DNA of 35,474 nucleotides, taken from assembly GCA_012522875.1 (NCBI GenBank), contig JAAYJP010000262.1, positions 1 through 35,474 of the forward strand. The letters run 5' to 3'. Shown here in pieces: positions 1 to 35,474 of this stretch (the stretch's first letter is position 1; every line of letters starts with the position of its first letter). Both the position numbers and the translations under genes were made by a program. The notes beneath the pieces were generated by a model. That model searched no databases. It worked only from the letters and a program-made list of their open reading frames with translations, and had not been told where the DNA came from. This DNA comes from Clostridiales bacterium (GTDB taxonomy: Bacteria > Bacillota > Clostridia > Christensenellales > Aristaeellaceae).

Positions 1-38
1 GGATTGCTGAAGTGCTCCATGACTTTGTCGCTGTACAT
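1..38 (-). CDS. nifU: Fe-S cluster scaffold NifU/IscU; only the first 12 codons are present because the gene runs off the left edge
   Basis: The reverse complement of 1-47 reads GGAGTGATT ATG TAC AGC GAC AAA GTC ATG GAG CAC TTC AGC AAT, which translates to MYSDKVMEHFSN, the typical IscU/NifU N-terminus. An SD-like GGAGTGA lies just downstream of the nifS stop. The position after rrf2-nifS fits the usual cluster order. Confidence 0.55.
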   Translation of the reverse strand, partial: MYSDKVMEHFSN

Positions 39-47
39 AATCACTCC

Positions 48-1205
48 TTAGCTGGCCAGCGGGGACATGGCCCGCAGCTTGTCAACAATACCTGGTAATA
101 TCGCCAGCACCGTGTTTATTTCTTCATGGGTAGTTGCTTCAGACAGGGTAAAGCGCAGGCTGCTGTGAGCATCCTCCGCGGCCAGGCCCATGCCAAGAAG
201 CACATGGGAAGGTTCAAGGGAGCCAGACGCGCAGGCGGATCCGGAAGAGGCCGCAATGCCGTTCAGGTCAAGATGCAAAAGAAGTGCCTCTCCCTCAATA
301 TACCGGAATGACAAGTTGGCGTTGTTGGGCAGGCGGTTGGTCCGGTCTCCGTTTAGGCGTACATGGGGAATAGCGCCAGTGATGCCATCTATCAGGATAT
401 TACGAAGCCTGGTGATCTTCTCAGCGTTCTCATCCATCATCATGCCCGCGCGCTCAGCCGCCTTGCCAAGGCCCACAATGCCTGCCACATTTTCGGTACC
501 GGCACGGCGATTGCGCTCCTGAGCGCCCCCGTGAAGCAAGGGCAATATTCTGGTTCCTGAGCGAACATAGAGGGCGCCAGTGCCCTTTGGGCCATGGAAC
601 TTGTGGCCCGAGAGGGACAAAAGGTCCACCTGCCAGGCATTGACGTCCACTCCAATTGCCCCCGCCGCCTGCACCGCATCGGAATGAAAGGGGATTTTGT
701 GCTCGCGCGCGATGGCGCCAATGGCCTCCGCCGGCTGCAAAGTACCGATTTCGTTATTGGCTGCCATGATGGAAATCAGGATGGTGCGGTCTTTGATCGC
801 ATTCTTCACATCCTCTGGGTTTACGATCCCTGACGCACTGACCGGCAGATAGGTCACATCAAACCCTTCGGTTTCAAGCCATCTGGCTGTTTCAAGCACC
901 GCATGGTGTTCAATGGCGCTGGTAATGATGTGATTGCCTTTGCTTCGCCTGGCAAAAGCGATGCCTTTTAAGGCCCAGTTGTCGCTTTCCGTGCCGCCGC
1001 TGGTGAAATGGATTTCGTTTGTCCTGGCACCAATAAGCCCGGCCACTTGTTTGCGCGCATCATCAATGGCCCTGCGGGCATCACGGCCGGTGTCATAGAT
1101 GCTCGAGGCATTACCGTAGCGCCCGGTAAGGTAGGGCATCATGGCTTCCAGTACTTCCGGGCTCAGGGGCGTTGTGGCGGCGTTATCCAGATAAATTCTG
1201 TTCAA
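48..1205 (-). CDS. nifS: Cysteine desulfurase (NifS/IscS class, PLP-dependent)
   Basis: 385-aa ORF starting MNRIYLDNAATTP. It has the PLP-lysine region SLSGHKFHGPKG and the active-site loop SSGSACASGS. The start codon is TTG and overlaps the upstream rrf2 stop (TTGA). GGAGAAGGTGA lies upstream. Confidence 0.93.
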   Translation of the reverse strand: MNRIYLDNAATTPLSPEVLEAMMPYLTGRYGNASSIYDTGRDARRAIDDARKQVAGLIGARTNEIHFTSGGTESDNWALKGIAFARRSKGNHIITSAIEHHAVLETARWLETEGFDVTYLPVSASGIVNPEDVKNAIKDRTILISIMAANNEIGTLQPAEAIGAIAREHKIPFHSDAVQAAGAIGVDVNAWQVDLLSLSGHKFHGPKGTGALYVRSGTRILPLLHGGAQERNRRAGTENVAGIVGLGKAAERAGMMMDENAEKITRLRNILIDGITGAIPHVRLNGDRTNRLPNNANLSFRYIEGEALLLHLDLNGIAASSGSACASGSLEPSHVLLGMGLAAEDAHSSLRFTLSEATTHEEINTVLAILPGIVDKLRAMSPLAS

Positions 1206-1636
1206 TGGGTCACCTTCTCCGTGCTGGTAATAAGAGATGGATTTACAAGCATGTCCTTAAGGGTCACCGTGTTCATCACTTCTTCGATTCCCCGGGTCAG
1301 GTATTCCCACGTGCCTTTCAGTGCGCAGCCGCAGCTGTTTTCACAGGCTCCGGCGTCCAGCACACAATGGGACAGCGTCAGGGGACCTTCAACACTTTCA
1401 ATAATTTGAGCCACGGTGATATCGCCGGGGTTTTTCGCCAGTAAATAGCCCCCCTTGTTGCCGCGGACTGAGACAATCAGCCCACTGCGCCTCAGGGCAC
1501 CCAAGAGCTGTTCCGTGTATTCCCTGGGCTGCCCCGCTTTGATAATCCGGCTAAGCGTCTGGGGGCCTTTGTTCAGATGCTGTGCCAAGTGCAGCATAGC
1601 AAGCATGGCATAATGGCTTTTGGCCGTTAGTTTCAC
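1202..1636 (-). CDS. Rrf2-family transcriptional regulator (IscR/CymR-like, Cys-rich probable Fe-S ligand region)
   Basis: Family-typical N-terminus (V/M)KLTAKSHYAMLAMLHLA if the GTG at 1636 is used, which is preceded by GGGAGGA. The C-terminal cluster is HCVLDAGACENSCGC. The ORF track extends to 1663, but that GTG has no SD and lies almost at the predicted transcription start. Confidence 0.85.
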   Translation of the reverse strand: MKLTAKSHYAMLAMLHLAQHLNKGPQTLSRIIKAGQPREYTEQLLGALRRSGLIVSVRGNKGGYLLAKNPGDITVAQIIESVEGPLTLSHCVLDAGACENSCGCALKGTWEYLTRGIEEVMNTVTLKDMLVNPSLITSTEKVTH

Positions 1637-1677
1637 TGTTCCTCCCAATCCCGACAAAATCACTCAGGATTTCCCAA

Positions 1678-1706
1678 AGTGTACACTCGCAAATTGGCCT
1701 TGTCAA
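1678..1706 (-). promoter_or_regulatory. Sigma-A-type promoter for rrf2-nifS-nifU
   Basis: The minus strand reads TTGACA (1706-1701), a 17-nt spacer, then TACACT (1683-1678). It sits 8 nt downstream of the recG stop codon. Confidence 0.5.
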
Positions 1707-1713
1707 TCGTGAT

Positions 1714-3714
1714 TCAGTGGCGCCCGGAGCTGAATACTCCCCCAAACGCATTCTGCGAAAGCCCGGTAAGATACTCAAGGAAAGGCTTGTGGCGCGGCTC
1801 ACTTGCCAGGAACCTGAGGCACCGGTTGGTTTCCTCAAGGAGTCTCATATCCTTAACGCCAAAGGCGTCGGGCAGTTCGCGGCCATGCTGAAGGGTCCCT
1901 AAAAACTGCCCCGGTCCCCGCTGCTCCAGATCCTTTTGGGCGATAAAGAATCCGTTGTCGCTTTGGGTCAATACCGTTAGCCGGTCATTGAACGGGCCCA
2001 AAAGGAAACACCAGCTCTCCTTATTCCCGCGGCCAACGCGGCCCCGCAGTTGGTGCAGTTGAGCCAAGCCAAAGCGTTCCGCGTCTTCAATGGCGATAAT
2101 GGTAGCACCCGGCACATCCACACCCACCTCGATCACAGAAGACGCCACCAGCACATCCAATTCCCCCGCCGAGAAGCGTCTGAGGGCAAGTGATTTTTCT
2201 CCTTCATCCTGCTGGCCATATGCCATGCCAAGCCGAAGCGTTTTCAAGGGGCCTCTTTTCAGGTATTCATAGGTTTCCTTTACGCTTTTCACGCTCAGTT
2301 CTTCACTCTCCTCTACCAGAGGACAGACATAGAAGCATTGCTCCCCCCGTTGGGCGCTGGCAAGGATGTAGCTAAAGAGCTGGGTACGCTTTCCCTCAGG
2401 AACCACGCGCGTATTTACCGGCAGCCGCCCGGGCGGTTTTTCCTGGATAAGAGATACATCCAGGTCACCATACATGACCAGCGCCAACGACCTGGGGATA
2501 GGGGTAGCGGATAGGGCTAACATATGGGCTTGGACGTTTCCACCTGGTTTTTCCACCAGTGTCTGGCGCTGCCTGACGCCAAAACGGTGCTGCTCATCGG
2601 TGATGACCAGGCCCAGGCGATGGTATTTGACAGTTTCGCTAATCAAGGCCTGTGTGCCGATGACCAACTGCCATGAACCGTTGGCAATGCGTTCAAGCGC
2701 AGTCTGCCTTTCCCCCGCGCTTAATGAACTGGTCAGCAAGCCCGAGGCAATGCCAAGGGAAGAAAGCAACCTGGCGGCGCTGGCAGCGTGCTGCTGGGCC
2801 AGGATTTCCGTGGGGGCCATCATGGCGCACTGATAACCCGAGCGCGTCGCCAACCAGGCAGCACCAAAAGCGACAGCGGTCTTTCCGCTCCCCACATCCC
2901 CCTGAAGCAGCCTGCGCATCGCGTAGCCACTGTTCAAATCGTCAAACACATCCTGGAGCGCCGCCCTCTGGGCTTCCGTGGGCGAAAAAGGCATGGCGGA
3001 CCAATACCTGCCCAGGTCCTTCTCTCGGCCTTTTAGTGGCAGCCCCGCTCGTCCTCGCTGTCCAACTGCCAGAAGCGCGGTCTGATAGAGCAGCAGATTT
3101 TCAAAAGCCAGCCGACGTTTAGCCTGTTCCAAAAGCGCCTGGCTCTGCGGGAAGTGTGCCTGTTCCCAGGCGAAGCGCTTGCCGCAAAGCCGCCACTCGT
3201 CAAGAAACCACTGCGGCAACGTTTCAGCGCTTTCATCGGTCATGTTGTCCAGAGCCTGCCGAGCCAGGGCGGAAAAAGTTCTTCCCGGCAATCCCGGCAT
3301 GGCGCGGTAGACGGGCTCGATGCCACGCCGCTGGATGATCCGGGGATTCGTCATGCCGGCAACACCCTGGTAAAATGACACCTTGCCATACACCAGCAGT
3401 GAGTCACCCTTTTTGACTTGCGTGGACATCCAGGGCTGGTTGAACCATGCCAGGGATAAAACACCGCTGCCATCCCCTAAACTGGCCCTGACTGCGGATT
3501 TCCCCCCATAAAAATGCTTCCGGGGATGATCCAACACAACCCCCCCAACACAGTGGGCCTCTTGAGTCAGCAGCCCCAGGGGCGTTGGATTCAGGGCATC
3601 CACATAGCCCGATGGCAGCGTGGCCAAAAGCGCCATCAGAGAAGTGATGCCGTTTTTTGACAGGATTTCCAGGCGCTTGGGGCCCACTCCCCGGAGATCT
3701 TCAAGTCGTTTCAT
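1714..3714 (-). CDS. recG: ATP-dependent DNA helicase RecG
   Basis: 666 aa. The N-terminus has the HhH-like LRGVGPKRLEIL. SF2 motifs are GDVGSGKT (I), DEQHRFG (II), SATPIPR (III) and QLHQLRGRVGRG (VI). Confidence 0.95.
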   Translation of the reverse strand: MKRLEDLRGVGPKRLEILSKNGITSLMALLATLPSGYVDALNPTPLGLLTQEAHCVGGVVLDHPRKHFYGGKSAVRASLGDGSGVLSLAWFNQPWMSTQVKKGDSLLVYGKVSFYQGVAGMTNPRIIQRRGIEPVYRAMPGLPGRTFSALARQALDNMTDESAETLPQWFLDEWRLCGKRFAWEQAHFPQSQALLEQAKRRLAFENLLLYQTALLAVGQRGRAGLPLKGREKDLGRYWSAMPFSPTEAQRAALQDVFDDLNSGYAMRRLLQGDVGSGKTAVAFGAAWLATRSGYQCAMMAPTEILAQQHAASAARLLSSLGIASGLLTSSLSAGERQTALERIANGSWQLVIGTQALISETVKYHRLGLVITDEQHRFGVRQRQTLVEKPGGNVQAHMLALSATPIPRSLALVMYGDLDVSLIQEKPPGRLPVNTRVVPEGKRTQLFSYILASAQRGEQCFYVCPLVEESEELSVKSVKETYEYLKRGPLKTLRLGMAYGQQDEGEKSLALRRFSAGELDVLVASSVIEVGVDVPGATIIAIEDAERFGLAQLHQLRGRVGRGNKESWCFLLGPFNDRLTVLTQSDNGFFIAQKDLEQRGPGQFLGTLQHGRELPDAFGVKDMRLLEETNRCLRFLASEPRHKPFLEYLTGLSQNAFGGVFSSGRH

Positions 3715-3718
3715 CTGG

Positions 3719-3752
3719 AAAAACCAAAAACAAGCCGCCTGGCAAGGCGGCT
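3719..3752 (-). terminator. Rho-independent terminator after fakA, ending 5 nt before the recG start codon
   Basis: The minus-strand RNA is AGCCGCC-UUGCCA-GGCGGCU (7-bp GC-rich stem, 6-nt loop) followed by UGUUUUUGGUUUUU. Confidence 0.7.
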
Positions 3753-3770
3753 ATTGTGGAGAGGGTCACG

Positions 3771-5417
3771 CTATTCAACGGACAATAAATAATAGTACAG
3801 CGGCTGGCCGCCTTTGTGTACTTCCACATCGCAATTGGGATAGAGCTCAGCAATCTCCTGGCCCAGCGCCTCAGCCTCATGGGGGCTGGTCTCAGCACCG
3901 TAGTACACGGTGATAAGCCCGTCATCTTCTGTAACAATTTCCTTCATCAACTCCACTGCAGCCTCAGTTGCCGATTCGCAGTTGACCGTCACCCTGCCAT
4001 TGTTCAGACCGATGATGCTTCCCTCTTTGATGTGCATCTCATCCAGTTCTGTGTCCCTGACCGAAAAGGTGATCATCCCTGTACGTACCTTCTCTGCAGC
4101 TTCGTTCATGCGAGCCTCGTTTTCCTCAGGGCTGTCATCCGGCAGAAAGGCGATGACAGCGGCAATGCCCATGGCTACATTTTTGGTGGGCAGGACAATC
4201 ACCCGGCTTTCAGCCATCTCTGCAACCTGCTCAGCTGCAAGAATAATGTTTCCGTTATTGGGCAGGAGAAAAATTGTGCCGGCCTTTATGCTGTCCACAG
4301 CCCTCTGAAGGTCTTCAATGCTGGGGTTCATGGTCTGACCGCCCTCAACAATAATATCCACTCCCAAATCCCTGAAAATATCAGAAAAGCCATCTCCCTG
4401 GGAAACGGAAACGATACCATACTCCTTCCCGAGCGCGAGTTGTTCAAGTTCCTTTTTTGCCTGATTATCCCGGCGCTGCTGGAGCATATTGTCAATTTTC
4501 AAACCATTGAGTTCTCCAAGGGCCAAGGCCAACTGGAGAGCTTTCCCCGGGTCATTGGTGTGCAGATGCACCTTGAGAAGACTGCTGTCTCCCACCACCA
4601 GCACACAGTCTCCCAAACGGGTCAGTTTGCGCCGGAGGGAATCCACATCCTCATCTGTTACTTCGGACTTCATTTCCTGAATAAAAAACTCAGTGCAATA
4701 GGCAAAGGTGATCTCCCCCAGAAGATCGTGGTCATCTATGAAAGTGTCAGCTTCGCTGATGGGAACCATATCCGAAATCGTGTCTTCAATGCGCTCACCG
4801 TTTATCACCGCGGCATAGCCCGTGTAAATCAAGTGAAGGCCCCAGCCGCCGGCGTCCACTACGCCAGCCTGGGTGAGAACGGGCAGCATTTCCTGGGTGC
4901 GTTTGACGATGGACTCACCGCTGGCCAGAATCCGGCGGAAAAGTTCCTGGAAGCTGCCGGGGTTATTGTCTGCCTGATGAACCGCGTCATCGGCAATGAC
5001 ACGAGCCACGGTGAGAATGGTGCCTTCCTTGGGTTTCATGACGGCTTTGTAGGCGGTGTCGGCGCCTGCTTTCAGGGCGGCCGCGAACTGGGCCGGCGTC
5101 ATGGTATCAAGCCCTTCCAGCGCACGGGAAAACCCGCGGTACAGTTGGGAGAGGATGACGCCCGAGTTCCCCCTGGCACCTCTTAGTGCCCCTTTGGCCA
5201 GTGCTTCAGCAACACCTGAAATTGCATTATAATCCCGGCCGTTAACTTCCTTGACAGCCGTCATCATGGTCATGGACATATTGGTGCCGGTGTCACCGTC
5301 TGGCACCGGGAAAACATTCAGCGCATTGACCGCCTCGCGGTTCTTCTCCAGCATAGCTGCTCCCGCGTTTACCATTTCCCGAAGCAGGCTGGCATCAATC
5401 ACGGATTTATCTGTCAC
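3771..5417 (-). CDS. fakA: DAK2-domain protein of the YloV/FakA (fatty-acid kinase subunit A) family
   Basis: 548 aa with the N-terminal Dak2 signature PVPDGDTGTNM. The position after the Asp23-family gene matches the conserved yloU-yloV pair. GTG start preceded by GGAGGAAGG. Confidence 0.85.
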   Translation of the reverse strand: MTDKSVIDASLLREMVNAGAAMLEKNREAVNALNVFPVPDGDTGTNMSMTMMTAVKEVNGRDYNAISGVAEALAKGALRGARGNSGVILSQLYRGFSRALEGLDTMTPAQFAAALKAGADTAYKAVMKPKEGTILTVARVIADDAVHQADNNPGSFQELFRRILASGESIVKRTQEMLPVLTQAGVVDAGGWGLHLIYTGYAAVINGERIEDTISDMVPISEADTFIDDHDLLGEITFAYCTEFFIQEMKSEVTDEDVDSLRRKLTRLGDCVLVVGDSSLLKVHLHTNDPGKALQLALALGELNGLKIDNMLQQRRDNQAKKELEQLALGKEYGIVSVSQGDGFSDIFRDLGVDIIVEGGQTMNPSIEDLQRAVDSIKAGTIFLLPNNGNIILAAEQVAEMAESRVIVLPTKNVAMGIAAVIAFLPDDSPEENEARMNEAAEKVRTGMITFSVRDTELDEMHIKEGSIIGLNNGRVTVNCESATEAAVELMKEIVTEDDGLITVYYGAETSPHEAEALGQEIAELYPNCDVEVHKGGQPLYYYLLSVE

Positions 5418-5442
5418 ACTACCTTCCTCCGTTTGCCAGTCT

Positions 5443-5793
5443 TCAGACGCGGATGCCTTCGACTGTAATATTCACGTTTCTGACCTTTATTCCGGTCATT
5501 TTTTCCAACTTGTAACGAACGACCTCTTTGATGGAGTTGCAGACCTCAGTGACCGAAATCCCGTATTCCACCACAATATACAAATCAACATCTATCATGT
5601 CATCCACCGAACGCAGCTGAACGCCTTTGCTGAGATTTTCACGCCCCAGCCACTCCACGAAGCCGTCCTTGGCGCGTTTGGAAGACATGGCGACAATGCC
5701 GTAGCACTCCAAGGCAGCGTAGCCCACCACCTTAAGCATGACTTCCTCGGAAATGTAAATCGTCCCGATGTCGTTCTTGATTTTAAACTCCAT
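5443..5793 (-). CDS. Asp23/Gls24-family (alkaline shock protein 23-like, YloU) protein
   Basis: MEFKIKNDIGTIYISEEVMLKVVGYAALECYGIV is typical of the Asp23 family. The start is set at the ATG at 5793, with AAAGGGG 10 nt upstream. The ORF-track extension to 5892 overlaps the predicted promoter and the upstream gene. Confidence 0.85.
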   Translation of the reverse strand: MEFKIKNDIGTIYISEEVMLKVVGYAALECYGIVAMSSKRAKDGFVEWLGRENLSKGVQLRSVDDMIDVDLYIVVEYGISVTEVCNSIKEVVRYKLEKMTGIKVRNVNITVEGIRV

Positions 5794-5835
5794 TACAAGC
5801 ATTCCCCTTTCAGGATGTATCCATTCCCGAAAAGT

Positions 5836-5864
5836 ATTATAGCCCTTTTCCCCCGAAGAAGCAA
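5836..5864 (-). promoter_or_regulatory. Sigma-A-type promoter for asp23-fakA
   Basis: The minus strand reads TTGCTT (5864-5859), a 17-nt spacer, then consensus TATAAT (5841-5836). Confidence 0.55.
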
Positions 5865-5888
5865 TATCACCACGGTATGAACGCCATG

Positions 5889-7682
5889 TCAAAAGCCGTT
5901 TTCACGGTTGATCTGGTCGATTTCAGCACGCCTGATGGGTGGATTGCAGCTCTTGCAGGGCGTGAGTTTCTCATAGCCCGCGTCATCCAACTCACCATAG
6001 GTCATCTCGCCCTTCAGAGGCAGATATCGGTCCTTGATGCTTCGGCAGTTTTGATCAGTATGGTAATACTGTCCGCGGTCCGGATTGTAATATAGGGCAA
6101 GGGAAGGGTCAGGATACTCATAGAAACGCCCCGGGAAATCATCCCATATCAATACCTTGGTATTCACTTTGATATTGTTCCACAGCCAGCTCATATTGAT
6201 GCCATCCTCATTGTTAAGCCGCTGCACGCGGATGCATCCATGGCTTGCTTTTTTGCCCAGTTGGGCTTCCTGAGAAGAGTAATCCCAATATCCGGTAGAC
6301 TGGTTTTCAATATATGGCACCTCATGTATCAGGGCTCCGCCATTTATACGCATGGCCATGCGGCAGACCAGGTTACCGGCATTAAACTGGCCAACGCGGC
6401 TGACCATCAGGAACTCGCCTGAGGGGGTTTCATTCCATGGCTGCTGCCTGGTGGGAATGCCTGTGGAGATAAGAAGCTCGGTAAAGAGTTTGCCTTCCTT
6501 GAACACATACAGCCTTTGCTTCAGTTTATCTATCAGGATACCGTAATCATCCCTGGGAGTGATGGTCTTCAGGTTTTTGGTCTCTATATAGCCGCGGATC
6601 AGGTCATCGGTGTCCCCGTAACCCCTGCGCGTGCGATTGTCAGGGCCATAGGACGAGTTGTACGCCTCCACAAGGGACCAGCCGTCATCCGTTTGCTCAA
6701 TGATATGAACGCCCTGGGCCTCATAGGTGATTTCACCCAGGATGTTCTCCCGGTCCATGCTGATGTCTTTTGCGGCGCGGAGCTTGTATGTTTCGCGCTG
6801 ATCGCCGCCCACCACCACGGTGATTGGCTGGAGCATTACCTCCCAGATGGCTTCCTCGTTCCACTCCCCAATGGGCATCTTCCAGTAACTGGAGCCCTTT
6901 TCTTCCTCCGTCACCACTTCCTTCGTGGGCAGCGTGTACTTCATCTCATTGATGGCCTCAGAAAGATTTGCAATTGGTGTTGTATAGCCCTCTGACACCT
7001 TAACATCCGATGCAGGGGTATGCTTTGGAACTGGTCCCACGGTAAGCGTCACATGGTGCTGATTGGCGGCAAAGCCGCTTTCGTCAAGGAACAGGACAGA
7101 CAGGGTGTGCTGGCCTTCCGGTGCGGCTACACCATCGATATATCCATCCCAACTCACCGTCGTTTCTCCTGCCGGAACCGGAGCGTAGAAGATATTTGCT
7201 GCCTGATCGGCAACGTGAAAAACTACCATAAGCGTTCCTGGCATATTTAGCTGCGCGCTAAGTGCCCAGTTTTGCCCTGGTGTGATGTGTGCATCAACGA
7301 TCCTGAGTTGACTGATGCGCGGACTTTCAGGCCCGATGGATACAGCGGTTTCTGCTGTATTGCCGTCCATCAGAAGCACCAACCGATAGTCCCCTTGCGG
7401 AAAAAGCTGTTGGGTCCGTCCAAGGCCGTTCCAGACTAGATGGTTCTCCCCCGTATTAACCGAAATTTCACTTCTGATTTCATTTAGATTACCAGTATCA
7501 TCACGCAGCAAAAGCTGTGCCAAACCATCGTGGCTTGATGTAAAACTGAGACGCTCAGTCCGGCCCGGCCTTATGAAAGAAGGAACGGCCGTAAAATGAA
7601 GGTGTGTTATTTCGGCCAGAACAGCCGTATGGCTAAGGAACAGAAAAACTGCTCCGAAAAAGGCGAGAATGCGTTCTTTCAT
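5889..7682 (-). CDS. Secreted multidomain L,D-transpeptidase (YkuD catalytic domain)
   Basis: 597 aa. The signal peptide is MKERILAFFGAVFLFLSHTAVLAEI. Two Ig-like repeats resemble the FlgD-Ig type (..HLVWNGLGRTQQLFPQGDYRLVLL.. and ..TVSWDGYIDGVAAPEGQHTLSVLF..). The YkuD active site is SHGCIRV. The C-terminus carries a YHTDQNC...PCKSC module. GGAGGTTACG precedes the ATG. Confidence 0.88.
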   Translation of the reverse strand: MKERILAFFGAVFLFLSHTAVLAEITHLHFTAVPSFIRPGRTERLSFTSSHDGLAQLLLRDDTGNLNEIRSEISVNTGENHLVWNGLGRTQQLFPQGDYRLVLLMDGNTAETAVSIGPESPRISQLRIVDAHITPGQNWALSAQLNMPGTLMVVFHVADQAANIFYAPVPAGETTVSWDGYIDGVAAPEGQHTLSVLFLDESGFAANQHHVTLTVGPVPKHTPASDVKVSEGYTTPIANLSEAINEMKYTLPTKEVVTEEEKGSSYWKMPIGEWNEEAIWEVMLQPITVVVGGDQRETYKLRAAKDISMDRENILGEITYEAQGVHIIEQTDDGWSLVEAYNSSYGPDNRTRRGYGDTDDLIRGYIETKNLKTITPRDDYGILIDKLKQRLYVFKEGKLFTELLISTGIPTRQQPWNETPSGEFLMVSRVGQFNAGNLVCRMAMRINGGALIHEVPYIENQSTGYWDYSSQEAQLGKKASHGCIRVQRLNNEDGINMSWLWNNIKVNTKVLIWDDFPGRFYEYPDPSLALYYNPDRGQYYHTDQNCRSIKDRYLPLKGEMTYGELDDAGYEKLTPCKSCNPPIRRAEIDQINRENGF

Positions 7683-7707
7683 CGTAACCTCCTTTTCTCA
7701 CTGCGAA

Positions 7708-7736
7708 ATAATAGCAGATAAGCCGCTCCCGGGCAA
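7708..7736 (-). promoter_or_regulatory. Candidate promoter for the L,D-transpeptidase gene
   Basis: The minus strand reads TTGCCC (7736-7731), a 17-nt spacer, then TATTAT (7713-7708). It lies back to back with the SNF2 promoter. Confidence 0.4.
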
Positions 7737-7753
7737 CCTGGTTTTTAAACACA

Positions 7754-7782
7754 TTGTAAACATTTTCGTCACAGGTTATAAT
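7754..7782 (+). promoter_or_regulatory. Candidate promoter for the nuclease-SNF2 gene
   Basis: TTGTAA (7754-7759), a 17-nt spacer, then consensus TATAAT (7777-7782). GGAGG at 7801-7805 and the ATG at 7810 follow. Confidence 0.5.
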
Positions 7783-7809
7783 CATTGCGTAAGCAAATCG
7801 GGAGGACAC

Positions 7810-9981
7810 ATGCAAAAAAATTTGGCTCAGGTAATCAGCGCCGTTCAATCGATCCGGGCACCTTTTTCCGTCCTGGAAACTGATTTGCACGCCCAGGTTC
7901 AGGCCGCACTTGAGGGCGCACAAATTCCATATACCCATGAAGCGCAAGTGGCACCGAGATGCCGCATTGACTTTCTGGCAAATGGTATCGGCATAGAAAT
8001 TAAGCGCGGTAGGCCGCGTGTCCATGATCTGCTGAATCAGGCAACCCGCTATCTTGCATCCCCACGGCTTGATGCGCTGCTTATCCTCAGTGAGCGTGAA
8101 GTGAATATACCGGGGTCTGTTCTCGAAAAGCCTTGCATAGCAATGAGTTTTGGCAAACTGTGGGGGCCAGCAGTGCCGTTGGAACAGGAGGCGGCAAACC
8201 CAAACCCGGTCTGTAATTCGCAATACAAACCTGGTTCTGTTTTTGTTGCCGCTGCGCCACTGCCAGGCAATACAAGCCCGGCTTACCTCGAGCCTGTGCG
8301 GGCGGGCGAAAGGGTCTACGGCACTTTATCCTACCAGGCACGAAGCAAGCATTGGGTCATCAGCGGCGAACCCTATGTAACTGAACTTGCCAAACGATTA
8401 TTTCCCGGAGCTGACAGCGGAAGGCGCGGCGTTGCAAAATTTGCAGCGCACCGGCGGCTTGTGGGTGAACTCAACTGGTTTATGCAGCGTTATCCGCTTG
8501 CAATTTTGCCCAGGGACCAGGAGCGCTGGAATACATCCTTGCAGGAGGCCCGGGATTACAGGACAAGGCAAGACGCTTTCACTCGAAACACGCCGGAGTA
8601 TGAAAACGGGACAGGGTGGTTTACAGGCCATCTGCGGCCTTTTCAAGCCTGTGGCGCGGTCTGGCTTGCGCAAATGCGCCGTGCCTTGCTGGCCGATGAG
8701 ATGGGCTTAGGGAAAACGGTCCAGGCGCTGGCTGCGTTGTCCTCCACCGGAGGGCTTCCCGCTGTTATTGTGGTTCCACCGCATTTGATACGCAACTGGC
8801 AGAGCGAAATCCTGCGATTCCTGAGTGTAGACAGCCGGGCACCCAGGATTCACATTCTAAAAGGATTGAGCCCTTATCCATTGCCTGAGGCCGATATTTA
8901 CCTGGTGCATTATCTCTTGCTTCGTGGATGGAAAAACGCATTGCCAGAACTACCAGTCAAAACTGTCATTTTTGACGAAATCCAGGAACTGCGGCATAGG
9001 GGGACGGAAAAGTACAGCGCTGCCAGCCTGCTGTCAAACGCCTGCGAATGTGTGTATGGCCTTTCAGGCACTCCAATATATAACCAAGGCGGCGAGATAT
9101 GGAATGTGATCAACATCCTGGACTATCATTTTCTGGGTGATTGGGAATCCTTCTCCAGAGAATGGTGCTATGGCTATGGCAATGCGGTGGTTATACACCC
9201 TGAATGGCTGGGGGATTACCTCAGGCGGGAGGGAGTGATGCTCCGGCGCAACAAGAAAGAAGTGCTCCCTGAGTTGCCTGATAAACGGAGGCTGGTTCAG
9301 GAGATTGATGCTGATAATGCGATCTTTCAGAAGTTGATGGCGCCTGTGCTGGACAAATTAAGGCATCTGTCACAAGCGGGAGAGTTGTCACCTTCACAGC
9401 GCGCTTTGCTGGAAGGCCAGGTTTCCCAGGGTGAGAGACAAGCTACCGGTCTGGCAAAGGCCCCGTATGTGGCTCACTTCATACGCGCGATGATCGAATC
9501 GGGTGAAAAGGTGCTTTTGTTCGCTCATCACCACGCGGTTATGGATCTTTACAAAAAAGAACTCAAACACCTTTCCCCCGTCTTTATTACTGGCAGGGAG
9601 ACCGGAGCGCAGAAAGACAAAAGCGTCGACCGCTTTATGCAAGGGCGTACTGACCTCTGCTGTATTTCCCTTCGGGCTGCCTCCGGCCTTAACCTTCAGC
9701 GCGCCACATGTGTGGTGTTTGGAGAACTGGACTGGTCTCCAGCTATTCACAGCCAAGCAGAAGACCGGGCACACCGCATCGGGCAGAAGGATTCCCTGCT
9801 ATGCTACTATCTGACGAGTCCCGGTGGTTCTGATAGCTTAATTCAGGACGTTCTGGGGCTGAAAGTAAGCCAGTTCCTGGGTTTGATGGGGGCACAGCCG
9901 CCGCGGGCCCAAGAAGAGGCTGCTGCCGCCAATTATGCACGGCAGCATGTTCAGGATATGATGGTGCGGTGGTTTCCCTAA
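7810..9981 (+). CDS. SNF2-family DNA-dependent ATPase/translocase with an N-terminal PD-(D/E)xK nuclease-like domain and an uncharacterised middle domain
   Basis: 723 aa from the ATG at 7810 (GGAGG 4 nt upstream). SNF2 motifs are LADEMGLGKT (I), FDEIQ (II, DExQ), LSGTPI (III) and QAEDRAHRIGQ (VI). The head carries E(TDLH)...RIDFLANGIGIEIK...Q..YL, which is a D-x8-E-x-K nuclease core. The ORF-track start at 7669 overlaps the divergent gene and both promoters and is rejected. Confidence 0.85.
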   Translation: MQKNLAQVISAVQSIRAPFSVLETDLHAQVQAALEGAQIPYTHEAQVAPRCRIDFLANGIGIEIKRGRPRVHDLLNQATRYLASPRLDALLILSEREVNIPGSVLEKPCIAMSFGKLWGPAVPLEQEAANPNPVCNSQYKPGSVFVAAAPLPGNTSPAYLEPVRAGERVYGTLSYQARSKHWVISGEPYVTELAKRLFPGADSGRRGVAKFAAHRRLVGELNWFMQRYPLAILPRDQERWNTSLQEARDYRTRQDAFTRNTPEYENGTGWFTGHLRPFQACGAVWLAQMRRALLADEMGLGKTVQALAALSSTGGLPAVIVVPPHLIRNWQSEILRFLSVDSRAPRIHILKGLSPYPLPEADIYLVHYLLLRGWKNALPELPVKTVIFDEIQELRHRGTEKYSAASLLSNACECVYGLSGTPIYNQGGEIWNVINILDYHFLGDWESFSREWCYGYGNAVVIHPEWLGDYLRREGVMLRRNKKEVLPELPDKRRLVQEIDADNAIFQKLMAPVLDKLRHLSQAGELSPSQRALLEGQVSQGERQATGLAKAPYVAHFIRAMIESGEKVLLFAHHHAVMDLYKKELKHLSPVFITGRETGAQKDKSVDRFMQGRTDLCCISLRAASGLNLQRATCVVFGELDWSPAIHSQAEDRAHRIGQKDSLLCYYLTSPGGSDSLIQDVLGLKVSQFLGLMGAQPPRAQEEAAAANYARQHVQDMMVRWFP

Positions 9982-9985
9982 GCGA

Positions 9986-10014
9986 TTGACTTTTATAAGG
10001 GCATACCGTAAGAT
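9986..10014 (+). promoter_or_regulatory. Sigma-A-type promoter for ruvCAB-queA-psuKG
   Basis: TTGACT (9986-9991), a 17-nt spacer, then TAAGAT (10009-10014). It starts 5 nt after the SNF2 stop codon. Confidence 0.5.
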
Positions 10015-10035
10015 TTTCTATCAGGGAGGGGCATT

Positions 10036-10530
10036 ATGCGGATTATGGGCATCGATCCCGGGCTGGCAACAATGGGTTGGGGTGTAATTGACTGTTCACT
10101 GGACGCACCCGAATTTGTATCCTCAGGAATCATTCAGACTTTGCCAGCGGAATCACTGCCCCAACGTCTTGCCAGGATTGATTCCGGTATGGACGAGCTG
10201 ATTATGCTGTACAAGCCCGGTGCCATTGTGTTTGAACAGCTCTTTTTCGCCAAGAATGTTACCACTGCCTTTAATGTTGGCGCAGCCCGGGGCGTCGCCA
10301 TCGCGCGCTGTGCGCGCTTCACGGACGCTTTGTACGAGTACACTCCAATGCAAATCAAACAGGCTGTGGTGGGTTATGGCAAGGCGGATAAGCAGCAGGT
10401 CCAACGCATGATCCAGCTGTTGCTGAAACTTCCGGAAATCATCCAACCGGATGACGCTGCAGATGCCGTTGCCGCAGCACTCACCCATTTCCAATCCGGC
10501 AGGTTCGGCAGCCTGCATATCATGAAATGA
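10036..10530 (+). CDS. ruvC: Crossover junction endodeoxyribonuclease RuvC
   Basis: 164 aa. MRIMGIDPGLATMGWGVI is the RNase H-fold first-Asp motif, and ...QPDDAADAVAAALTH is the C-terminal acidic motif. GGGAGGGG lies upstream. Confidence 0.93.
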   Translation: MRIMGIDPGLATMGWGVIDCSLDAPEFVSSGIIQTLPAESLPQRLARIDSGMDELIMLYKPGAIVFEQLFFAKNVTTAFNVGAARGVAIARCARFTDALYEYTPMQIKQAVVGYGKADKQQVQRMIQLLLKLPEIIQPDDAADAVAAALTHFQSGRFGSLHIMK

Positions 10531-10539
10531 GAGGTTGCC

Positions 10540-11151
10540 ATGTACGCCTTTATTGAGGGTCAAGTTGCGGAAAAGCAAGCCAATGAGCTTGTTCTGAGTG
10601 TCCAGGGTGTGGGTTATCAGATCTTGTGCACCCAGGCTTCGCTTGCTATTGTGCCGCCCAAAGGCGAGTATGTTCGCATCTATACTTGGCTTAGCGTCCG
10701 TGAAGACGCGCTTGAGTTGTTTGGCTTTTCATCCAGGGAAGAGCGGGCCATGTTTTTGCACCTCAACGCTGTTTCAGGCATCGGGCCCCGCACAGCGCTC
10801 AATATCCTCAACAGCATGCCGTTGAAGGATTTAACGTTTGCGATTTTAACAGGGGATATTCTGACTTTATCCCGAGCCCCCGGGATCGGCAAAAAAACAG
10901 CACAACGCATCACGCTGGAATTGAAAGACCGCCTGAGCAAGGACAGCGGCTCCCTGTCGGCCGATCTTCCAGGCGTGGGTTTTTCACCTTCTGCCACTGA
11001 CGCTGTTGGTGAAGCGGTTATGGCCCTCCAGGGTTTGGGTTACACCCAGTCGGAAGCCGCAATGGCTGTATCCAAAGCGCATCAGCAAGGCGCAGGTGAA
11101 AAATCGGATGACCTGGTACGCCAAGCGTTACGCGGGATGATGAAAGGGTAA
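10540..11151 (+). CDS. ruvA: Holliday junction branch migration complex subunit RuvA
   Basis: 203 aa starting MYAFIEGQV. There are two HhH motifs (VSGIGPRTALNIL and APGIGKKTAQRI) and a C-terminal domain III. Confidence 0.93.
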   Translation: MYAFIEGQVAEKQANELVLSVQGVGYQILCTQASLAIVPPKGEYVRIYTWLSVREDALELFGFSSREERAMFLHLNAVSGIGPRTALNILNSMPLKDLTFAILTGDILTLSRAPGIGKKTAQRITLELKDRLSKDSGSLSADLPGVGFSPSATDAVGEAVMALQGLGYTQSEAAMAVSKAHQQGAGEKSDDLVRQALRGMMKG

Positions 11152-11154
11152 GCC

Positions 11155-12210
11155 ATGCAGGATGAGCGCTTGATGATGACAGGCCAGCGGGACGAGGACC
11201 GGGATGTTGATGTATCGCTTCGTCCCCGCGTGCTTCGTGAATATGTGGGCCAGGACAAGGTTAAGGACAATCTGAATGTCTATATCAAAGCTGCCCTCAA
11301 ACGCCGGGATGCCCTGGATCATATCCTTCTATACGGCCCACCCGGCCTTGGCAAGACTACCCTTGCTTGTATTGTAGCAGCGGAAATGGGCCAGAACATC
11401 CGTATCACCTCCGGTCCCGCCATTGACCGACCTGGTGATCTGGCTTCGATCCTCACCAACCTAAACGCCGGAGATATCCTGTTTATCGATGAAATCCATC
11501 GGCTTTCCCGCGCGGTAGAAGAAGTGCTGTACCCTGCGATGGAGGACTTCGCCCTGGATATCATGATTGGCAAAGGACCCACTGCCCGTTCCATGCGTCT
11601 GGAGCTTCCCCGCTTTACTTTGGTGGGCGCCACCACCCGGGCAGGCCAGTTGTCCGCCCCGCTCCGGGATCGTTTTGGAATGACATTTCGTCTGGAACTC
11701 TATGCACCGGAGGAACTGGCGCATATCCTCCGCCGTTCTGCTTCTATTCTGGATATGCCGGCGGATGATGAGGGCATCATCGAAATCGCAAGGCGAAGCA
11801 GGGGCACCCCTCGCATCGCAAACCGCATGCTCAAGCGCGTGCGGGATTATGCGCAGGTCAAGGCGGATGGGAGGATTACCCGTCAGGTGGCAAACGAAGG
11901 ATTGAACTTACTTGATGTAGATGAACTGGGCCTTGACCGGGTGGATCGCACGGTGCTGCTCACCATGATAGACAAGTTCTCAGGCGGGCCCGTGGGACTT
12001 GACACCCTGGCTGCTTCCACGGGGGAAGACGCGCTGACCATTGAGGATGTCTATGAGCCCTTTCTTTTGCAGTTGGGCTTTATTCACAGGACCCCCCGGG
12101 GGCGTATGGCCACCCTGGCTGCCTATCAACACCTGAACCGAGCTTTTCCCGGTGATGATGGCAAACCCATCCCAAGCCAGCAGGTGGCATTTTTTGATGA
12201 AAACCCATGA
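11155..12210 (+). CDS. ruvB: Holliday junction branch migration DNA helicase RuvB
   Basis: 351 aa with AAA+ motifs [13 protein letters not shown] and LFIDEIHRL, plus sensor and arginine-finger regions. Confidence 0.95.
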
Positions 12211-13252
12211 TTTCTTCTATGATCTGCCGGAAGGGCTGATTGCCCAGACACCGGTAGAGCCAAGGGACCAGAGCCGCATGTTGGCGTTCTCAAGGCAAAC
12301 CGGCTCAATACAACACAGGCACTTTTTTGATTTGCCGGGATTCCTCAGGCCAGGGGATGCTGTGGTTATCAATCATACCAAAGTGATTCCTGCCAGGCTG
12401 ACAGGCCTGAAAGAAGGCAGCGGGGTCGCCTGTGAGGTTCTGCTGCTCAGGAGAATCAGCCAGGACCGGTGGGAGGCACTCGTACGCCCTGGACGGAGGC
12501 TAAAAAGCGGCGCCCGCCTGAATTTTGGCGGCGGGGCAATAAGGGCTGTGATTGAAGACAGCACCCGCTTTGGGGGCCGGATCGTACGCTTTGTTTACGA
12601 GGGTGTTTTTGAAGAAATCCTTGACCGCCTGGGTCAGATGCCTCTGCCTCCCTATATCCATGAGCAGCTTTCTGATAGCAGCAGATATCAGACCGTTTAC
12701 GCGAAATTTCCCGGCAGTGCTGCTGCACCTACCGCAGGGCTCCATTTTACCCCGCGGGTGCTTGAGGCTATCACTGAACGCGGTGCCCATGTGATCCCCG
12801 TTCTATTGCATGTGGGACTCGGTACCTTCCGTCCAGTCAAGGCAGAAAGCCTGGAAGATCATGTAATGCACGAGGAGTATTACGAGGTGTCACCGGAAGC
12901 AGCCCTGCGCATTAACGCAGCCCGGGCCAAGGGCGGACGAATTCTTTGTGTGGGAACCACTTCCCTTCGCACTCTTGAAACGGTGTCGGATGTAACTGGA
13001 ATTGTCCGGCCAGGGCAAGGGATGACCGGCATATTTATCAGACCCGGATACCGGTTTAAGGCCTGCGACATGCTGCTCACCAACTTCCATCTGCCTGAAA
13101 GTACGCTGCTTATGCTGGTTGCCGCGTTTATGGGCCTGGACAACACCCTTCGTACTTACCGTGAGGCGGTGCGGGAGCAGTACCGGTTTTTTAGCTTTGG
13201 GGACTGTATGCTGATTGGGGATGCGCTTCAAAGGGCACAAAATCATGGGTGA
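12197..13252 (+). CDS. queA: S-adenosylmethionine:tRNA ribosyltransferase-isomerase QueA
   Basis: [29 protein letters not shown] is the typical QueA N-terminus, and GTTSLRTLE is present. The ATG at 12197 overlaps the ruvB 3' end by 14 nt. The ORF-track start at 12152 is an in-frame extension inside ruvB. Confidence 0.92.
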
Positions 13253-14108
13253 CCCGATTAAAGCACTGGTGATCGGCGGAATGAACATTGATATCCTGGG
13301 GGTGCCTTCAGGTGACTACCGCCCGGGGGACTCGATACCAGGCGCTATCCGCTGTACCATTGGCGGGGTGGGTTTCAACATCGCTTCACGCTTGGCGGAA
13401 TCGGGCACGGCCGTTACCTTTGTCACAGTCTTTGGTAAAGACTTTTTTGTCCATTTTGCTGAGGCTGCCTGCCTGTCACTGGGCCTGGATACCAGCCTTT
13501 CCCTTAAGGCAGACGGCCCCTCCCCCATGTACATGGCCATTCACCATCAGGATGGCGCTATGGCAGCCGCCGTTAACGATATGGCATCCATGTCAACACT
13601 GACGCCTTCACATCTTCAGGCGCAAAAGGACAAATTGGCAGGCTTATTCGATGTGTGTGTGATGGATGCCAATTTGCTGCATGCAACGATACAAGCCATC
13701 CCAAGGCTTGTATCAGCACCCATTTTGGCGGACGCTGTCAGCGTGGAGAAAGGGCGCCGCCTCTTTCCCGTCCTTTCGCGCCTCACCGCCATCAAACCAA
13801 ATGCCATGGAGGCGCTGTCGCTGAGCGGCGGCAAGGATATCCCGTCCGCTGCGAACTGGTTTCTGCGTCAAGGCGTCCAGCAGGTCTATATCTCTCTGGG
13901 TAAAGAAGGCCTTTACTTCGCTTCGGCGGAAGGTTCGGGCCACCTGTCCCCTGGGCGCGTCATCAGCGCCCCTTCAACCGGCGCCGGGGACGCCATGTCC
14001 TCCGGTCTTGCCCAGGGTATCGCCCACGGAGAACCCACAGAAAATACGGCCAAAATGGGCCTGGCTGCTGCGGAAAAGTACCTTATGCGTAAATCTGTGG
14101 AGGTGTAA
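13245..14108 (+). CDS. psuK: PfkB-family sugar/nucleoside kinase, probable pseudouridine kinase
   Basis: [19 protein letters not shown] is a ribokinase-like N-terminus and GAGDAMSSG is the PfkB anion-hole motif. It lies immediately upstream of psuG. The ATG at 13245 overlaps the queA stop by 8 nt. Confidence 0.75.
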   Translation: MGDPIKALVIGGMNIDILGVPSGDYRPGDSIPGAIRCTIGGVGFNIASRLAESGTAVTFVTVFGKDFFVHFAEAACLSLGLDTSLSLKADGPSPMYMAIHHQDGAMAAAVNDMASMSTLTPSHLQAQKDKLAGLFDVCVMDANLLHATIQAIPRLVSAPILADAVSVEKGRRLFPVLSRLTAIKPNAMEALSLSGGKDIPSAANWFLRQGVQQVYISLGKEGLYFASAEGSGHLSPGRVISAPSTGAGDAMSSGLAQGIAHGEPTENTAKMGLAAAEKYLMRKSVEV

Positions 14109-14109
14109 A

Positions 14110-15021
14110 ATGAACCAACATGTGATTCTCTCTCCTGCCATAAATCTAGCACTTGAAGAAGGGAAACCTATTATTGCCCTTGAAAGTACCATCATCAGCC
14201 ACGGCATGCCCTACCCGCAGAACATGGAAACAGCTCTGAGCTGCGAGCGCATCGCCAGAGAAAACGGAGCTGAGCCAGCCACTATCGCCATACTGGAAGG
14301 CAGACTGTGCGTGGGGTTGACAAAAAAACAGATTGAATATCTGGGGAAAAAAGGCCAGAACGTCCGCAAAGCCAGCCGCAGGGATTTGCCGGTGCTAATC
14401 GCCAGGCGGGAAGATGGTGCCACCACCGTTGCCGCCACAATGATTGTAGCGGCGTTGGCTGGTATCCAGGTGTTTGCCACCGGTGGAGTGGGCGGTGTAC
14501 ACAGAGACGCGGGGAAAACAATGGATATCTCAGCAGACCTTGAAGAATTGGCACAGACCCCGGTAGCCGTGGTGTGCGCGGGAGCCAAAAGCATTCTCGA
14601 TCTGGGTTTAACGATGGAGTATTTGGAGACCAAAGGCGTTCCCGTGATTGGCTTTCAGACAGATGAACTGCCTGCTTTCTATACACGGGAGAGCGGCTAT
14701 AGGGTCCATGACCGGGCTGATAGCCCTGATGATATTGCCGCCATCATCCGCGCCCAGCGGACGCTGGGATTTCCCGGCGGTATGCTCATCACAAACCCAA
14801 TCCCAAGGGAAAATGCCCTCCCCAGGGAGCTGATTGACAGCGCCATCTGTCAGGCCCTTGAAGATGCCCGGGAACAAGGTATCAGCGGCAAAGATGTCAC
14901 CCCTTTCCTATTGGCCGGGGTGATGAAGAAGACCTCCGGGCTTTCTCTTAAAGCCAATATCCAGTTGGTCTTCAACAATGTGAAACTGGCAGCCCAAATC
15001 GCGCGTGCCTTAAAAGGTTGA
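14110..15021 (+). CDS. psuG: Pseudouridine-5'-phosphate glycosidase (IndA/PsuG family)
   Basis: 303 aa with ALESTIISHGMPYPQN and GGVGGVHRDA, both typical of PsuG. GGAGGTG lies 5 nt upstream of the ATG at 14110. Confidence 0.9.
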   Translation: MNQHVILSPAINLALEEGKPIIALESTIISHGMPYPQNMETALSCERIARENGAEPATIAILEGRLCVGLTKKQIEYLGKKGQNVRKASRRDLPVLIARREDGATTVAATMIVAALAGIQVFATGGVGGVHRDAGKTMDISADLEELAQTPVAVVCAGAKSILDLGLTMEYLETKGVPVIGFQTDELPAFYTRESGYRVHDRADSPDDIAAIIRAQRTLGFPGGMLITNPIPRENALPRELIDSAICQALEDAREQGISGKDVTPFLLAGVMKKTSGLSLKANIQLVFNNVKLAAQIARALKG

Positions 15022-15029
15022 AGGTATAC

Positions 15030-15057
15030 AAAAAAGCCGCTTGTTTGCGGCGTTTTC
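15030..15057. terminator. Bidirectional intrinsic terminator between convergent psuG and rpsT
   Basis: AAAAAA-GCCGC-TTGTTT-GCGGC-GTTTT. The stem is flanked by an A-tract and a T-tract. The run is stronger on the minus strand (UUUUUUGU after the stem, for rpsT). Confidence 0.65.
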
Positions 15058-15073
15058 GTGTACCTACGCTGTG

Positions 15074-15337
15074 TCAGGCCCGAGCTTTGTTCAGCGCTTT
15101 CGCCATGCGTGACTTCTTGCGGCTCGCGGTGTTCTTGTGCAGAACGCCCTTGGATACAGCCCGGTCAAGCGCCGATGACGCGCTTATCAACGCTGCGGGC
15201 GCTGCCTGCAAATCCCTCTCCAGGACGACCGTATACTTCTTAACGGCGGTCTTAACGCCGGTTTTGACCATGCGGTTGCGCAGATTCTTTTTCTTGTCAG
15301 AGCGCACGCGCTTCTGCGCGGACTTGATGTTCGCCAA
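15074..15337 (-). CDS. rpsT: 30S ribosomal protein S20
   Basis: 87 aa starting MANIKSAQKRVRSDKKKNLRN. TTG start codon preceded by GGAGGTGA. Confidence 0.95.
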   Translation of the reverse strand: MANIKSAQKRVRSDKKKNLRNRMVKTGVKTAVKKYTVVLERDLQAAPAALISASSALDRAVSKGVLHKNTASRKKSRMAKALNKARA

Positions 15338-15375
15338 CTTTCCTCACCTCCTGACCTTCCAGAATAGCAAGATGA

Positions 15376-15404
15376 ATGTTAACATATCATAAGCTGCTTG
15401 GCAA
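15376..15404 (-). promoter_or_regulatory. Candidate rpsT promoter
   Basis: The minus strand reads TTGCCA (15404-15399), a 17-nt spacer, then TAACAT (15381-15376). Confidence 0.4.
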
Positions 15405-15448
15405 GTGCTAATTCTGGATGGATTTGGCTGTGCCCACAGCGCGTTTTC

Positions 15449-15477
15449 TTGCGAAAACTGACCGTTGCGTGTATGAT
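15449..15477 (+). promoter_or_regulatory. Candidate promoter for the phoH-pgpH-ybeY/cdd-era-apbE operon
   Basis: TTGCGA (15449-15454), a 17-nt spacer, then TATGAT (15472-15477). Confidence 0.45.
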
Positions 15478-15538
15478 AACTGTGCGCCAAAAACCTTTGG
15501 ATTTGGGCGAAGGAAAGGAGTTGTTGCATCACTTGTCA

Positions 15539-16492
15539 ATGCCTCTGGACACTTTTGACAGTTGTGTGGCCCTGTTTGGGCTGAATGACCGCAATATCCG
15601 CACCTTGGAAGATGAACTGATCGTCAACGTTTATCTCCGTGACGGTGAACTGCAAATAATAGGAGACAACGAGAACATACAGACCGCGGAGCAGGTTATC
15701 ACTGAGATGCTCCGCATCATTGAAGCGGGTGAGCATCTGGATGCGGGAAAAATCCGCTATCTGATTCAAATGGCCCGCCAGGGCACCCTTGCCGAAGCCC
15801 GGGACAGCGCAGGTGAAGTAGTTGCGTACACCTATAAGGGTAAGAAAATTAAATGCAAAACAGCCGGGCAATTGTCCTATGTTCAGGCGATCCGAAGCCA
15901 CGGGCTCACCCTCTCGGTTGGTCCCGCGGGTACTGGCAAAACGTTTCTGGCCGTAGCCATGGCAGCCGTTGCGCTTCGCAACAAAGAAGTGGAGCGTTTG
16001 ATTCTAACCCGTCCTGCCGTTGAAGCAGGCGAGAAGCTGGGATTCCTCCCGGGTGACATGGCCCAGAAGGTGGACCCCTATCTAAGGCCCCTGTATGATG
16101 CCTTGTTTGAAATCCTGGGCCTGGAATCCTATCAGCGTTACATGGAGCGCGGCGCAATAGAAGTGGCTCCACTGGCCTTTATGCGTGGACGAACGCTCAA
16201 TGACGCGTTTATCATCCTGGATGAAGCGCAGAACGCGACGCCAGAGCAGATGAAGATGTTCCTTACCCGTATGGGACGCAATGCCAAAGCGGTGGTTAAC
16301 GGTGACCCATCCCAGATTGACCTTCCCCCCACCAGGCGTTCCGGTTTGCTGGCAGCGTTGGATGTGTTGGGAAGCGTTGAAGGCATCCAGATTGTCCGCC
16401 TGGGACGGGACGATGTGGTGCGCAATAACTTGGTGCAGCGCATTGTCAACGCATATGAGAACTACGAGGCCGTGAAAGAAGATAATGTTTGA
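15539..16492 (+). CDS. phoH: PhoH-family ATPase
   Basis: Walker A is GPAGTGKTFLAVA and Walker B is IILDEAQN. Starting at the ATG at 15539 gives about 317 aa, matching typical PhoH. In-frame TTG codons at 15521, 15524 and 15533, just after GGAAAGGAG, are alternative starts. The ORF-track start at 15398 lies upstream of the predicted promoter. Confidence 0.88.
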   Translation: MPLDTFDSCVALFGLNDRNIRTLEDELIVNVYLRDGELQIIGDNENIQTAEQVITEMLRIIEAGEHLDAGKIRYLIQMARQGTLAEARDSAGEVVAYTYKGKKIKCKTAGQLSYVQAIRSHGLTLSVGPAGTGKTFLAVAMAAVALRNKEVERLILTRPAVEAGEKLGFLPGDMAQKVDPYLRPLYDALFEILGLESYQRYMERGAIEVAPLAFMRGRTLNDAFIILDEAQNATPEQMKMFLTRMGRNAKAVVNGDPSQIDLPPTRRSGLLAALDVLGSVEGIQIVRLGRDDVVRNNLVQRIVNAYENYEAVKEDNV

Positions 16493-18743
16493 ACTTCCCG
16501 TATCCCCCAAGGCGATGAATTCACCTTTTCGAAAAAGGGCGGCTGATTACCTTGGTTCCCAAGCCTTCATACGCCTGCTCGCCATCCTGGCGGGTGGGTT
16601 TTTGTGCCTGCTGATTTTCATGGTCTCAATCAGCCCGAAGCGTTACAACCTGGTGGTGGGAATGGTGCCCGACCAGACGATAGCCGCTCACAAGGATGTG
16701 ATCGATGAGGTGACAACCAGGGCTAGCCGTGATGCCGCCGCTGCCGCGGTGGCGCCTACCTATCACTATCAGGAGGGAATCACAGAAGCGGTCATCGCGA
16801 ATCTTGAAGCCGCCCATGCGGAAATGGTGGCAGTCCGGCAATACGCCCAGACGTTGCCTGAGTTTTCGAGCCGGCGGACCTACAGCCAGGATGAGTTGGC
16901 CCTGGCGCACGATATGATCAACCTGGTTGCGTTTCAGGATTTCCAGTTGATTACGCTGATGAACGCTTCCAATGAGCAGTTTGACGAGATGTACCTTGCC
17001 CTGGTTCCCGCCGTGCGCAACACCATGCAGGGCAATGTCATTCAGGGGCAGGAATCCAGCGCTATCAACGGCATCATGCAACTGGTTGGCTACAAAACCA
17101 ACGTAAGCTTGCTGCAAAATGTGGTGCTCCCGGTATTGCGTGAGATTATTGAACCTAACATGGTGGTTGATGCGGAGGCTACAGAATTGGCACGCCAGGA
17201 CGCCTGGAATGCAGTTGAGCCTGTCGTTTTCAAACAGGGACAGAACATTGTGGTGCGCGGCGAGGGGCGGGTCCGGGAAAACCAGATCGCAATGCTCAAC
17301 AGCCTGGGCCTGCTGGATGACAATACCGTCGACTATGCCATGTACCTGGGAGCGTTTGGTATGGTATCTTTCGTCCTGGCCCTGGCTTTTGCTGCGCTGA
17401 AAGTGCTGAAGCCCTCTGTTGCCGGGGAGACCAGGTCCATCATTCTCATTAACCTGGTTATTCTGATCTCCCTGGCACTATCCCTTCTGACCAAGGAAAT
17501 CCAGTTGATCTATCTGGCGCCCTTGGCACTCCCTTTCATGCTGTTAACAGGCACTCTTGGCCCCGTTCCGGCAATTATCGCCGGAACCGCATCCACGGCA
17601 CTGGGGGCTGTCATGATTACCGGTACCGGCAGCGTTATCAGCGACTGGGTAAACCTATTGTCTATTGGTGTTTTCTCAGGCGTCCTGGCGTCACTCCTTT
17701 TAAAGAGCAACTATCAGCGCTCCTACGTGCTGTTGGTAGGGATATTGGTAGGCCTGGCAAACTTCCTTTTGCTGTTTGTATCAGGGCTTCTCACCAGCAT
17801 TAACCTGCAGAGCGCAATGAACAAGGGATTGTGGAGCCTGGTAGGGGCGGCTGTAAGTACGGTATTATGCCTGGCCATCCAGCCTGCGCTGGAATCTGCT
17901 TTTAACCTTCCAACACCTACACGCCTGCTTGACCTGACCAATCCCAACCATCCCCTGCTGAGAAGGCTGCTGCTGGAGGCGCCTGGTACCTACCATCACA
18001 GCATCATTATCGCCAACTTGGCAGAGGCCAGCGCCGAAGCGATCGGGGCCAACCCCCTTCTGGCCCGGGCGGGCGCCTATTTCCATGATATCGGGAAGCT
18101 GAAGCGCCCTCTGTATTTCAAGGAAAACCAGATTGGAACCGGCAATATACACGACAACACAGATCCTCAGGTTTCCGCCGCCATCATCACATCTCATGTC
18201 AGGGAAGGGATTGCCATGGCCCGTCATTACCGACTTCCGCAGGAGATTCAGCAAATTATTGCCGAACACCACGGCGACTCGGTGGTGGCGTTCTTTTATC
18301 ATAAGGCGGTAAAGGAGAGCGCCAACGGTCAACTGAATGACGAGGAGTTCAGATATGCAGGTGTGCCCCCAATGACTGCCGAGGGCGCATTGGTAATGTT
18401 GTGTGATACCATTGAAGCCGCTATCCGTACTTTGAACAGCCCCAGCCAGGAAGAGATTGTCACTTTCATCGACAGCCTCACCCAGAAGAAAATCCAGAGT
18501 GGCCAACTGATAAACGCGCCGCTTACCCTCAAAGACCTTCAGATAATCAGCAGTACCTGCGCCACGGTGTTGAACGGTGTATTCCATGAGCGCATCGAGT
18601 ATCCCGCTGCGCCTGACAAACTGGCTCCCCGGGAAAAGCTCATGGCCCAGCTGCAGCAATTGCGCAAGTCCCCCGCTCCTCCAGCCAAATCGACCGTTGC
18701 CCCATCGCATGAAGAACCTGCCCGGGATAGCGGGAAAGATTAA
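16485..18743 (+). CDS. pgpH: 7TM-HD membrane phosphohydrolase (YqfF/PgpH family, cyclic-di-AMP phosphodiesterase class)
   Basis: 752 aa with an extracellular N-terminal domain and a multi-TM block (about aa 290-470). The HD domain reads HHSIIIANLAEA...AYFHDIGK...AEHHG. The position between phoH and ybeY is conserved. The start overlaps the phoH stop. Confidence 0.88.
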   Translation: MFELPVSPKAMNSPFRKRAADYLGSQAFIRLLAILAGGFLCLLIFMVSISPKRYNLVVGMVPDQTIAAHKDVIDEVTTRASRDAAAAAVAPTYHYQEGITEAVIANLEAAHAEMVAVRQYAQTLPEFSSRRTYSQDELALAHDMINLVAFQDFQLITLMNASNEQFDEMYLALVPAVRNTMQGNVIQGQESSAINGIMQLVGYKTNVSLLQNVVLPVLREIIEPNMVVDAEATELARQDAWNAVEPVVFKQGQNIVVRGEGRVRENQIAMLNSLGLLDDNTVDYAMYLGAFGMVSFVLALAFAALKVLKPSVAGETRSIILINLVILISLALSLLTKEIQLIYLAPLALPFMLLTGTLGPVPAIIAGTASTALGAVMITGTGSVISDWVNLLSIGVFSGVLASLLLKSNYQRSYVLLVGILVGLANFLLLFVSGLLTSINLQSAMNKGLWSLVGAAVSTVLCLAIQPALESAFNLPTPTRLLDLTNPNHPLLRRLLLEAPGTYHHSIIIANLAEASAEAIGANPLLARAGAYFHDIGKLKRPLYFKENQIGTGNIHDNTDPQVSAAIITSHVREGIAMARHYRLPQEIQQIIAEHHGDSVVAFFYHKAVKESANGQLNDEEFRYAGVPPMTAEGALVMLCDTIEAAIRTLNSPSQEEIVTFIDSLTQKKIQSGQLINAPLTLKDLQIISSTCATVLNGVFHERIEYPAAPDKLAPREKLMAQLQQLRKSPAPPAKSTVAPSHEEPARDSGKD

Positions 18744-18747
18744 GAGA

Positions 18748-19635
18748 ATGCGGGTTATTCTATCTGAAGACAGCCAAACCTCTGCCGTGCCGCTTTCTTT
18801 TTTTGAGCGTATTGCACAAGCCGCCGTCCTTCTGGAGGGCCTGGATAAACCCATGTTTCTGTCACTGACACTCACCGATGATGCCGGCATCAGGGCCGTC
18901 AACAGGCAGTGGCGTTACCAGGATACTGCGACAGATGTAATCAGTTTTCCAGCTATCAATTTTTCGCCCCGGGATACTGCCAGTCTAAGGCAGGCGCTTC
19001 CCGCGGATGCCTGGGACAGCGATGAAAGCGCCCATTTCCTTGGGGATATTGTCATTTCTCTGCCCAGGGCCAAGTCACAGGCCGAGGAATACGGCCATGG
19101 CGTGGAAAGGGAACTGTCTTATCTTTTTGTCCATGGGGTGATGCACCTGATGGGCTATGATCATCAAAACCCGGAGGATAAAATAAAAATGCGCGATATG
19201 GAAGAAAAGGCCCTCGCCGGGGCAGCAAACATGGATAACGATGACCGGGCTCTGGTGCAAGCTGCCTGGAAGGCCCGGGAGTATGCCTACACGCCCTATT
19301 CAAACTACAAGGTAGGATCGGCGCTCAGAGCGAAGAGCGGGAAGATATATACGGGTTGTAATATTGAAAATGCTGCCTTTGGCCTCACAAACTGTGCGGA
19401 GCGTACCGCTCTGTTTAAGGCCATCAGCGTTGGCGATATTGAGTTTGATGCCATCGCCATCTCGGCGGATGCTACACCCCCCTGGCCATGCGGTGCCTGC
19501 AGGCAGGCACTTAGCGAGTTCGCGCCCAACATTCGGGTGCTGATCAGCTGGAGTGATGGGAAGGAGAACGCCGAGGCCACACTGGACCAGTTGCTCCCCC
19601 ACAGCTTCTTGAATTTCGTGGAGGATGGGAAATGA
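18748..19635 (+). CDS. In-frame fusion of rRNA maturation endoribonuclease YbeY (N-terminal) and cytidine deaminase (C-terminal)
   Basis: 295 aa. The YbeY zinc motif is HGVMHLMGYDH. After a linker of roughly 25 aa come Cdd motifs YTPYSNYKVGSAL, CAERTALF and PCGACRQ. No stop codon separates the two halves, and no SD precedes the internal ATG. Confidence 0.85.
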   Translation: MRVILSEDSQTSAVPLSFFERIAQAAVLLEGLDKPMFLSLTLTDDAGIRAVNRQWRYQDTATDVISFPAINFSPRDTASLRQALPADAWDSDESAHFLGDIVISLPRAKSQAEEYGHGVERELSYLFVHGVMHLMGYDHQNPEDKIKMRDMEEKALAGAANMDNDDRALVQAAWKAREYAYTPYSNYKVGSALRAKSGKIYTGCNIENAAFGLTNCAERTALFKAISVGDIEFDAIAISADATPPWPCGACRQALSEFAPNIRVLISWSDGKENAEATLDQLLPHSFLNFVEDGK

Positions 19636-20537
19636 GTGGAGGAAGCATTGTGAAAACTCCATTCCATTCTGGCTTTATCAGCATTATTGGCCGCCCCAAT
19701 GTGGGTAAATCCACACTGCTCAACTCGCTGGTGGGCGAGAAAGTGGCTATTGTTACCCCCAAACCGCAAACCACACGAAACCGCATCATTGGCATCCTCA
19801 ACCTCCCTGACGCCCAGCTGGTGTTCGTGGACACACCTGGGATCCATAAACCCCGCACAAAGCTTGGCCAGTTTATGGATAAAAGCATCCAGGACGCCAT
19901 GAAAGGTATCGATGCCCTGCTGGTTGTTCTTGATGCCAGCAAGATCGCATCCCAGGACCGGAGCATCGTCCAGGATATGCGGATGATGAAAGTTCCCAAA
20001 ATACTGGTGCTCAACAAGATCGACTTGGTTCATCCTCAGGAATTGCTTAAACCCATATCGGACTTCGCGGGCGCGGGTTATGATGCTATTGTTCCCCTCT
20101 GTGCCCGAACGGGAGACGGGATTGATGTCCTGAAACGGGAATTGATCTCCCATCTTCCAGAGGGTCCGGCCTATTTCCCCGACAGCATGTGGACCGATCA
20201 GACGGAACGGCAGTTTGTTGCTGAACTGATCCGGGAACAGGCCTTATATGCCTTGCAGGAGGAAATTCCACACGGAATCGGTGTGGAGATCTTGTCCATG
20301 AAGGACAAAAGCGATGAAATGGTTGAAATATTCGCCAATATATTCTGTGAGCGGGAGGCACACAAGCGTATCATTATTGGGAAACAGGGCAAAATGCTTG
20401 GCTCCATCGGAAAAAAATCGCGTGAAGGAATCGAAAAACTGCTGGGCAGACATGTAAACCTTCAGCTGTGGGTCAAGGTGCGCCCTGACTGGCGCAACAC
20501 CCCGGAAGACCTAAGAACGCTGGGCTACGCAGATTGA
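19632..20537 (+). CDS. era: GTPase Era
   Basis: 301 aa with G1 GRPNVGKSTLLN, G3 DTPG and G4 NKID, plus a C-terminal KH domain. GGAGGA lies 5 nt upstream. ATGA overlap with the preceding stop. Confidence 0.95.
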   Translation: MSGGSIVKTPFHSGFISIIGRPNVGKSTLLNSLVGEKVAIVTPKPQTTRNRIIGILNLPDAQLVFVDTPGIHKPRTKLGQFMDKSIQDAMKGIDALLVVLDASKIASQDRSIVQDMRMMKVPKILVLNKIDLVHPQELLKPISDFAGAGYDAIVPLCARTGDGIDVLKRELISHLPEGPAYFPDSMWTDQTERQFVAELIREQALYALQEEIPHGIGVEILSMKDKSDEMVEIFANIFCEREAHKRIIIGKQGKMLGSIGKKSREGIEKLLGRHVNLQLWVKVRPDWRNTPEDLRTLGYAD

Positions 20538-21622
20538 AAAAGAAATTATTGAGGCTTGTATCGGCTGTTTTGCTGTTCTGTTTGCTTTTTCCTGCTCCCG
20601 GTTTGGCGGCGCCTCGGGATTATATGCGTTATTCCCATGTTTTTTTCGGCACCTTTGATACGGTCATTACCATCCTCGCCTATGCCAGAGACCAGGCCGA
20701 ATTTGACGTCTCTGCTGCCGCTGCCGAGGCGGCATTTCAACACTATCACCGGCTGTTTGATCAGTACCACCCTTATGAGGGCGTCAACAATGTATTTACT
20801 TTAAACCGCCAGGCGGCGCTTGCTCCGGTAGTGGTATCGGAGGAGCTTTTTTCCCTTTTGACATACTGTAAAGAAATGCAGCCCAGACTGCACGGCAAAG
20901 TAAACATAGCCATGGGAGCAGTGCTCAGACTGTGGCATGATGCGCGGGAGGTTGCGGAAACAGCACCTGAAGACACGGTGCTGCCCGACATGGCGGCGCT
21001 GCGCGAAGCTGCAGCCCACACTAATATGGATGATGTCATTCTGGATGCAGCGAATAGGTCCGTCTTTTTTGCCGACCCTGATCTTAAGCTTGACGTGGGC
21101 GCTGTAGCCAAGGGGTACGCCACGGAGCAGGCGGCGCAGGAGATGCTGAAAAGCCCGGTATCCCACTTCATCATCAATGCTGGCGGCAATGTGCGCACAG
21201 GCAATCCGCCGCTGGATGGCCGGAACAACTGGGGCGTTGGTATCCAGGACCCGAACGCAGCTATCCTGTCAGCAAGTGACACAGATGTGATTGAACTCAT
21301 TTTCATGCACAATATGTCTTCCGTTACCAGCGGAGATTACCAACGCTATTTCGTTCTGGACGATGTGGTGTACCACCATCTGATTTCCCCTGAGACCCTC
21401 TTTCCCACCCATTTCATGCGCTCTGTCACCGTAATCACAGAGGATTCCGGGCTGGCTGATCTACTGTCCACCGCCCTGTTCCTGATGCCCTATGAAGAGG
21501 GCGCGGCGTTTCTTGACGAACTGGCTCTTCCGGTCGAAGCGGTTTGGGTATTGAATGACGGCAGCATGGAAATGACCGACGGCGCCAAAAAAATGGCCTA
21601 CTCCCATGGAGCGGCCAATTGA
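20534..21622 (+). CDS. apbE: FAD:protein FMN transferase (ApbE family), exported
   Basis: 362 aa. The signal peptide is MKKKLLRLVSAVLLFCLLFPAPGLA, and DVGAVAKGYATE is the typical ApbE motif. The TTG start overlaps the era stop (TTGA), so the start is less certain. Confidence 0.82.
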   Translation: MKKKLLRLVSAVLLFCLLFPAPGLAAPRDYMRYSHVFFGTFDTVITILAYARDQAEFDVSAAAAEAAFQHYHRLFDQYHPYEGVNNVFTLNRQAALAPVVVSEELFSLLTYCKEMQPRLHGKVNIAMGAVLRLWHDAREVAETAPEDTVLPDMAALREAAAHTNMDDVILDAANRSVFFADPDLKLDVGAVAKGYATEQAAQEMLKSPVSHFIINAGGNVRTGNPPLDGRNNWGVGIQDPNAAILSASDTDVIELIFMHNMSSVTSGDYQRYFVLDDVVYHHLISPETLFPTHFMRSVTVITEDSGLADLLSTALFLMPYEEGAAFLDELALPVEAVWVLNDGSMEMTDGAKKMAYSHGAAN

Positions 21623-21634
21623 TTATCCTTTCCC

Positions 21635-22543
21635 CTATCCTGGAAAACGCTGCATCAGGCTGCCGGCCAGATCAATCTGCTCACCCAGGAGCGCGGCGAT
21701 TTTTTCATCACTTGCGGCGTTCCCCTCAATATCCATATCTTTAGCACGCCAACCGGATGCCAGCACATTGCCCACAGAAGCCTTCAGACAGCCGGCTTCT
21801 TTTTTTAGCCCCAAGCTTTCATCAAGCATGGCAACCGTGGCGTCGAGGGCATCAAATAGCCTGGGAGTGAAACCCGGAACACTGCCAGCCAGGTGGACTA
21901 GCCTGCTTTCATCCTGATAAATGCTGTGGGAAAGGCCGGCTCCGCTTAAGCCCCGGTAGAGCCCCAGCAAAAGGTCAGCAGAAGCCGTGTCGGCCAGAAA
22001 AATGTGCTCGCGCTGTGGAAACTGAAGCGGCTTGGCGACTGCCGCAGCCAACGGCAGGGCTTCAGGCGCTGACAGCGCGTAGGGGCTTGCTGTCTTGCCG
22101 ACTGCTTCCTCCCAGAGCCTTGCCCTGTCGCCAGATACCACAGCCCACACCATAGCCTCCCTGGCGCCAGCAACTCCAAGCACTTTCCGCGCAGCGTTCA
22201 CTGCTGCGTCAAGGCCTGGCCTAAAGGGCGAAACGCATGAAAGCGTCGGGAAATCCGGAACCCGCAGAAGAGAAAAATCCTTTAGCCCTTCAGGCAATTC
22301 CAGCGTCGTCGTCCTGATATGAGCATCAAAAACCTTGAACAGGGAAGCTTCTGACAGCACCGCCAGGATGGCTTGTGCCTCCTCGGCCGCAAGAGAAACT
22401 GCCTCTGGCCCGTCCAACTGCACGTCTTTCATGACAAAGCTGTGGCCAAAAGCGATGGCAATATCGCTGATAGTCTGCTGACACATTCGCAAAAGAGCCT
22501 TGCCCATCAAACTGTCGGACACCATCAGAATTTTGGCGCGCAT
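21635..22543 (-). CDS. Hypothetical protein with a degenerate isocitrate/isopropylmalate dehydrogenase-like sequence pattern
   Basis: 302 aa. It is collinear by eye with IPMDH landmarks, but most catalytic positions are substituted (see findings). ATG with GGGAG about 9 nt upstream, 5 nt after the capA-like stop. Confidence 0.6.
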   Translation of the reverse strand: MRAKILMVSDSLMGKALLRMCQQTISDIAIAFGHSFVMKDVQLDGPEAVSLAAEEAQAILAVLSEASLFKVFDAHIRTTTLELPEGLKDFSLLRVPDFPTLSCVSPFRPGLDAAVNAARKVLGVAGAREAMVWAVVSGDRARLWEEAVGKTASPYALSAPEALPLAAAVAKPLQFPQREHIFLADTASADLLLGLYRGLSGAGLSHSIYQDESRLVHLAGSVPGFTPRLFDALDATVAMLDESLGLKKEAGCLKASVGNVLASGWRAKDMDIEGNAASDEKIAALLGEQIDLAGSLMQRFPG

Positions 22544-22548
22544 GTTCC

Positions 22549-23712
22549 CTACTCCCAGTCCACCGGGTAAAAGTCCACGGCATACTCGAGCCCCTTGCCG
22601 TTTGATTTGAGCATGTTGATCACATTGTCAATCAAGCGTTGGTCGGTAAATGGCGTAGGCGCAAAATCATTGTAGTCGGTCTTTGAGGAAATGCGGCTGG
22701 GAATGATTCGGAACGTATCGGTTTCCACCTCAGCTCCTTTGATATTAAACCGGATCTGGAACAGAAAAGTGCTCATATCGCTGGGTTTTGTGTTTCCGGC
22801 AAAACTGAAGTTCCCCAAAGAATAGACGATGTACTTGCCTTGATAACGCTCAATGGGGTTGATGCGGTGGCTGTGGTGTCCCAGCACCAGGTCAGCGCCG
22901 GAGTCGATGGTGAGCCGTCCAAGCTTGATTTGGTTTTCGTTGGGCTTGTAATCCAGTTCCGCTCCCCAGTGATAGCTGACAATCACGATATCATGCTCCG
23001 CTTTGGCCCGGGCTACATCAATGGGTACCTGCTCAAACAAGCCAGGGTAACGTCCGTCAAAAGTTTGGTAGGACAGCATGGCAATGGATACGCCCTTCAC
23101 CTCATACACGCCCATTTGCTCAGCCGTGCTCCATACGATGCCGGCGTCAGTCAGCGTCTGCTTGGTTTCTTCAAGCCCCGATTCGCCGTGATCCATCACA
23201 TGGTTGTTTTCCAGCGCCACCGCCTCAATGCTGCCATTGGTGAGAAACTGCACATATTCAGGAGGCGCAGAAAAGACAAACTGGTTGTTGGTTTTGTACA
23301 CCGGCCGTGTGGTGAGGGTGGACTCAAAATTCACGATGGTCATGTCATCACCCTCAAAAATGTCCTGTACATTTCGGCAGATCAGGTTGGGGTTGTTATC
23401 CTGCTTTTTGAGTTCCCGGTCAAAAATGGAATCACCGCTGCGGCGGATATCGCCACCGATGGTGGTATCCCCCGCCGCAGTGATGATGATCTGAACGGTA
23501 CCGTCCGGAAGTGTGGGAACGGGCACGGGTGTGGGGGTCACCTGAGGCATACCACCCGGGCTTTCCTGGGTACCCAGCGTCAGCTCTGTTTCAGGCGGAG
23601 GTGAAATAAGTTGCGCGATGGACACCTCCTCATCTGCTGCGGCGAAAGGAAAGGCGTTAATGACCAGCGCCAGTGCTATGAGCAGTGATGTGAGTTGGCG
23701 TTTTCCAAACAT
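22549..23712 (-). CDS. Secreted CapA/PGA_cap-family metallophosphatase-like protein
   Basis: 387 aa with signal peptide MFGKRQLTSLLIALALVINAFPFAAA and a Pro/Thr-rich linker. CapA-type motifs are ITAAGDTTIGGD, ALENNHVMDHG, SYHWGAE and VLGHHSH. Confidence 0.8.
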   Translation of the reverse strand: MFGKRQLTSLLIALALVINAFPFAAADEEVSIAQLISPPPETELTLGTQESPGGMPQVTPTPVPVPTLPDGTVQIIITAAGDTTIGGDIRRSGDSIFDRELKKQDNNPNLICRNVQDIFEGDDMTIVNFESTLTTRPVYKTNNQFVFSAPPEYVQFLTNGSIEAVALENNHVMDHGESGLEETKQTLTDAGIVWSTAEQMGVYEVKGVSIAMLSYQTFDGRYPGLFEQVPIDVARAKAEHDIVIVSYHWGAELDYKPNENQIKLGRLTIDSGADLVLGHHSHRINPIERYQGKYIVYSLGNFSFAGNTKPSDMSTFLFQIRFNIKGAEVETDTFRIIPSRISSKTDYNDFAPTPFTDQRLIDNVINMLKSNGKGLEYAVDFYPVDWE

Positions 23713-23722
23713 GAATGATCTC

Positions 23723-24898
23723 CTATATGGTCACAAGGAAGGCTGCGATACGCTCAAAGGCTTCCCGCAATCGGTCAGTCCCGGTGGCATAGCAGCAGCG
23801 GATATGTCCCTTGCCGCTGTCACCAAAAGCGGATCCTGGCACACAGACAACCGCCTTTTCCTGAAGCAGCCGGTCACAGAAGGTGTCACTTGAAAGTCCT
23901 GTTTTGCTGATGGAAGGGAACATGTAGAATGCGCCTTTTGGCTCAAAACACTCTAGTCCCATGTCCCTGAAAGCCTTGAGCATCAAGCGCCTGCGCTGGT
24001 TATAGCTCTCCCGCATGCGGGCAATGTCCTCATAGCCCGTTTCCCTCCCGCGCTTGAGCGCATACCAGGCTGCTACCTGGCTTTGCCGGCTTGCACACAT
24101 AATGGTGTACTGATGAATCTTGGCGGCCGCTGATGTAAAGGCCTTGGGGGCACAGAGATAGCCCAGCCGGAACCCTGTCATGGCAAAAGCCTTGGAAAAG
24201 CCACTGATGGTCATGGTCCGCTCCCACATCCCGGGGAGAGATGCCATGGACACTTGAGAGAATCCATCATAGGTAAGTTCGCTGTAGATTTCATCACAAA
24301 TGACAAATAAATCATGTTTCATAGCAACCCGGGCGACCGCTTCCAGTTTTTCCCTTGGCAGTACAGCGCCGGTGGGGTTGGAGGGGTAGGACAAAAGAAT
24401 CACCTTGCTGTGGGGCGTAATGCAGGACTCAAGATCCTTGGCGTCCAGTTCAAAGGCATCCTTTGCCATGGTATGTACCTGAACGGGCACGCCGCCGGCA
24501 AACCGGGTGCAGGCTTGGTAACTGATGTAGCAAGGTTCCGGGATCAGCACCTCATCACCGGGGCTTAGAATAGCGCGAAGCGCAATATCAATGGCTTCGC
24601 TTGCCCCCACCGTTACCAGGACCTCGCTGTGGGGATTATACCCCACATGGAAACGTTCCTTCAAATAACGGCTGATTTCCTCGCGGAGGGGCATAATGCC
24701 ATAGTTGGTGGTGTACTGGGTTTCCCCGTCCAGGAGGCTGTCAATAGCAGCATTGCGCATGGGAAAAGGTGTGACGAAGTCAGGCTCTCCCACCCCCAGG
24801 GAAATGGCATCCTTCATGGTACTGGCCGTGTCAAAGAATTTCCGGATAGCACTGGGCGGCACGGCACTGATCGCAGGATTGATGAAGCGCTCACTCAC
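23723..24898 (-). CDS. Class I/II pyridoxal-phosphate-dependent aminotransferase (AlaT/AspC-like)
   Basis: 391 aa with the PLP-lysine motif SGFSKAFAMTGFRLGY, plus SYPSNPTG and DEIYSEL. GTG start overlapping the upstream stop (GTGA). Confidence 0.88.
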   Translation of the reverse strand: MSERFINPAISAVPPSAIRKFFDTASTMKDAISLGVGEPDFVTPFPMRNAAIDSLLDGETQYTTNYGIMPLREEISRYLKERFHVGYNPHSEVLVTVGASEAIDIALRAILSPGDEVLIPEPCYISYQACTRFAGGVPVQVHTMAKDAFELDAKDLESCITPHSKVILLSYPSNPTGAVLPREKLEAVARVAMKHDLFVICDEIYSELTYDGFSQVSMASLPGMWERTMTISGFSKAFAMTGFRLGYLCAPKAFTSAAAKIHQYTIMCASRQSQVAAWYALKRGRETGYEDIARMRESYNQRRRLMLKAFRDMGLECFEPKGAFYMFPSISKTGLSSDTFCDRLLQEKAVVCVPGSAFGDSGKGHIRCCYATGTDRLREAFERIAAFLVTI

Positions 24899-25386
24899 GG
24901 GGATACTGCCAGGCGGTTGTCTTCTCCGCTGTCCTCAAATACAACGCCATCCTGTTTATATCGCTTCAGCACAAAGCTGGTGGCAGTTCCTGTCACGGTT
25001 TCAAGGGGGCTCAGGCGTTCTGATACAAACTGCGCAAGTTCCTTAAGCGTCGGCGCTTCCACCAGGATGAGCAGATCGTAGTTGCCGCTCATCAGGTAAA
25101 GGCTTTTCACCTCACTGAAACGGTAGATGCGTTTGGCTACCGCATCAAAACCAAAATCCCTCTGCGGTGTGACCCTCACCTCAATCATCGCTTCTACCCG
25201 CTGCCGCTCCGCCTTGTCCCAATTGATGATGGGTCGGTAACGAAGAATGATCTGATCTCTTTCTAGTTCCTCGATATGCTGCGCAACCTCCACCAGGCTT
25301 TGGCCCGTCATGGTTGCGATCTGCTCCAACGGAGTCCTGCAGTCTTCGCTCAATATCTCCAGTATCTGCTGCTTTGTCCCATTCAT
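24895..25386 (-). CDS. Lrp/AsnC-family transcriptional regulator
   Basis: About 163 aa with an N-terminal HTH (ILEILSEDCRTPLEQIATMTGQSLVEVAQHIEELE) and a C-terminal RAM/AsnC_trans_reg domain. The ATG at 25386 has GAGG 7 nt upstream. The GTG at 25392 (ORF track) is an alternative start. Confidence 0.85.
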   Translation of the reverse strand: MNGTKQQILEILSEDCRTPLEQIATMTGQSLVEVAQHIEELERDQIILRYRPIINWDKAERQRVEAMIEVRVTPQRDFGFDAVAKRIYRFSEVKSLYLMSGNYDLLILVEAPTLKELAQFVSERLSPLETVTGTATSFVLKRYKQDGVVFEDSGEDNRLAVSP

Positions 25387-25395
25387 TTCCACACC

Positions 25396-27063
25396 TCAGA
25401 AAACGCCGCTGATGACACCCTGGTCGCTTACATCAATTCCGTTAGCCGCAGGCGCCTTGGGCAGCCCCGGCATAGCGATAATATCCCCTGCGAATGCCAC
25501 CACAAATCCCGCGCCGGCTGACAGGCGCACATCGCGGATGGTGAGCTCATAGCCCCTGGGCACGCCCAGGCGCTTGGGATCATCGCTGAATGAATACTGC
25601 GTTTTGGCGATGCACACGGGCATATAATCATAGCCCTCCCTGGTGAGATCGTCCAGCATTTTCCCGGCCTGGGCTGTAAAAACCACGCTGCCCGCTTGAT
25701 AAACCCTTGTGGCAATGGCTTCAATTTTGTCCCTCAGCGGCAAGTCATCCGGATAAGTGAAGGAAAGGGGTCTGCCTGTGCCTTCCTCCGCTGCACGGCA
25801 TACCTCCTCAGCCAGTTCACTGGCACCCTTGCCGCCCTTCTCCCAGCTGTCACAAAAGCGGCAGGGAATATTTTCACTGGCCATGGAAGCTTCCAGCGCT
25901 TCAATCTCCCCGCGTGAGTCTGTGACGAAGTGGTTAATGGCTACCACCACCGGCAGCTTCCAGACCTCCCGCACATTGCGAACATGCTGCAGGAGATTTT
26001 CGATGCCCACTTCCAGCGCTGCGATGTTTTCCTTGTTCAGCTCGTTCTTTTGAACGCCGCCGTGGTGTTTGAGCGCTCGGATGGTCGCTACCAGCACCAC
26101 ACAATCAGGCTTCAGGCCGCTGGCGCGGCACTTGATATCGATAAACTTCTCCGCCCCCAGGTCAGCCCCAAAACCTGCCTCGGTCACTACGTAATCAGAA
26201 AGCCTCAGCGCAAGCTTGGTGGCCGTAACAGAGTTGCAGCCATGGGCGATATTTGCAAAGGGCCCTCCATGAATGAGCGCTGGGGTTGAATCAATGGTTT
26301 GCACAAGGTTTGGCATCAGGGCATCTCTAAGGAGGGCTGCCATGGCACCCTGAGCGCCGATTTGCGCGCAGGTTATGCTCTCCCCCTGGTAGGTTTTGGC
26401 CACGACGATGTTGCCCAGGCGGCTTTTGAGGTCCTTGAGGCCATCCGCCATGCAGAATACAGCCATTACTTCGCTTGCTGCCGTGATATCAAAGCCATCC
26501 TCACGGGGCATTCCGCTCTTGCCCCCGCCAAGACCGCTGACGATTCTGCGCAGCTGCCGATCATTCATGTCCATGCAGCGGCGCCAGCGCACCTGCCTGG
26601 GGTCGATATTCAGCCGGTTGCCCTGCTGGATATGATTGTCCACCATAGCGGCGAGAAGGTTATTGGCCGTGGTGACAGCATGCAGGTCACCGGTAAAGTG
26701 CAGGTTGATATTCTCCATCGGAAGCACTTGGGCATACCCGCCGCCCGTGGCGCCGCCCTTCATGCCAAAAACGGGGCCCAGGGAAGGCTCCCTTAAAGCC
26801 AGCATGGCTTTTTTGCCATTCCAGGTCAAGCCATCGGCCAGTCCAATAGACACCGTGGTCTTTCCTTCCCCTGCCGCGGTCGGCGTGATCGCTGTCACCA
26901 GGATGAGCTTTCCCTTGACTGGCCGGCTCTGAAAGGGAATTGGATCAACTTTTGCGATATAACGACCGTAGGGCTGCAGATGCTCAATATCAATGCCAGC
27001 TTTCTGCGCAATTTCTCCAATGGGCTTCAGTTTGGCCGCCTGGGCGATCTGGATGTCGTTCAT
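25396..27063 (-). CDS. fhs: Formate--tetrahydrofolate ligase
   Basis: 555 aa starting MNDIQIAQAAKLKPIGEIA, with the nucleotide loop TPTAAGEGKTTVSIGL. CAGGAGGG lies upstream of the ATG. Confidence 0.95.
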   Translation of the reverse strand: MNDIQIAQAAKLKPIGEIAQKAGIDIEHLQPYGRYIAKVDPIPFQSRPVKGKLILVTAITPTAAGEGKTTVSIGLADGLTWNGKKAMLALREPSLGPVFGMKGGATGGGYAQVLPMENINLHFTGDLHAVTTANNLLAAMVDNHIQQGNRLNIDPRQVRWRRCMDMNDRQLRRIVSGLGGGKSGMPREDGFDITAASEVMAVFCMADGLKDLKSRLGNIVVAKTYQGESITCAQIGAQGAMAALLRDALMPNLVQTIDSTPALIHGGPFANIAHGCNSVTATKLALRLSDYVVTEAGFGADLGAEKFIDIKCRASGLKPDCVVLVATIRALKHHGGVQKNELNKENIAALEVGIENLLQHVRNVREVWKLPVVVAINHFVTDSRGEIEALEASMASENIPCRFCDSWEKGGKGASELAEEVCRAAEEGTGRPLSFTYPDDLPLRDKIEAIATRVYQAGSVVFTAQAGKMLDDLTREGYDYMPVCIAKTQYSFSDDPKRLGVPRGYELTIRDVRLSAGAGFVVAFAGDIIAMPGLPKAPAANGIDVSDQGVISGVF

Positions 27064-27107
27064 ACAACCCTCCTGTAATCATATCCGGTTAACTACACCG
27101 GTGCTGT

Positions 27108-27806
27108 TCAATCCAAAGCGGATGGCATATCCTTAGCGGACTTGCTGACCACCGCCAGGCAAGCGTTCATGCTCTCGCTGATATGCTTTCGCATGAGTTC
27201 AGAAAACGCCGCTTCATCCCGGGAACCAAGCAAACGCAGCATATCATGGTGCTCTTGATGCGCGCCCGATCTACGGACGACACTGTCTATCGCCATTCTG
27301 GAAAAGCGCATGACAAACTCCTCCTGGTTTTCAATCACCCGGAGAATGCGCCGCTTGTCGGAAACCCGTTCAATGGTGCTGTGGAACTCCCGGTTGAGAA
27401 TCGACAGCATCTGGGCATCCCGGGCTTCCTGGGCCACATCCATTCTCTCCAGGATTTTCTGAAGCTTCCCTATATCCTCCTGGTTGATGTTTTTTATAAT
27501 GGAAGGAACAATCAGCATCATCAGAGCGTTGCGGATGGCAAATATTTCTTCAATATCTTCAAGTGTAAATGCGCTCACCAGCACCCCGCGGCGCGCAACA
27601 TATTCCACCAAGCCATCCAATTCCAGTTTTCTGAATGCTTCACGCAGGGGGGTGCGGCTGATGTGCATGCTCTGGGCATAAGCTGTTTCAATCAGGCGGG
27701 TTCCGGCAGGAATCTCGCCCAGGATGATGGCATGCTTCAGGGTCTCATAGGTTGTCTCTCGGATCGGCCTGTTCTGCTCAGGCTTATCCATGCGTTGTTT
27801 TGCCAA
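27108..27806 (-). CDS. GntR-family transcriptional regulator (FadR/FCD subfamily)
   Basis: 232 aa with the winged HTH ETLKHAIILGEIPAGTRLIETAYAQSMHISRTPLREAFRKLELDGLV and an all-helical FCD-like C-terminus. The TTG start has AAGGAGG 7 nt upstream. An in-frame ATG 15 nt downstream is an alternative start. Confidence 0.85.
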   Translation of the reverse strand: MAKQRMDKPEQNRPIRETTYETLKHAIILGEIPAGTRLIETAYAQSMHISRTPLREAFRKLELDGLVEYVARRGVLVSAFTLEDIEEIFAIRNALMMLIVPSIIKNINQEDIGKLQKILERMDVAQEARDAQMLSILNREFHSTIERVSDKRRILRVIENQEEFVMRFSRMAIDSVVRRSGAHQEHHDMLRLLGSRDEAAFSELMRKHISESMNACLAVVSKSAKDMPSALD

Positions 27807-27830
27807 AAAAACCCCTCCTTTTTCGCGTTG

Positions 27831-27859
27831 ATATTACCTTTCCTGTATAAAGATGTCAA
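27831..27859 (-). promoter_or_regulatory. Strong sigma-A-type promoter for the gntR-fhs operon
   Basis: The minus strand reads consensus TTGACA (27859-27854, overlapping the truB stop codon), a 17-nt spacer, then TAATAT (27836-27831). Confidence 0.6.
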
Positions 27860-28770
27860 GAATCGGCGCGATTGGGTCCTTCAACCGGCTGATATAGCAT
27901 CGTACGCGCCCTCAGACTGCCACCAAACAATTCGAATATACCGACGAAAGCATTTCCGGCATACAGCCGGAAAGGCCCTTGGGGAACAAATCGGCCGTTC
28001 AGGCGCGGGTCATCAGACGCAACTCGCACGCCCCCAGCCAGCAGGTGGGTCAAACTCACAGGCGCATCCATCCGCGGCAAATAAACAAGTGCCCGGTCAG
28101 TAGGGATTATCCATTGCGCCAGGGCTTCCTTCCCAGCCTGGCGCAATTCTTCAGGCGTCACGCTGTCGACGATCTTCTGCCCTGCGCTTTCCTCACGAAT
28201 CAGCAGGCGCATATGAGCCGGGCAGCCCAGCGCAACGCCAATATCATGGCAAAGGGTGCGTATATAGGTACCCTTTCCGCAGGTAACGCGCAACAGGAAG
28301 CTATGGGAAGGCATTTCCCTGATGATAACAATGCGATGAACCTCCGCCTTCCGCGGTTCAAGGGCTGCATGCCTGCCTTCCCGAGCCAGTTTATAAGCCG
28401 GCTTGCCGTCGGACTTCAGCGCAGAATATTGGGGCGGGATCTGGCTAATGGCACCGGTGAACCTGGGCAGTACAGAGAAAAGGTTTTCTGCGTCTGGAAA
28501 ACGGCTGCCCCGGACTGTAACTTTCCCCTGGGCATCCTGGGTATCTGTAGCCTGTCCAAAAGCGATTTCGGCCAGGTACACCTTGCGGCCCGCCATCAAA
28601 TAATCTGAAATTCTTGTGGCCCGGCCCAGCAGGATCGGCAGAACTCCCGCAGCCTCCGGGTCCAGGGTGCCAGCGTGCCCTGCCTTCAGTCCACTCAGGC
28701 GTTTAATGAAAGCAACCGCCTGCGCGCTTGACATGCCAGGCGGTTTCATGAAGTTGACAACACCCTGCAT
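27856..28770 (-). CDS. truB: tRNA pseudouridine(55) synthase TruB
   Basis: 304 aa with KPPGMSSAQAV and GHAGTLDPEAAGVLPI (catalytic Asp). The C-terminus is PUA-like. The start overlaps the nrnA stop. Confidence 0.93.
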   Translation of the reverse strand: MQGVVNFMKPPGMSSAQAVAFIKRLSGLKAGHAGTLDPEAAGVLPILLGRATRISDYLMAGRKVYLAEIAFGQATDTQDAQGKVTVRGSRFPDAENLFSVLPRFTGAISQIPPQYSALKSDGKPAYKLAREGRHAALEPRKAEVHRIVIIREMPSHSFLLRVTCGKGTYIRTLCHDIGVALGCPAHMRLLIREESAGQKIVDSVTPEELRQAGKEALAQWIIPTDRALVYLPRMDAPVSLTHLLAGGVRVASDDPRLNGRFVPQGPFRLYAGNAFVGIFELFGGSLRARTMLYQPVEGPNRADS

Positions 28771-29744
28771 CAGGTGATCATCCCTTCCAGGTATGCACTC
28801 ATCATTGCCACCGCTTCATCAAAGGGTTTGCTGATTGTGCATCCAGCCGCCAGGACATGGCCGCCGCCGCCAAAATGTGTGGCAGCCCGGGATACATCAT
28901 AGGGCGGTAGGCTTCTCAGGCTGAATTTCACCCCTTCAGAGGTTTCTGTGGCCAAAAAGGTCGCCTTGACCCCCCGGATGTTCAACCCGAAGTTCACGAT
29001 GCCCTCAGCTTGCTCCATATTGGCATCAAGGTCAGAAAAATCGCTGTCGCGAAGCAGAATTCTGGTCAGTTTTCCGCCCGACAGGTATGCAAGCGAATCA
29101 AGCGCCCTGGTCAAGAGCCTGATATATGCCGGCTGCTTCACCAGATGTAGTTGCCTTGCTGCCGCTGCAATGGGGAGGTCCGCTTTCATGAGTGCGGCCA
29201 TCTGGGAGAAAAGCTCCTCTGTCATCTTGCCAAAACTGAAGTTTCCGGTATCAGTTGACAGGGCTGTGTACAGGTAGATCGCCACATCCTGGGTAATGGT
29301 TGCTCCAAAGGCTTCAAAAAGACGGTAGACCAGGACGCCTGTGGCTGCCACCTCTTCGTCCACATAACTCACTTGTGCAAACACTCCATTGGTGGCGTGG
29401 TGGTCTATCTTAAGAGACTGGGGGCTTGAAAGAAAACTGGAACCGCAGTCCCCCAGCCTGGCAAAATCGGAGGCGTCAACAGAGATGCTCAGGTCAAAGG
29501 CCCCGTGTTTCATCGAGGCAAATTTGGCCGCCGAAGTTACCCGCTCCCATCCCGGCAAAAAGCACAGGCTCTCCGGAACCGGATCCTGGCAGACAATTAC
29601 CGTCTCCTTGCCGAGTTGCCTAAGCAAAGAGTCCAGTGCCAAAACAGAACCGATGGCATCGCCATCGGGCTGCAAATGGGTAGCCAGCAGCACCCGCCGC
29701 GCGCCTTTGATAATGGCGGCAGCAGCAGAAATGTCAGGCTTCAC
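28770..29744 (-). CDS. nrnA: DHH/DHHA1 phosphoesterase (NrnA-type oligoribonuclease/pAp phosphatase)
   Basis: Motifs are HLQPDGDAIGS, IDHHATN (DHH) and FGGGGHVLAAG (DHHA1 GGGH). The start is uncertain. I chose the GTG at 29744 (GGGGGA about 11 nt upstream). The ORF track extends to 29807, inside rbfA. Confidence 0.85.
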   Translation of the reverse strand: MKPDISAAAAIIKGARRVLLATHLQPDGDAIGSVLALDSLLRQLGKETVIVCQDPVPESLCFLPGWERVTSAAKFASMKHGAFDLSISVDASDFARLGDCGSSFLSSPQSLKIDHHATNGVFAQVSYVDEEVAATGVLVYRLFEAFGATITQDVAIYLYTALSTDTGNFSFGKMTEELFSQMAALMKADLPIAAAARQLHLVKQPAYIRLLTRALDSLAYLSGGKLTRILLRDSDFSDLDANMEQAEGIVNFGLNIRGVKATFLATETSEGVKFSLRSLPPYDVSRAATHFGGGGHVLAAGCTISKPFDEAVAMMSAYLEGMIT

Positions 29745-30105
29745 TGTTGTTATTATCCCCCTGTTCACCAAGCACTTGCCTGAGTATGCCGGAAATATGG
29801 ATGCCATACTCGATGTTCTGATCCGCTATAAACTGGAGCTGGGGTGTATAGCGAAGCGACAGGGCCTGTCCCAGAGCATGCCGGAGAAAACCTGCGGCGC
29901 CTTTTAACGCCTTGATCAGGTCATCGCGCTTTTCGTTCTCAAGGACGCTGATAAAAACCTTGGCAAATCGCAGGTCCCGGGTGGTCTCCACGCGGGTGAT
30001 GCTAAAGGTGCCGCTGACGCGTGGATCCCGTACCTCCTCACGGATAATGCGATCAAGGGCACGCTTGACCTCGTCGGATATGCGGTCTATGCGGTATTGG
30101 GGCAC
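29734..30105 (-). CDS. rbfA: 30S ribosome-binding factor RbfA
   Basis: (V/M)PQYRIDRISDEVKRALDRIIREEVRDPRV is typical of RbfA. The GTG at 30105 has AAGGAGG 5 nt upstream. The ORF-track extension to 30153 overlaps infB. Confidence 0.9.
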   Translation of the reverse strand: MPQYRIDRISDEVKRALDRIIREEVRDPRVSGTFSITRVETTRDLRFAKVFISVLENEKRDDLIKALKGAAGFLRHALGQALSLRYTPQLQFIADQNIEYGIHISGILRQVLGEQGDNNNSEA

Positions 30106-30115
30106 TGTGCCCTCC

Positions 30116-32881
30116 TTATTGTTCGATCTCTTCCATGGTGAAACATTCCACAATGTCGCCTACTTTGATGTCATTGTAGTTCTCAAGGCCAATACCGCAC
30201 TCATAGCCCTCGGCAACCTCCCGCACATCATCCTTGAAGCGCCTGAGAGATGACAGCTTGCCCTCAAAAATGACCGCGCTGTCCCGAAGCAGCCGAACCT
30301 TCTCGTTCCTGAGCATTTTGCCATCGATTACATAGCTTCCGGCAATGGTACCGGAGCCTGTTATCTTGAACACATTCCTGACTTCGGCATGACCCAGCAG
30401 CACTTCCTTGAACTCGGGTTCCAGCATCCCCTTCATGGCCATCTCAATGTCCTCAATAGCCTGATAGATAACACGGTAAAGTCTGATATCAATGCCTTCC
30501 TTGTCGGCGACCGATCGGGCGTTGTTGTCCGGACGGATATTGAAGCCAATAATGGTGGCATTGGCAGTGGCAGCCAGGTTGACATCATCCTTGTTGATGG
30601 CACCCACACCGCTGTGAAGAATGTGGATTTTTACATGGTCATTGGAGAGCTTTTCCAGGGATTGGCGCACTGCTTCAGCCGAGCCCTGCACGTCCGCCTT
30701 GACCAGGAGGTTGAGGGTAACAGTCTCGCCTTCCTTAATGCTGGTGAACAGGTTGTCCAGCGTCAGCGCAGAAGAAGAGGCGATACGCTGTTCCCTGATT
30801 TTTTCTTCCCGCTCCTTTGCCACCTGTCGGATGAGCCTGTCGTCCTCGACAGCGATAAGCTCATCGCCGGCTTCCGGTACCACGCTGAAACCCGATATCT
30901 CGACCGGCATGGCGGGACCGGCATTCCTGACGTTCTCCCCCCGGTCATTCAACAAAGCGCGTACGCGGCCGGAAGCCATGCCGGCGATAATATTGTCCCC
31001 TACATTGAGGGTACCGTTGGTGATAAGGACAGTAGCCAGGGGGCCTCTGGTTTTATCCAGTTTAGCCTCAATGATAATGCCGCGGGCCAGGCGGTCAGGG
31101 TTGGCGCGTAGCTGCAATACATCTGCCTGCAGCAGAATCATCTCCAGCAACTGGTTCACCCCTTGTCCCGTTAAGGCGCTGACGGGCACCATGATGGTGT
31201 CGCCGCCCCACTCCTCCGGCACCAGGCTGTAGGCGGTCAAATCCTGTTTGATGCGTTCAGGGTTGGCATCTGCCTTGTCCATTTTGTTGATGGCCACGAT
31301 AATTGGCACCTTTGCGGCCTGCGCATGCCGGATAGCTTCAACCGTCTGCGGCATCACCCCATCATCCGCCGCCACAACCAGCACCGCGATATCTGTGGCC
31401 TGGGCACCCCTGGCACGCATGGCAGTGAAGGCCTCATGGCCGGGGGTATCCAGGAAAGTGATGCTCCGGCCATCCACGTCAACCGTATAGGCGCCTATGT
31501 GCTGCGTGATGCCGCCCGCCTCCGACCTGGTGACATGGGCGCTGCGGATATGGTCCAGAAGCGAGGTCTTGCCGTGGTCAACGTGACCCATGATGGTGAT
31601 GGCGGGCGGGCGGGGCTGAAGGTCCTCTTCCTGATCCTCCGTGCGGGCCGTTTCACTCAGCGTGTCTTCAGCTGTCTTCTCCAGCTTCATCTCCAGGGTG
31701 CAACCAAATTCGCTGCAGACAAGCGAAGCTGTATCAAAATCGAGTTCGCTGTTGATATTGGCAACATTGCCCAGCAGCAGGAGCTTCTTGAGGATTTCGC
31801 CCGCGGGCTTACCGATGCGCTCTGTCAGATCCTTGACCGTAATCGTATCCGCTGTCATATAGGCAGTCTCAATTTTTATGGGTGACATTTTCTGCTGGGC
31901 GGAAGCCTGTTTTTTAGCGCGGGCGCGTTTCCCGCCGCGCACCACATCATCGTCAATTCCCATGCCGGGTTGCACGCCACGTGTTAGCTGGCGCCTAGAC
32001 TTGCTTACCCGTTCCGGGTCGCGCTGGCGGGTGTAGTTCTTTTTGTTGGGGTCATAATTGCTGACCCGCTCTTTCTCCATCGGCGGCGTAACATCAGCCA
32101 GGCCTGCTTTGGGAGCCGCTCCGCGGGCCCCCGCTGGTGCGGGGCGGCCAAAGGGCCTTTGGGGAGCGGGCCGGCCGTCAGCCGGACGGCCATACGGCGC
32201 TGGACCAGGAGCAGGCCTGCCAAAGGGGGCTTGTCCCGGCGCTGGGCGGCCATAGGGGCCTTGTCCCGGCGCTGGGCGGCCATAGGGGCCTTGCCCCGCC
32301 GGCCGGCCATAGGGACCGGCTGCCGGCGGCGCTGGCTGCCTGGGTGCAGGCCTGGCGGGGGCTTTCTGACCCGCCGGGGCTGGAGTAACGGGCTGGGCGG
32401 CCTGCCATTCGGCCGCAACAGACGCCGGGGTGGCAGCTGCGGGCTTGGCCTCGGTGACCTGTTTCTCTTGCTTGGTTTCGGTGGGGGTGACAACTGGGGT
32501 TTCCACCTCTGTTTCTGCCACTGCCTCAGGCGCTTCCGGCTCTGGTGCAAAGACCTGGGGCACTTCGGCCGCGGGGGCCTCCACAGGCTTTTCCTTCACC
32601 GCCGCGGTTTCCACAACCACGGCAGCTGCCTCTGCCGCCTGATTCGCGTCGTCGTCCGGCATGGTCCAGGCTTTGGTCTGCTGCCTTAGTATTTCCTGCT
32701 GCTGTTCGTGGCGCAGGCGCTGCTTCTCTTCCTCCTCCTGCCGGAGGAATTGTGCCTCCTGCTGACGGAGCATCTGCAGCATAATATCAGCGTTGCGTTT
32801 TACCCGCTCGGTTTCCGTCAGGATAACGCCCGCTTTCTGATTGAGTTCCTTGATTGTTTCTTTAAGCCCCACTTTAGCCAT
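30116..32881 (-). CDS. infB: Translation initiation factor IF-2
   Basis: 921 aa. The N-terminal region is long and Pro/Ala/Gly/Gln-rich. G-domain motifs are [20 protein letters not shown] and NKMD, and the C-terminal domains are conserved. Confidence 0.96.
32225..32311. repeat. In-frame tandem repeat of about 30 bp (two near-identical copies plus degenerate flanking copies) inside the infB linker
   Basis: 32225-32254 (GGGGGCTTGTCCCGGCGCTGGGCGGCCATA) and 32255-32284 (GGGGCCTTGTCCCGGCGCTGGGCGGCCATA) differ at only two adjacent positions. A degenerate 27-bp copy follows at 32285-32311 and weaker copies lie upstream. The repeats encode (G)PYGRPAPGQ. Confidence 0.85.
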
Positions 32882-33230
32882 TAAGCGCTGTGCCCTCCAA
32901 GTTCTTATCTTTGGCAGGGGCTATATCCCCGCCCGCCATTATAGTCTGAATCTTCTCTGCCAGTCCACCGGGATGGACCGCAATAACATTGACACCCGGC
33001 CTTCCTATTGCCCGCCCGAGAAGCCCTTTTGTTGTTTCCAGAAGCGCAATGCCCCGGTTGGCACAGCTATCTGCCAATTTCTTGCGGGTGTTTGCCGCTG
33101 TGCCAGAATCCAGCAGCACCAATACCACCTTGTCCTGCCGCACTTGATCAAGCGCCTTGTCAGCGCCCGCCGCCAGCTTGCCTGCCCGGTAGGCCAAGCC
33201 CAACATCCCTGATAAATGCTTCTCATTCAT
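32874..33230 (-). CDS. ylxQ: L7Ae/YlxQ-family RNA-binding protein
   Basis: 118 aa with LGLAYRAGKLAAGADKALDQVRQDKVVLVLLDSGTAANTRKKL, typical of YlxQ. The position between ylxR and infB is conserved. Confidence 0.85.
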   Translation of the reverse strand: MNEKHLSGMLGLAYRAGKLAAGADKALDQVRQDKVVLVLLDSGTAANTRKKLADSCANRGIALLETTKGLLGRAIGRPGVNVIAVHPGGLAEKIQTIMAGGDIAPAKDKNLEGTALNG

Positions 33231-33513
33231 CCCGCTTCACCAGCCTCGGCCCGTATTTGATCTGTCGGCGCAGAAGGGCGATGACCTCTTCACCCACCGG
33301 ATTCTCAAGTGCCCGTTCAAGCTGCCGCTGTTTCGCTGCCCGGTCCAGACAGGCTTCGTCCCGGCACACATAGGCGCCGCGGCCCGATTTTTTTCCGGTA
33401 AAATCGATGGCGATCTCCCCTTCCGGGCTTCGCACTACACGCAGCAGCTCCCGTTTGGGTTTCATCTCACGGCAGCCAACGCACATGCGCATAGGTGTTT
33501 TCTTGGGCATCAT
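33223..33513 (-). CDS. ylxR: YlxR-family (DUF448) RNA-binding protein
   Basis: MMPKKTPMRMCVGCREMKPKRELLRVV is the family signature, and GRGAYVC is present. The start is at 33513/33510. The ORF-track ATG at 33537 directly abuts the nusA stop and is also possible. Confidence 0.85.
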   Translation of the reverse strand: MMPKKTPMRMCVGCREMKPKRELLRVVRSPEGEIAIDFTGKKSGRGAYVCRDEACLDRAAKQRQLERALENPVGEEVIALLRRQIKYGPRLVKRDE

Positions 33514-33537
33514 TCCTCCATCTTGCTGAGTGTGCAT

Positions 33538-34677
33538 TTACTCCGTTTCATATCCCGGATCGGTCCCGTCAGGGATCTGCGCAGTGGCCTCATAGCCTTG
33601 CTCCCGTAGAAGTTCCTCGACCTGGGTCTGGGATTTGATGTCGATTTTCCATCCGGTGAGTTTTGCTGCCAGGCGGGCATTCTGCCCTTCCTTGCCAATG
33701 GCCAGGGACAGCTGCATATCCGGAACCACCACGCGGCAGATCTTCTCGTCCTCTGAAATGAACACGCTCACGACATGGGCAGGGTTTAGGGCGTTGGCTA
33801 CAAACTCTGCCGGATCAGGAGACCACTTGATGATGTCGATCTTCTCGTTCTTTAGCTCGCTTACCACTTTTTCCACCCGTGAGCCGCGGGGCCCCACACA
33901 GGCGCCCACCGGATCAATCATCGGATCCATGGAATAAACAGCTATCTTGGTACGGCTGCCCGGCTCCCGGGCGATGGAACGGATTTGCACTACGCCAGTG
34001 GCAATCTCAGGCACTTCCATCTCAAACAATCGCTTCACAAGGCCCGGATGGATGCGGCTGACATATACCTGGGGACTTCTGGTAAACTCCGATCCGGAGC
34101 GCCGAACTTTCAGCACATAGACCTTGATATGGTCTCCTTCCCGGTACTCTTCATGGGGCATGAATTCGTTGCTCTCCATAATCCCCTCGGTTCGGCCCAG
34201 CTCTACATAGACGGCCTTGGGCTCCACCCGCTGCACAATAGCGGTAAGGATTTCATTCTCCTTCTCGATATACTCATCATAGATCTTCCCACGCTCCGCC
34301 TCCCGGATGCGCTGCACCAGCATCTGCTTGGCCGTCTGAGCTGCCACGCGGCCAAAGTTGTCAGGTGTAACATCAATTTCAACAATGTCGCCGATGTGGA
34401 AATCCGGCCTGATTTTCAGCGCGTCTTCCAGGCTGATCTGCATCTCCGGCTCATCCACCTCTTCGGCAATCACTTTGCGCAGATAGACCCTGGCGCCTTC
34501 CTTTTTGCTTAAGCGTACGGCCAGGTTCTGGCCACCAGCGCTCCCTTGCCGGTTTCCCCGGCGGTAGGCTACCTTCAGGGCGTCCTCTATTGTATCCACC
34601 AGGATTTCCTCGTCGATATCCTTCTCCCGTGCCAGCATGGAAATGGCGTCCATCAAATCCACTTTAGGGTTGCTCAT
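33538..34677 (-). CDS. nusA: Transcription termination/antitermination factor NusA
   Basis: 379 aa from the ATG at 34677 (AGGAGG 7 nt upstream). The order is N-terminal domain, S1 domain, then two KH domains (GACVGPRGSRV and AIGKEGQNARLAAKLTGWKIDI). Confidence 0.95.
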   Translation of the reverse strand: MSNPKVDLMDAISMLAREKDIDEEILVDTIEDALKVAYRRGNRQGSAGGQNLAVRLSKKEGARVYLRKVIAEEVDEPEMQISLEDALKIRPDFHIGDIVEIDVTPDNFGRVAAQTAKQMLVQRIREAERGKIYDEYIEKENEILTAIVQRVEPKAVYVELGRTEGIMESNEFMPHEEYREGDHIKVYVLKVRRSGSEFTRSPQVYVSRIHPGLVKRLFEMEVPEIATGVVQIRSIAREPGSRTKIAVYSMDPMIDPVGACVGPRGSRVEKVVSELKNEKIDIIKWSPDPAEFVANALNPAHVVSVFISEDEKICRVVVPDMQLSLAIGKEGQNARLAAKLTGWKIDIKSQTQVEELLREQGYEATAQIPDGTDPGYETE

Positions 34678-35173
34678 AGCCAACCTCCTGTTCCGTAATT
34701 GCTTCGTCTTCAAGGACGCTCAGGTCCACCACCCGCCGCGCCACCGCGACATCCTTCCCGGGGAACATCATTTCACCAGCGTCTGTCTCAATCAGATAGC
34801 CGGAGCCTGACAACCCCCGAAAGATGCCAGTGTACACTTTGCGACCGCCAAGAGCCCTGTATAGGCGCAACTCCACCCTCTCCCCCAAAGCCCTCTGGGC
34901 ATCCCGCTCCGTCTTGATGGGGCGATCAAGGCCCGGAGAGCAAACCTCCAGGAACTCATAGTCCACCGCGTTAAGCTGCGGCTGCACCTCGCGATGAAAG
35001 CGCTCACAGTCCCACAGTGTTATCCCCTCGGGTTTGTCCAGGAAAAACCGGAGATAAACCCCTGCAGGCTCCCTGTCCATGGAGACCCCAACCAACTCAT
35101 ACCCAAAATTTTCGGCGATTTTCTCGCCAAGCAACTCGGCTGCTTCCGTTCCGTCCTCGCGCTTTTTTGCCAT
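34664..35173 (-). CDS. rimP: Ribosome maturation factor RimP
   Basis: 169 aa from the ATG at 35173. ..IAENFGYELVGVSMDREPAGVYLRFFLDKPEGITLWDCERFHREV.. is typical of RimP/YlxS. The ORF-track extension to 35347 covers the predicted promoter and leader. Confidence 0.88.
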   Translation of the reverse strand: MAKKREDGTEAAELLGEKIAENFGYELVGVSMDREPAGVYLRFFLDKPEGITLWDCERFHREVQPQLNAVDYEFLEVCSPGLDRPIKTERDAQRALGERVELRLYRALGGRKVYTGIFRGLSGSGYLIETDAGEMMFPGKDVAVARRVVDLSVLEDEAITEQEVGYEQP

Positions 35174-35318
35174 CTTCCTTCTACATAGAAAAAGCGGGTA
35201 TCCACTGCATCCGGCAAGCATCGCAAAGGCTTTTGCCCGCAACGCGTGCCCCTTGCAGCTCCCACTCTTCGTTAAGCCCTTCTTTCTCTGGTAAACTCCG
35301 GCTTCCCGGTGTGGAACA

Positions 35319-35347
35319 AGTATACCATGAGATGTCCACACCCGCAA
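35319..35347 (-). promoter_or_regulatory. Candidate extended -10 promoter of the rimP-nusA-infB operon
   Basis: The minus strand reads TTGCGG (35347-35342), a 17-nt spacer ending in TGG, then TATACT (35324-35319), giving TGnTATACT. The predicted leader is about 140 nt. Confidence 0.45.
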
Positions 35348-35474
35348 GCAGCCGGCTTCAAGGAAGCAGTAGCTTCCCGGGTTCTCAAACGCTGTTGCCG
35401 AATTTTACGCTGTTTGGTATAGTGTTTTCATTATTCAGCACGGAGGAAATGGCCTATGCATATCCTGGACACCC

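What the first reader, a model, noticed from the sequence alone, without database searches (positions are those of the whole stretch)
7810..9981. Single polypeptide joining a PD-(D/E)xK nuclease-like head, an unassigned middle domain and a complete SNF2 ATPase, directly upstream of ruvCAB
Seen in sequence: a 723-aa ORF whose C-terminal 400 or so residues carry all the SNF2 landmarks (LADEMGLGKT, DEIQ, LSGTP, QAEDRAHRIGQ). About 310 residues that are not part of an SNF2 core precede them. The first 110 or so have the restriction-endonuclease-fold signature, and a low-complexity linker (AANPNPVCNSQYKPGSVFVAAAPLPGNTSPAY) and a second globular region follow. Established: bacterial SNF2 proteins are poorly characterised apart from RapA. 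Nuclease plus SF2/SNF2 combinations recur in anti-phage systems (DISARM DrmD, Zorya ZorD, the single-protein Hna). They also recur in eukaryotic fork-processing enzymes (ZRANB3 is SNF2 plus HNH; FAN1 carries VRR-NUC). Inference: this is either a single-gene defence or DNA-surveillance protein, or a bacterial fork/branched-DNA remodeller-nuclease. The second idea is encouraged by its position 5 nt upstream of the ruvC promoter and on the same strand as ruvCAB, in a window that also holds recG. No integrase, methyltransferase or other defence partner is visible nearby. That argues against a classical island or a multi-gene system and makes the core-genome placement unusual.
Basis: partly seen in the sequence, partly recalled or inferred. 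Interest (0 to 1): 0.75.

Follow-up and report, generated by a model that had tools for sequence, protein, structure and literature searches.

The report
Nuclease–SNF2 motor fused beside ruvCAB
This gene encodes a DNA-cutting-type domain, an unknown domain and an SNF2 DNA motor in one protein. It is the fused form of an unstudied two-gene module found in many Clostridia, phages and plasmids, and here it sits in the core genome just upstream of the Holliday-junction genes ruvCAB, so it is probably a DNA-repair or replication enzyme rather than a phage-defence gene.

Summary
ORF 7810-9981 (723 aa) has three parts: a PD-(D/E)xK-fold head (aa 1-121) with conserved E23, D54, E63-x-K65; a variable linker; and a confidently folded but unassignable middle domain (aa ~157-260) joined to a complete SNF2 ATPase. 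The main new result is that head and middle+SNF2 form a near-obligate pair. In 80 species-level genomes the head is fused in 54, a separate upstream gene in 22, and absent in 1. All seven other head-family proteins whose neighbourhood I checked are also followed by such an SNF2 gene. The pair also occurs in phages (Arthrobacter KBurrousTX gp87 "Cas4 family exonuclease" plus gp88 "DNA helicase"; Pseudomonas LKA5; Ruegeria 45A6) and on large plasmids.

Fusion arose once. ruvCAB adjacency also arose once and was then inherited vertically. The protein diverges in step with RuvA/B/C and RecG, at the RuvA/RuvC rate. Other clades place the module next to polA or between dnaB and priA. No defence model matches the head or the middle domain, and the window is all housekeeping.

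Best reading: a motor-coupled nuclease acting on branched replication or recombination DNA, derived from a mobile-element replication module. Function is inferred, not shown. No membership in ZorD, DrmD, DpdE, RapA, SMARCAL1, VRR-NUC or Cas4.

The parts
7754..7782 (+). Promoter-like site TTGTAA-17-TATAAT in the 127-nt divergent intergenic region shared with the YkuD gene
   Evidence: 10 of 12 matches; sequence. This is a consensus match only.
7800..7805 (+). Ribosome-binding site GGGAGG, 4 nt before the ATG
7810..9981 (+). Whole ORF, 723 aa: head, linker, middle domain, SNF2 ATPase
   Evidence: More than 120 full-length homologues at 57-99% identity.
7810..8172 (+). Head, aa 1-121: PD-(D/E)xK-fold domain. 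Member of the phrog_5928 / standalone ~120-aa protein family
   Evidence: AF2 pLDDT 89.8 and topology. The Foldseek top lists are rich in PD-(D/E)xK nucleases, but with weak scores. phrog_5928 E 2.9e-14. 3075 representative clusters match the profile.
7876..8004 (+). Putative active-site residues: E23 (7876-7878), H43-E44 (7936-7941), D54 (7969-7971), E63-I-K65 (7996-8004)
   Evidence: At least 95% conserved in 120 homologues and invariant in alignment A2. D54 lies on strand 2 and E63/K65 on strand 3 of the model.
8155..8169 (+). KLWGP: the conserved LWG motif that ends the head. In unfused relatives the protein stops 3-5 residues after LWG
   Evidence: All 22 split forms end ...LWG(V/I/L)(A/S)L(P)(L)*.
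8173..8277 (+). Low-complexity linker, aa 122-156. Not conserved and variable in length
8278..8589 (+). Middle domain, aa 157-260: PAYL motif, beta-hairpin, helix (KRLFPG), strand, helix (NWFMQRYPL), long helix. It always precedes the SNF2 core in this family, phage versions included
   Evidence: AF2 pLDDT 90.8. Invariant K/R/W/G positions. No Pfam, NCBIfam, PADLOC or PDB match. Conserved in the Ruegeria phage protein.
8653..9309 (+). SNF2 N-terminal lobe, aa 282-500, with motif I LADEMGLGKT (8689-8718), motif II DEIQ (8974-8985) and motif III LSGTP (9061-9075)
   Evidence: Pfam PF00176, E 1.6e-22.
9481..9783 (+). SNF2 C-terminal lobe (Helicase_C), aa 558-658. Motif VI QAEDRAHRIGQ lies at 9754-9786, running 3 nt beyond the Pfam match
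   Evidence: Pfam PF00271, E 1.9e-12. The best solved relative is the Sulfolobus SNF2 core 1z63, E 6e-31.
9986..10014 (+). Promoter-like TTGACT-17-TAAGAT in the 54-nt gap before ruvC. No terminator-like hairpin lies in the gap
10036..12210 (+). ruvC (10036-10530), ruvA (10540-11151), ruvB (11155-12210): a downstream, possibly co-transcribed Holliday-junction operon. This is context, not part of the protein
   Evidence: Pfam RuvC, RuvA_N/C and RuvB_N/C. The adjacency is conserved in 38 of 69 assessable loci.

Best explanation
The gene encodes a motor-coupled nuclease for DNA repair, replication or recombination. The SNF2 core is a complete, presumably active ATP-driven double-strand DNA translocase. 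The family-specific, Arg/Lys/Trp-rich middle domain that always precedes it most likely positions the motor on its DNA substrate or docks the nuclease. The head is an active-looking PD-(D/E)xK nuclease.

I infer that the enzyme binds branched DNA (stalled or reversed forks, Holliday junctions or D-loops), uses ATP to move the branch point, and cuts the structure. That would be a motor-plus-nuclease job of the kind done by RuvAB plus RuvC, by T4 UvsW plus endonuclease VII, or by eukaryotic ZRANB3.

The module began as two overlapping genes in the replication/recombination regions of phages and plasmids and in Clostridia chromosomes. In one Clostridia lineage (Christensenellales-like) the two genes fused. 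The fusion then settled upstream of ruvCAB, where it has since been inherited as a core gene.

Shown: the architecture, the conservation, the obligate pairing, the contexts and the vertical inheritance. Inferred: nuclease activity, the substrate, and coupling to the motor.
For: 1. Intact catalytic equipment. All SNF2 motifs are present. The head has the PD-(D/E)xK topology, with E23, D54 and E63-x-K65 at least 95% conserved across 120 homologues.

2. Obligate partnership.
- In 80 GTDB species loci the head is fused in 54, a separate upstream gene in 22, not assessable in 3, and absent in 1.
- All seven other head-family proteins whose neighbourhood I checked (four standalone, one next to a headless SNF2 gene, two fused to other N-terminal domains) are directly followed by a middle+SNF2 or SNF2 gene, most with overlapping stop and start codons.
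- The same pair is present in 3 of 3 phages and 2 of 2 plasmids inspected.

3. Housekeeping behaviour.
- A nine-gene synteny, recG-fakA-asp23-ykuD-[gene]-ruvC-ruvA-ruvB-queA, recurs among the 38 loci that have ruvC directly downstream.
- Over 33 of these loci, identity to the window protein tracks that of RuvB, RuvA, RuvC and RecG (Spearman 0.79-0.90).
- Mean identity is 64.6%, equal to RuvA/RuvC (65%) and above RecG (53%).

4. Replication or repair neighbours in three separate clades: ruvCAB (38 loci), divergent polA (7 loci), and dnaB ... priA (L083).

5. There is no terminator between the stop codon and ruvC. The gap has a median of 56 nt across loci.

6. In phages the pair sits among replication/recombination genes: an exonuclease in 45A6, and a RusA-like resolvase and SSB in KBurrousTX.

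7. Published analyses propose that phage Snf2 helicases stand in for UvsW in recombination-dependent replication (PMC7824862). They also find SNF2-like plus RecB-like genes next to phage polA (PMC6302109).

8. No PADLOC model matches the head or the middle domain. All defence-family hits are core-only and far below the cut-offs.
Against: - No activity has been measured for any member of the family.
- The structural matches of the head are weak: best PDB E 0.0096, best viral E 5e-4. The fold class is supported, but no specific nuclease type is, resolvase included.
- The middle domain has no detectable relative, so its role in substrate recognition is a guess.
- ruvCAB adjacency arose once, so it is a single data point.
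- Many split-form loci have unrelated housekeeping neighbours.
- These genomes already carry RuvABC and RecG, so a redundant branch-processing enzyme needs a reason to exist.
- No LexA-type box lies near the gene.
- In mobile elements the pair often lies near DNA methylases. That could point instead to DNA-conflict functions.
Confidence: 0.5

Rival explanations
1. It is a DNA-conflict enzyme: an ATP-dependent, restriction-like nuclease-translocase used for defence, exclusion of foreign DNA, or (in mobile elements) degradation of host or competitor DNA. The motor would reel in or scan DNA and the head would cut it, as in Type I/III/IV restriction enzymes or Zorya ZorD.
For: - The nuclease plus SF2/SNF2 logic is typical of defence proteins. 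The SNF2 core scores best against PADLOC ZorD and DpdE models, E 3e-43 to 1e-40.
- The module is carried by phages and large plasmids.
- In four of five mobile-element contexts a DNA methylase lies within a few genes.
- On plasmid pF068 it lies among small hypothetical genes, a PcfJ-domain gene and a DNA modification methylase gene.
Against: - The defence hits cover the SNF2 core only and are far below curated cut-offs: ZorD 63 bits against 1500, DrmD 37 against 950, DpdE 55 against 500.
- The head and the middle domain match no PADLOC model.
- No partner genes, methylase or integrase occur in the window.
- The chromosomal form sits in a deeply conserved synteny and evolves at the rate of RuvA/RuvC. 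Defence genes are typically patchy and fast-moving (my own knowledge).
- Neighbours of the 43 loci without ruvC are housekeeping genes, with no restriction, integrase or defence family among the 25 most frequent.
Confidence: 0.2
2. It is a DNA-end processing machine. The head would be a RecB/Cas4-like exonuclease and the SNF2 motor would feed it DNA, so that the pair resects double-strand ends or degrades reversed-fork arms (a functional analogue of AddAB/RecBCD or of DNA2-type fork processing) rather than cutting junctions.
For: - Curators of Arthrobacter phage KBurrousTX annotate the head homologue gp87 as 'Cas4 family exonuclease'. It matches the head profile at E 7e-16.
- Virioplankton polA neighbourhoods pair SNF2-like with RecB-like genes (PMC6302109).
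- The PD-(D/E)xK fold serves exonucleases as well as endonucleases.
Against: - No Pfam match to the Cas4/RecB-type families at E up to 1. The only marginal hits are to PDDEXK_3/GxxExxY, E 0.015.
- The head has no four-cysteine cluster; only C51 is conserved.
- SNF2 motors translocate on duplex DNA without unwinding it (title and abstract of PMC1616948, listed). This suits branch migration better than resection.
Confidence: 0.15
3. The head is a non-catalytic DNA- or protein-binding module. The protein would be chiefly a remodeller that strips proteins (RNA polymerase, a stalled replisome, recombinase filaments) from DNA, like RapA or Rad54, without cutting.
For: - The characterised prokaryotic SNF2 proteins (RapA, Sulfolobus Rad54) are remodellers without nuclease activity (PMC2175355 and PMC2677860, listed).
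- The closest solved core is Sulfolobus SSO1653.
- PD-(D/E)xK folds are sometimes inactivated and reused for binding (my own knowledge).
Against: - The full acidic/lysine set (E23, D54, E63, K65) plus Q77 is at least 95% conserved in fused forms. In the split-form and phage sequences inspected, E23, D54, E63 and K65 are all kept. Inactivated domains normally lose these residues.
- RapA membership fails: 22 bits against a cut-off of 576.
Confidence: 0.1

Closest known systems
Phage and plasmid two-gene module: a small PD-(D/E)xK protein (phrog_5928) plus an SNF2-type 'DNA helicase'. Examples: Arthrobacter phage KBurrousTX gp87/gp88, Pseudomonas phage LKA5 01.4/01.3, Ruegeria phage 45A6, P. aeruginosa plasmid pF068, Thermobacillus composti pTHECO01
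   Same: This is true homology over all three parts. The head profile matches at E 2.5e-25 to 5.7e-13. Middle domain plus SNF2 core are 34% identical to the 45A6 helicase, E 1e-80. The gene order is the same, with overlapping stop and start codons.
   Different: In mobile elements the two parts are separate genes and the head lacks the C-terminal LWG ending. Here they are fused through a linker and fixed in a core chromosomal locus next to ruvCAB. No member has been characterised experimentally; the annotations are 'hypothetical', 'DNA helicase' or 'Cas4 family exonuclease'.
[quoted passage not shown]
   Same: One polypeptide combines an SNF2 motor, an accessory domain and an endonuclease-type domain, and the proposed logic is motor-positioned cleavage of branched DNA.
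   Different: The nuclease fold differs (HNH against PD-(D/E)xK) and lies C-terminal rather than N-terminal. ZRANB3 has PCNA- and ubiquitin-binding modules and a HARP-like substrate-recognition domain, for which no counterpart was detected here. There is no homology outside the SNF2 core.
SMARCAL1 / HARP annealing helicase
   Same: An SNF2 core preceded by a small accessory domain. JGI automatic annotation calls several homologues 'SMARCAL1-like'.
   Different: There is no Pfam HARP match at E up to 1. SMARCAL1 is absent from the top 50 Foldseek hits of the middle domain, where the best E is 0.097. SMARCAL1 has no nuclease.
Zorya ZorD (SNF2 helicase plus Mrr-like nuclease), DISARM DrmD, Dpd DpdE
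   Same: An SNF2 core. ZorD also carries a PD-(D/E)xK-type nuclease. These are the best PADLOC scores.
   Different: The matches are to the SNF2 core only and far below the family cut-offs. The head and middle domain have no PADLOC match. No ZorABC, Drm or Dpd partners are present, and the gene is a core-genome, vertically inherited one.
Sulfolobus solfataricus SSO1653 / SsoRad54 SNF2 core (PDB 1z63)
   Same: It is the closest solved structure by sequence, E 6e-31 across the entire core, aa 273-693. It is a duplex-DNA translocase.
   Different: It has no nuclease head and no homologous N-terminal domain.
Phage SNF2 helicase plus VRR-NUC nuclease pairs; T4 UvsW plus endonuclease VII; archaeal Hef (SF2 helicase plus XPF-type nuclease)
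   Same: All pair a motor with a PD-(D/E)xK or other structure-specific nuclease in replication or recombination modules. Standalone viral and bacterial VRR-NUC proteins are Holliday-junction resolvases, and Hef processes forks (my own knowledge). Phage Snf2 proteins have been proposed as UvsW substitutes (PMC7824862).
   Different: There is no Pfam VRR_NUC match at E up to 1. UvsW and Hef belong to other helicase families. These are analogues, not relatives.

Membership tests
SNF2 family ATPase (Pfam PF00176 + PF00271) | Both RecA-like lobes match above the Pfam gathering scores | tested here: met
   SNF2-rel_dom 80.4 bits (cut-off 24.9) and Helicase_C 47.8 bits (cut-off 23.5).
SNF2 family ATPase (Pfam PF00176 + PF00271) | Motifs I (GKT), II (DExx), III and VI (arginine fingers) are intact | tested here: met
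   LADEMGLGKT, DEIQ, LSGTP and QAEDRAHRIGQ are present and conserved in homologues (for motif I).
PD-(D/E)xK nuclease superfamily | Core alpha-beta-beta-beta-alpha-beta fold | tested here: met
   AF2 model pLDDT 89.8: H23-36, E42-48, E51-57, E60-65, H71-82, E89-94. The Foldseek top hits are mostly PD-(D/E)xK nucleases, but with weak E-values of 5e-4 to 0.1.
PD-(D/E)xK nuclease superfamily | Catalytic D on strand 2 and (D/E)-x-K on strand 3 | tested here: met
   D54 and E63-I-K65 sit on those strands and are at least 95% conserved.
PD-(D/E)xK nuclease superfamily | Significant sequence match to a curated member family | tested here: inconclusive
   Only sub-threshold PDDEXK_3/GxxExxY hits for two standalone homologues, E 0.015 and 0.12. 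No PDB sequence relative.
PD-(D/E)xK nuclease superfamily | Metal-dependent phosphodiester cleavage | not testable with these tools
   Needs biochemistry.
phrog_5928 (phage protein family of unknown function) | Profile match over most of the 124-position model | tested here: met
   E 2.9e-14, aa 3-110 against profile positions 6-115. Standalone homologues score E 1e-10 to 4e-19.
Zorya ZorD | Full-length match above the NCBIfam cut-off, with ZorA/B/C neighbours | tested here: not met
   63.3 bits against a cut-off of 1500, core only. No Zor genes in the window. The head has no PADLOC hit.
DISARM DrmD / Dpd DpdE | Full-length match above the cut-off and the system's partner genes | tested here: not met
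   DrmD 37.5 bits against 950 and DpdE 55.2 against 500. No partner genes in the window.
Hna (single-protein helicase-nuclease defence) | Match to an Hna model | tested here: inconclusive
   No Hna model is among the 25 PADLOC families shown, out of 39 hits. I do not know whether PADLOC 2.0.0 holds an Hna model.
RapA (RNA-polymerase-associated SNF2) | Match above the NCBIfam equivalog cut-off | tested here: not met
   22 bits against 576.
SMARCAL1 / HARP | HARP domain immediately N-terminal to the SNF2 core | tested here: not met
   No Pfam HARP hit at E up to 1. Foldseek on the middle-domain model gives nothing below E 0.097 and no SMARCAL1 in the top 50. The PDB profile search is empty.
VRR-NUC | Pfam PF08774 match | tested here: not met
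   No hit at E up to 1 on the whole protein or on standalone homologues.
Cas4 family exonuclease | RecB-like nuclease domain with a four-cysteine Fe-S cluster | tested here: not met
   Only one conserved cysteine, C51, and no Cas4/PDDEXK_1 Pfam hit. The label exists only as a phage annotation.

The most novel reading that the evidence does not exclude
This family is a previously unrecognised bacterial and phage enzyme for processing forks and junctions. An SNF2 motor drives branch migration or fork reversal. It is physically coupled, by fusion or by an obligate partner protein, to a resolvase-like PD-(D/E)xK nuclease, and it uses a new type of substrate-recognition domain. In Christensenellales-like Clostridia it has been domesticated from mobile-element replication modules into the ruvCAB operon. 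There it would work as a core repair factor alongside RuvABC and RecG, as a bacterial functional counterpart of ZRANB3/SMARCAL1-type remodellers.
Probability: 0.3. Interest if true: 0.8.

Novelty: new variant of a known kind. Interest (0 to 1): 0.55.

Why it matters
Apart from RapA, bacterial SNF2 proteins have almost no assigned functions. Fork-remodelling SNF2 enzymes (SMARCAL1, ZRANB3, HLTF) are regarded as eukaryotic; bacteria are thought to rely on RecG and RuvAB.

This is a large and coherent family. The scan found it in at least 522 species genomes. The head profile matches 3075 sequence clusters. The module also turns up in 45 phage records and 22 plasmid records. An SNF2 motor is tied to a conserved nuclease in nearly every case. 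In one lineage the gene evolves like a core repair gene inside the ruv locus.

If the family acts on branched DNA, it adds a new player to bacterial and phage replication restart and recombination. It also gives two uncharted domains a function, and it offers a simple one- or two-protein model of motor-coupled junction cleavage. If it is instead a conflict system, it would be an unusual case of one fixed in a core operon. Either way, cloning one or two genes and running standard assays would settle the question.

Tried and rejected
1. HARP idea. From the sequence pattern (hairpin, helix, strand, helix) I suspected that the middle domain was a HARP domain, and JGI labels call homologues 'SMARCAL1-like'. 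There was no Pfam HARP hit, no Foldseek match below E 0.097 and no SMARCAL1 in the top 50, and an empty PDB profile search. I dropped the idea as a membership claim.

2. Defence-system membership (ZorD, DpdE, DrmD, BrxH). All hits are to the SNF2 core only and far below the cut-offs. The head and the middle domain scanned alone find nothing in PADLOC.

3. VRR-NUC, Cas4 or RecB identity of the head. Not supported by Pfam, NCBIfam or PDB sequence searches.

4. SOS regulation. No Cheo/LexA-type box lies near the gene. The window has five matches at up to 2 mismatches, against about 11.6 expected by chance.

5. The first homologue search, with aa 1-275, returned only fragments and frameshifted pieces. 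That briefly suggested the fusion was rare. The full-length search corrected this.

6. Split forms as assembly artefacts. Rejected: all 22 head ORFs stop within five residues of the conserved LWG motif, nearly all ending ...LWG(V/I)AL(P)*.

7. Literature. Six full-text searches found no paper on this family.


Full report
**1. The observation**

The ORF at 7810-9981 (+) is real. It encodes 723 aa. The start is an ATG four bases after GGGAGG (7800-7805), and a TTGTAA-17-TATAAT promoter-like site lies at 7754-7782, in the 127-nt region shared with a divergent YkuD-type gene. A database protein 99% identical has the same length (P0063).

Pfam finds SNF2-rel_dom at aa 282-500 (E 1.6e-22) and Helicase_C at aa 558-658 (E 1.9e-12). 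It finds nothing on aa 1-270, even at E up to 1. The closest solved structure by sequence is the Sulfolobus SSO1653 SNF2 core (1z63, E 6e-31 over aa 273-693).

Downstream on the same strand lie ruvC (10036-10530), ruvA, ruvB and queA, all confirmed by Pfam. Upstream on the other strand lie a YkuD-domain protein, Asp23, FakA, RecG, an Rrf2 regulator and a cysteine desulfurase. The rest of the window holds PhoH, a 7TM-HD protein, YbeY, Era, ApbE, formate-THF ligase, TruB, a DHH phosphoesterase, IF-2, NusA and RimP. There is no integrase, methyltransferase or recognisable defence gene.

**2. The head (aa 1-121)**

An AlphaFold2 model built from 12 homologues is confident (mean pLDDT 89.8). Its order of elements is helix 2-13, helix 23-36, strands 42-48, 51-57 and 60-65, helix 71-82, then strands 89-94 and 107-113. 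This is the core of the PD-(D/E)xK fold. D54 lies on the second strand and E63-I-K65 on the third, where the catalytic residues of that fold lie.

In an alignment of 120 full-length homologues at 57-99% identity, the following are at least 95% conserved: R16, E23, L26, H27, H43, E44, R52, D54, G61, E63, K65, Q77, R80, Y81 and L117-W118-G119 (invariant columns).

Foldseek scores are weak. The best PDB hit has E 0.0096 and the best viral hit E 5e-4. Even so, the top lists are dominated by PD-(D/E)xK nucleases: CdiA-CT, BbvCI, EcoT38I, BspD6I, Bax1, SfsA, I-Bth0305I, T7 endonuclease I, and viral 'PD-(D/E)XK nuclease' and 'restriction endonuclease' entries.

By sequence there is no Pfam or NCBIfam family. 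Two standalone relatives give marginal PDDEXK_3/GxxExxY hits, and no PDB chain matches. The head does match phrog_5928, a phage family of unknown function, at E 2.9e-14.

So the fold class and an intact-looking active site are supported. No specific nuclease subtype is.

**3. The middle domain (aa ~157-260)**

A second model (aa 152-290, 35 sequences) is also confident, with pLDDT 90.8. It shows a beta-hairpin, a helix carrying the invariant KRLFPG, a strand, a helix carrying NW(F/L)MQRYPL, and a long helix leading into the SNF2 core. Many invariant positions are Arg, Lys or Trp.

I suspected a HARP domain, as in SMARCAL1. Nothing supports that. There is no Pfam hit. There is no Foldseek hit better than E 0.097 and no SMARCAL1 among the top 50. 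The PDB profile search gives nothing meaningful. There is no NCBIfam or PADLOC hit.

The one addition is that this domain is the hallmark of the family and is conserved even in phage versions.

**4. The main new finding: head and motor are a near-obligate pair, fused or not**

A profile of the head, searched against 1.84 billion representative proteins, found 3075 clusters at E up to 0.001. Most are standalone proteins of about 120-130 aa.

Scanning one genome per GTDB species with the middle-domain alignment gave at least 522 genomes. The best 80 loci all come from Clostridia, labelled Christensenellales, Christensenella, Oscillospiraceae or 'Clostridiales'. In those 80 loci:
- the head is fused in 54;
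- it is a separate ORF directly upstream on the same strand in 22;
- it cannot be assessed in 3, where the contig ends;
- it is absent in 1, L052.

All 22 separate heads stop within five residues of the conserved LWG motif, nearly all ending ...L(N/D)RLWG(V/I)AL(P)*. They are therefore genuine two-gene forms, not frameshifts. In fused forms a non-conserved stretch of 21-103 residues separates the head from the middle domain.

I checked the neighbourhood of seven more head-family proteins from other sources. Every one is followed at once by a middle+SNF2 or SNF2 gene, most with overlapping stop and start codons. They are the 123-aa ORF in L001, then P0190, P0230, P0260 and P0330, and the two multi-domain proteins P0302 (ParB-N + HTH + head) and P0313.

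The same pair is carried by mobile elements:
- Ruegeria phage 45A6. Its helicase is 34% identical over middle domain plus core, E 1e-80.
- Arthrobacter phage KBurrousTX, gp87 'Cas4 family exonuclease' plus gp88 'DNA helicase'.
- Pseudomonas phage LKA5.
- In all, 45 phage records match the middle+SNF2 part at E up to 1e-30.
- 22 plasmid records match, including ~160-205 kb P. aeruginosa plasmids, Burkholderia plasmids and Thermobacillus composti pTHECO01.

The window's gene is thus the fused form of a widespread, unnamed two-component module.

**5. Evolution and context**

A neighbour-joining tree of the middle+SNF2 region puts phage and plasmid sequences outside the Clostridia chromosomal ones. 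Split forms lie in basal clades. All fused forms lie in a single clade. Within that clade, a large group has ruvC downstream and its sister group does not. Fusion therefore happened once. ruvCAB adjacency also arose once, with one apparent loss (L022).

ruvC lies directly downstream in 38 of 69 assessable loci, with a median gap of 56 nt. In the window no terminator-like hairpin separates the stop codon from ruvC, though a promoter-like site (9986-10014) lies in the gap. Co-transcription is therefore possible but not shown.

Over 33 syntenic loci, the identity of this protein to the window's copy tracks that of RuvB, RuvA, RuvC, RecG, FakA and the YkuD protein (Spearman 0.79-0.90). Its mean identity of 64.6% equals RuvA/RuvC (65%) and exceeds RecG (53%). 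That is the behaviour of a vertically inherited core gene under purifying selection.

Outside the Ruv clade, the fused sister clade has a divergent polA as its upstream neighbour in 7 loci. One split-form locus reads L9-dnaB-x-x-head-SNF2-priA. Other loci have assorted housekeeping neighbours. No integrase, restriction or defence family is among the 25 most frequent Pfam families in 105 flanking genes.

**6. How it most likely works**

Shown:
- a complete SNF2 ATPase;
- a conserved PD-(D/E)xK head with its acidic and lysine residues intact;
- a conserved third domain;
- a near-obligate head-motor association;
- replication or repair neighbours in three clades;
- core-gene-like evolution.

Established knowledge: SNF2 enzymes translocate on duplex DNA without unwinding it (PMC1616948, listed). 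Several remodel branched DNA. ZRANB3 combines such a motor with a structure-specific endonuclease (PMC3404384, cited). Phage Snf2 helicases have been proposed to replace UvsW in recombination-dependent replication (PMC7824862). Phage polA genes often neighbour SNF2-like and RecB-like genes (PMC6302109).

Inference: the protein loads on branched replication or recombination intermediates through the middle domain, moves the branch with ATP, and cuts with the head. I give the general 'DNA repair/replication motor-nuclease' reading about 0.5.

The rivals are:
- a restriction-like conflict enzyme, 0.2;
- an end-resection exonuclease machine, 0.15;
- a non-cutting remodeller, 0.1.

The conflict reading is kept alive by the mobile-element distribution and by DNA methylases lying a few genes away in four of the five mobile-element contexts I opened. 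It is weakened by the absence of any defence-model match outside the SNF2 core and by the core-gene behaviour.

**7. Comparison with known families**

The protein is a member of the SNF2 family and, by fold and motifs, of the PD-(D/E)xK superfamily. The head belongs to phrog_5928.

It fails the membership tests for ZorD, DrmD, DpdE, RapA, SMARCAL1/HARP, VRR-NUC and Cas4 (see the table).

In overall logic it most resembles ZRANB3, phage SNF2 plus VRR-NUC pairs, UvsW plus endonuclease VII, and archaeal Hef. All of these are analogues rather than relatives.

**8. Verdict**

The architecture is a new variant of a known kind (a nuclease coupled to an SNF2 motor). It belongs to a large, uncharacterised family whose two accessory domains have no curated model. 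The finding is a good, cheaply testable lead for bacterial and phage DNA-repair biology, but no function has been demonstrated. Interest 0.55.

Noticed in passing
L082 3022-4989; L091 181-2091; L090 908-2497; L092 10515-11027: In four of the five phage or plasmid contexts opened, a DNA methylase gene lies within a few genes of the head+SNF2 pair. It is a C5 methylase in Ruegeria phage 45A6 and Pseudomonas phage LKA5, a 'DNA methylase' in Arthrobacter phage KBurrousTX, and a 'DNA modification methylase' on P. aeruginosa pF068. This may be chance in early or leading regions, or a functional link.
   Followed up: no
window 5889-7682 (-): A 597-aa YkuD-type L,D-transpeptidase is the divergently transcribed upstream neighbour of the SNF2 gene in 34 of 60 assessable species loci, including 5 that lack ruvC downstream. 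The two genes share a 127-nt promoter region in the window. No functional reason is apparent.
   Followed up: partly
window 18577-19635 (+): One 352-aa ORF carries both a YbeY endoribonuclease domain (aa 75-213) and a cytidine deaminase domain (aa 217-316). It is either a real YbeY-Cdd fusion or two genes joined by a sequencing frameshift.
   Followed up: no
L094 2400-3794; L095 5001-6089: The head domain also occurs at the C-terminus of larger proteins: one with ParB-N plus HTH domains (P0302) and one with an unassigned 230-aa N-terminal region (P0313). Both lie in runs of small mobile-element-like genes, and each is again followed by an SNF2 gene.
   Followed up: partly
L052 (whole 16.4-kb locus): This is the only locus with enough upstream sequence in which no head gene was found near the middle+SNF2 gene. 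In the tree it nests among split-form relatives. The head may have been lost, or it may lie elsewhere in the genome.
   Followed up: partly
L083 3032-3853: A 273-aa gene with no Pfam match lies directly upstream of the head+SNF2 pair in the dnaB ... priA locus, and again in L085. It could be a third component in that clade.
   Followed up: no
P0070 (877 aa, contig of 3360 bp): A headless homologue, 68% identical over 57% of the query, is listed with an extra Pfam domain PF21095 and about 150 additional residues. It may be another fusion variant or a chimeric gene call.
   Followed up: no
window 21635-22543 (-): A 302-aa ORF has no Pfam match at E up to 1e-5, in an otherwise fully annotated housekeeping stretch.
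   Followed up: no
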